From: Octopus sinensis
Taxonomy: Eukaryota
Assembly (NCBI RefSeq): GCF_006345805.1
Contig: NC_043003.1
Span: 59,086,001-59,150,000, forward strand
Direction: 5' to 3'
DNA: 64,000 bases
Below the pieces are notes generated by a model, which had not been told where the DNA came from, ran no database searches, and was given only the letters and a program-made list of their open reading frames with translations. How positions within the stretch are numbered: position 1 is the stretch's first letter; each line of letters starts with the position of its first letter. This document shows, one piece after another, positions 1 through 64,000 of the stretch. The translations under genes and the position numbers were made by a program.

Positions 1-371
1 TACTACAAACCATATTGCCAATCACATGTGCAGTAACACGATACACAATCACCAATATACTTTAAATAAAATCTAAAGCAGAAACCTTTGTCAGTGCCTT
101 TGCTGATAACTGAAAGAAAGCACTACCTGCTATATGAACAATTGTAAGACTGCTGATATCAGTCAATATGAATGAGCGTTATGGGCTACTGAAACAAGCG
201 TGTAGTCTATCACTTCATCAACCACTTCAAAATTACAAACAAAGCAGAAAACGAACGATACTTTTAAATACGGTAAACCAAACTAGTTCATAACAACCAA
301 ACTAATTCATTATTTCAGACTCACCGAGGAGTATGTGTGATTAACATTATACATTTTTCAAAGCAATTAGA

Positions 372-521
372 TGCAGACGTACTTGTGTGGCAGGAGTTTT
401 CTTCGCAACTACATGATTCCTGGTTCAGGCTCACTGCTTGGTACCTTGGGAGAGGATCCTCTGTTATAGCCTCTGGCCGACTAAAGCCTTGTGAGTGGAT
501 TTGGTCGACAGAAACTGAAAA
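372..521 (+). mobile_element. SINE group A, degenerate 5' half, interrupted by a group B array
   Basis: Matches the head of the full copies at 8679 and 61389 (...tatagcctc..gccgactaaagccttgtgagtggatttggt.gac.gaaactgaaa). Confidence 0.8.
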
Positions 522-1293
522 GGCGGCAAGCTGGCAGAATCGTTAGCACGCCGGGCAAAATTCTTAGCGGTATTTCGTCTGCCGTTACGTTCTGAGTTCA
601 AATTCCGCCGAGGTCGACCTTGCCTTTCATCCTTTCGGAGTCGATTAAATAAGTACCAGTTACGCACTGGGGTCGATATAATCGACTTAATCCGTTTGTC
701 TGTCCTTGTTTTTCCTCTCTGTGTTTAGCCCCTTGTGGGTAGTAAAGAAATAGGTATTTCGCCTGCCGTTACGTTCTGAGTTCAAATTACGCCGTGGTCG
801 ACTTTGCCTTTCATCCTTTCGGGGCCGATAAATTAAGTAGCAGTGACGCACTGGGGTCGATGTGATCGACTTAATCCGTTTGTCCGTTCTAGTTTGTCCT
901 CTCTATGTTTAACCCCTTGTGGGCAATAAAGAAATAAGAAACGTTAGCATGCCGGGCGATATGCTTAGCAGCATTTCGTCTGCCATTACGTTCTGAGTTC
1001 AAATTCCACCGAGGTCGACTTTGCCTTTCATCCATTCGGGGTCAATAAATTAAATACCAGTTATGCACTGGAGTCGATATAATCGGCTTAATTCGTTTGT
1101 CTGTCCTTGTTTGTCCTCTCTGTGTTTAGCCCCTTGTGAGTAGTAAAGAAATAGGTATTTCGTCTGCCGTTACGTTCTGAGTTCAAATTCCGCCGAGGTA
1201 CCAGTTATGCACTAGGGTCTATGTAATCGACTTAATCCCTTTGTCCTTGTTTGTCTCCTGTATGTTTAGCCCCTTGTGGGCAATAAAGAAATA
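522..1293 (+). mobile_element. SINE group B, tandem array of about 4 units with 13-bp TSD
   Basis: Repeated ~180-bp unit acgttctgagttcaaattccgccgaggtcgac..tgcctttcatcctttcgg.gtcgat..a.taagtaccag, whose central block resembles the Meta/Sauria-type SINE domain. agaaactgaaaag is duplicated at 510-522 and 1294-1306. Confidence 0.85.
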
Positions 1294-1322
1294 AGAAACT
1301 GAAAAGACCAGCTGTGTATTTA

Positions 1323-2339
1323 CACCCCGAACCACGTAAATAGCGTCTCTCCTTTCTAAGAACCCGGCAAGAATCCCTGAAACTGTCTCATTTACGCCCC
1401 GTCACAAGAGTTTGAGGCTTCAATGGGCCCAGAAGTACATGACGTTTGAGATGAGTTGTGTTCTGTTCACTGACGAAAACAGGCGACCTGACAGTTGGGC
1501 AAACGGTTGGATATATTTTGGAGATGAGCGTCACCAACCTTTACAACATCAGCAACAGGATTGAGGAGCCATGTTGTGTGCTGGTATCATTGGCGACAGA
1601 CCTCTTGGGGGTTAAAGTGGTTGAAGTGACCGCAGCCGCCTACTACAATCACCTGAAGGAGGTCTTGGTTCCCTGGCTAGATGACATACCGCTGTCACTT
1701 CTAAGGAATTTCGTATTCATGCATGACAACACTCCCTCCCACACTGATAGGGCCACCCAAACATTACTAGGTGAAAGGTTGGTGGTGTGGCCGCTAGCAT
1801 CTCCAGATGTCAATCCTATTGAAAATCTTTTCCCTATCATTAAACAAGATGTTTATGCCGATGGACGTCAATTTATGTCGAAAGATGTCTTATGGGCGGC
1901 CATCAAAGTAGCAGCAGAGGCAGTCCAACTTCCTACTATTAAGAAATTGACAGATTCCATGACTAATAGGGTTTTTGAAGTTATCCGTTAAAATATCGCT
2001 CATGTGGTTAAATGATTCATTATGTCAGTAAATGTTATAATATTATTATGGTTTTATGTTAAGTATATAAACAATGTACGTTTAATATGTATCATTACCC
2101 TTCATTTTCTAAAAGATAATGTCCAGATGGCCTATTTTCATTCAAAAGCTAGCGTGGTTCCCCAAAAAACTGAAGAATCTGAAATATAAAAAAAAAGGAC
2201 GTTACACAGGATAATGAAAACATAACAAAGGTGTTGGCATAGTGTGCAAACCAGCTGAGGATTGTTTTATCAAAATCAATTCAAATAAATCTGAGAAATC
2301 CTAAATTTCACTTCTAAGCTATTAGCGTGGTTCTGGGTG
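1323..2339 (+). mobile_element. Tc1-family transposon, TRT/DD37E-like, internally deleted and non-functional
   Basis: TA|caccccgaaccacgtaaatagc ... gctattagcgtggttctgggtg|TA imperfect TIRs. Frameshifted motifs WAQKYM, VLFTDE, PDSWANGWI, FMHDNTPSH, WPLASPDVNPIENL, YADGRQFMSK. Confidence 0.85.
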
Positions 2340-2341
2340 TA

Positions 2342-2403
<62 letters not shown>

Positions 2404-2420
2404 CCTATCTACCTATCTAC

Positions 2421-2455
<35 letters not shown>
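2342..2455. repeat. (TATC)n microsatellite
   Basis: Direct reading. Confidence 0.95.
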
Positions 2456-2456
<1 letters not shown>

Positions 2457-3269
2457 AATTCTTAAATAAAGAATACTATTGATAGTGACTTTAAATTAAG
2501 CCAACGTCGGATTGCGATGCATTAAAGTTAATCTTGGCATTGTATAGTCTCTATTGAGTTACAGCCTCCTTTTGGTGCGTGGGTTTGTGTGGAGTGGTAG
2601 TTAGATTTTAGGGTGGGTGGTTATGGAGAGGTGTTTTAGAGAAATGTGAAATGTTAATTATATTTGTGTTTACGTAATTGTTTAGAATTTAATCATGTAT
2701 GCAGAACTTTGAAAACAAGCGTGTATGTTTAGGTGTGTCACTTTTGTTTTGTAAGCACAAAGTATGTTAGCAGTTTAATTAATATTTTGGTTTCATTGAA
2801 TTTAATCCTTTGTTTTGACAAAGTAATATTCTTGCTTAGGAATATTAAATTCGGTAAACCGAACAGGCCCGTGGCTGAAGTTCACCGGGGTATTTCATCA
2901 AGACTTATGCCTGTAATAAGAAACCTGTATGAAGGGAAACGGCCTGTAATATGTCATTTGGGTGCGGGCAGTGTGGTGTTGATATGTGTGAAGGACGGTG
3001 GTAGAAAGAGGGAATAGGGTAAGTACTCTGTCTTAAACCTATGAGTTGAAATATGTTTGTAGATGTATGTGTGTTTTAGTGTGTAAAATTGTGTATGGTC
3101 AAGATTGTGCTGAAAACTCAGGTTGTGACGCTGCTAAGTACTGATGGTGGCGGTTCTAACGTTTATAATGATTATGCGAGTACGTAGGTATCAGTTATGT
3201 ATCGCCTTTCATGTGGGCATGAGTTGAAAACGCCACTTCTACAGTTATGTAGGTGTCCCTGGGAAGAGA

Positions 3270-3900
3270 GTCTTTAGTAAGTACTCTTCTTGGCCAGGCA
3301 TAACTTAAACTAGTGACTACCATTTAATGAAGGTTTTTCCCTCTTCAGCACTCTTCCTCTGATATTGTAGTCCAAGGCACATTCCTTCAAATATCATGTA
3401 TTCCTAGCTAGGGCTGTATCATAACGTTTCTCTTCGCGATTAAAGGAGGATTTGGGTTGTTATAGCTTGTCTTAAAAGTGGTTTCTCTCGCGACCATAGG
3501 CTTCCGTACTGGACTCCTTTTACATCACTTCTGCCGCATATACGTCTGTCTCTGTCTTGCATTAACTTATAATTACATGTCGTGTTGATTCTGCGTAAGC
3601 ATCATGCCTCTGTCTCAGTTGTTGACTTACCTACTAATGTGGTGTTTACACTAAGTGCACGGCTGAAGGAAATCCTTTAAATATTCCATTAAATATTTTA
3701 CGGAAACAAAGCATTAGAAGAAAGTGTTTATCCACTAAATTAAGAAAGATCTTACCTAGACAAGTTTTTCCGTTCTCGTAAATGAGATAGGGTGAACCAC
3801 AAAACTTTCCTGTGCCGTGTTTTGTCGGTGGGTTTAAGGTCAGGCGAGTAACTAATCCACTCCTTAAATTCGCTGGCAGCCAGGGCCTCATTGTGGTAGG
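3270..3900 (-). mobile_element. Penelope-like retroelement relic (RT-EN linker and GIY-YIG endonuclease); the element may span ~2460-4020
   Basis: Minus-strand peptides KTCLGKIFLNLVDKHF..FRKIFN and TTFKTSYNN.KSSFNREEKRYDTALARNT.YLKECALDYNIRG...KLCLAR resemble PLE linker and GIY-YIG C-terminal motifs. Many stops and frameshifts. Confidence 0.7.
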
Positions 3901-4894
3901 GCCTACGACGTAGAAATTCTCTTTACTTAAAGAGAGGCTTGAGGTTCTTCTGTCGACTTCTTTTGGTTTTCATGGTGACCTTGAGGACAAAAAAATCCAG
4001 GATATAAATTAAGTCTTTCCTAACCCTGTCTTTGTGTGGCCGTTCACATTCCTCAACAGAGACAAGGTATCGTCTCTACAGGCATACTATACGCTTTATA
4101 CACACACACATACATATATATATGTACTTATATATATATATATATATCAATATATATATATGTGTGTGTGTACATATTGCACATGCATACACGGGTGTGT
4201 ATGTGTGTGTGTATGTGACTCTGTGTCCGAGATCATTAATGTCACCAGCATTGTGGAATAGTGCGTAACATAGCGAAGCAAGTATAGTCAATATGATAAT
4301 TACTATACTGAAGTATGCCTTAGGGTCATTGTAATCGACCAAAACCCTTGAAGGAGACACCTTAGTATGGTCGCAATCCAATGAGTGAAACTAAAGAAAA
4401 TAATGTCAGCACTGATAGTTTTGAAATGCTATTACTAAATTCATGAGTCAGCACAGTTTTGTTTAGAATGTAGTGGGGTATGCCTATACAGTGTAGTTAA
4501 TATTCAAATAAAATGGTTTGTTTGTCCAGACAATTCTTCATTTAATTATTAGATGTCCTCAGTTCAGTTTTAATTCACTGATGAAATAAGATTATATCAA
4601 ATTTATATGTTTGTACCAACCCGTTTGTATGAAATATCTGATGGCAGGTGTAATGATTAAATCGTTAAGGTATCGGACTTCGGGCAACATAGTTATGAGT
4701 TACTGTCTTACTTCAGGCACTGAGCTGCATTCCTTAGACAAGCCAATTAAATGTGCCCACCAAAGGCTTCAAGTCTATTTAAAGCATTAAAATAATTTCT
4801 GACCATCACTTTTAACTTTCTCATGCTAAAAGTATTGATTCCTAGCATCGTGTTGCGGGGGAGATGTATAATCGATTAAATTGTACTGCATTAT

Positions 4895-5060
4895 AGGTGC
4901 AGGCATGGCTATGCCGATAAGAAACTGCTTTGCAATCGAGTAGTTTTAGGTTCAGTCCCACAGTGCGGCACCCTGGGAAAATGTCTTCTACTAATTCCTC
5001 AGGCCAACCAATGTCTTGTGAACGAATTTGATACACGAAAACTGTGGGGAAGCCCGTTGT
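4895..5060 (+). mobile_element. SINE group A head, degenerate
   Basis: ggtgcaggcatggct...ggttcagtcccacagtgcggcaccctggg...gaagcccgttgtata followed by (CA)/(TA)n. Confidence 0.75.
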
Positions 5061-5125
5061 ATACATACACACACACACATATACATACATATATATATAT
5101 ATATATGTATGTATATATATATGTA

Positions 5126-5169
<44 letters not shown>

Positions 5170-7746
5170 ATGTATGTATATACAATATATGTATCTGTGT
5201 TTGTCTTTCCACTGATCTAAATATCCCTGGTAACACCTAACAAGGATCGAAAATCGATTAAGGCTCTTCAGTTTTCAATCTACTCAGAAATAGGAAAATT
5301 CTGCATGCTTGTGTGTCTACTACGTAGGATTACATATATGTATCTTTCATGCAATCATCTTCAATAACGTTGGGAAAAGAAATCTTAATATATTATCGAT
5401 TGAAATTTTAGAAGTTCATACTGTGTTTAAATTTGTCCTAATATAAAAATAGATTATATGAAGGAAAACTGAATAAATTCTCTGCTATGGCCAGCGAGTA
5501 AAATTCTGACAGTTTTCAAATTCAGAACATTGCTATGAAAATCGATCCGCGACCGATTTCTTTTGAGAGTAAAGATAGCCGGGATATATACATACAATTA
5601 TGAATGAAATATCTTTAAATTATCTCTAGTGACTCAATGTCTGTCGTTTAATCTCATGTATTAAATCTCCGCTGTTATATAATGCTATTATATCCCCAGT
5701 TTCGCCTTGATAATAGACGACAGATGGTTTATAATAATGATAGCAAGACTCTTTAGATAAGAATGCATCTTTATGATGACGTCAGTTCCGTTAGAATTGT
5801 ATCATTTCCGGATGTAATTCATGGATTTACTGTGAGTTTCAGCAGTCCCTTTATCTGCCATGCGACAATATCTCTATTGTACACTCGACAATGGAAAATT
5901 AGGAAATTATGATGTATAAATCAATGCAAGACGAATTTCTGGATGTGACGGACAATTTAAAAAGTGAGAGGTGACAAATGGCCGGAAGACAGAGGCGAGA
6001 AACGGGATTAGGTAAGGTGCGTATGCATAAAAAAAAGAGAAGCATATCTTGTACAGTGAACACATGATATCCTATCTTCACACTTTTTTTCTTTCTTTGT
6101 CTTTATGAGCTATTACAATTTAGAGGACATACATGATAATGCTTTGGACTGTGCCAACTTTGAATGGCCAAATCGTAATTGAGAAACCAATGCATATTCA
6201 TATAAAACATGCAGAAATTATTTTCTCTGGGCTAATAACAAAAACAATGTTAGTAACTCGCATGGCCACCCCAATCCGTTTCAACAAATGTCATTGTCCC
6301 TAAGCAAACATTATTGAATAAAAGATTGCAATTCTCAAGGAGGAGACGCATGCGAGATATATAGACTTAGTTTAATCTACACTTTATTGGTGAAACTCGG
6401 ATATGGAAACCAGTAGTGGGAATCTAGTACGAAACCATGTTGTTTGGGGTTTTCATTTCTTGGATTTAATACATATAGTGTGTGTGGACTCTCTCGACAC
6501 TTCGACGAATGTGTAAGCGGTTCGCAGGATTCATAGTTCAATGTTTTTTCGTATCGTCTGAGTAACTGTGTTAGCGTTGATGCTGGGGTTGTGGTTTGTT
6601 GGACGGCCTATACAATAAATATTATTACAGTTAGCAATGTTTTATGCAGAACCAGTCTCATGCCTTCGTCCATCAGACTTGTGTTGCTCTGGTACAAGAA
6701 CTGCTACAAGCTCAGTAGTTATCAGGAAGTAGCGTAAGAGCTGTAAGTGACCTTCCAAATTAAATATGATGGTGTTTAATTGAACTCCAAGTTATCACTG
6801 ACCAAATCGATCCTTGATCAAAAGCATTCCAACGTACACCCCAACGCTTTTTTTGTATATCAGAGACTTTGAGTTCTAAAGTATCTGGCTTTTCATTACA
6901 ACTTTGGGATCTTATTTTTGTAAGATTTAGATGGTTTTCTTTCAAACATGTTGAGTGACCTCTTTAGCAGCGTCCTATATTTATCTAAGCATGCAATAGT
7001 AAGAAAAGAAAGTAGATTATAATGAAAAACACCAACTCCAGTAAACAACGAAAAGAAACAGAAACATAGATTATCTTGAACTAGATATAAGATCCATTGG
7101 TATGGCAGATTAAAATAACATGGGTATATGGGTTCTTCAAGGGTTTGCGTTCACCTATGGAAATACTGACAAAATACTAACTAATTACGTTGTACTTACT
7201 ATAGTAGCAGTAATGAAATATGTACACCTATACTCACCATACATATTCCAGTTGTCTGAGCAACGAAAATAATTATATTAGGTCTCGTCGTCGTCGCCGT
7301 CGGCTTTATCTCGTATCCGAGTATTTAGTTCTTCTTTGCGAAACGTTTCCTTTATGGTGATGCCGTGGATGACTCTGTAGACCAATTCTTGCATAGAAGA
7401 GTCAATGGTATTGACTGCATGGCAAAGTTGGTGGAAGACAAGATTGATCTTGTAGAGACTTTCTCTCTTGTCGTTTGTTTTGTTTTTTTTCCTTTTTTTC
7501 TTGTGGTGGATTCGAAGTTTTTGGTTTCGATGGTGATGGATTTAGCTGTCAGTTGTCCGTTGCAACACCATTAGTCACATCTGATTACTGGCTAAAAAAA
7601 TGGAAGATAAATTTTGACTTAGGAGATAACATCTAAGCGAGCAGACTCTTTTTTAAGCGAGCAGACTCCATAGAAGTTAGCCATGGTTCAAGAGTTGTTG
7701 TTAAACCATGGGATGGAATAAACCTACCGCTCAAAGAACAGTTATA

Positions 7747-8078
7747 GGCGCAGGTATGGTAGGTTGCTTGCTTGCCAGCCAAATGGTTCCGGGTTCAGTC
7801 CCACTGCGTGGCTCTTTGGGCAAGTGTCTTCTACTATAGCCTCGGACCGACCAAAGCCTATATATATATGTATGGATGTGTGTTTGTTTGTGTGTTTGTG
7901 TTTGTACCCCCAACATCGATTGACAACCGATGCTGGTGTGCTTACATCTACGTAACTTAGAATAAGTAATAGGCTTACAAAGAGTAAGTCCTGGGGTAGG
8001 CTGGGGCAATTTGTTCGATTAAAGGTGCTCCAGCATGGCCGCAGTCAAATGACTGAAACAAATAAAAGAATAAAAGAA
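7747..8078 (+). mobile_element. SINE group A with internal deletions
   Basis: tRNA B-box-like ggttcagtccc, CORE-like ttgggcaagtgtcttctact, tail gctccagcatggccgcagtcaaatgactgaaacaaataaaaga. Confidence 0.85.
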
Positions 8079-8678
8079 TGGATTCCCACTGAAAGCCTAA
8101 CGCCACACTGTTTAGGTTTATTAAATTAAAAACACAAACTTTCTGTAAATTAGATGTTTGAGACAGTCGATCAATTCAGAACGAATCCAAACCCACGTAG
8201 CTTTAAAAATTCGAACTACATCATGGATCAACATAGGTGAAGCAGAATACCCTACCCCATGGGGGAGAGATATTCATGGCGTGGTTTTGTAAAACACATC
8301 TCGGTTATAAGCGTAGAATTGTTAAGAATTTTACTTTGCACTCATGAGGTTCCGGTTTCGATTCCGCTGTATATATTGTTTATGTGTTTTAAATTTGTAG
8401 TTCGTATAACAGTTTAACACAAAGAAATATCTGTTTATAAGACGTTTTCAAATTAAGTGATTACTTTCAAAATGCTCCATGAATGAAGCAAAGTTTGTCA
8501 GTGAGTAGGGCCAACTCGATCTCATGGTATTTCTGATGGTTATGTAAAGTTTCCGAATTGACGGAGACAAATTCAACAACTTGCTGTTATGTGTGATAAA
8601 TATGTAAAATAATGTATACGTGTAGCCGTGTCCTTTAGAGTGGTGCTCATATCGATAATCCCATTACAAAATTATCAT

Positions 8679-8845
8679 GGGCGTAGGAGTGGCTGTGTGG
8701 TAAGTAGCTTGCTTATGAACTACATGGTTCCGGGTTCAGTCTCACTGCGTGGCACTTTCGGCAAGTGCTTCTACTATAGCCTCGGGCCAAGCAAAACCCT
8801 TGTGAGTGGATTTGGTGGACGGAAACTGAAAGAAGCTCGTCGTGA

Positions 8846-8938
<93 letters not shown>

Positions 8939-9163
8939 TATATATGTATGTATGTATATATGCGTGTGTATATGTCTGTGTGTCTGTGTTTGTCTCTCCA
9001 ACATCGCTTGACAACCGATGGTGGTGTGTTTACGTCCCCGTAACTTAGTGGTTCGGCAAAAGCGACCGATATACAAAGAATAAGTCCTGGGGTCGATGTG
9101 CTCGACTAAAGGCGGTGCTCCAGTATGGCCACTGTCAAATGACTGAAACAAGTAAAAGAGTAA
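8679..9163 (+). mobile_element. SINE group A, near full length, internal (TA)n
   Basis: Head, internal microsatellite and tail collinear with 61389-61832. Confidence 0.9.
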
Positions 9164-11431
9164 ACGAATATTAGACCATCTTTCATTACCTAACATATCA
9201 TCCACACAAAAATATACCTTCATGATACAAGTACGACATGAATCATACTGCACAGTATAGCGCACAACGTCATCGTGTATCGCTTTTGAGTGGACCAACA
9301 TTTTATCAATTGAATTTGGTAGCCGATAACTCTGCATGCACGAATGTGCGTGTGTATGTATGTGTATGTGTGTGTGTGTGTGCACGCGCGCGAGTGTGTG
9401 TGTGTGTATATGTATGTGTGTATGTATGTGTGTATATGTGTGTGTTCGTGCTTGTTTCGGTTTACGTTTCCATACTGCTCCAAATACCGATGTTGTTTTG
9501 GTATGTCGTTTATTTAAAATCTTGTAACTTAGTGGTTCAAAAGTGATCGATAAAATATCTATGAGTCTGCAAATAAATACTCAAGTTTATGTGATCCTTT
9601 AAACACTTGTGGAAGATGACTCATTATGTGGTAGACCAATGACTTTAATTTACGGAACAGTAAAAGCGTAAGTAAATTTTTTATTGAAATTTCACGTTAA
9701 CCCCTTCGCTTCGTTTTTCACCCCCGCCTCATTCATTTCGATTTCGTATTTGTGTAAACTTAGCATATTTATGAGTGCAGAACATTTGAGTGATTATTAT
9801 ATACATCATATTTAAATCTGCTTGTGTTGGCGTGCATATATTTATCCGTTATGTTTAAATGGTAGGCTACGCATATGTGTGTGTTCACGCGCGCGTGTAC
9901 AGTCAGTCAGTCAGGTTAATATAATCAACAACTATAATACGATATATGCTAACGAATGCTTATGAAGCCAGGGTCTAACAGTACATCTTAGTATAAAAGG
10001 TCATACAAGCATTTCCAGCATACGGCATTCAAATTAAGTTTTAAGCAATTTTCACTTGGTGCAAATGTTTTCTCACAATGACTGCCATTCTTTCTTTAAA
10101 TTGTTTTCTTAACCACTTGCATCTTTGGCAATTAGATACCAGTCGGACACAATCATAAGCATTTATTTCCTTATTCAAAAAAAAAAAATGCTTGTGCCAT
10201 GCTATCTGCAAGCTAATTTCTATTTTATATAGCTATGAATTTATGGATAAAAAACAACGATGACATAAAGCAAACTGAGAAAAGCCTGCTGGGATGATGA
10301 CAAATGCAGAATATTTTTTTGTTTGAAAATCAGTATTTTCCTTACCAACCATCTGTTCACGACATAACTGTCTTTTAAGTAATTTCCAACTGAATATTTT
10401 ACGCTTTCTTATATTCTTGTATGTTTTTTTCTTCCTTTGGTCACATTATCGTTGTAAATAGGGTCAGAGGTGAGCAAACACTGCTAAATCATAACATATT
10501 TCTTTAAAACACAAATTTTATTAATAGAAAAGTTCGGTACTTAATCGTTTCTTTGAAACACACTGCTAACATTGTCTCGCAAAAATTTTTCCCTCTCTTT
10601 TCATCCATTCAATTATTGTGTATTTAATATAATACAGTTAAACGCAATAACATTTAAAAGAAATTACACGTAATATTGTGAAGAAATTCCATTTATTTTA
10701 TTAAAAAGAAAATAGTGAAATAACCAACGTGTACACTCATTCTCGGTTTTAAGGTAGGGATTCCTTTTTGTTAACTTTATTATTGTAGCTGTGTGGATGC
10801 TGTTGTTCTTGTTATTACATTTGTTGTTGTAGCTTTTCATTCGTAAGGTTGTTAATTACAAAAATATCTGGATTGAAATTTGATTAACTGAAAATCTTAA
10901 AACAAATAAAGTGTTTGAAGGGATAGCCGGAAGGAAGATAGCAGCTTTGTGGTCCGGGCAGTAGAAACGGGGATTCAATGCCTTGGGCAATTGTTGAAGT
11001 TCAAACATTGCTGAAGCAAAAATAATTAGGTTGTTTGCTCTGGCTAAAATGTTATGAAAATTAAGAAATCATTAAAATAAATTATGAATGTTGGTTCTCT
11101 GTAATTGACTAATGAAATTTTTTCGTTTGGCTATTTATCTCGGGTTCATATATATTCATATTAATCATTCAGAAAGTACTATATTATCATTACGAATTAA
11201 TGTGTATTCTGAAATTATAGGTGTTTTTTCAACTCACTGCTTCATAACGGAAAATTAAATTTCCTGTAAATAATGTATCTTCTATACGTACATATATTGC
11301 TTACGTATGTTAAATAAATACTCACAACACTTGCACACACGCACGCAAACGTACACTGACACACATACACGCAGTATGAGTATACACATACACACACATA
11401 AATAAAGGAATATATTGCTGTGTATATATAT

Positions 11432-11870
11432 TTTTATCTTTTACTTGTTTCTGTCATTGGGCCGCGGCCATGCTGGGATACTGTCATAAGGGTTTAGTCG
11501 AAGATAAAAATCGATCTCAGTGTTATTTTTTAAAGTCTGGTAGTATTCTATCAAGATCATTTTTTGCCGAACCGCAATCTTATGAGGATGTAAGCAAACC
11601 AGCACCGGTTGTCAAACTGTGATAGGAGATACGCACAGACACACACACACACATAGACACACGCACACGTCTATCTGTCTATCTATCATTCTTTTTCTCC
11701 ATCCATTCCCCTCTCTGTCTCTCTGTCTGTCTCCCCCCTCTCTCTCTCGTTCTCCCACTCACGTCGTTCAGAGATGCATGTGTTCAAGACACATGCCCAA
11801 GTTGCCATGCAGTGGGACTTAACTCGGAAACATGTTGAGAAACAAATTACTTTCTACACAGCTTCTGCTA
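11432..11870 (-). mobile_element. SINE group A, degenerate
   Basis: Reverse tail ttttacttgtttctgtcatt..gcggccatgctgg and reverse head gcccaagttgccatgcagtgggact. Confidence 0.65.
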
Positions 11871-11895
11871 CAATTATATATATGTATTTCTATAA

Positions 11896-11926
<31 letters not shown>

Positions 11927-11996
11927 TGTATGTATGTATGTATGTATGTATGTATGTATGTATGTATGTATGTATGTATGTATGTATGTATGTATG
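11896..11996. repeat. (TATG)n microsatellite
   Basis: Direct reading. Confidence 0.95.
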
Positions 11997-12273
11997 AATG
12001 AATGTATGTATACAGATACATATAAGTATACATATCTATGCATGTATATATCTATATATCTATATATATAATATAAATAATATATATATGCATATATACA
12101 TACGTATATGTACATACATCTATACGTGTATATATATATTTATATATATATAAATGGAACATGAACTACTGTTTCGAACAACGGAAGCAAAGAAACATAA
12201 AGAACGATTCTTCATCTGTTGTTTGTTGTTTTTCCAATCTCGTATTTCGAGCATTTAACAACAAAATACGTTT

Positions 12274-12324
<51 letters not shown>

Positions 12325-12675
12325 AAATGTGATTAAGAGATAGACAGGCGGGAAGATAGATAGAGAGATAGATAGACAGGGAGAAAGAGAAGGAGAAGGA
12401 TAGAGAGTAAGAGAAGTGGAGAGAAATCAATATATAAATATATTTATACAAAGGTACTTTTATAGTGAGTTTATAGTGTGTTTATACGCTACGTACGTCA
12501 AAATGTAGATTTTCTCTACTTTCAGAAAGTAATATACTATGTGTCTATGTGCGTGTGCGTGCTGGAGTGCGTCATTACTTCATAATAATTAGTTATATCA
12601 TATAATATCTGTAGAATACTAGCGCTGCTTCTGGCAACCTAGGCCCTTATCTCTATTATTATTATTATTATTATT

Positions 12676-13224
12676 GAGTGAGAGAGCAGTTCATGCCATC
12701 AAAGTGACACTGGGGTAAAATATACGAAGCCCAATATACCCATCATGACTACCCGTCTGATAAGGGTACACCAGGCACATGCATCACAACCATATGTGCG
12801 CGACATGGTGATCTCATATCAAGATAAACAGCGCATCACCTTGCAGGTGGGGCCCAGTTAGGATTTCCTTCAAGTTGAGTAGCCCATCCCGCTCAAAAGG
12901 TCCCTGAATAAGGGTTGTTTAAGGATGTTGAAAGAACCACCCATGTTTCCAGAGGTGAATTATTCAAACCCCAAAGAATCCCTCTCAACACATGGCTATG
13001 ATGCTCCCCCACTACTTCTGCTCGTGATCAGAGATGCACATATCGTCAGCCACTAAGGGACATGCTCAACTAGTTAAGGTCAAACAACTGACAAGCAAAT
13101 CTGTGGTATTGAGCAGAATATTTTCTGTAGCCCATCTTTTATACCAAGACAAAACAATGTACATGATAACACTTCCAATCAGTTAAGATCAAAAGCCATG
13201 AGAGCCACTGCCTGGTACTGCATC
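12676..13224. mobile_element. ~550-bp non-coding element in (TTA)n, copy 1
   Basis: Collinear with 13298-13845 and bounded on both sides by (ATT)/(CAT) triplet repeats. No credible ORF. Confidence 0.8.
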
Positions 13225-13297
13225 ATCATCATCATTATTATTATTATATTATTATATTATTATTATTATTATTATTATTATTATCATCATCATCATT

Positions 13298-13845
13298 GAG
13301 TGAGAGAGCAGTGCATGCCATCAAAGTGATACTGGGGTTGAATATGTGAAGCCTAGTACACCCATCATGACTACCCGTCCCATAAGGGTACACCAGGCAC
13401 ATGCATCACAACCAAATGTGCGCGACATGGGGATATATCAAGACAAACAGCGCATGGCCTTGCAAGTGGGGCCCAGTTAGAATTTTCTTCTGGTTGAGTA
13501 GCCAATCCCGCTCAAAAGGTCCTTGAATAAGGATTGTTTAAGGATGTTGAACGAACCACCCACGTTTCCAATAGTGAATTATCCTAACCTCTAAGAATTC
13601 CTTTCAACACATGGCTATGATGCTCCCCCCACCACTATTTCTGCTCATGATATGCACATCAGCCACTAAGGAACATGGTCAACTGGTTAAGGTCAAACAA
13701 CTGACAAGCAAATCTGTGGTATTGAGCAGAATATTTGTTGTAGCCCACCATTTATACCAAGACAAAACAACGTACATGATAACACTTCGAATCAGTTAAG
13801 ATGAGAAGCCATGAGAGCCACTGTCTGGTATTCATCATGGCATTT
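13298..13845. mobile_element. ~550-bp non-coding element in (TTA)n, copy 2
   Basis: Same start (gagtgagagagcagt.catgccatcaaagtga) and end (gagccactg.ctggta.t.catca) as copy 1, with scattered substitutions and indels. Confidence 0.8.
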
Positions 13846-13846
13846 A

Positions 13847-13892
<46 letters not shown>

Positions 13893-14699
13893 CATCATCA
13901 TCATTCTGATTATTATTATTGTTGTTGTTGTTGCCGCTATTGCTGTTAGAAATCAATAACATTAGAGGAATGCAGCTAATCATATCAGCAATAATCCAAC
14001 GTCGATTATTCATATGATTATGGCTCGTGTGTAGGATTTTGCACATTTCCTGTTCGATATTGGAGAATAAAACATAAGAGGAAATTTGCAAAGTTTGAAA
14101 ATCCGCTAGTAATCCATGTAGGTAATCGCTATTCTGTTATTTTCGTGTTTTTTTTTTGTATGTAACATTAAGATAATAGATAAGCTTATAGAATATCTAC
14201 ATTTAGTCATAAAAGTGTACAAAATTATCTATAAAGAACAAACCCTAAGTAGGTATCGATGCAAAAAGCACAATAACAGACCATCCAATTTTTCCTGAAG
14301 CAGTGAACCAAACATGAAATCAATTCGTTAACGGAACATATTTGAGGGTATATGGTTTTTTTCTCCTTAACGCTGTCATCATTGGCTTACATTTTTGTCA
14401 TAGCAGTTACCATAACATATAGCAAGCATTACGTAGAATATTGTGTAAAACTGATATTATGGAAGACAATAGTAATTGAATGCGTTACAAATTGAAGAAA
14501 GTCCTAAATGATTTATTAAGATTAACTACAGTAATAACGTTCCTTTAAACAATCCACTTCTAGGACAATGAGAAGAGGGGAACAATAGTATGGTCATAGC
14601 CGTTTGTAGTAAACAGTGCTATGTAAAGGGATGACTCGTGTCCTTCAGAAGGGGAGGACACTGCATGTTAGGTCTTTCTCGTTGACTTACTTTTCTTCG

Positions 14700-15430
14700 T
14701 TCAAATATCAACATGATTAAAAGTTCGAATGATAATAATATTCACTCGTTGTTAGATTTATCCAATTCAGTAAAGTTCTTACTGGGCCGCACTTGTGTTG
14801 CGGCAATACTGGGAAGAAACTCGGGCACAGACTTCAAGAATTTTTGTTGATTATATGGACCTCACCACTTCGCATTCTATTCATATCGATCACGTAAATA
14901 GTGATAAACAAGACTGTCTTCAAGTATATGGAGGTAACTCAGAGTGGACTAAACGCAGAGAGGTGTTTTTACTCTAATGTCCCTATTCTGCCTGCTCTAA
15001 AAATAGACTCACACGCACAAGCACAAAATGTGCACGCACACACATATAAATACAGACAAACTCACAAACATACACACATGCACACACGCACACTCACATT
15101 AAGTTGATTCTATATTACACACATATACACGCGTGTGTGTGTATTATACAATCACCTAAAATATTTGCAAGGGTACGATTTATACGCCCAACTGATGCTA
15201 AACTGTATGTGTTGCATTCTGAGGCTGATCGTGGCCAAAAAGGTAAAGCGGTCAATGAAAATATCTATGACGGAATGAAGGGAATGAAGGCATGTGTCAG
15301 CGTGGGTGGCTAGGTCTCTGAACACCTGCTGTAAGAGGTGCCCATCGATGACACATCGTTAAAAATAAATGAGTGTAGGTCTCTAGCAGGACTGAAAAGC
15401 CACATCTGTGCTGTTTTATGAGAGCAACCA
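14700..15430 (+). mobile_element. Highly decayed RTE-like LINE relic
   Basis: LRQYWEETRAQTSRIFVDYMDLT resembles the RT motif LRQ..EK.RE....FVDL.KAFD. ECRSLAGLKSHI resembles the RTE C-terminal Cys/His tail. Confidence 0.4.
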
Positions 15431-16369
15431 AGTAACTGGCATTGCTCGAAATCGAGCTGCAGCCATCGTACATGCACCTATGAAAAATAAACACATATGA
15501 AACTCAGAAGGTAGATGTTAATTCGTGAAATGAGCGCATTCATTTCTTGAGAACGTTCAGAAACTATTAAAAGTTTGTTGGGCTAAGATCAATATCTATG
15601 TGAAATATATAAAAAAGAATGACCCCTGAGAAAACAATGTTTCACTGGAATCTACCCTTGTGTAGGTTACTTGAGAGAGGGAATACTCGCTGAAACGCTG
15701 GAATGTTATTGAAGGATTTACACACATGTGTGTATGTATATAGGTATGTATATTTTTGTGTATGTGTGCGCGTATGAGTGTAGAAAAAAGAAAGAAAGAG
15801 AGGAAGATTTGACCCCGAAAATTAACTGGTAGTTCCTATATTCATCTAGAAGGAATAGCAGGCGATGTTGAACCTTGCGGGATTCGAACTCTGAGAGCCG
15901 ATGGCAAAGACTAATGCTACAAGATACTCTCTTCGACTCTCTCATGATTCTGATGGAACACCGCCTACTCTGTCCAAGTGTCTTTTAGTCTGCCTGTATT
16001 TTCACATATATCACCTAGAAGACAGCAAGATTAAGTACTTTTAATCTAATTATTGAATACATACATTATATTTTCCAAGCTTATATTCTTCATTAAGCGT
16101 CAAGTAACATTTACATTTACTGTTGGATAATGACAATAACTATATTACATTTATTGATGAGCAAACAGTGAATTTTACTTGTCTTCAGTCATTACACTGC
16201 AACCGTACTGGGGTCCTGTCTTGAGGAATTTCAGTACTTATGTTTTCAAACCTGGTACATATTTTATCGGTATCTTTCGTCGATCCACCAAGTTGCGAGG
16301 ACTTAAATACAGCAACATTGGTTGTAAATAGTGGTGGGGAGCATAGAAACAAAGACACCTCACCTCTTC

Positions 16370-16409
<40 letters not shown>

Positions 16410-16417
16410 TATATATA

Positions 16418-16627
16418 TTGGTTTGGTGCATAATTATTGCAGCTTTTTCAGCAATAACGGCATGTAGCAAAAACATCTCTAAATGATAACTCCAGAGCAT
16501 ATTCACAATCTACTTCTATTACTGCTTCCCTTTTGTGTGACAGACGGTCAGCCCATCATTTAAAGATGTTTTTGTTAAGTATTGCCATTGTTTTTGTTGA
16601 ATAAAACTTGTTGAAAAAGATCGCAAT
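16418..16627. mobile_element. mariner-type MITE fragment in (TA)n
   Basis: TA|ttggtttggtgcataattattgcagctttttca with partial inverted end tgaaaaagatcgcaata. Confidence 0.55.
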
Positions 16628-16635
16628 ATATATAT

Positions 16636-16692
<57 letters not shown>

Positions 16693-16734
16693 GTAGGTAT
16701 ACGTGTGTTTGTGTGTATGTGTGTACACACATAC

Positions 16735-16903
16735 ACGGCAGGTTTCTTACAGTTTCCGTTTCCGTCTACCAAATCCACTATAAATGATTTGATCGGCCCG
16801 AGGCTATAGTAGAAGATATCTGCTCAAACTGCCACGCAGTGTGGCTGAACCCGGAACCTTGTGGATTGGAAGCAAACTTCTTCCACACAACCACGCCTGC
16901 GCC
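16735..16903 (-). mobile_element. SINE group A head
   Basis: Reverse complement of the group A 5' half, ending cacgcctgcgcc. Confidence 0.8.
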
Positions 16904-19290
16904 TTAGTTTATCGAATCTGTATCTAGAAACTTCGAATCTTATAGACCTGCTTCTCTTTTCATGAATCCTTTATTGATACAATACACAATTAATTAAATT
17001 TAAGACACGTTTCTTTCTCATTTTAAGAATATTTCTTGATGCTTTTTTTTTATTACTTTGCATGCTTGATTCATTAATATGATGCATTTCTTCACTTTCC
17101 ATCCCCGAAAAAATTATTCTTTCGAAAATAAATCTGCTCTGTAGATTTCTTTATTTAGCTGTGAAAAAAAAAATCTTTTGTAATTAAATCATCCGATAAA
17201 CTTTGCCAACCTTTAATTTAGTATAAAAATTAGTTATCATCTTACAGCATTTCTTGCATTCCAAATATCTTCATGAATCGGTTAATACATTAATTCTGAC
17301 ATCACATTCCCTAGCATTCACGTGGAATAGGGACAAAACGTCTGTCAGTGACCTAATTAAGCTTTCACTATTCCGGTTATGTTTGAAGTTGCTTGTAGTG
17401 AAGCATAACCTGTGAGCTCTTCGTTCGATGACCTTAATTCACGGGTTGGTGGGTAGAGCTCATTTGAAAGCCAAGATCAATTTGACCTCTTGCTCCAACG
17501 TATTTCTTATAGTAATTTTATTGACCTCGAACTAACGTGAAGTTAAGTAAATCTTGACATGACTTGAACTTTGAGCCGTAAGTTTACAAGTTGAACACCC
17601 GAGCACTGAGTAACGCCCTTTATGAAATCTATATTTAATTAGCTAAAGTCTAACTGACGCTCGCTTTCAAGGAGTTTAGATTATATGCTGGAGGAAACAT
17701 GGCTAAAAGCCAACTGTTCCATGGAAAGGAAGCTCATCAAAGACTGTGAAAGGCTATGCAATTATACACGTCTTTTGTATGACAATGCAATGAATGAATT
17801 AGGAAAAGGATGTGTAGCTTGTATAATTAGTCACTCAGCTACAATAATGAAGTTCTATAGAAATGTTCCAGGACAAGAGAGGCTCTAGTATTCCACTAAT
17901 CACCTATTTGATAAAATGGAACACTAAACAGTAAAATATTCGTCCAGTGATTGTAAATCACATAATAGCTATCATATCTAATATAATTTCAGAACAGCAT
18001 TTCGTCACTTGTGCTATACACACTCTACAAAAAACACGTGTGTAAGATATAGTTAGCATGTATAACATTTAGGCAGATTTCAGGGATTCTCCGATTTTGC
18101 AACTTGAAGATAATTTAAATGATTAACAATAAGAAACAATCAAAATCATTTTAAGGTGCGAAAATCGTTTGTAATTGTATCCCTAACAAATGATATTGGC
18201 AGGTGTTGTTATTATTTAACTTCCAGTTTATAACTGATCGAACAGCTATATGATCAAATCCGTTTCAAGTGTAGCCATTTCGATATTAATGAATTCTTTC
18301 TTTTGTGGATAAAGACGTGTGATTCATAAAAGATTTGGCTGCTGTTTATATGAAGCCGAAAGATCCGCTTGAATACTGAATCTATTGGTTCGATATTAGC
18401 AGCAACTTAACAGTTTCAAAGCTTATTAAAAATGATGTTGCCTCGATTCTGAGGGATTCATATATTCTTCCAGTCACGTTAAATGGATGAGGAGTAAGTA
18501 GTTTCTTTCGGAGATGTCACTACCTAATTGTAGGTAATTTTCCTCTGGAATCTGATATCTTTCTAGATAGATGAACTGTCTACAGTACATTGTCTTAAGT
18601 CGCATTAAATGTTAACAGTGAATTTAATCCCAATACCTGTGACCTCTATTGCGAAACGGTTTTGACTCGGTAATTAACTTTAATTAAATATTCTCAGCCT
18701 TAAAATAGTTAATTCATAATTATTTTACTAGGGAGGGTTTGTTCTAATTTTTATACATATTCTATGTGTATTATTAGTATCTGAAATAATAAAAACTTTA
18801 ATAATTTCTATCTGATCAAACATTCTAGAAGGATAAGACGAGTGAATGCCATCATGTCGACTTAAAATAAGAGACATCTCTCTATGAGAGCTCTCTTCAG
18901 AATGAGCTTTTGGAAATTATAATTTAAGTTAATAACGTATCACTTATTTGTATACATGTATATAGTTTCAGGTAAATACTTATAAATAAATATTTGTAAC
19001 TTACTATTGCAAGGAGACTTTTTTTTCAATGTCCACCGTGTGCTACGTACAAATCCGCACCATACCGGTACTGACGAACATATTGTCAACTTGCCATCAC
19101 TAGAGTAAATAAAGCAGAATCTTACGGTTTGATCTTCGAATCTCAGTATTTCGAAAGATATTTGACCTCTGAAATAATATAATTGCTTTTTATGATACAA
19201 ATTAAACATTCAATAAAAAGAAATTGCACTTTCAATTAATGTATTTTGCATAAATTAATTTGATAAAAACCAATAATGTATAGCTTGTAT

Positions 19291-19502
19291 AAGGTAGCGA
19301 GTGTTAGCGGAATGGTTAGCACGTCGGACAAAATGCTGAGCAGCATTTCATCCGTCTTTGCGTCTTAAGTTCAAATTCCGCCGAGGTCGACTTTGCTTTT
19401 CATCCTTTCGGCGTCGATAATATAAGTACCAATTTGAACACTGGGGTCGATGTAATCGACTAGCTTCCTTCCCCGAAATTGCTGGCCTTGTGCCAAATTT
19501 CG
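19291..19502 (+). mobile_element. SINE group B monomer
   Basis: gttcaaattccgccgaggtcgactttgcttttcatcctttcggcgtcgataatataagtacc...ctggggtcgatgtaatcgact. Confidence 0.85.
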
Positions 19503-20698
19503 AAACTAACTTATGATTTGTATTCGATAATCTGAGACGGATTAAAACAAGGGGAAATAACTAGGGTTAAGAATGCAACAAATATTGGAGCGTAGTAAAT
19601 CCGCGTCTGCCAGAAAAAAGTTCATGAAGTGTTTTCATTTACATCTCTTTCCACGATAATGCTGTTTTACATTGGTACGAAATCTATTTGGAATATATGT
19701 TTTCTCATAATAGTCTATACTAGGTATGTGTGTGAAAATGTCGATTTAGAAATTCAAATATTTCGTTGAAATAACGATATATAATTAGTATAATATCGAC
19801 AAATATCGCTGTAATTGTAATGCACATACTAACAGAACACTATTGTAAAATTAAACAGTAACAATTAAAGTTTTTATGACCGAGTGGTCCAGTCTACGAA
19901 GAAAATCCCAGAGCTTTACTAGAAGTTGTGGTGATGCAGCTAAAGCAATATTAAACAGATGTTTACTCCATTGCCTTCTGGCTCTGCTAACGAAGTGATT
20001 TGATTTGGCCCTAAACATTGCAGAAGAATTCTGAAAATGTCAGTAACTGAATTAAGCATATTTATGGAAATATATGTTACAGGAATAAGCTGGTCTGCTA
20101 AATATACACCGAGGAAAATGAAGAAACATGATGTACTATGCAACCAGCAAGTTATTTTCGCATGATGCTTTCTTTAAAAATAAGTTTAACCTAATATATA
20201 TTTCGCTATTTATTTTCAGATTATCTAAACAATAGCCATTCCTGTTATTTTCCTATATTTATATTTCTAAAATTATTTTACTTTACTTAATCATATAAGG
20301 ATGGGAGATATAAAATGTAGAGAATTTCATAGATGTTTCTACGTTTAACAAAATTAATTTGTTTCACATTAATTGATATAATCTAATGTAACATAGTACA
20401 TATTATTTATCTATGATCATAAAAATTTGCTAATGTTGAATTCATTTAAAACTGCAGTTATAATTATTCCTCTAACATATATTATATAGGAAACTAATAT
20501 TTATGAGCCACTTAAATTTTCCATGTACTTCAACGTTAACAGGAGTATTTTTGTGTTTCATATTTATTTGAGTAAATAACTAACATGAAATTTATTCTTG
20601 AAAGTATAATTTAAATACATATATACGTATGAAAAAAAATTTATATTCGTTAAATATATATCTTATAATGTAAGTATGTATGTATGTATGTATGTATG

Positions 20699-20732
<34 letters not shown>

Positions 20733-20738
20733 TGTATG

Positions 20739-20773
<35 letters not shown>

Positions 20774-20832
20774 TTATCTATCTATCTGGTGCACATATAC
20801 ATGAGCGTATCATTTATGTAGGTGTGGGTTTT

Positions 20833-21210
20833 TTTTCACTTGTTTTAGTCACTGGAGTGCGGCCATGCTGAGGCACCACCTTGAAGGATTTAGCCAAATG
20901 AATTGACCCTCTTACTCTATCGGTGACTTATGACAAACAGTTAAGTTACATGAATGATAACATATCAAGAACTGTTGTCAAGTGATGGAAGGAAAGAGCA
21001 TTCATACACGCATATGTATCTGCTTGTACACACACACACACACACACACGTACATATGGGGTAAGCTTCAACACAGTTTCTGTCCACCAAGTTCACTAAA
21101 GCCCGGATTACAGTAGAATACACTTAGCCAATGTACCACGCATTCTGACTGAAACCAAAATCACGTGGGTGCAAAGCAATTTTCTTCACCACCGCACATT
21201 GCCTTCACCT
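20833..21210 (-). mobile_element. SINE group A, old and degenerate
   Basis: Reverse tail cttgttttagtcact..gcggccatgctg, internal (CA)n, reverse head. Confidence 0.65.
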
Positions 21211-22712
21211 AATGTGTCTACTGCACCACAATAATAAATCTATACTTAATTATTATATTCTCTTAAACCTTCTACTTATTTAGTATAGTATTTTCATCCG
21301 GGTTTTCCGAATACGTTCATATTAAAGCCCTTTTTGTAATATAAAGTCTGTCCGTATGTCTACCTATGTAAATCTATGGCATACGCACACACATTTTTGT
21401 AAGTATGAATATTTATATAAATGAGTTTTTGCAAATATGCGTTCCTATTAGTGTATCCTTTGCGTTTCTTTCTGATTATCTGCACAGTTTTCTGATAGGA
21501 TTAGTGTTTAGCTTGAAGCATTAGGATTTGCGTCCGTCATTCTGGAAAAAGTTAATGTAGAGCATATATATATTATTTTCTCTTTTCTTTTTTTTCGTAA
21601 GAAACAAGATTTTCCTGTGTTTAAGTTAGCGTGCGAGAAGACTTCCTGAGGTCACCCCGCGAGCAAGTGACCGCTCTAGTTAACAAGTGAGGGAATATTC
21701 TTCTCCCACTTTTACAGAAAAGAGAACATAATAGTCACGAGATTATGTTGTTTGGCATCGATTTTATCCCTGCTTGCAGTGGAACAGATTATGTGCAGTA
21801 GAATAGATTATGTTCAGTACAAAAATTATGACATAAACAGCAAAATTATTAGATGAGAAGATTGGAAGCAAGGCTGCTCATTCTGTTTAAGTATTGTTGT
21901 TATTATTCAGCATTCCATGTTCACAGCAAATTTATATTCATTTGAATTTTAGATAATATCTACCGCACTGTGGTCGGTTACTGCAAACAATACAGTTCCC
22001 CAAACTTCTGGGACGCTGCCAACATTTTAAGAAATGATACACTGAGAGGTCAGCAAAAGTATGGCTTCGGGGTTTTCCGGTATATCAGTAAGAATATGTA
22101 GACGAGGAATATTTAGGGTCAAATATACCTCGATCGAACAGAAGCTGGTCACTTTAAAATTTCCCCGCTGATATTTACATTGGCAACTTATTGGTCAAAT
22201 ACTTTGTGAGCAATCCAGTCTTTAAGCTACTATGACGAAGTAAGAGAGAGAGAGAGAGAGAGAGAGAAAGTGAGATAGAGATAGAGATAGAGGAGAGAAA
22301 TAGCGCAGGTATTAACCGATTTTAAGTTTTTTCTTCTCTCACCTATTCTCCTCAATTTTTACCTCCCCACCCACTCCATCTCTCTTTTATTTCTTTTTTT
22401 AAGAGTCTTCCCATTCGGCAACTATCAATCTTCGAACATCAGCTAATTCCACAGTATACATCGCCCCTTAAACAGCATAATCTAGTGGCTGCAGTAATAA
22501 TATTTGTGACGTCACCTTCAAATCTCACAGCTTTCTAGTGGAATACAATGAATGCAGTTATGTTGCTATTCTTAAACTGTCTGTTTAAGTGTGCCTGTGT
22601 GTTTGTTTCTCTTTCTCTCTCTCTCTCTTCCCCCCTCTCTCTTTCTCTCATGTCCTTTGCTTGGAATTCTTTCATGTCAAAATAAACCATACAAAAGATT
22701 TTTAGCATATCG

Positions 22713-22800
22713 ATGAGTCAGCAAGCTGGCGGTCCAATTAGAGTGTTGGCTGTTTTTATAAGCGAAGACTCTCGCAGGCAGACATTCTCTACAGTTAGGT
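22713..22800 (+). promoter_or_regulatory. Candidate Pol II promoter (ARE/AP-1, CCAAT, TATA-like, Inr-like)
   Basis: ATGAGTCAGCA at 22713-22723, CCAAT at 22734-22738, TTTATAAG at 22755-22762, CATTC and CAGTT about 25-35 nt downstream, all in non-repetitive sequence. Confidence 0.35.
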
Positions 22801-24811
22801 TTTGGAACCTTAAAGACAGTGTACGAGTGAATGATTGTGTATAGGTGTGTGTGTATGTGTGTGAGTGAGATCACTTGATTCTCGCAGGCTGTACTCAGAA
22901 GTAGGCTGCTGGCAGACCTGGCGACAAACTGAAAAATCTGTCGAAAATGGGTAACAATATAAGACAGTAAAAAACAAAATAAAACAAAAAATGAAAAAAA
23001 AAGAAAACAAAATATATGTCTAGAAAGAAAAAAAAATCTAAGCTAGGCCACGAGGCAATATCTGTTCTTGATAGGTATGTGGCACTGTTGTATGTGTACA
23101 TACTTACAACATATAAACAAATACAAATTCAATATATATTTCACCACACTTACCATCATCCACACTTAAGTATGTCCGAAAAAAAAAAATGTCCTCACGC
23201 ACATGCAAGCGTTTTTATGCAAACATACACACAATCAAAGAATTGGAAACATGCACAGACGTTAATATACATTAATAGAGGAGAAAAGAGAAATTGGCAA
23301 AATTAGAAGATTTACTATAAAATGTAGTTAAGGAGAAAGGATAGAGTGTTAGTTGCAGACATTGCTAACGGCTGTTTAATGTAGCTTCCTGTCACAGTAA
23401 GGCTCCTTATTTTTGTAGTAACATTCATACAACAAAAAGATATCCAAGAGTGACTCTAGTCTGGTTCAGTGGTCAACGGTTCTACAATAGAAACGATGTT
23501 GACGTATTTTTGTAAATTGTTTATATTATGGGATCACTGAATACAGAAAGTGGAGGGAAACCTTAATAAAGGTCAAGAGATACCTTCTTTTTTATTCGAT
23601 GCCTGTTTTCTACAGGAATGCGAAGCAATCTAGTAACATTTGGTGACAAGTTCTATGTCAGAGGGATGAATAACAGAAATTCAAACAAATACATATTTCC
23701 GTTATGGAATATAAAAAAAAGGACTGACCCTTTCCCTATACTTCCCCTTCAATATTTCAGGAACGTTGAGTTTGCTGCTGCTTTGCTGTATTCATTAAGA
23801 CAAGGGACATTTAAGAAAAGAGAGGCTCATATATGTGTATGCATATCTGTATTCCTCTGTCCATTGATTGATCTCAGGCAGAAGGAACGCTGGCTCTATG
23901 TACGAATAAACTAAAAGAAAAAAGAAAAAGAGAAATATATGCAGTCCAGTTAACGCAAACTAAACAGAACAATGGGAAATTTATAGACAGCAAAAAAAGG
24001 AAACACGAAGGTTGATTTTTTTTAAACCATAGGTTTTAAAATTACAAATTTAAAAGTACCTTCATGTTATAAAGAAAATTATTTCAGGATCAAAAGAGAA
24101 TTGTTCGACTTCGACAGGTATTATTGGTCGTTATACCTACCAAGAGAAATGCTATATCAGGGTCTCTAAGTCCGGTGAAAGTCAACAAGATATAACTAAT
24201 GTAGGACCCTATTGGCTTTACCTAAGGATGAAATGAAATATAAAAGAATAAAAAGGATTACAGTAACACAAAATATTTCATCAAACGCGTAAAAATATCA
24301 GAAGACTTTATAAAAGTTTCTTTCCAAAAGGAAATTAAACTACAAATTATGAAATATTGTAAACGTCCAAAGAAACATAAATTTCTGTTGAATTATAGCG
24401 CTGCGTTTTAAATTACATATAGGAATCTATATACACAAATGCAAATATCCATAAAAAATGTACATACATGTAGACAAACACGTATACACACACACACACA
24501 CTATATATATATATATATATATGTACGTATGTACATTAGTATATGAATGTGTGTGTATGCAGTCCGAAAAAGATGGACCTGCATTTTTTTTGTTGAACAA
24601 CCGTCACAAATGATATTTATTTTGCGCTGTACATTAGCGTACTCCCTCCATCAAATCGATGTTGCCTGAACAGATGCATGGTGTATCACACGTTAAGTGT
24701 CGAAGTGATCGTCGATCAACGCAAAGTTAAGTGTTTTGCTCAAGAACACAGCGCACCACCCGGTCTTGGAATTGAAATCCCGATTTCATATATATATATA
24801 TATAGATATAT

Positions 24812-25120
24812 AGGCGTAGGAGTGGTTCCGGGTGCAATCCCACTGCGTGGAACCTTGCGCCTCGGGCCGGTCAAAGCCTTGTGAGTGGATTTGGTAGACG
24901 GAAACTGAAAGAAGCCCGTCATATATATGTATATATATATATATATGTTTGTGTCTATGTTTGTCCCTCCAAGATCGCTTGAAAACCGATGCTGGTGTGT
25001 TTATATGCCCGTAACTTAGCAGTTCCGCAAAATAATATGTTCTAGGGTCGATTTGCTCAACTAAAGGCAGTGCTCCAGCATGGCCACAGTCATGTGACTG
25101 AAACAAGTAAAAGAGTAAAA
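24812..25120 (+). mobile_element. SINE group A with deletions
   Basis: ggcgtaggagtgg...gaaactgaaagaagcccgtc...gactgaaacaagtaaaagagtaaaa. Confidence 0.85.
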
Positions 25121-25142
25121 AATATACATATATATATATCAT

Positions 25143-25509
25143 TGTGGTGGAGCTCCGTTGGTTACGACGATGTGGGTTCCAGTTGATACGATCAACGGAA
25201 CAGCCTGCTCATGAAATTAACGCGCAAGTGGCTGAGCATTCCAAGTGTATCCTTGACGTAGTTCTCGGGGAGATTCAGCGTGACACAGTGTGACAAGGCT
25301 GGTCGTTTGAAATACAGGTACAACAGAAACAGGGAAGAAAAAGTGAGAGAAAGTTGTGGAGGAAGAGTACAGCAGGGCTCGCCACCGTCCCCCTGCCGAA
25401 ACCTCATGGAGCTTTAGGCGTTTTCGTTCCATAAATACTCACGACACTCGGTCTGGGAATCGAAACTGCGATCCTATGACTGCGAGTCCGCTGAGCCATT
25501 GCGCCTCTA
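25143..25509 (-). mobile_element. SINE group C (tRNA-like head, body 1, tail Y)
   Basis: Minus-strand head gaggcgcaatggctcag..gtttcgattcccagacc. Body shared with 29575-29766, tail shared with 50006-50150. Confidence 0.8.
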
Positions 25510-26126
25510 CACATACACACACAAACACACACACACACACAAACACACACACAAAAAAAACACACATAAACACACACACAAACACGCACACACACACAAA
25601 CTCACACACACACATATTATATATGTATATATATATTATATACGTATATTATATTTATATTATATATATATTATATATATAGAGAGAGAGGGCGATATAT
25701 ATAGATATACATATATTTATAGAGAGAGGGTGTGGGGGAGAGAAGAGACAAATATATGCTCACGCACAAAAACGAGTAAATATAGTTATCGATGAATATA
25801 AATAGATAAGTAGATTCATAGATAAATTGATAATATTTTTATTTAAAAAAATATATATAATATTTAATCAAACAATGAAGAACACCTGAGGGAATGCGAA
25901 AATGAATATAAACAACACTTATATCCAAAGTAATTTTTTTAACTCGCGTGATTAAAATGAAATTAAATAAATGTTTGTATTTTTAAATGCAATGGAATTT
26001 GTATGATTGTATGTATGTATGTACATATATACATGAATAGGTACGAACACGCACACATATCTTAGACGAGATAAGGAAAAGAGAAGCCTTTTGCGCGCAT
26101 AAGAAGTTTCTTTTATAAACAGATAT

Positions 26127-26710
26127 TCTTTTCTACTCTAGGCACAAGGCCCGAAATTTTTTTTGGGGGGGGGGCACCAGTCGATTAGATCGATCCCAGT
26201 ACACAACTGGTACTTAATTTATTGACCCCGAAATGATGAAAGGCAAAGTCAACCTCGGTGGAATTTGAACTCAGAACGTAGCGACAGACGAAATACCTAT
26301 TTCTTTACTACCCACAAGGGGCTAAACACAGAGAGGACAAACAAGGACAGACAAAGGAATTAAGTCGATTACATCGAACCCAGTGCCTAACTGATACTAT
26401 TTAATCGACCCCGAAATGATGAAAGGCAAAGTCGACCTCGGTGGAATTTGAACTCAGAACGTAGCGACAGACGAAATACCTATTTCTTTACTACCCACAA
26501 GGGGCTAAACACAGAGGACAAACAAGGACAGACAAAGGAATTAAGTCGATTACATCGAACCCAGTGCCTAACTGATACTATTTAATCGACCCCGAAATGA
26601 TGAAAGGCAAAGTCAACCTCGGCGGAATTTGAACTCAGAACGTAACGGCAAACGAAATATGGCTACGCATTTCGCCCGGCGTGCTAACGTTTCTGCCAGC
26701 TCGTCGCCTT
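26127..26710 (-). mobile_element. SINE group B, three-unit internal tandem
   Basis: One head (ggcgacgagctggcagaaacgttagcacgccggg on minus), three near-identical ~180-bp central units, one tail (gggccttgtgcctagagtagaaaaga). Confidence 0.9.
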
Positions 26711-26902
26711 ATACCACAGTATTGCAGCTGTTTACTGGCGCTAAGTGAACCCACTATTTGATAGTTAAGTGTTTTGCGCATGCACAAGATTTAGTGCCGG
26801 TGCTAAGGTAAAAACTAATCACTCCTCCACTGGTGTTTAACTTGAAGGTGCTCTGCTGATTTGTCAGTAAATCTATAAAATATATGTATATATATATATA
26901 TG

Positions 26903-26948
<46 letters not shown>

Positions 26949-27060
26949 TAATAAATAAAATATATGCATACATAGAAACAATATGTACGTACCGACATCT
27001 ACATGTATATATACATGCATATATAAATATATATACGTACAGGACACCACATATATATAT

Positions 27061-27358
27061 AGGTAAATAATTCTTCGAACAGACGGTCAACAGCGACGCC
27101 TTCTTGGTTCGGCTTCTCTACATTGATAAGGGGCAAATACCCCGAAACTAATCTGTGGATGCCAGACCAGCAAGGGGAAGCGGCTAACCTCCCCTGTTCG
27201 AAGGTTATAATGGACAAAGGTTCGTGTGTCACACAGCTAACTAGAGGCGATGGCCTCTTGGAGCTAATCAACGGCAGCATTCGTCCTATTTTCCTGGACT
27301 GTCATGTTAGCGAGACGATAACCAGTACCGCTGCCGTAGACTCTTTTAGAGAGACTTA
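27061..27358 (+). mobile_element. ~300-bp GC-richer non-coding element after (TA)n carrying a hammerhead-like motif (pLTR- or retrozyme-like)
   Basis: Abrupt composition change, hammerhead motif at 27117-27159, 10-bp complementary pair 27073-27082/27194-27203. Confidence 0.5.
27117..27159 (+). ncRNA. Minimal type-I hammerhead ribozyme-like motif, U3:A8 core variant
   Basis: TCTACA-TTGATAA-GGGG(CAAATA)CCCC-GAAA-CTAA-TC-TGTGGA. Stem I is 6 bp with one GU, stem II is 4 GC bp, cleavage triplet AUC, one mismatch in the short stem III. Confidence 0.65.
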
Positions 27359-27379
27359 AAAATATTAATATTTGTTTTC

Positions 27380-27710
27380 AGCAAGTAGACTACGGCCAAG
27401 CTGGGGCACCGCCTTGAAGGATTTTTATTCCAATGAGTCAGTCCCAGTACGTTTTTTGAAACCTGGTTCTAATTCTATCGAACTATCATTTATTCGGACG
27501 TAAACACACCAACACCAGTTGTCAACAGTGGTAGTGGACAAACACATACGCACACAAATGCGCGTGCGTGCACACACATATATATATACATAAGATGGGC
27601 TTCTTTCAGTTTCCGCCTACCAAATCCACTCACAAGGCTATAGTAGAAGACACTTGCCTAAGGATCCATGTGGTTGGAAAGTGACCTTACCACACAGCCA
27701 CGCATGCGCC
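27380..27710 (-). mobile_element. SINE group A, degenerate
   Basis: gatgggcttctttcagtttccgcctaccaaatccactcacaaggc and reverse tail motifs. Confidence 0.75.
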
Positions 27711-27716
27711 AGTATA

Positions 27717-27769
<53 letters not shown>

Positions 27770-28012
27770 CGTGTGTGTATGTATATGTGTGTGTGCCTCT
27801 TTTTCCTTTGTGTCTGTGTTTGTCACCAATTACCGCTTAATAACTGGTATTGTTGTGTTTACCTCCTCATAACTTAATGGTTCGGTAAAAAAAGACCGTT
27901 AGAATAAGGACCAGATTTAAAACGATAAAATTAAGGACTGGGGTTGATTCATTCGACTACAAAGTCTTCAAGGCGGGGCACCAGCATGGCAGTAGTCTTA
28001 TGAAAAAAAAAG

Positions 28013-28245
28013 CTTCCTTGGCCGAGCCAATCTCCTGACATGAACTCAATTGGAAATCTTTGGAGTATACTAGATAGAGCTATACGAAAAACTCGACAGA
28101 AACCTAAATCTAAATATGAAGTTTCGATTATTGCGTGAAAAGTGGGCAGAAATTCCACAAGAGACAATCTCAAAGCTCATCAGTTCAATGCCACAAAGAG
28201 TTTCTGAATTAAAAACTGCAATGGGAATGTCAGCTATATACTAAA
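28013..28245 (+). mobile_element. Tc1 transposase C-terminal fragment
   Basis: LPWPSQSPDMNSIGNLWSILDRAIRK...WAEIPQETISKLISSMPQRV. Confidence 0.8.
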
Positions 28246-28824
28246 GTATGTCGTCCTACCGATTGATTACATTTCAATTGTTTGCTTTGCGTATTAAATA
28301 AAGGATTTTGAAACTTAATGCTGTCTATTTACTTCTTGCATTTCTGCGTAGATATGTTAGATAGAGAGGGAATTTTCTGAGTGGTGAAGAATGTCAATAT
28401 ACTGGAGTGGTCAGCTAGTATACTATTCATATTTTGTTTACAGTCAGACTTCCGAAGCAATCAGTTGAAATTATTCGCATCAAAGATGTTTTGGTGGTAA
28501 TACCAGCGAGAGAAATAATTTTGTTTGTAGCCATGTCCCATCACCGACAATTCTATCACGAAGACTCTATTGTCTTATCTGTTGCAGCGTTTTTCCCGCT
28601 GCAGATTTAATCAAATCTGTTTCTGTGTTCGTCAGATTCTGTTCACTTGTCTGTTCTTCGCTATTCTTTTTATAAGCTTTGGTTAGCTTAACAAAGCTTG
28701 TCTGATTTTAAATTTAGTAATTCTGAATTCGTTTGAATTTATACCGACGTCAGTCAAAGAATATGATGTGTGGTTGCTTAGTGCCATTGGTTAGAATTTT
28801 TCTTTTTATGTCCTCACATTCGCC

Positions 28825-30099
28825 AGTTGTGAGAAGCTGCACAATGCTGGATTTTACGGGAGGGCTGCAATCAGAAAACCACTACTTTCAAAAACAAACG
28901 TTGCAAAGTGTTTAGAGTGGAGTAAAACCCTACAGAATTGATCCCTAGAGCACGTGGAAGAATGTTATTTTCTCGGACGTGTCATCCTTTACCTTATTTC
29001 CGACCACCGGCCGAGTATACATGTGGAGACAGCCAAAAGACCCAGACTGCATTCTTCCAATTGTAAAACATGGAGGAGGATCTGTGATGATCTGGGGAGC
29101 TATATCTTGGAAATCCGCCGGCTCGCTGCTTTCCCGTCGTGGTAGAATTAATAGTGAAGACTATTTAAGCATTTTATCTGCGGAACTGTTTCTGGAGGGA
29201 AACGCAATCTTTCAGGATTATAATTCACACAGCTAAAGTTGTTACTGAATGACACGAGGAACATTCTAGTGAAGTCGAACATCTTATCTGGCCAGCACAG
29301 TCCCCAGATCTCAATATTATTGAACATTAAGGTGTCGATATCCTCCATTATCATCACTACAAGAAGTGAAGACTGTTTTAGCTGAAGAATGGAGAAAATA
29401 CCTTCAAGCTTTGTACGAATCCATACCTCGTAGAATTCAAGCTGTAATTACTGCCAGAGGCTGTCCTTTTTTTCAAGCCTAGCTAGGATCATGGGCCCGG
29501 TGTGCCGGTTTCTGTGGCGTATGTGTTCCCCCCAGCTAGACGGGACACCAGTCCATCGCAGCGTTACTCAAGAAACAGGAAGAGAAAGTGAGAGAAAGTT
29601 GTGGCGAAAGAGTACAACAGGGGTCGCCACCACCCCCTGCCGGAGCCTCGTAGAGCTTTTAGGTGTTTTCGCTCAATAAACACACACAACGCCCGGTCTG
29701 GGAATCGAAACCGCGGTCTTCCAACCTCGACTCCGCTGCCCTAACCACTGGGCCATTGCGCTTCCACAAATAAATGCGCCCTTTTAAAGCCTCGCCAGGC
29801 TCATGGGCCCGGTTTCCCGATTTCAATGGCGTATGTGTTCCCCAGCCGGACGGGACGCTAGTCCATCGCAGCGTTACTCATTTTTGCCAGCTGAGTGGAC
29901 TGGAGCAACGTGAGATGAACTATTTTGCTCAAGAACACAACGTGTCGCCCGGTCCAGGAATCGAAACCACAATCTTACGATCATGATGCTGACACCCTAA
30001 CCACTAAGCCACGCGCCTTCACTTAAGGCTGTCCTACCCCATATTAAAATAAATTTGTTTGAAATTTTAAGATGATTCCATTATTTTATCCAGCCCCTG
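28825..30099 (+). mobile_element. Tc1 transposon relic, 5'-truncated, interrupted by a SINE dimer
   Basis: LHNAGFYGRAAIRKPLLSK, NVIFSD, VKHGGGSVMIWGAIS, IFQD, WPAQSPDLNIIEH, SIPRRIQAVITARGCPTPY*. Right end ...ttatccagcccctg|TA at 30099. Confidence 0.85.
29468..30025 (-). mobile_element. Head-to-tail dimer of two group C tRNA-derived SINEs with a 10-bp TSD
   Basis: Two heads with A box (tggc..agtggttag) and B box (gtttcgattcc), different bodies and a shared tail. aggctgtcct is duplicated at 29458-29467 and 30026-30035. Confidence 0.85.
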
Positions 30100-30555
30100 T
30101 ACATTCATGTGTGTGTAAGAACATGTAATGCGCTCATGTACAAGTTTATTGGTATGTAAGTGAATAATTATGCAAATCGGTACGTAAAGCAAAGATAATG
30201 AATGACCTTACACGCAAAACGATAAAGTAACGTTTGTACAGAGAACATACCTTATTAGATGCCATTGAAGGGAACATTTAATAGCTATCCTACAGTCATA
30301 TGTGTGAGAGGAGTTGTCTGAGAATTCAGGCTGTTTTGGATTAGTTGAATTTTTTCATTTGCTCTTGTGTGTTTTTATTGCGAATATTTGAATGTGTATT
30401 TTTTATATTTAGAGCTTCATAAGATTTGACGCTGCTAGTTTCTAGCTGCTTGAAAATCGAAATTTATCTATTGGGGTTGGGACAGTATTGTAAAATTGCT
30501 GCAGAGCTTTATGACTACCTCAAAACCCAGTTTCTGCAAAAGCTTTCGCCGACAG

Positions 30556-30790
30556 ATGCACAAAGCTGGATTTTACGGGAGGGCTGCCATCTGTAAAACC
30601 ACTACTTTCAAAAACAAACGTTGCAAAGCGTTTAGAGTGGAATAAAATCCTACAGAATTGATCCCTAGAGCACGTGGAAGAATGTTATTTTCTCGGACGA
30701 GTCATCCTTTATCTTATTTCCGACGACGTGTGGAGATAGCCAAAAGAAGCTTTTGACTCAGACTACCTTCTTTCAACTGTTAAACATGTG
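30556..30790 (+). mobile_element. Second fragment of the same Tc1 family
   Basis: Highly similar to 28838-29075, including IFSDES and TVKH. Confidence 0.85.
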
Positions 30791-30998
30791 GTTATCATTA
30801 TTCATGTTCCCGTTAACGATTTCACTATTCTTTGGGGAAATCTCTAAACACCATTTCAATGAATTAATGTTTTAGGCCTCGATGATAAAATTTGTATTAT
30901 GTAATTAACAATCATTTTCTGTTAATGAAACATTCGTAAAATACATGCAACTAATGACTTTGTGTATTGTTTTATTTTTCTCTCTATCCCCCTTTCTA

Positions 30999-31059
<61 letters not shown>

Positions 31060-31060
<1 letters not shown>

Positions 31061-31344
31061 CTTACTTGGAGAAGAAGAAACGGCGCGAGGCGTTCAATCA
31101 TATAATAATTTAATAAATAAAACATATACATACATACATATATGTACGTACCTACATCTATATGTATATATACATGCATATATGAGTACAGGACACCACA
31201 AATAAACGTAGAACACAACGAGAAACGAAAACATAAAATCAAACAAGGAAACGGACTTTTTTTAACAACGAAAAAACAGTACAAAACAAACAATACAAGG
31301 AATATTCCCCTTCATCAGCTGCCCCTGTTTCGACTCAATGCGTG

Positions 31345-31349
<5 letters not shown>
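31060..31349. repeat. Unclassified interspersed repeat in (TA)n; partial copies at ~26950-27050, ~34505-34600 (inverted) and ~39465-39640
   Basis: Shared block aataaataaaa.ata...atgtacgtacctacatctatatgtatatatacatgcatatatgagtacaggacacca. Confidence 0.75.
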
Positions 31350-31398
<49 letters not shown>

Positions 31399-31485
31399 TT
31401 AAATTATAAGGGTGAAAATTTGAAAAATATCAATTTAAAACCAGTGGTCTAGCATATTGAAAAATCTGAAGTTTCAGAAAAAAAT

Positions 31486-31678
31486 TATATTACATACATA
31501 TAAGAGGGATGACCTGTAAGTGGACATCCATTATGCTAGAAAAAGATTCACTATAGTCTTACCACTAAGAAAGGAATGTTCTCAAGAAAATTCCTTTCTT
31601 AGTGGTAAGACCATAGCGGATCTTCTAGCATAATAGATGTCCACTTATAGGTCATCCCTCTTATATGTATGTAATATA
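31486..31678. repeat. Near-perfect ~190-bp palindrome
   Basis: tatattacatacatataagagggatgacct...tcttaccactaagaaaggaat is mirrored by attcctttcttagtggtaaga...aggtcatccctcttatatgtatgtaatata. Tiny loop at about 31578-31589. Confidence 0.9.
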
Positions 31679-32303
31679 TAAATATATGTATGTACATTCT
31701 ATGTGTATGTATAATATGTTTGTGTGTACACACATATATACGCATATATCTACTTTAGAAGTTTTCATATCCTACTTATTGTGCCCAAATTTTGCCAATA
31801 TATATTTTTTTCTATTCGTTTCTGTAATACAAATTTATAAAGTTAAAAAAATGTAATAATCGTTACATACTGCAAGAAGAAAATAATCATCACCTGAGCG
31901 AAAGCCTTTTATCGTCAGCAACACACAGACACACGCATACACACACACACAGATAAACACACAGACACACACATATATATAAATACATATATAAATATGT
32001 GTATATGTGTGTGTGCTTACGTGCTTGCGTGTACGTGTGTGTGTGTATGTGTGCATAAATTCAGTTGGTATTTGCGATTTCAGTCCCACCAGTATTCCAA
32101 AGCTTTTCCACATAATATACGTTATGTGTCTAACGAATCTTATAGCGAGGAAAGTGTTGGAAATAAATCTTTCCTGTGAACATTAAAACTTCGGTATGAA
32201 ATTACAAGCTATTGTTGAGCTATGAAGTAAACTGTAACCTAATGCTTTACCATTAGGTTACAGTGACATACGGAAAGCAAACAACACCCGAAAAGAACAC
32301 CTG

Positions 32304-32304
<1 letters not shown>

Positions 32305-32399
<95 letters not shown>

Positions 32400-32575
32400 G
32401 CTGTCTGTCTGTCTGTCCTGTCTGTCTGTCTGTCTGTCTGTCCGTCCGTCCGTCCGTCCGTCCGTCCGTCCGTCCGTCCGTCCGTCGTCCGTCCGTCGTC
32501 GTCCGTCCGTCCGTCCGTCCGTCCGTCCGTCCGTCCGTCCGTCCGTCCGTCCGTCCGTCTGTCTGTCTGTCTGTC
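32305..32575. repeat. Compound tetranucleotide array (TCTA)-(TCTG)-(TCCG)-(TCTG)
   Basis: Direct reading. Confidence 0.95.
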
Positions 32576-32579
32576 ATTT

Positions 32580-33790
32580 TTTATAATTTAAATTTTTTTT
32601 AAAGTTTAATAAAAAATAACAATTAATTAATCAACAATGTTTTCACCTTTGTTGTTTACAACTTCTTTCCAACGTTCAACAAGATTTTCAATACCTCGTT
32701 GGTAGAAATCACCCGGTTTCGATTCGCGAAAATTGATCCATCCAAGCTCTCAATTGTGCATCAGTATTGAACGAAACTCCGCGCATAGCATATGCAAGAG
32801 ATCGAAAGAGGTGGAAATTCGTTGGTGCCAAATCAGGGGAGTGCGGCGGGTGTGGCTGTACCTCCCAGCCATGCGTTTGAATAGCTTCCTTGGTCTTATT
32901 GGCGATATGAGGGCGGGCGTTTTTGTGCAGCAGAAGAACTCCATACTGCCAATTAGGTCTTTTCTCTTGAACAGCCGTGTTCAGACGTTCCATCTGTTGG
33001 TTCTGTTTAAGCAATTCGTAACTGATAATCTCTTCCCAGTCCTACCATACGCACAACATCGTTTTACGCGGATGAGGATCTTGTTTCGCGCGGTGTCGCT
33101 TGTTTACCGGGGATAAGCCATTCCTTACGCTGCTTCACATTGATGTACAGGCACCATTTCTCGTCGCCAGTAACAATTCGGTAAAGAAATCTTTGCTTGT
33201 GTCCATGAGTTGAGCGGTGACGAGCAAGCAAGCCATCAGAGATTGTGGCTCGTTAAATGTTGTTGTTGTCACTTCAAGCATGCGGAATCCATGCTCCATA
33301 CTTATGAACCTTTCCCATCGAGTGAAGATGTTTCTCTAGAGCAGTGTGGGAATATTCCATTTTCTCTGCCAGTTCCCTTGTCGTTTGACGAGAATTCTCG
33401 TGCAAAAGTTGGTTTAATCGCTCTTCATCGAACACAACTGGACGGCCATAACGACATGGGTCTTTGAGGTCAAAATTTTCATTTTTGAACTTGGCATACC
33501 AATCACAAGCGGATCTTTCAGCCATGGCACCCTTTCCATACACAGCACAAATGTCGCGAACAGCTTTTGCGGCCATAGAACCTTGATTAAAAGCAAAAAG
33601 AAGGAGGTGTCGAAAATGCTCCATTTTCTTGACTTGACATTCCATTTTAATGATCTGAAAATGGACAAAAATTAACTAAAATTAACTAGAACCCCCCCAC
33701 CCCAAAAAACCCGAAAAAGATTCCAAAATTTAAAAACGCAATAAATTCCAAAATTAAAAAAAACGGCGGGAACTTAATTGCCAACCCAAT
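32580..33790 (-). mobile_element. mariner (DD34D-type) element with pseudogenised transposase
   Basis: Start MECQVKKMEHFRHLLLFAF, then GRP..FDEERL, AWIPHA*, RIVTGDEKWCLYIN, LLHKNARPH, HPPHSPDLAPTNFHLFRSL. One TIR (minus strand TA|ttgggttggcaattaagttcccgcc) at ~33765-33790. Stops present, and two catalytic D residues are altered. Confidence 0.9.
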
Positions 33791-33799
33791 ATTTATACG

Positions 33800-33831
<32 letters not shown>

Positions 33832-33833
33832 TG

Positions 33834-33887
<54 letters not shown>

Positions 33888-35001
33888 AAGATAGATAGAT
33901 AGATAGAGAGAGAGAGACAGAGAGACAGAGAGAGAGAAAGAGAAAGATTCATACCTACATATATAATTTGTTGAAGCCCAGCAGGTTCGTATACGGTTTC
34001 TGCTAATAACTGCAATTGGAGTAGATTACAGGTTATATGAGTGGAGTTCGTATTTGGTGTGAAATTTTAAATAGAAGAGAGTTCTTAAAAGCTGTAAAGG
34101 AAGATCAAAATTATTGAGCTTATCTGAGTCTTTTAGAGCTGATTATATTGATTATATAATGTTGAATTACCTGTAGGGCATATTGTTGTTTCACTGCTCT
34201 TGGATATTTCGTCACACGCTGCAGGCGATCACGCTGCAATAGCCGTACAGAGAGCTTTCTCTTGATAGTCTATTGGAGTTGTTCTCTATTCTTTTATTGG
34301 AGCAGTCAACCATTTCAGTCTCTTTGAATTCATAACAATTAAAAGTTATCAGGTTTCTGTTTTAAAGTAAATTTATAACAATAAGTCGAAATTCTGACCT
34401 TAGAGCGTCACAGAGAATAGTACTTGATACATCCTACAGTACTTGATCCAGCTCTCAGTAATCTGAGTTCAAATTCAGCCTAGGTCAACTTTAGTTAGAA
34501 GAGGACGCATTTAATGCATGTATATATACATATAGATGTAGGTATGTACATATATGTATGTATGTATGTATGGATGTATGCATATGTTTTATTTATTAAC
34601 TTGCTATTATATATATATATATGGCCTGCTCGCTTAGCCAGCGGGGTGGCGTCATTTAAAGGCTAAAACAATGCGAAGCGTATTGTGACCAGCGATGTGT
34701 AGCAACATCTGATAGCCTGGTCGGTCACGTGATTAATATATATATACATACATACATACATATATACATTCATTTAATATATATATATACGCATACATAT
34801 ACACATACATGCAATATATATACACATATATGCAATATATATATATATATAAACATTATATATATATATATGCAATATATACACACATATATATATATAC
34901 ATTTTATATATATACATATATTCAAAGTGTAACTACATGTGGATTGTTGGCCATTTTTTCCCCTCCGTATTCTTTTTCTCTTGGGCATTCCTTTGTCACC
35001 T

Positions 35002-35036
35002 GTTTCTGAAGCCGCGCTTTGCTCGAAACATAAAAC
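35002..35036 (+). ncRNA. Degenerate minimal hammerhead-like motif (C3:G8 type) in a ~200-bp element within (TA)n
   Basis: GTTT-CTGAAGC-CGCGC(TTT)GCTC-GAAA-C-ATA-AAAC. Stem I GTTT/AAAC is intact, but A9, stem II and stem III carry mismatches. Confidence 0.35.
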
Positions 35037-35126
35037 ACCCTTTCTTTCCTTCCCTGAGCGTCTTTTAAAATTTCGCATGTACTACGTCCTCGCGTTGTTG
35101 TTTTTTCCTTCTTTTTTTGGATTAAT

Positions 35127-35220
<94 letters not shown>

Positions 35221-35607
35221 GGGGGTTTCATGCATGCATAAATAAATAAATGTGTCCGGTCACCAGCAGCATGAGTGCAACTGGTAACATGTTTCATAGT
35301 CAGATTGTCGGCAATTAAGCAGCATGCTCACTAGCCTTGCCTGCTGAAAATGGTTTCTAGAAACCCCGTGAGACTAAAAATAACACCCCTCAGGAAGACG
35401 AATGAACCTAGCGTAGGTTCAACGAATATCTAGCAATAGCACTGGTCCTCGGAAATTCCAGGTTGGTGTTGGAAGACCACTGTGAGTGAGGTACTACTTA
35501 GCATTTCCTAAAGCTATTTCTAGGAGGTCACTCTGCTATAAAAGGAGACGTGCAGGGAATGGCACTGAAGATTTTGGGTATCTTGTGTTATATAATGATA
35601 ATAATAA

Positions 35608-36263
35608 TCCTTTCTATTAAAGGCACAAGACCTGGAATTTGGAGGAAAGGAACCAGTCGATTGCATCGCCTCCATTGCTCAAATGGTACATATTTCATCA
35701 ACCCCAAATGAATGAAAGGCGAAGTCAAACTCTGTGGAATTCCAACTCAGAACATAAGAACGGATGAAATGCCGCTAAGCATTTTGACGGGCGTGCTAAC
35801 GATTCTGCCAGCTCGCCGTTTATAATAATAATGACTCTGTTTACTAAAGGCACAAGGCCTGAAAATTTTGGGGAAGGGACTAGTCATTAACCCCAGTATT
35901 TCACTGGTGCTTAATTTATCGACCCCGAAAGGATGAAAAGCAAAGTCAAAGTCTGCGGAGTTTGAGCTCAGAACGTCAAAGCGGACGAAATGCCCCTACG
36001 TATTTCGTCCGGGTGCTAACGATTCTGCCAGCTCGTTACTAATAATAATAATCCTTTCTACTATAAGCACACGGCCTGGATTTTGTGAGGAGAGGGACAG
36101 TCGATCACATCGACCCTAGTACTCAACTGGTACTTAAATTGTCGACTCGGAAAGGATGAAAGGGAAAGTTGGCCTCGCCGGAATTTGAACTCAGAACGTA
36201 GCGACGGGCGAAATGCTGCTAAGCATTTCGCTCGGCTTTCTAACGAATCTGCCACCTCGCTGC
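35608..36263 (-). mobile_element. Three complete, diverged group B SINEs in tandem separated by (AAT)n
   Basis: Units at ~35608-35818, ~35837-36036 and ~36053-36263, each with its own head and tail. Confidence 0.85.
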
Positions 36264-36889
36264 TAATAGTGATTATAAAAAGTATTTCAATCGGCAATAA
36301 ATGATCCCTATTCCTGTGATACCCGATATTAAAATCACGTACAATGTTTATGTACATGCCTTATGCCCTTGTGTATATGTGAATATATGGGTTTATATTT
36401 ATATATTTTTTATGTGCACAGATTGTGCATTTCTGCCTTTTCTTGTAATTCACGGCTTTTCAAGCACGACCGTAATTTTTTGCTAATTCATAAAGAAGAG
36501 ACACTTTAGACCGTTATAGACCGCTTTGCTTTATAACGGCTAATAACTGTCTAAATGTTTCCTTTCTTGAATAATCAAAAAACATCACTATAGTGTTTTC
36601 ATTTATCTGTTCTCTCCCCCTCTTGCTCTTCTCACTTTTGCCGTTTTCTCATATTTTCTCTCTGTGGTGGTTTAGATGACAAGAAAGAAAACGAAACAGA
36701 AAAAAGAAATAGAAAAAAATTGAACATTTTCATTTGCTTTGCACATTCACTTGAGTAGGATTAAGGGCCTTTTTCACCCCCTTCTCTCAATATCTCCACA
36801 TTCTCTCACCTCTTTCTTTTCCTGCATCTCTTTCCCTTATCTTTTTCATCTTCCTTTACCTCTCTCTTTACGTATGTACATACATAAAA

Positions 36890-36921
<32 letters not shown>

Positions 36922-36926
36922 GTATA

Positions 36927-36981
<55 letters not shown>

Positions 36982-39732
36982 ATGTATATATGTATGCTTC
37001 TATGAGCGTGTTTGTGTTTGTATGTGTTTACGTGTAAGTGTGTAAATGTGATACTCCGTTCGAGGCTCGCCTGAAGATATTAGCCGCTGGCAAGGCTGGT
37101 GCGTATTACAGTATCGCTCTTACTACAAACTTGCTCTATTTTCCTTGCAAACGGAGCCCACATGAATGAATAAGGCAAGTGTGAGCATGAACAAACATAA
37201 GTGAAGCTGACCCAGGCAGCCGCCGGCTCTCGGTACTCAGAGAATCGCTTCATACCACGATTAGGTCATATCTCTATTGAGAACGTCTAAACATATATTC
37301 TTGTATTTTTTGTTTATTCTAACAACGAAAAGAAGAATGATCACAACAATGAAAGTGAGTCAAGAAAAAAGGAAGAAAGAAAAAGGAAAAAGGAGAATGG
37401 AAGAGAGAGAAGAACGAAGTACGTACACAGTATTTATCTGTGTGGGAGTGTATGAGTATATGCGACAGAGAGAGAGAGCGAGCGAGCGAGCGAGAGAGAG
37501 GGAGAGAAAGAGAGAGGGAGAGAAAGAGAGAGAGAGTAAAGCAGATTGTGAAATAAAGAAAAGGAGAAAAGAAAACAAGAAAGTAACTAATTGATACAAT
37601 CTGCTACAAGAGTGTTGAAATATAATATAACTGAATTGAGCTTTATGGATGTGTTGACAGAACAAAAATTTCATCTTCAGCCGCAATAAATAAACGAATA
37701 AATAAATAAAAGAATAAAAAGAATAAAAAGTAAAAAAAAAAAGTCGTAGTAAAATAAATACCTTCTTAGTAAATTTTTCTTTTTAACAATTTTTTGTTTT
37801 GTTAAAATTGTGACTACATATGTCTGTCTCATCATGTGTTTATACTCGACTGTACATTTTGTTTACATGTATTAAATATTTATATATATTTTGACCAATC
37901 ACTTATGATGCAATACATCGTAAAAATAAAAATGCATCCCAAATATTTTCTTTTACTCTTGCCATGAGATAATGAGGTTTATATCCCATTTTAATGTTTT
38001 TTTTCTGTCCTTTATCTATTGCCACAAACCATTACATTTACATTTTTATTTTGTATCAAAATATTCATTAGTTGCCCCCTTCAGATGAAGTCACGGTGCA
38101 TAAAAGTACCAACTGTATCTCTATATCTCTATAGTATTCGCAAAAGTTAATCACTAGACCATTTTTTTCCCCGGTGTCATCTAGCCAACAGCAAACTGTT
38201 AATCAACAACAAATACTTTGCAATTTTATTTTACAATTATTTCTGTTTATTGTTTGTTTCAAGTATGTTTATGCCTTAATGAAGAGAAATTTGTTCCACA
38301 TTCATTTCTCAAGTTAGTTGATATGATCATGTTAGAAAACTTAGCTTTACACCAGATGGAAAGTTTAGTTCTTTCCGGCATTTTTAAAAACTGATTCAAA
38401 TATTATTCGTTAATGATTCGATTCAGCAAGTTTATAAACGAACTGTAGCTTTAGGTAAATGAACAGAATGATCGAAGGTAACATTCATAAGATATTTTAT
38501 ATTTTTTAAAGTCTAATTACCAAGAGTCGTAGCTGCTGAAACGTTTATCGTGAGAACTTGCAAACTGTAGGTTTGACAGTTCGTATTATGCTCCCTGCAT
38601 TAAATGTTAAGTTCAAACTTGAGTATTTTGTTTTTAACGCTCATGACTTGAGAGAAATTACTCACTATTTTCCAAGGTAAATCAGCGCACAATCTCAATA
38701 CGAATTTTTTTTCATCAATACTTCGGCAAACATTTTGATGTCTGTACTTCACTGATGAGGTAACAAATAACTCCAAAAACATGTGTGGCGATATATCTTA
38801 TGCTTGAGATATATTTTAAATAACATTAGTCATTGTGCAATATTCTGTTCAAATTCAGCTATTTTCAGTGATGCATACTATCTAGGTGCTCCTTCGCGTG
38901 TGGGTTTATGATAATTTACTCAACCACAGACGTATTCTGGACAAGTCGTTACGCGTTCACAGCGGCGGTTCACATATTTTCAGCTTGGATTTTTCATATC
39001 AAAACATCTTTTGTTTTACTGTTCGTTAGTTCGTAATTACCATTGCAATCGTCTTAGTATCCGTCAATATTATTTAGTTGACGAGGCAAATTGGAGTTTG
39101 ACAGAATAGATTAGAAAGTACCATATAATCTTTCCGTACTTACCAAAGTTTTCTCGCTTTTTTCTTTTTCTTGTAACTATGGAATCTTTAATATTTGTAT
39201 TCAATTATAAAACTTTCAATATATATCTTTAGCTATTTCGATTTATTTGGATTTCCTCAATACGAGTCAGTTCAGGTTTTATTAACCATTCCGTATTACG
39301 GTTTATGAAAACAGGGTGGGGAAAGAGGTGGAGAGGAGAAAGATGAGAGGGAAATATTTTATTTTAAAATACTAAAACGTAAGAAAGATAAATGAAAGCA
39401 TTCCATTAGGAATTATTTTGTCAGTTTGTAAGTTATGTAGAAGTATTTATATATATATAATATATTAATAAATAAAACATATGCATATATATATACATAT
39501 ATGTACGTACCTACATCTATATGTATATATACACGCATATATGAGTACAGGACACCAAAAAAAAAAACGTCGAACACAACGAGAAACGAAAACATAGACA
39601 CAAACCCAAGGAACTGGACATTTTAGAGTACAGGACAATTAACACAATATATATATACATAAATGTAGAACGTTGGAAGGAGTGCTCAACACCGCATTGG
39701 GGGATAAAAAATAAAGAATATATATATATATA

Positions 39733-39939
39733 CAGGGTGGCCCAAAAGTAGGTTTACAGTTATCGTGTAGGCACTTTAAATTTCTTTTAAAACATTTCAT
39801 TACATTTAAATTTCTAACTTGCAATTAAATAAATTAGCATAGAATAATGGTTTCATTTTTTTATAATTAAGGTCTAAACTGTTAATATATGAATGCGAAA
39901 GAGATAGTTGAATAACTGTAAACCTACTTTTGAGCCACC

Positions 39940-39942
<3 letters not shown>
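39733..39942. mobile_element. Tc1/mariner MITE, 210 bp
   Basis: 31-bp TIRs cagggtggcccaaaagtaggtttacagttat / ataactgtaaacctacttttgagccaccctg with one mismatch, TA flanks. Confidence 0.9.
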
Positions 39943-39982
<40 letters not shown>

Positions 39983-39989
39983 CAGAGCG

Positions 39990-40041
<52 letters not shown>

Positions 40042-40122
40042 GAAATAATAAATAAAGTTGGAAAAGGCACAAAAGTATGTTTTAGAAAATGTTTAATATT
40101 TTTGTTACAGTGAATGATTTAA

Positions 40123-40161
40123 AATATATCCGGTTTCGATGTGTCCATCTTATCAAATATT
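40123..40161 (-). ncRNA. Hammerhead-like motif, U3:A8 variant, left arm
   Basis: Minus strand AATAT-TTGATAA-GATG(GACA)CATC-GAAA-CCGG-AT-ATATT. Stems I and II are intact, but the U of the NUH triplet reads A. Confidence 0.5.
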
Positions 40162-40378
40162 AAAAATAATGTTTTAGGAAATCAAAGAGAAAAAAAAATT
40201 GGAGGTTAACACTTTGTACACATGTTTTAGTACATATGGAAATTTTACCCCGAACCTACATGGACAAAACATATATAAGAAGTGACTCCATAGTAAAATT
40301 TCACTATGAACAGAAACATGGGTACAAACTGTTAACCCTCAATTTTTTTTCAGCTTGACTTCGAATAAAATTCTTTTT

Positions 40379-40417
40379 AATATTTGATAAGATAGATACA
40401 TCGAAACCGATTATATT
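40379..40417 (+). ncRNA. Hammerhead-like motif, U3:A8 variant, right arm
   Basis: AATAT-TTGATAA-GAT(AGATAC)ATC-GAAA-CCGA-TT-ATATT. Stem I 5 bp, stem II 3 bp, triplet AUU, mismatch in stem III. Confidence 0.5.
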
Positions 40418-40542
40418 CTAAATCACTCACTGTAACAAAAATATTCAACATTCTGTTACATATACTTCTGTACCTTTTCCATCTTTACTTAATTTTAAAC
40501 CGTAATTTTTGATTTGTATTGACTCTTAACAGTTTTTTCAAC

Positions 40543-40603
<61 letters not shown>

Positions 40604-40610
40604 AGATATA

Positions 40611-40859
40611 CAGTAATCCCTCGCCATATCGCGGTTTATTATCTCAGCTTACGTCGATTCCTCCATAGTGTTGTTTTGCATTTATAATGAAATACACATA
40701 AATTATTTAGTTAAAATAAATATATACAATTATTATAGTTAAGCACTACAAATTATAAAAATAATAAAAAACAATATAAAGTACAATACTGTTTCTACTT
40801 CGCGTATTTTCACCTACCGCGTTTTTGGGAGCATAACACCCGCAACAGTCGGGGTATTA

Positions 40860-40862
<3 letters not shown>
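40611..40862. mobile_element. pogo/Tigger-type MITE
   Basis: TA|cagtaatccctcg ... cggggtattactg|TA inside (TA)n. Confidence 0.75.
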
Positions 40863-40911
<49 letters not shown>

Positions 40912-41124
40912 GAGGCAGAACCTCCATAAAGTAATTCAATTAATAATGAAAGATATTACCTATAATAAAATATAAATTTAAATATATTATTAATATTGTA
41001 CTAAAAATTTCTATACTAAATAATACACATTAAAAAAATACACATTAAAACGACGACGTGCGTTTCGTGACGATGTTTCAAAACGACAAAATCAAAATCA
41101 ATAATCTCAAAAATTAATATATAT

Positions 41125-41295
41125 ATACGATGGGCTTCTTTCAGTTTCCATCTACCAAATCCACTCACAAGGCTTTGGTCGGCCCGAGGATATAGTAGAA
41201 GACACTTGCTCAAGGTGCCATGCAGTGAGACTGAACCCGTGGTTCCTAAGTGGTTCGTAAGCAAGCTACTTACCACACAGCTACTCCTGCGCCTA
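41125..41295 (-). mobile_element. SINE group A head
   Basis: Reverse complement of the group A 5' half. Confidence 0.85.
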
Positions 41296-41502
41296 TGAAA
41301 TAAATTTCAGTTTGATAGCATAGACTAACGCATACCTTAAATTCGATATGCAGACATTTGTTTTAACTGATTTTAAAGAATATATTAAATATTATAGACA
41401 CAGAAAATATATAATATTTGAGAAGTTCGCTTTGCAAACACGAGGTCTTACTTTCGAATCAACTGCATGAAACCATGGGCAATTTACTAGTTTCCCTTAT
41501 AC

Positions 41503-41874
41503 TTCTCTACTCTAGGCACAAGGCCCGAAATTTTTTTGGGAAGGGGTGAAGTCGATTAGATCGACCCCAGTACGCAACTGGTACTTATTTAATCGACCCC
41601 GAAAGGATGAAAGGCAAAGTCGATCTCGGCGGAATTTGAACTCAGAACGTAGCGACAGACGAAATACCTATTCCTTTACTACCCACAAGGGGCTAAACAC
41701 AGAGGGGACGAACAAGGACAGACAAAAGGATAAAGTCGATTATATCGACCTCAGTGCGCAACTGGTACTTATTTAATCGACCCCGAGAGGATGAAAGGCA
41801 AAGTCAACCTCGGCAGAATTTGAACTCAGAACGTAGCGGCAAACGAAGTACTGCTTAGTACTGCTCACCGCCTT
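41503..41874 (-). mobile_element. SINE group B, two-unit, nested in a group A remnant
   Basis: Two central units. Degenerate 16-bp TSD ctagtttcccttatac (41487-41502) / ctagtctcatttatac (41875-41890). Confidence 0.8.
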
Positions 41875-44046
41875 CTAGTCTCATTTATACACTGTAACTG
41901 AATTTGAGTAAGCGGAAACTGTATGGAAGCCCGTTAATTTGTTTAAAAATGGAAACTGCACGGAGGTTCGATTGAAACTCTAATTCGAATCTATTCAGTG
42001 AAACAGCGGTAAATATGTAATCATTCAAACACCATAATAATGTTTTGCGCTATTTAGTCACTGATGCTTACGTTCTAATTTCAAATCTCGCCATGGCCGA
42101 TGTTTCCTTTCGTAGATTTGGGAAGGTCAATAAAACAGGTATTAATCAATTAATTCATTCTGTTTGAGTTGGCTGCTTGGGTTCCATGAGGGAATAATGG
42201 CTGCAGGTGCTATATTCATAAGATTGTGTAATATAATTGTCCATTGGCATTAAGCTGTAGCAAAATATGAAGCTACTGACATCAATTTAAGTTGATGAAT
42301 TTCATAAAATTGATTTTTAAATTTTGTTCAAAGCTACACATTTTTAGAAAAAAATTATAATAAATTGAATCGATCAGGGTACAACTTCTACTTATTTTAT
42401 CGAATCTGCTCGGATGTGAACATATATCATAGGAAACGTAACTAATCCCCACAAGATATTTAATCTAGTACTGTACAATTTCTGCTAATTCATTGCTTTG
42501 TAACAATTTGAAGATATCATAAACGGATATAGAAATAATATTTAAATAGATATTAATTTTTTTTTTCTATCTGATTACAGTGTTTATACGAAGATAGTAA
42601 GTTATATTCTTGACGTTTTCCCCTTCAGCAATTGTCTCAGTGTCGCAGAAGGTAACTTAGGCCTTTATGAGAGGAGAAAACTTTTCCAAATACAATATGA
42701 ATCAATGATAAAGACTCATCATATTTTGAAGGAAGAGTTAACTTTTATTTACAGAAGCTCCTAATGTGTACATTCACTAAAAATTCCCTTGCAGTCACTA
42801 ACAAGTTTGTGAGTTATCATCGTGGAAACTTAGTAGAAAATATTGGGTATTAGTGTGTTTTCATTGTTGCTAGACAGACAACTAACGCTACTCGATCTTA
42901 ATTTCACTCTTTCTAGTTTCCAGCAATATTGTAAGATAAGTTAATTTCAATACTCAGGTAATCCTATTAACATTCTTTAGATAATAGACTGCCTTGGAAA
43001 TAAAATTACAATGAAATCTTGTGGTTCTTATAGATTTTAATGAGGTGTAGAACAGGTCAAGTTGGTACAGAGTAACACTACGGAAGTGGTCACTAGATCT
43101 TTCATAGCTTCTGGCCAATTGTGTTTCAATAAATAGAAATACTACAAGTCTATGATTTGGAAATTTAGTAGTTTCACTAATAAATGCAATGCTTCGTAAT
43201 GACTCTTGTGCAAATTACTTTCTCAGCGTAAGTTAACAAGTTTGAAGTAGTAGATGGCAAGCTTTAGCTTTAACATTGAAGTAGTAATACATCATTTCGT
43301 ATAACTCTTGTTTCAAATCCCAATTAGATTGGCAAATCACTGACGGAAGAAAATCGTATACAATCACTGTAAATGGTTTAAAATGGCTAAGTCGTATATA
43401 TGTAGCTAACACAATCTTCTCTTTAATATCGTGAACTTGAACAGAATGAATAAGCTTAAGAAAACGAAGGTAAATTTGAAGTAATAATAATTCTTTATGA
43501 AGAATTAAACAATGATGAGTAGTATAAAGAACCCTCTATGCAATGTTTTCAAACTCATCAAGCAATGTCTTTCTCTTCAAATGCTTTCGCTTCTCACATC
43601 AACACAACGTATTAAATGTGGCTGCGCTTCCATAGGAACCGCTGTTCACTTATGTTTTCTGCCTGAGATGCTAATTTCCTTTTATTAGCTGAATGCTGGT
43701 CGATTAGCCTCCACAAATCTACTTAGAAGATTTCTTTAATAAATACCTCATGAGATTTGCGAACATTATAACAAAGTTAGTTGTTTCGCGAAAAGAAAAT
43801 TCGAAAAATACGTAATTCATGACGACTGAATGTGTGTGTATCTCTGTATGTCATTCAGCAAATGTATACGTTTGTGCATGATTGTGTGAGATGGAAGAAA
43901 TATGAGTGAGAAAGATGGGAAAGAAGAAGCATTTGCTTGAGGTAAACAACAGCACCAACCTTAACCTGAGTGCTGCTAGAAGTGATAAAATGGAAAACAG
44001 GGCAAAAACTATAAAAGATATGTGTATATGTAAGTATGTATGTATG

Positions 44047-44121
<75 letters not shown>

Positions 44122-45268
44122 TATAATATATGTATATATATATGTATATATATGTGTATATATATATATATGTGTGTGCATATATATACACATACACACA
44201 CGCACATATATATCTATGTATGTATCTCTCTCTCTCTATATATATATACGCACACACGCGCACATACGTACATATATAGATACTATCTATATACATGTAT
44301 GTATATGCGTATATTATATACGTACGAATGCATATACATACATACAAATATCCATAGATACATACACATGTGCGTTTGTATAAGTGTATAAAATACATAA
44401 AATTTATAATGATTGGAAAGAAAGGTTGCAAGTTGTGATTCTGATATAGATAAATGAAACAGAATAAAGTAACAGTTAAGTTATTAGCGTCGGATGATTG
44501 GTTGTTATTATTTGGTGGATTTTGAGGGAACGGGTGTTAAAAATGTGACAGATGTGTAGATAGATGAGTGTCAAAACAATTGAAGAAGAAAAAAAGGAAA
44601 AAATAGCAAAAGGAAAACAGATCAACATCAACAAAGAAAACAACACCAAAACAACTAGACAGTAAACAGTGCATGAGGGTTAAAGAGAAAGATATTATGA
44701 GAAAGAACAGTGATAGTGAGGGAGACATTACAGTATGTGGGAAGCCTGTAATCCATAAGATCCGGTGAAAGTGATAGCCAGCGAAAAGGAAGTGGAAAGT
44801 GTATAGAGAACATTGAACCAATCTAGCAGTTTACGTGGGAGCTCAGGGCGAACACACCAATGCCCTAGGCTGTTGTTAGCAGGCAATTGCCTTTAAGCGT
44901 CTCCATATAGACACTTGTTATTGTATAATGCTTTCTATATTTTTTTACACTTTCCGTTTGTTATTTATTCGAATGAAGGATTTGTTGGGCACTGTCTCGG
45001 ATCATTGTAGCGTTCATCGTATTTAGAAATGGGGAGTACTGTAATAATGCTTCCATCGTTTCATTCAAGGTTGTTTCAGAATGTCGTGATCACAAAAGAA
45101 ATCGTTACAAAACTTTTGAAAACCTATATAAATATCTTGCGGCGTTTTTCATCATGGTTACCACATGGCCATTTCACAGACCTTTCTCTTGTTGGAAACG
45201 ATCTCCCAGGATATCAATTAAAATTTGATTTGATAGGGGCAAAGATAACCTTTTCAATTACACTTGTC

Positions 45269-45330
<62 letters not shown>

Positions 45331-45398
45331 CTCTCACTCTCTCATCCCTTTCACTCTTCCTTATTCGCAGCCTTTTTGCTTCTCACTCAGTCTAGCAT

Positions 45399-45457
<59 letters not shown>

Positions 45458-46156
45458 ATATATATATATACATGTATACACACACACATATATATTTACA
45501 CATACATATATGCATGTGTGTGTGTGTGTGTGTATATATGTCTGTCTATAAATACCCAAGTTCATTTCAATTTCTCCAAACCCTATCTTGTTTTTTCTAA
45601 TTTTCATTCAGTTTTCTTGTCTCAAGAAGCATCAGTTTTGTGAGGAAACACGCGTGTGTGTGTGTGTGAATTACATTTGTATATATATATATATGTATAC
45701 ATATATGCTAAGATAAAGGAGTGCCAGCGCCGTTTCTACTTGGAATATCTACTTAGAATTACATCGTGGATTGTAATTGTGAAGCTGCAAAGTAATTTGG
45801 TTGAAAATATGTCAGACATATTGTAAATTTCTGCTTGCTGTTTTCATTAATGAAAAACTATCAATCAACGAAAACTATTGCAACAAAACATCTCTCATAA
45901 TCCATACATATACGCTTGGTTGATATTTGAACAATAATTTGAAAATTGAAGTAAATAAAATTAAAATGATTGACAATAGTTGTTTTGACGTAAAACAACT
46001 TATTTTGTGTTTAACATTTTTTCTCTTTATTTAAAAATATTTTTCAGTTTCAATCCCGCGGTACGGCACCTTTGGCAAATGTTTTCTACTATAGCACCGG
46101 CCGACCAATAACTTGGGAATGAATTTGGTAGACGGGAACTGTGTGAAAGCCCATCG

Positions 46157-46228
<72 letters not shown>

Positions 46229-46739
46229 GCTCTTCTATTCTATCATTGGCAGTGTGGTCCCAAATAGCCCGTTTCCTGACACAAGGAGGTCCCTGACTGT
46301 AGGCGGAATTTAAACTTTGAACTTAGAGAGCCGGAGCCGGAATAGATTCTGCAGTGTTTCCCACTCCCCCGATGTGGTATCAATTCCTACAAATCCACCG
46401 TTCTTTATTAGTTATTAACTTTTCCAACTAATCTCTTGTGTAACGCTGAAATGTTTAATTCATTTCAAAATCGCAAATGGTACACTGATATCTTTAAAAA
46501 GGGACCAAATCATTACCGTAAATCGCATTACACTATGACTGAAAAATAAAGACAAATGATAAGGCAGGAACGCATTTGATCAGATCTACACTGGGGCTTG
46601 CCAACTACAGCAATAACAAAAACAGCAGTGCAGTTGCAACAACACAAAAACACCCACAAATATATGCGCATATGAATCGCCGTAAACACCTTTTTATTTA
46701 ACATTATACACATTATTATCATTATAAACATTATTAATT

Positions 46740-46945
46740 TTAAATTTTGGCACAAGGCCAGCAATTTGGAGGAAACGATAAGCCGTTTACATCGACTCCA
46801 GTGCTCATCTGATGCTTATTTTATCGACCACAAAGGGAAGAAAGCAAAATCGACACCGACGGCATTTGAACTCAGAACGTAAAGTCAGAAAAAATTCCGC
46901 CATCTTGTCTGGTGCGGTAACGATTCCGCCAGTGCATTGCCTTCG
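46740..46945 (-). mobile_element. SINE group B, degenerate
   Basis: ggcacaaggccagcaattt...atttgaactcagaacgtaa...gtaacgattccgccag. Confidence 0.7.
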
Positions 46946-48988
46946 TCATAAACTTTATTGGTATCTTATTCTCATCGTACTCATTATCATCACAAACAAT
47001 ATCACTATCTTTATCTTCATTACACTCATCAGCAGCATTAGTATCATTGATATGAATAAACTGTTAAAATTCCCATAATGAAACACATACAAAACTCCCC
47101 AAAGGTACTTCAACTTGAAGGTGTGACCGTACAAATCAGTAAATGTGGATAATTGGTTCGAGAATTTTACTGTTCCAATCAAACTGCAAGGAACTCATAC
47201 GAACTTACGAAATAGAAACTGAATGAAATACACACAGCTTTAATACTCTCGTTTTTTAGAACAACGTTATACACACACACAAGCACACACACACACACAC
47301 AGCTAACCCTGACAGTTTTCCATATATGTTCCTCCTGAGGCTGTTGTAGATATTTGACTAAAGTTTATTTCTTGACCACACAGCCATGCCTACATTCGAA
47401 ATTACTACAAAAACTACTACTGTTACTACTACTACTACTACTACTACTACTATTGCTGCTTGCTGCTACTTTTGATGAGATATTTTTTGCATTTTAGTTA
47501 TTTTGCCTGGCGAATTGAATTCAAATCTTGTAATGGTCAGCTTTGAATTTCACCCATATACGGTCGATAAATAAATTAAATTAGCAGTCACGAATTGAGA
47601 TCAATGTAATCGAGTATACGCCTCTCCAAAACTTAAAACCCTATGTCCATGGTAGAAATAACAATAATTATTATTTTTACTGTCGCTTCTCTGAAGCAGT
47701 TCTTACTGCTGTTCCGTACGTCTTAGCCTTAGTTCTTATCAACCTATAGGTTTTTGCTGTTAGAATATAAAAAAAAAAAACATTGCAAATAAGAAGTATC
47801 AGAAGTCTTAGAGAATATTTTCGAAAATGTTTCTAGAGCCCTAAGATCTATTAGACTGTTTATCAGGTTTTCAGATAACCGACATCCCAACATTCCCCCT
47901 GACGGGGCACGGATTCGTGGCAGGTTTCAGCAATTGTGAGGGTACAAGTTGATTATATTGACTGTAGTATTTTACCGGTACTTTATTTTATCTTCACGAA
48001 TCAAAAATTTATGCTATGATTTGCTGTAAAAATCAACGAATATTTTTGCATAAATTTATTATAATCAAAAAGGTGAAAAGGAGAAGGAATCGAATGCTGA
48101 ATTCTGGAAATAATGCACATAATACTTTGGAACTCAGAAGAAAAAAAATAAAAAACGTCTTTAAGTAAATTCTATAGTATAGAGATAACAGAAAAAACTA
48201 ACGGTTTGTCTGCAAAGATGATTTCTATGAAAGTCATAAATAATTTACAGATGATTGTACGATAGCAACACGCTAAACGTTTGAAAATATAATAGATATT
48301 CGCACAAAAGCTTACTGGAATTTTACCTTTGTGTTCATGGCACCAAGATAAAGATTGAATTAATGTGTGGTAGGAAGTGAAAAATATTTGAAAACGTAAC
48401 AAAATTAAAACATATAATAACTCACACATACACAAACACAAGACAATACACAAAACATTTAGATAGTATTATATTAATAATAGAAATAATATATTAGATG
48501 AAAGGGAATAGCTGAGAAGTGTTCAAAAATAGCAATAAAATGGTTATGTTCAATTTAACGAGGCTTGTATGGAGTAGATATTATCCAAGCTATTTTGAAT
48601 CAATAAAAGTCTTACACTACTTCTTTACATTGATTAGTCACAAGCAATTTATACATAAGAGGTAGATAGTAAAAAAGGATTGCGGCGTTTGTTTTTTCTT
48701 CGAAAGTGATGATGTATTATAAATGTTCGGTTCATGTGGTACTGTATGTAAAATAAACCAGGCAGCATAGCATCTCTAGTGCTGGCGGTCTTTTGGTTTC
48801 CTGTTAAACGGTACAATGATTTTGTATATCACCTGAGAATGCGCTTCATTGAATTTATTTCAGACGTCTACTGTATTCCGGGTTATTCTTCTCAGAAATA
48901 ACCGAATTGTCATCTTGGTTCATAACAAAATGCCACCAGCTCAGAAAGCATCAGCATTTTTGCACTGCTGCTGTTGTTTAGTGTAAAT

Positions 48989-49174
48989 TAGTGCTCTGCA
49001 ACCGGTGTGCCGCAGCATATTGGTGTGCCACGAGACGATGCTAGATGTGCCGCAGTGTAACCAGAATATAAATTTTTTCCCTATACTTTTAGTTATATTT
49101 TTAGTTCAGGTGTGCCGCCGAATTTTGAAAAGAATATATGTGTGCCGCAAGTAAAAAAAGGTTGCGGGGCACTG
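48989..49174. mobile_element. hAT-type MITE
   Basis: Ends tagtgctctgcaacc / ggttgcggggcactg, 8-bp flanks gtgtaaat / gtgtagtc, about five internal tgtgcc(g/a)c motifs. Confidence 0.7.
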
Positions 49175-49302
49175 GTGTAGTCTACCCACCAGGCACAATC
49201 GAACAAATCTATGATCAAAAGTATTTGAGGTGTAATGTATCTAAATGTCTTTTGTTCTTTTTAAAGCAGTATTGAGTGATATACTCTCTCTCTCTCTCTC
49301 TC

Positions 49303-49716
49303 TCTTTTACTCTTTTACTCGTTTCAGTCATTTGACTATGGTCATGCTGGAGCACCGCCTTTAGTCGAGCAAATCGACCCCATGACTTATTCTTTGTAAG
49401 CCTAGTTCTTATTCTATCTGTCTCTTTTGCCTAGCCGCTAAGTTACGGGGATGTAAACACACCAGCATCGGTTGTCAAGCGATGTTGGGGGGACAAACAC
49501 AGATACACAAACATATATATACACACACACATACATATATATACATATATACGACGGGCTTCTTTCAGTTTCCGTCTACCAAATCCACTCACAAGGCTTT
49601 GGTCGACCTGAGGCTATAGTAGAAAACACTTGCCCAATGTGCCACGCTGTGGGACTGAACCCGGAACCATGTGGTTGGTAAGCAAGCTACTTACCACACA
49701 GCCACTCCTACGCCTA
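49303..49716 (-). mobile_element. SINE group A, full length
   Basis: Collinear reverse complement of 61389-61832. Confidence 0.9.
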
Positions 49717-50005
49717 TGAGTAAGATTTGATTGGCATTTCTAACTGGTTGAATGAATTTCTCGCCAGTGTGTCATTAATGTAGCTGAAGTAAAAGGAAAA
49801 TATTGAAATAAGTTTTCAGGTTCTTTTTAAAAATTGCTTTTATTTATAAACATTAAATAAGGCATTTTATGAACACAAATCTAAAACAAAATGTTTAAAG
49901 AACTGCTCACCGGAATTGGAACGACGTATCTGCAGAAAACCGGACAAACTGTTGTAGCCACTGCGCCAAAATGATGAAGTACACTTACTGCTACTTAAAT
50001 TGTTT

Positions 50006-50150
50006 CTGGCACTCCGTCGGTTGCGACGACAAGGATTCCAGTTGATCCGATCAACCGAACAACCTGCTCGTGAAATTAACGTGCATGTGGCTGAGCACTC
50101 CGCAGAAACACGTGCCCTTAACGTAGTTCTCAGGGGTATTCAGCGTGACA
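50006..50150 (-). mobile_element. SINE group C tail Y fragment, followed by a group B fragment to ~50300
   Basis: Matches 25150-25285. Confidence 0.75.
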
Positions 50151-50304
50151 TAAGACCAGCAATTTCCGGGGAAGAATAAGTCGACTTTGCCTTTCATCCT
50201 TTCGGGGTCGACGAAATAAGTACGATTTGAACACTGGAATCAATGTTATCTGACCTCCTACCCTAAAATTTCAGGTTTCTTGCCTACAACAGAAAGGGTT
50301 GGTA

Positions 50305-50372
<68 letters not shown>

Positions 50373-50388
50373 GTTGTTGTTGTTGTTG

Positions 50389-50846
50389 TGTGCAAAACCA
50401 AATATATGACACACTAGGCATAACAGCAACAGGAACCTTTAACTTGTTGTCTCTTGAGGTCTCTGGGTGAGATTTGGAGCCCAATTGTACAAATGAAAAG
50501 CAAAAGTCAAACATAATAATAATAATAATAACAATAATTTTCCCAATCAATGTCAATGTGTCTGTCAAGACCTACCAAAAACTGAGCAAGTATAAAGATC
50601 TTGAAATAGAAATTGGCAAAATGTGGAACTCCAAGACTAAAATGATACCTGTTGTGATAGGTGCCCTAGGAATGATAGCAAAATGAGTTGATGCTACCTA
50701 ACTCAGATAGCAGGATACCCCAAAATGTCAGAAATCCAAAAGATAGTGCTCATGAGAACTACCCATATCCTACGTAAAATATTGTCTATGTAATCTCAAA
50801 TTTTAAAACAAACTCATAATTTTCAACTGTTTTCTTAAACATTCTG
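50389..50846 (+). mobile_element. R4/Dong-like LINE 3' fragments (putative 3' UTR piece, then RLE C-terminus)
   Basis: KTYQKLSKYKDLEIEIGKMWNSKTKMIPVVIGALG...IQKIVLMRTTHILRKILSM*. The UTR-like piece ends in (AAT)n. Confidence 0.8.
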
Positions 50847-50880
50847 TATTGTTGTTGTTGTTGTTGTTGTTGTTATTTAT

Positions 50881-51086
50881 TGTCTTTGCACTGCTCCTAA
50901 CGCTGGAGATATAATACTTCTCCAACAGTTTATCCATTTCCAATATCCCCAAGAACTTATAGGCCGTCTCTTCTATCTGCTTCATAAGCTCCCCGACAGT
51001 GTTACTAGCCCGTCCATACATTTGATTTTTGCCTCTCTTCAAGACTAACACACCACACTTTTTCAGTCTGAACTCCATTCTGATAT
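50881..51086 (-). mobile_element. R4/Dong-like RT fragment fused to a 3'-terminal sequence
   Basis: DIRMEFRLKKCGVLVLKRGK...YKFLGILE. The segment 50884-50910 matches the 3' terminus seen at 53878-53905. Confidence 0.75.
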
Positions 51087-51159
51087 CATCATCATCGTCA
51101 TCATCACCACCACCACCACCACCACCACCACCACCATGACTATCATCATCATCATCATT

Positions 51160-52000
51160 GCCTTTGCAGATCTTCTAATGCAGGAGATGTACTACAGTGT
51201 CAGCTGTTCACTACCAGTGAACTAAGGTAACACTTCTTCGAGCACCTTCCGGAGTATTCGAGCGGTTGCAATTAGTGCTGTTTTCTGCAAGTGCTCCACC
51301 CGTATTGCAGTCCCTATTTGTTCCACGTATTTCTCGAGATTTTTGCTCACTGTTCCCAGGGCTCCGACAATTGTTGGTACTACCGCTACTTTATTCATTG
51401 ACCACAACTGCTTAACTTCCCAAGTTAACTTCTCATATCTCTCGATTTTTCTTTCTTCCTTATCGTAGCTTATTTTCTTGGGTATGATGGAAAGTGTCAG
51501 CTGTCTATAATTAGCAGACTAAGGTGACACTTGTTTATTGGTCATGCGTCAAGAACCCTGTGAAGAATTCTTGCAGCACCAAGCAATTTTGATTTTTGTA
51601 GGTGTTGTATCCCTACATTTCTACCAATCTTTTTGATCCCTGTTGGTTGTTGAGTGTTGATACTTCGAAGTGCACTAATTACTATTATTATCTTGTCTAT
51701 TCTCCTCATTGACCACAACTTTCGTATTACCCACTTCAAATCGTAGTAGTTGTTCAGTTTTTCTTCTTCTTTTTCTTTGATCCTTTTATTACCGGGTCGT
51801 GCTACGCCGATTATCTTGAAAGTTCTTTCTGTTTTATTCACCACAACTGAATCATTGCAACCCACAGGAATTTGCAATTTTTATTCTCGGTGATGCCTCC
51901 TCGGGTTTGCTCATACCACGTCTTTGTACTTTGTAGGCCGTGATTTCCACAGAACTCCCAAAGGATCATTCTTGCTACACTGCCATGCCGTCTTTTGCAT
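51160..52000 (-). mobile_element. Two R4/Dong-like RLE 3' fragments
   Basis: WSMNKVAVVPTIVGALG..HLQKTALIATARILRKVLE and KEKEEEKLNNYYDLKWVIRKLWSM..HLQKSKLLGAARILHRVL. Confidence 0.85.
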
Positions 52001-52030
52001 TGTTGTTGTTGTTGTTGTTGCTGTTGTTGA

Positions 52031-52068
<38 letters not shown>

Positions 52069-52078
52069 TATTATTATC

Positions 52079-52128
<50 letters not shown>

Positions 52129-52132
52129 CTTA

Positions 52133-53320
52133 TTGGCTTTGCACAGCTTCTATCACTGGATATGTACTTCGGTGCCAGCTGTTCCCTATAAGTGAACTAA
52201 AAGTAACACCCCTTATTTTTCGAGCACCACCCGGAGTATTCCAGTGGTTCCAAGCAGTGCTATTTTCTGCAAGTGCTTCACCCTTATTGCATCCCCTATT
52301 TGTTCTATGCACGTCTCAAGACTTTTACTCAGTTCCCAGTGTTCTGACAATTACTGGTACTACTACCACCTTTTTCATCGACCACAACTACTTAAACTCC
52401 CAAGCTAACCTGTCATATCTATCGACTTTTCTTTCTTCCTTATCGCACCCCATGGGCATGCTATATCTATGATCCAGCATCGTTTGCTTTCTTTCTCAAT
52501 TAACACTATGATTTCCCATCCTCTATCTTATGGTCACACTGAGTCATAAAACCCCGTAGGATCTTTGCATTATCATTTTCGATGATGCCTTCGGGTCCAT
52601 GTTCGTACCAATTTGTGGCTCTGTCAAGTCTGTACTTGTTGCAAAGTGTCCAATGGACAATCCTTGTTATGTTGTCATGACATCTCTTATATGTTTTTAT
52701 GAGCTAGTGGCGTATATTGACTGCTAATATGCCATACGGTTTCACTATTCCGTTTACAAACTCTACACTTATCACTTTCTGATGTGTTTTCTATTCTGTA
52801 TTTGATGTAATTGGTTCTTAATCCTTGCTCTTAGGCAGCACAGATTAGAGCCTCCGATTCCGGTTTTTAATCACCTTTAGTCATCCAAAGCCATCTGTTT
52901 TCTCTGTCTGTCTTATCTTTAACATACCTATGAAATTGTCTGTTCTTTTCTTTATCCAGCTATTTTCAGTTTCCTTCATTCTCAAGTGCTTGTACAGTGC
53001 TTTATGTTTGCAATCTTCCATCCTACACAAGCCTGACCTTCCTACTTAAAATAATAGCGGTTTTGTGGTATATTCTATATACCATGCTATGTTGTTTTCT
53101 TCTCCCCTAATGCTGTATTCGCATCCAATCAATCCTCTCCCCCACTCTTTTTCTTGGTACATAAAGTCTGTCTGTGTCACTTTTTGGGTGGAGTGTCCCA
53201 TGTGTAGTTAGCAACGTCGTTGTCTTTCTGTCTAAGTTATTTGGTTCGTCCACTGCTCATGCGATTACCCCTGCTCCATATCTAAGAAGTGAAACCACCC
53301 AGGTGTTGATAGCTTCAATC
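52133..53320 (-). mobile_element. R4/Dong-like LINE, longest fragment (post-RT region, zinc knuckle, RLE, 3' end)
   Basis: ICAA.EQGLRTNYIKYRI, KCRVCKRNSETVWHI, HDNITRIVHWTLC, WYEHGPEGIIENDNAKIL. Bounded by (TTA)n and (CTT)n. Confidence 0.85.
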
Positions 53321-53701
53321 TTCTTCTTCTTCTTCTTCTTCTTCTTCTTCTTCTTCTTCTTCTTCTTCTTCTTCTTCTTCTTCTTCTTCTTCTTCTTCTT
53401 CTTCTTCTTCTTCCTCCCCCTCTTCTTATTGCTGTTATTATTATTATTATTTAATTATTATTATTATTATTATTTTTTCAAATTTGCTTCCATTTCTTGC
53501 CGAGTGTCTTCCCGACTCCTAGGGCAAAGAAACTCATAGTATACATTGGTAGGCCATTAAACTAAACTCAATAGTGCGTTCATTTTTTTTAAGTTAAATT
53601 AAAATACATGGGTAGTAATAGTTCTTGTTAAATTAAAATCCATAGGTAGTAATAGTTCTTTACATGGGTAGTAATAGTTCTTTACAAGTAACAGCTCTTT
53701 C

Positions 53702-53747
<46 letters not shown>

Positions 53748-53875
53748 CATTACTATTATTATTATTATTATTATTATTATTTTTATCATTACTATTATTA
53801 TCATTATTATTATTATTATTATCATTATTATCATTATTATTATTATTATTATAATTATAATCATCATCATCATCA

Positions 53876-54046
53876 CCTTTGCACAGCTTCTAACGCTGGA
53901 GATGTACTACAGTGTCAGCTGTTTACTACCAGTGAACTAAGGTAACACTTCTTCGAGCACCTTCCGGAGTATTCGAGCGGTTCCAAGCAGTGCTGTTTTC
54001 TGCAAGTGCTCCACCCTTATTTCAGCCCCTATTTGTTCAACGTACA

Positions 54047-54047
<1 letters not shown>
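53876..54047 (-). mobile_element. R4/Dong-like extreme 3' end
   Basis: Very similar to 51160-51330 (HLQKTALLGTARILRKVLE plus UTR), flanked by (TTA)n. Confidence 0.8.
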
Positions 54048-54093
<46 letters not shown>

Positions 54094-54639
54094 TATTATT
54101 ATTATTATCATCATCATCATCATTATTAAACCAAGAACACGTCACTAGCTCGCTGTGTAAATGTCACGGTGTCGGCCCATACATGAAGTGTGTTCAAGGA
54201 TGGAGTGGAGACTGACTAATATGAATGCTCTTGGACTCAAGCCTTTCAGATACTGAAGATACAGAAGAAAAAGACTACATTTAACCACGAATAAGCCAAA
54301 GAATTGCATTAATTATTAATAGCAAAATAATTAACGGTCATGTAAATGTCTTCTACCATAGCTCCGGACCGACCACTACCTTGTGAATGAATTCCGTAGA
54401 CGGGGGCTATATGGAATCCTCTTGCATTTACATATATAGTTGTGCGTGTGTATATGTATTTGTGTTCCTGTGTGTCTGTTAGTCTCACTATCACCACCAC
54501 TTGATAACTTAGCGGCTCAGAAAAATAGAGCGATAGAATAAGTACAAAAGTTTGAAATTATGTACTAGGGGCAATTTGTTCTTTGAAGCGGTGCCCCATC
54601 ATGGCCGTGACTGAAACAAGTAAAAAATAAAAGAACGTA

Positions 54640-55606
54640 ATACATGCAAATAGTCTCGCACAAATTTTTCACAATACAACAATATTTGCTGTAGGAAATC
54701 TGGAATTTGATGTTGAATTTATTTTGCTCGAAATTTACAACCCTTTCAGTATCTTAGTCAAAAAGGCAGCACTGCTGAAGAAATCCTATGAATTCCTGGA
54801 TGTTAATAATTGTTATCTGCTGTACTGTGTTGTGAATAAATGACTGGTGAAGAGAAGTACCTAAGGCAGTGTAGTACTGTATAAGGATATGAAGAAAATT
54901 ACGGAGAATCGTCAGATTTCTGCCTCTTCTTTAACAGTCACAATCATATTCTTCCTAGACATTGAAGCACTAGAAGCTAAGTTATTTTGACGAATTACAC
55001 TACGTAACTAATGATTTAAGTGAAGAATAAGCTTAAGAGAAAAGTAAAATATTGTTTTGTGGGGCTTTTTCAATGAATTTAAAAGTTAGTCAATTTAACT
55101 TCTGAAGCGTCTAAGAAATATGAAGCAATCCTCATTGTACAATATGGAAGGTACATAATGAATTTGAGTGGCTTCTCTCGAAAGCAGCTTCCGCAGCATA
55201 TTGTATAACAAGTGCCATACGTCTTGAAGAATTCTGTGATAAAATGGAAGTCTATTGATATGGATAAATTAATTGAAGGATATAATGTTATAGAGACAAT
55301 TATGAACAATAATTCGGTGATTGTAAACAGCCATATTGACGAGCGTTATGTTAAGCTATTCATCATTTTCCGATGTTTCTTTTGGGAAACTGAAGGTGGG
55401 TGTGCCCACAGCTCATTTATTCCATGCGTCTTCCTCACATAGAAAAGATATTCGGAATAATGACTTCTCTTGGAGGAACGGAATGCATCATCTGTAAGTG
55501 GACTCAGTCAAAAGCATAGTTTCGAATATTTAACAATTCAGAAGAGTGGCCAGTCATGGACGCAAAAATCTTCTGCTCAAAACAAAAAAACGCTGGAGGC
55601 AGTAAG

Positions 55607-55608
<2 letters not shown>
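54640..55608 (+). mobile_element. Decayed hAT transposase relic
   Basis: DVEFILLEIYNPFS..KKAALLKKSYEFLDV, IDMDKLIEGY..DERYVKLF, and FIP...HIEKIFGIMTS plus NKKTLEAVSN, resembling the hAT C-terminal dimerisation region. Confidence 0.5.
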
Positions 55609-55667
<59 letters not shown>

Positions 55668-56133
55668 TATATGAGGGCCTAACACGTACGTATACGAGTC
55701 CACCTGCTTGCTAGAAGGAGTCGCTAATATGTAAAAACTACCTAACATATCACCATAAAAATAACGCGCCGTACTCGTGCAAATAAACGGAACAGATTAA
55801 TGAAAGTGTTCAAATACATATCAACTGATTTCAAGATTAAGGGGTATATGTGTGTGTGTGTATATATATATACACCTACTCCCCCCTCACACATTTATAT
55901 ATATCCTTCAAGGTCGTTGTTCAGGGTCGATAACATAAGTACTAGTCAAGAACTGGGGTCGATGCAATCGTCTAGCCCATGTCACCCCATTAAAAAATTC
56001 AGATACATACAAGTATATATATACATATGTATTTGTGCATATATATATATGTATATGTGTGTGTATGTGTATATGTGTGTAAATATATATATATATATAT
56101 ATCTGTGTGTGTGTGTGCATCTATGTGTGTACG

Positions 56134-56164
<31 letters not shown>

Positions 56165-57429
56165 AGATGTACTTGCATAGCAAGTGATTTGATCTGAGAT
56201 CGTGTGCTGAAACGAAAACAATTGCAGCGTGGAAGGTGTTTGTAAGCCATTTAAGAAGCACACAAAAGCCGTTCGATTCACTTCAACATTTGAGTTTAAT
56301 TTGTCAAAATATTTTCGTCGCTTTATATATATATATATATATATATATTCATATGTATCTATGTATTTGAGTACCGCTAAATTGTTAATTTGTATTTATT
56401 TACCTAATTTTACATCATGTGGATCAGTGTTAGAACTAATGAAGCAGGCTACGCGTTCAACTCCTTTTAGGGAGATACGCACATATATACATGTTTTAGT
56501 GTACGAATAACCAATAATCTGCATAAAATCAAATCTGATTGCAATTAGACTCTTCGTGATAAATGAATGTTCTTATAAAATATTTGCGCTATTTAGTGTG
56601 AAACTGTATATAAAATTAAAACTATGAAGGATGTCCATCTTCGCATTATAGTTAACATAAATACACTGATAATATGCAAGAACCTACGGTTTTCATCCAA
56701 GATCAAATATTTTATGTACATGATGTGTTAAAAGCACATTATATATCGGAGGGAAACGAAAATTTGTCTTGGCAGCAGCTAACGAGATGGCCAGATACAT
56801 TCCATGCTTTAAGGAGCTACGTCAATCACGTGTACTCCAAGCTATATTCAAATACCTATAAGATATTGCAGTTTTTGTCCCATTGGCTATTTGCAATTTC
56901 AGTGTAAGCATTATTCGCTGTTGTCTATATATCGGAGGCGATAAATCTCGCCTAGGTATGATGCTGCGAAAACACGTCATTCACAAAGCCCAAAAAGGCC
57001 GAAATGTTTTAGGTACTCGATAGAATACTTATGATCGGACATGTATTAACAGTAGAAATTTAAATATGCAAGGAAATTACAAGGAAGCAAAATAGAGACT
57101 GAGGGATAGAAAAGGATGTGGATTATAGTGTAGGAAAGATAAAGAAAAGCAAGAAAAGAAGTAGAGAATTAAGAGAGTTTGAAATATAGACGTACACACA
57201 CAAATAACATACATACAAACAAACATATCCACACACATACACACACTTAAACATACATAGAGTAAGGTAGTGTTGTGGTAATGAATGAGAATGATGGAGA
57301 AAAATGTTCGAAAGGAAAAGAAGCATTCATGTCGGTACAATACTATAAAGTCTCTATTCATGGCAGCACTTCATCTAATCCTTACATTTTCTCCAGAATT
57401 AGGAACATCCTACTATCTACCTCTATATC

Positions 57430-57626
57430 GGTTTCAAATTTTAGTACAAGACCAGCAATTTCGGAGGAGTAGTAAGTCGATTACATCGACCCCATTATTT
57501 AACTGGTACGTAAAGGATGAAATGCAGAGTCGACCTCGACGGAATTAGAACTCAGTATGTAAAGACGGACGAAATGCTGCTAAGCATTTTGTGCGGTCTG
57601 CTAACAGTTCTGCCAGTTCGCCGCCA
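57430..57626 (-). mobile_element. SINE group B monomer
   Basis: aaggatgaaatgcagagtcgacctcgacggaattagaactcag...tctgccagttcgccgcc. Confidence 0.8.
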
Positions 57627-59719
57627 TAATATTTGCCTTTATATTACAAGGATGAAGGTAAAGACAATCAACGTTATTTGAACTTGGAAATAAAGATATG
57701 TAACTAAACACTGCTAGTCATTCAATTTGTCTCTCTATAGACTCCTGCTCTTGTCTCCATGGCAATATTGATAGAATATAATTTTGAAGTAATTTTACGA
57801 CGTGAGAGATGATTAGTCATATCGGTATGAATGTCTTAATTAGAAACGTATCTTACTCTGTAGCTTAATTAATTGGTAAAGTTGGTATGCCTTAGAGCTC
57901 TGAAACATCTGTTTAAATGCACTCAATTAGATTTATATGTAATTTGTTATCTACAATAGAACTCACAAAATCTCTTTATGTCATTGAAACAACTACTTCA
58001 CTTCTACAAAAAAAAAACAAAAAAACAATGGGTTTTGTTTTATATTTGTTTTATAACAAATGTTGATATTGATTCGTGTATTTGGCGCCTCATTCAAATA
58101 CTTTATCAAAGGTGTTGTACTTATATTCATTCCAATGATTTTAACCAACTGTAATTTTTAACCATATGCACAGTACATAGCAAGAGTTCCAACGATGACT
58201 AAAATATATTTTTAATGTATTTCGGCTGATTCAAACATGAATATGCTAATCGCTGTTGTATTTCCACATAGAACAACTTTTCCTTTCAGACGAATGTGTG
58301 TTAATAACACTCGATTCATTAGCGTAAGGGGACATTGAGACAACTAACATTTCAATATCTTTGTGCCTCGTCAGCCAGAGGTACACTTTACTAATAAATC
58401 TATCAAGAACAAAATGTTATTTTTATAATATCCGCACAGTTTATTGTGCATATGAAGATTTATTATCTGTTGGCATATATCAACACATTCAGGACAGAGT
58501 TTCTTCGTAGAAATGTATGGCTCGCTTTTGAATCTTCTTTATTCTCTCTGAATGAGCAAATATCTGCTTTACGAAGATGCTGACTGGACAACTGAGTTAA
58601 ATGTCATCCATTTCTGTCGGTGGCTCAAATTTCGGTCCAAGACGCGTTTGTCTATTGTGTAGTGCCGGTCTACCCAGATCTCAGAACCGATTGTAGTCCT
58701 TGCTGTATTCGACCCAACTCTTACCGTTCTGGATTCAAATTACCTGGGCGGGAGACTTAATTGGCTGACTGGTTTATCAATTACAATTATTTGATCCTTG
58801 GATTGTTTTAGTTCCTCCTACTGTCTAAGTGATACACACACGCACAAAAACACACACACACACAAACACAAACGCATATATATGGAAGTGTGTGTGTGTA
58901 TGTGTGTGTTTGTGAATGTGGGTGTTTGTGTGTGTGTATAGCTAACTATGTATCATATTTAATGTAGATAAAAGTTGAAAGACAAATTTACTGTAGCATT
59001 GATCCAAAGCAAAGATATCTCTGAGGGATATGCTCTGTTTTAGAACTTTATTCATGCTGGATTTCGGTTGAGCGTTCTGTATCTAGTTCTGGAAATTGTT
59101 TTATAAACGACAGACTATGCTGATGATCTTACAGATATTTGCGTGTTCATATACGTAAATATTAACAAGTGAAACCAATGGTACATAGGTATTCGTTTTT
59201 TCTTGCTTATTTTTACATTTTGTTTTTTTGCTGAGATTTTTCTTGAGAACACATTCTTCTTGGTAACGGCGATTTGACGTCTATGTTTAGCATATAGGCT
59301 GTCCACTTTAGTGGTCAGTCCTCTAAATTTTGTATGTAACACAATTTTTAATCGGATTTTTTAAATATGCTAAGCCACTGGTTTTAATTGATTAATATCA
59401 ATTTCTATCCTTATTATTTAATTTTATATATATATACACAAATAGAAAAAGACGCATGCATACGTTTGTATATAAGCAGCGAATTAGTAGAATCGTTAGA
59501 GTGTCAGACCAAATGGCTCACGTTATTTGTTATGACTTTCTTCGGGCTTTATTCACATATCACTATGGTTAACATTGCCTTCCGTATTTTCATGCTCGAT
59601 AAAAAAAAGAACAAAATAAAAACCTCCTACCAATCCAAGGTATTGGTGTGGTGGAACTATAAAATGTTCCCTATTTGTTCTACTTCTATGCATTCTAGGT
59701 CCATATACTTTCACGTCAC

Positions 59720-61190
59720 CCGTATGACTTTAACAAATATTCGGGACAGGCTTTTCGTTTGTTGATAACTACCTCCCTCCCACCTGTTTCGAAGAGGCTG
59801 GCTAGAGTCATGGGTATTGTGTTTAGTTTCTGACTAAATTTTAAAACAAACTTAAGCGACCACATAGCTTGAACTACAATACATGAACACTTGTGATTCT
59901 TTTATTCTACTTGAGTTCCACGGTGAGTTCAATAAAAATCAGGTACTTTGATGGACTGGAATAGGGCGCAATTTCTCCTAATGATTTCTGGTTGCTTTTT
60001 TTTATCCTAGGAATTCTGCTGTGTACTCCCAGTTTTCCACACTACCAAGAAGACCCCATTCCTGTGCTCCGTATGGGATAGCTGTTCCTGTCCATGGTTT
60101 GCTGTCTCCTGACGAGTAGAATGTTGTTGGACATTCTGGGTTTACTCTTGCTGTGCTTATCTCGTGTCCGATCTCCTTAAGCGTTTGATTGTCCCTCCAC
60201 GTGTATCTTTCCTGGGCTAGTGCTACTCTACAGGAGCTCAAAACGCAATCCATTTGCTGCCTACCCCAGCAGACTGGTCACTTAGGATTATCTGATTTAC
60301 TTCACTACACTAGGTTCGTATTCGAAGGCAGGAGATCGTAGACAGATCAGAGGATAAAGCTTATTCTAAGAGGTGCTACGTGCTACAACTCCTTCCAGCT
60401 GAGACATTTCTGAAGTGCACCTTCCCAAGTCAACTACTGGCCTTGTTGGATCTGCTGTTCTGCATTCAGCATTATTATGGCATTCTCTGGCTTTTTCATC
60501 TGTAAAATCATATTTCACCTCAACTTTCCCCTAGTCTCTGACCTTCATTCCATTTTTGCTACACGTTGTCCCTACCTATTGACCTGAGTGTATCCCATTA
60601 TTTCTCTTATTGTAAAGCTTTCCTTTGCCTGTATCCACAAACTGGTGGACTTTTCATTCCCTTTCTGTCTGCAGCTAAGGCCGGATTGACCTCTCGATCT
60701 TGTTTCTCGAGTCTTTAAGCATGGTTAAGAACCTTGCTTTTCCGACTCTGTATTCCTCAACGATGGACTTGAGAGATTGCTTCAGCTTGGCTTGGCGACA
60801 GTAGAGTGCAACATCAGTAAGACCCGGTGGTTGATTTTGGCCTCCATATCCTCCACTGAACTTGTGCTGATATCGAAAATCAGTAGGGATCAAAGAAGCT
60901 TTGGGATTTGTATGAACTACGAACACCAAACCTTGTGTTTGACAGGGAAGTCACACTGGTCTATGACTTGGTCTTTGACCTGCAGACCCTTTTCCGCCAT
61001 TTGTTTGCTTTCGGTTCCCTATTCCTTATCCTTCAGGGTGTTGTCATACCATCTTCCTCGGATTTTGACTGGTTCCTTTGCCTTCTGCTGGGATATTTTG
61101 ATTGGCTGCATTGATACGATTCTTTCCGCTAACTTCCGAGATTTCTTTGGTTTGAGTCTCACTCTGGAAGATGCAACTACTTCGAATGCA
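59720..61190 (-). mobile_element. RLE-type non-LTR retrotransposon relic, HERO-like
   Basis: EPVKIRGRWYD, LTDVALYCRQAKL..KSIVEEYRVGKARFLTMLKDS, DLLPSNTNLV, CVLSSCRVALAQERYTWRDNQTL, IFIELTV. Frameshifted. Confidence 0.75.
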
Positions 61191-61388
61191 TGGCTATGTG
61201 ATCAAGAATTTCGCGGTACATTTTGGTTATTTCAGCCAATTAAATAAGAAAAAATGCCATTAAAAATTTGGGTTAAAATCAAGTTAATGTGGCGACAAGA
61301 GATTGGATTAAAAGAGCTAGATCCTTTTGATTCAATACTTCAACACATTGTTGACGTTTGACCTCCTCAATAGGAACGGTATGATTTA

Positions 61389-61544
61389 GTGGCTGTGTGG
61401 TAAGTAGCTTGCTTACCAACCATATGGTTCTGGGTTCAGTCCCACTGCGTGGCACCTTGTGTAAGTGTCTTCTACAATAGCCTCAGGCCGACCAAAGCCT
61501 TGTGAATGGATTTGGTAGACGGAAACTGAAAGAAGCCCGTCGTA

Positions 61545-61617
<73 letters not shown>

Positions 61618-61832
61618 TGTGTGTGTTTGTGTCTGTGTTTGTCCCTCCAACATCGCTCGACAACCGATGCTGGTGTGTTTACGTCTCCGTAAACTAGCGG
61701 TTCGGCAAAAGAGACCGATAGAATAAGTACTAGGCTTACAAAGAATAAGTTCTGGGGTCGATTTGCTCGACTAAAGGCGGTGCTCCAGCATGGCCACAGT
61801 CAAATGACTGAAACAAGTTAAAGAGTAAAAGA
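61389..61832 (+). mobile_element. SINE group A, near full length
   Basis: tRNA-like head, CORE-like block, internal (TA)(TG)n, 3' tail. Confidence 0.9.
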
Positions 61833-61866
61833 ACATATATATATATTCATTGTGTGACAGTGGTTA

Positions 61867-61931
<65 letters not shown>

Positions 61932-61932
61932 G

Positions 61933-61978
<46 letters not shown>

Positions 61979-61979
61979 A

Positions 61980-62015
<36 letters not shown>

Positions 62016-62494
62016 GTCTGTCTATCTATATTTGTCTATCATCTATCGACCAGTTAAGGTATTTGTTTAGTACATACATGCATACATGTATTTAAGTATG
62101 TATGTATGTATGTATGTATGTATGTATGTATGTATGTCCAGCTTAGTATAGTATATAGGATGAAGCTGATAATGCGGGGTGGTCGGAGGCACGGCAGAAA
62201 ATGAAGAAAACGAAGCGATTCAATACTATACCGCAAGTCGCTTAAGTAGCGACAAGAGCAGGTGCGTGCAGGCATGCAGAACAAATAAGTACCCAGTTTA
62301 GTTGGGACTTATGTTCACACATGTGGAACAAATAATTTGGTCGATGGCCTCAGCTAGCTCAGCTATAATCTGAGTCGAGGGTTCTATTCACTAAAGAATT
62401 TGATGCTCCACTTCACGTTATCACGAAATGGGCTGCTGCCACTATAGACAAGGAGATTAAAGAAGGAAGGGGATGCAGTTACATCTGTGGATAA

Positions 62495-63070
62495 ATGTTT
62501 TTCTACTTCCCTCGTTTTCCCCTTTCTTCTCTTTACATTTCATTATTTTCCTCCCCTCTCTCTCTGTCACTCTCTCTCTCTATCTCCCTCTGCTCACTCT
62601 AGCTTTCTCTCTTATTCCCTCTTACACCGGTCTGCCTGTCGTTGTTTTTAATTTTCTATTTTCTTTTGTCATCCTTTCTCTATACCTCTCATCCTCCTCT
62701 CTCTCTAACAGTCACACACTTTCAATACATTTCTCTTTCTTTACCCTTTTATTTCTCCACATCTCCTCTCTATCTCTCTATCTATCCATTCTTTCCGCGC
62801 TTCTCCTCCCCTTCTTCTCTTTCTCACTCTCTCACTCTTCCTTTCTTCCTTTCTTCCTAAAGCCTCCATTTCTTCACCAGCCTTTGTGTATCTTCCCTAC
62901 TCCCTTCCTCTCTCCGTCTCTCACTTTCCCTCACTTTCTTACGCCTTCTCCCCTCTACCTCACACACATATTGCTTTGCTTCGCTTCTTTCCCTCCCCAT
63001 AGCTTACGTATCTCTCTCTCGTTTAATCTCCCCTTCCCTCTATCTATTCTCTCCATACTTCCTCCTACAT
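62495..63070. repeat. Low-complexity polypyrimidine tract
   Basis: Plus strand almost entirely C/T for about 570 bp. Confidence 0.85.
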
Positions 63071-63418
63071 CACTTAATATTTTAATGACTGTTGCTAATG
63101 CAAGGCGTCATCGCCAATATCGTGTTTCTTGCACCATTATGCTGCTGTGTCCAGCGCTTACTCTTATTGTTCAAAAGGCATTATGCTATAGGCATATTTT
63201 CTAGTGCGAATAAGAGGAAATTTATTTACTTTTTTTTTCATGCTTCTAAGTAGCTATTTCACTCATATTTATTACAGAATAATAAAATCCAAAGTTAAGT
63301 ATACGTCATTCGGCAGTTACACGTTGTGTCGAATCGGAGAATTGCCATTCTTGTCTTCTGCGCACATTGTTAAAGAAAAACCACGTGTATGTGTGCATGT
63401 GTGTGTGTGTACACACGC

Positions 63419-63491
<73 letters not shown>

Positions 63492-63589
63492 TGTGTGTGT
63501 GTGTGTATGCATACGGCCGCGCACACACAACAACTGCACTATACTCACACATACACAAGGGTTCCTGTCAGCATTCGCGATCAAAGTAC

Positions 63590-64000
63590 TGACGTAAGAT
63601 TGACTATGTCATCATACACACCCAAGATCACAAGGATGTGCACCTAACACGTGTCATAACAAATGTAGATGATTACTGGACGGAACACCGTTTAATACGA
63701 CGGAGTGAGTTGAATTGATTTGTTCGAACATGGCAATTCATCTCACACTAAAGAGACGTCTGCAACAGAAACGATGCCAGCGGGAAATCAACCATAAGTC
63801 TCTATGAGATCCTGCAAAAGCAGAGCTACCTCTGCAGCCCCGAGATGATAAACTGTCATCCACAAGCTTGGACGTTGAGACACTGTTGAGAGCTCACAGC
63901 ACACTCTAAAAGCAATCATCTCTGCAGCTTGTCAGATGTCCTTGGGCTTTACAGCAAGAAAACACTAAGATTTGTTTGCTGAGAACACTACCCTAATCAA
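63590..64000 (+). mobile_element. RTE-clade LINE relic (APE endonuclease end and linker), running off the window
   Basis: IDYVIIHTQDHKDVHLTRVITNVDDYWTEHRLI matches the APE C-terminus. LGFTARKH*DLFAEN matches the RTE-type RKHQDWFDEN motif. Confidence 0.8.

What the first reader, a model, noticed from the sequence alone, without database searches (positions are those of the whole stretch)
40039..40542. Foldback element with two outward-facing U3:A8 hammerhead motifs
Seen: each inverted arm has AATAT-TTGATAA-stem II-GAAA-CCG(G/A)-(A/T)T-ATATT. The two copies are damaged at different positions, and their merged consensus AAUAU-UUGAUAA-GAUG GACA CAUC-GAAA-CCGG-UU-AUAUU is a complete minimal hammerhead with palindromic stem III (ACCGGU) and a GUU triplet. 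The stems are unrelated to the 27117 motif, so the U3:A8 core appears in two different families in 64 kb, which argues for a real variant rather than decay. Inference: a non-autonomous element whose transcripts from either strand carry a self-cleaving motif, or an inverted pLTR pair from a Penelope-like element.
Basis: partly seen in the sequence, partly recalled or inferred. Interest (0 to 1): 0.75.

Follow-up and report, generated by a model that had tools for sequence, protein, structure and literature searches.

The report
Decayed head-to-head Penelope retrotransposon ends
This hairpin is two back-to-back end fragments of an old Penelope-type jumping gene, likely made in one insertion; each carries a damaged copy of a predicted self-cutting RNA motif, and both the layout and the U3:A8 core variant are already published, so it is ordinary.

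Summary
The fold-back and both motifs are real. It is not a self-spreading foldback element. Of 40 family loci examined, 27 show one arm, and longer copies run on into reverse-transcriptase and C-terminal GIY-YIG remnants with a Neptune/Nematis-type linker. The 12 two-armed loci fold at different points; the right arm here has the one-sided ~44-nt tail typical of Penelope-like elements (PLEs). U3:A8 is the family state (38 of 48 arms) and the commonest core in this genome for one descriptor (4,967 of 5,285 matches), with stems that covary between families. Neither arm here is intact, and a transcript across the locus folds arm-on-arm (hammerhead stem probability about 0), so this copy is unlikely to cleave. 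Cervera and de la Pena 2014 already report U3-A8 in PLE hammerheads and opposite-strand pairs 100-700 bp apart. The scan has noted the same thing in other genomes and related structures in this one. One side lead: amplified subfamilies with U3:G8 or C3:A8 cores could test whether cleavage is needed for mobility.

The parts
40039..40248 (-). Inverted, 5'-truncated copy of the PLE 3' end (pLTR), ending at the family's short 3' end (no tail)
   Evidence: 6.2% from the family majority over 160 columns
40249..40542 (+). Direct copy of the PLE 3' end, starting about 41 nt further upstream than the left arm and ending at the long 3' end
   Evidence: colinear with single-arm copies L006, L004, L022, L013, L077; 10.6% from the majority
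40247..40250 (.). Head-to-head junction, with about 2 nt (AC) that fit either arm
   Evidence: sequence and alignments; a contig of another organism label spans it (X4 record 28, 40094-40509)
40249..40292 (+). Apparent spacer: element sequence present only in the right arm
40379..40417 (+). Type I minimal hammerhead motif, U3:A8 core, predicted cut after 40412; stem II pair and palindrome broken
40123..40161 (-). Second copy of the motif, predicted cut after 40128; U16.1 changed to A
40500..40542 (+). One-sided 3' tail of about 44 nt between the family's two preferred 3' ends
   Evidence: 23 long, 14 short, 11 other ends among 48 arms
39943..40038 (.). (TA)n/(GA)n microsatellite on the left flank; no target-site duplication can be read
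40543..40610 (.). (TA)n microsatellite on the right flank
27060..27373 (+). Separate family: part of a ~370-nt head-to-tail unit with its own U3:A8 hammerhead motif (U3 at 27123), retrozyme-like; no coding partner found in the loci examined

Best explanation
The 504-bp hairpin is a decayed, 5'-truncated insertion of a Penelope-like retrotransposon with a C-terminal endonuclease, made of one direct and one inverted copy of the element's 3' end, both likely copied in a single insertion event. Shown: family membership, single-arm majority, upstream RT and GIY-YIG remnants on the motif strand, two preferred 3' ends, variable fold points, microsatellite flanks, U3:A8 as the family state. Inferred: the element's protein primed DNA synthesis at two RNA sites about 44 nt apart (giving one tailed and one tail-less arm), both strands stopped early and joined head to head; the arms began identical and drifted apart without selection. 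Inferred: in the active ancestor the motif would fold as a type I hammerhead and cleave only as a dimer through its 6-nt palindrome. This copy most likely does nothing.
For: 93 matches in the genome. In 40 loci: 27 one arm, 12 outward pairs, 1 inward pair. RT/EN remnants lie upstream on the motif strand: L077 E=3e-78, L106 E=3e-61, L031 E=1e-35 against an open 811-aa sister protein that hits RVT_1 and whose relatives carry RT, PF26215 and in part GIY-YIG domains. Cys linker C-x4-C-x2-C seen in L034 and the sister protein. 5 of the 6 pairs whose two 3' ends are preserved have one long and one short end. Arm-arm divergence 16.9% matches the between-locus mean of 16.5%, with 0 shared non-majority bases. 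Among the first 100 genome matches, 22 of 26 close neighbours are outward-facing pairs. Literature describes the inverted copy, the one-sided tail and microsatellite bias, the tail as two RT start sites, and U3-A8 plus opposite-strand pairs.
Against: No intact ORF of this exact family was found; the three short fragments tested gave no Pfam hit, so domain calls rest on tblastn to a sister family. No shared private mutations prove single-event origin; two independent insertions side by side are not formally excluded. No target-site duplication is readable. No tree against named PLE references was built, so Neptune versus Nematis is open. Cleavage is untested. Copies were ranked by likeness to the query (40 of 279 candidates scored), which biases the counts toward two-armed and less diverged loci.
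Confidence: 0.92

Rival explanations
1. A non-autonomous foldback or MITE-like DNA element that moves as a two-armed unit and happens to carry hammerhead-like motifs.
For: Long inverted arms, matching 7-9 nt tips, TA-rich flanks, no ORF in the window copy.
Against: 27 of 40 loci are single-armed; none of the other 11 outward pairs shares this junction; arms are unequal by a tail; the arm continues into RT/EN sequence.
Confidence: 0.03
2. The locus is functional: transcripts from either strand carry a working self-cleaving motif.
For: The right arm keeps all 11 core positions; core and stems are less diverged than all flanks pooled (6.5% vs 10.8%, p=1e-6).
Against: Each arm has a disabling change; only 4 of 48 arms are fully intact; against the adjacent downstream 40 nt the difference vanishes (6.5% vs 7.6%, p=0.26); 1 compensatory double change in 464 pair cells; across the locus stems I and II have pairing probability about 0 on both strands; each strand holds one motif, so no cis dimer.
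Confidence: 0.03
3. The family motif is hammerhead-derived but no longer needs to cut; it is kept as a binding or dimerisation signal for the element's protein.
For: A near-identical tandem with open 811- and 923-aa frames carries U3:G8 and a 2-bp stem II (L095); 171 U:G and 54 C:A matches include repeated subfamily sequences; 12 of 18 young sister copies have stem I one base out of register; cleavage-dead mutants still insert in vitro in Anolis PAc.
Against: 5,060 of 5,285 matches keep a Watson-Crick 3:8 pair; stems I and II covary between families; the rest of the core is kept.
Confidence: 0.3

Closest known systems
Minimal type I hammerheads of metazoan PLEs, including the U3-A8 variant of Schistosoma mansoni Cercyon elements (Cervera and de la Pena 2014, PMC4209133; text parts 1-2 of 4 read, supplements not read)
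   Same: Type I motif in the pLTR, palindromic stem III region, U3-A8 core (about 1,300 hits there), mostly single copies from truncated elements, and pairs 100-700 bp apart on opposite strands.
   Different: Other host and family; stem II here is 4 bp with no extra base between positions 9 and 10.1; U3:A8 is the majority for the descriptor used here, and not the majority there (about 1,300 vs about 2,000).
C-terminal-EN PLEs of the Neptune/Nematis type (Craig et al. 2021, PMC8557442, passages; Arkhipova et al. 2013, PMC3846280, passages)
   Same: RT followed by CX2-5CxxC linker and GIY-YIG; 5' truncation; inverted truncated copy at the 5' end; one-sided tail; microsatellite targets.
   Different: Tail about 44 nt against 30-40 bp quoted; about 0.9 kb CA-rich 3' region between ORF and motif in this family; clade not placed on a tree.
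Poseidon PAc of Anolis (Frangieh et al. 2024, PMC11167929, passages)
   Same: Two preferred 3' ends defining a tail; hammerhead in the pLTR.
   Different: PAc has C3:G8 and was assayed; nothing was assayed here.
Animal non-LTR retrozymes (PMC7229834, passages; bioRxiv 10.64898/2026.07.22.740005, part 1 of 5)
   Same: Fits the 27117 family and the 360-nt C3:G8 family: short tandem units, one type I motif each.
   Different: The finding's own family is the end of a coding element, not a tandem unit.

Membership tests
Penelope-like element (EN+, C-terminal) | PLE-type RT followed by C-terminal GIY-YIG on the same strand as the pLTR | tested here: met
   Remnants in family copies L077, L106, L031; absent from the truncated window copy
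Penelope-like element (EN+, C-terminal) | Inverted 5'-truncated second copy with variable junction | tested here: met
   12 of 40 loci, different junctions
Penelope-like element (EN+, C-terminal) | Tail on one end only | tested here: met
   Two end classes about 44 nt apart; 5 of 6 pairs with both ends preserved are long/short
Penelope-like element (EN+, C-terminal) | Direct partial-tandem pLTR-ORF-pLTR in a full-length copy | tested here: inconclusive
   Seen in the sister family (L095); no full-length copy of this family found
Neptune clade | CX2-5CxxC linker between RT and EN (shared with Nematis) | tested here: met
   definition
Neptune clade | RT phylogeny groups with Neptune references | not tested
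   No named reference PLE sequences in hand
Type I minimal hammerhead | Core with Watson-Crick 3:8 pair, GAAA and NUH triplet | tested here: met
   Family majority meets it; U:A in 38 of 48 arms. The left arm here fails at U16.1
Type I minimal hammerhead | Stems I and II supported by covariation | tested here: met
   Between families, five different stem I and stem II sequences stay paired; within the family only 1 of 464 cells
Type I minimal hammerhead | Palindromic stem III allowing a dimer | tested here: met
   6-nt palindrome, duplex -8.3 kcal/mol; monomer stem III costs 6.5 kcal/mol. Broken in both window arms
Type I minimal hammerhead | Self-cleavage | not testable with these tools
   Needs an in vitro assay
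MITE / foldback DNA transposon | Fixed two-ended unit with terminal inverted repeats in most copies | tested here: not met
   27 of 40 loci single-armed; junctions differ
Non-LTR retrozyme | Head-to-tail tandem of a short non-coding unit | tested here: not met
   No direct tandem of the arm in 40 loci of this family; met for the separate 27117 family

The most novel reading that the evidence does not exclude
This genome holds a natural series of amplified PLE and retrozyme subfamilies with all four 3:8 core states (U:A, C:G, U:G, C:A), the mismatched ones still multiplying. If those are cleavage-dead, hammerhead catalysis is dispensable for Penelope mobility in vivo and the motif is kept for another job, such as RNA dimerisation or recognition by the element's protein.
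Probability: 0.25. Interest if true: 0.5.

Novelty: new member of a known kind. Interest (0 to 1): 0.16.

Why it matters
The locus itself is a fossil and matters little. The family adds one more case of a published variant. The only wider value is practical: hammerhead searches that demand C3:G8 would miss most motifs of this type in this genome (93 vs 4,967 for one descriptor), and the subfamilies with matched and mismatched cores give ready substrates for the open question of what PLE hammerheads do.

Tried and rejected
MITE/foldback transposon: rejected. Rfam scan: no hammerhead among the 150 rows shown of 274; the rows shown were low-complexity matches. Pfam on three short family fragments: no hit; on the sister protein only RVT_1 passed its cut-off. 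My first strict motif scan missed the young sister family's motif because it asked for a 4-bp stem II; found by eye. Sequencing runs: no RNA holder listed; contigs laid cannot show ends, strand or level, so RNA ends at the predicted sites were not tested. Selection after insertion: not supported against the adjacent flank. Link between this family and the 27117 family: no blastn match at E 1e-3; the 27117 unit had no match in 16 RT-bearing loci. Fixed fold point, a lead from an earlier scan note: 5' ends run from -10 to beyond -226 relative to U3, with a small cluster at -73 to -76 (7 arms in 5 of 39 loci); the window copy (-91/-132) is not in it. Lunse et al. 2017 is not held; only its title was seen in a reference list, so its data on dimer cleavage of such variants could bear on the cleavage question.

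Full report
Observation. The stretch 40039-40542 lies between (TA)n/(GA)n and (TA)n microsatellites and is a long imperfect inverted repeat: 154 nt at 82% and 58 nt at 84%, fold energy -178.6 kcal/mol, z -17.9, 0 of 100 shuffles. Each arm holds the motif described, pointing outward. The right motif has G>A at 40394 and 40410, the left has U16.1>A at 40129 and a changed loop base.

The family. A search of the window's genome (2.7 Gb) gave 93 matches from 40 scored of 279 candidates. I examined 40 distinct loci. 27 show one arm within about 1.5 kb, 12 show an outward-facing pair (11, one more) and 1 an inward pair. Fold points differ: 5' ends range from -10 to beyond -226 relative to U3, and no other pair shares the window's -91/-132 junction (39 loci; one was left out). 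The 44-nt 'spacer' is simply more element sequence, colinear with single-arm copies. The 3' ends fall into a long class (23 of 48 arms), a short class about 44 nt shorter (14) and others (11). The window copy has one of each, as do 5 of the 6 pairs with both ends preserved. A contig of another organism label spans the junction with 12 other letters and 4 gaps in 416 nt, which suggests that the insertion is old.

The coding partner. Upstream of the arm, on the motif strand, longer copies carry RT and GIY-YIG remnants. An RT fragment found 150 scored matches, many in long open frames. One of these sister elements has an open 811-aa frame that hits RVT_1 (E 1.6e-7) and has 559 relatives at E<=1e-30 with RT, PF26215 and in part GIY-YIG domains. 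Against it, family loci L077, L106 and L031 align over RT and EN at E 3e-78, 3e-61 and 1e-35, and the window itself has no hit. The C-x4-C-x2-C linker is intact in L034 and damaged in L077, L031 and L042. By the definition in Craig et al. 2021 this is a C-terminal-EN PLE of Neptune or Nematis type. I found no intact ORF of the exact family.

Is U3:A8 real? Within the family the 3:8 pair is U:A in 38 of 48 arms, U:G 3, U:U 3, gapped 4. Genome-wide exact counts for one descriptor (core, G..C stem II region, GAAACCGGT) were U:A 4,967, U:G 171, C:G 93, C:A 54, with reversed-pattern controls of 1, 0, 0 and 1. The descriptor fixes the palindrome and the stem II closing bases and misses other families, including the 27117 one. 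Parts not fixed by it covary between families: stem I is AAUAU/AUAUU, AAGAAAU/AUUUCUU, CAG/CUG, UCUACA/UGUAGA or CAUGCG/CGUGUG, and stem II GAUG/CAUC, GGUC/GACC, GGGG/CCCC or GAGG/CCUC. In the most frequent U:A family, 12 of 19 loci fetched have RT/EN sequence within 1.5 kb. One 360-nt tandem family holds all four 3:8 states at 89-96% identity. Outward pairs are routine: 22 of 26 neighbours within 6 kb among the first 100 matches listed, 10 of 12 within 1 kb.

Results against strict catalysis. U3:G8 with a 2-bp stem II sits in a 99.8% identical tandem with open frames (L095). C3:A8 recurs in tandem copies at several loci. Of 20 young sister copies, 18 showed the motif; 12 have stem I one base out of register, 5 in register, 1 otherwise damaged. 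Perreault et al. 2011 report that insertions near position 3 impaired one natural hammerhead.

Does this copy work? Only 4 of 48 arms are fully intact, neither of them here. Core plus stems differ from the majority at 83 of 1,272 non-CpG cells, the adjacent downstream flank at 142 of 1,871 (p=0.26), all flanks at 732 of 6,755 (p=1e-6); the pooled figure is inflated by upstream columns and by ranking on likeness to the query. Compensatory double changes: 1 of 464 cells. The two arms differ by 16.9%, as much as unrelated loci (16.5%). In a transcript across the locus, 36-37 of 39 motif bases pair with the other arm and hammerhead stems have probability about 0. The isolated majority motif forms stem II (0.9) and weakly stem I (0.3), and pairs through its palindrome in a dimer, as expected for this class.

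The 27117 motif. It belongs to a separate, abundant repeat (72 matches from 40 scored of 3,276 candidates): a ~370-nt head-to-tail unit with a 6-bp stem I, U3:A8, a different palindrome and a GUC triplet in 15 aligned loci. It is weakly similar to the C3:G8 tandem family (local score 98, best of 100 shuffles 58.5). It looks like a retrozyme; its mobiliser was not found.

Mechanism. Inferred from Frangieh et al. 2024 and Arkhipova et al. 2013: the PLE protein nicks a microsatellite, starts reverse transcription at two RNA sites that bound the tail, and two short cDNAs end up joined head to head. How the inversion forms is not settled in those passages. The hammerhead motif rides along as part of the pLTR. 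Cervera and de la Pena found low activity and only in dimers or stem-extended forms; Frangieh et al. found cleavage unnecessary for insertion in vitro.

What is known. Cervera and de la Pena 2014 describe U3-A8 in Cercyon PLEs (about 1,300 hits) and dual motifs 100-700 bp apart on opposite strands. Perreault et al. 2011 report natural U3-A8 covariation and cite earlier in vitro activity. A search for octopus plus Penelope plus hammerhead (host taxon is my guess) listed no paper on this family; that is one search only. Earlier scan notes reach the same reading in other genomes and for related repeats in this one; none matched this sequence. They are leads, not support.

Verdict. Real feature, known kind, dead copy. 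Interest 0.16.

Noticed in passing
window 39733-39942: Small element with ~31-nt near-perfect terminal inverted repeats (CAGGGTG...CACCCTG) in TA flanks; looks like a Tc1/mariner-type MITE (label recalled, not tested).
   Followed up: no
window 40611-40862: Second MITE-like element (CAGTA...TACTG ends) in TA flanks right after the finding.
   Followed up: no
window 28945-29236: Open stretch resembling a Tc1-like DDE transposase remnant (resemblance recalled).
   Followed up: no
L095 (G000:C1665:153000-162500): 99.8% identical tandem of a young PLE with open 811- and 923-aa frames whose hammerhead motif has U3:G8 and a 2-bp stem II.
   Followed up: partly
L108-L127: 12 of 18 young sister copies have stem I one base out of register, equivalent to an extra U before position 3.
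   Followed up: partly
L158-L184: 360-nt tandem, retrozyme-like family with C:G, C:A, U:A and U:G cores at 89-96% identity, often as outward-facing arrays.
   Followed up: partly
L093:489-1823, L095:5782-4304, L097:6262-4775: A 444-495-aa open stretch upstream of the RT frame in the young sister family, with no Pfam hit (L093 only); may be a long N-terminal part of the same ORF split by frameshifts.
   Followed up: no
L017, L027, L058, L068, L073: Seven arms begin at -73 to -76 relative to U3; possibly a preferred RNA 5' end of this family.
   Followed up: partly
window 41541-41851: Two direct copies of a 127-nt repeat, 90% alike, 184 nt apart.
   Followed up: no
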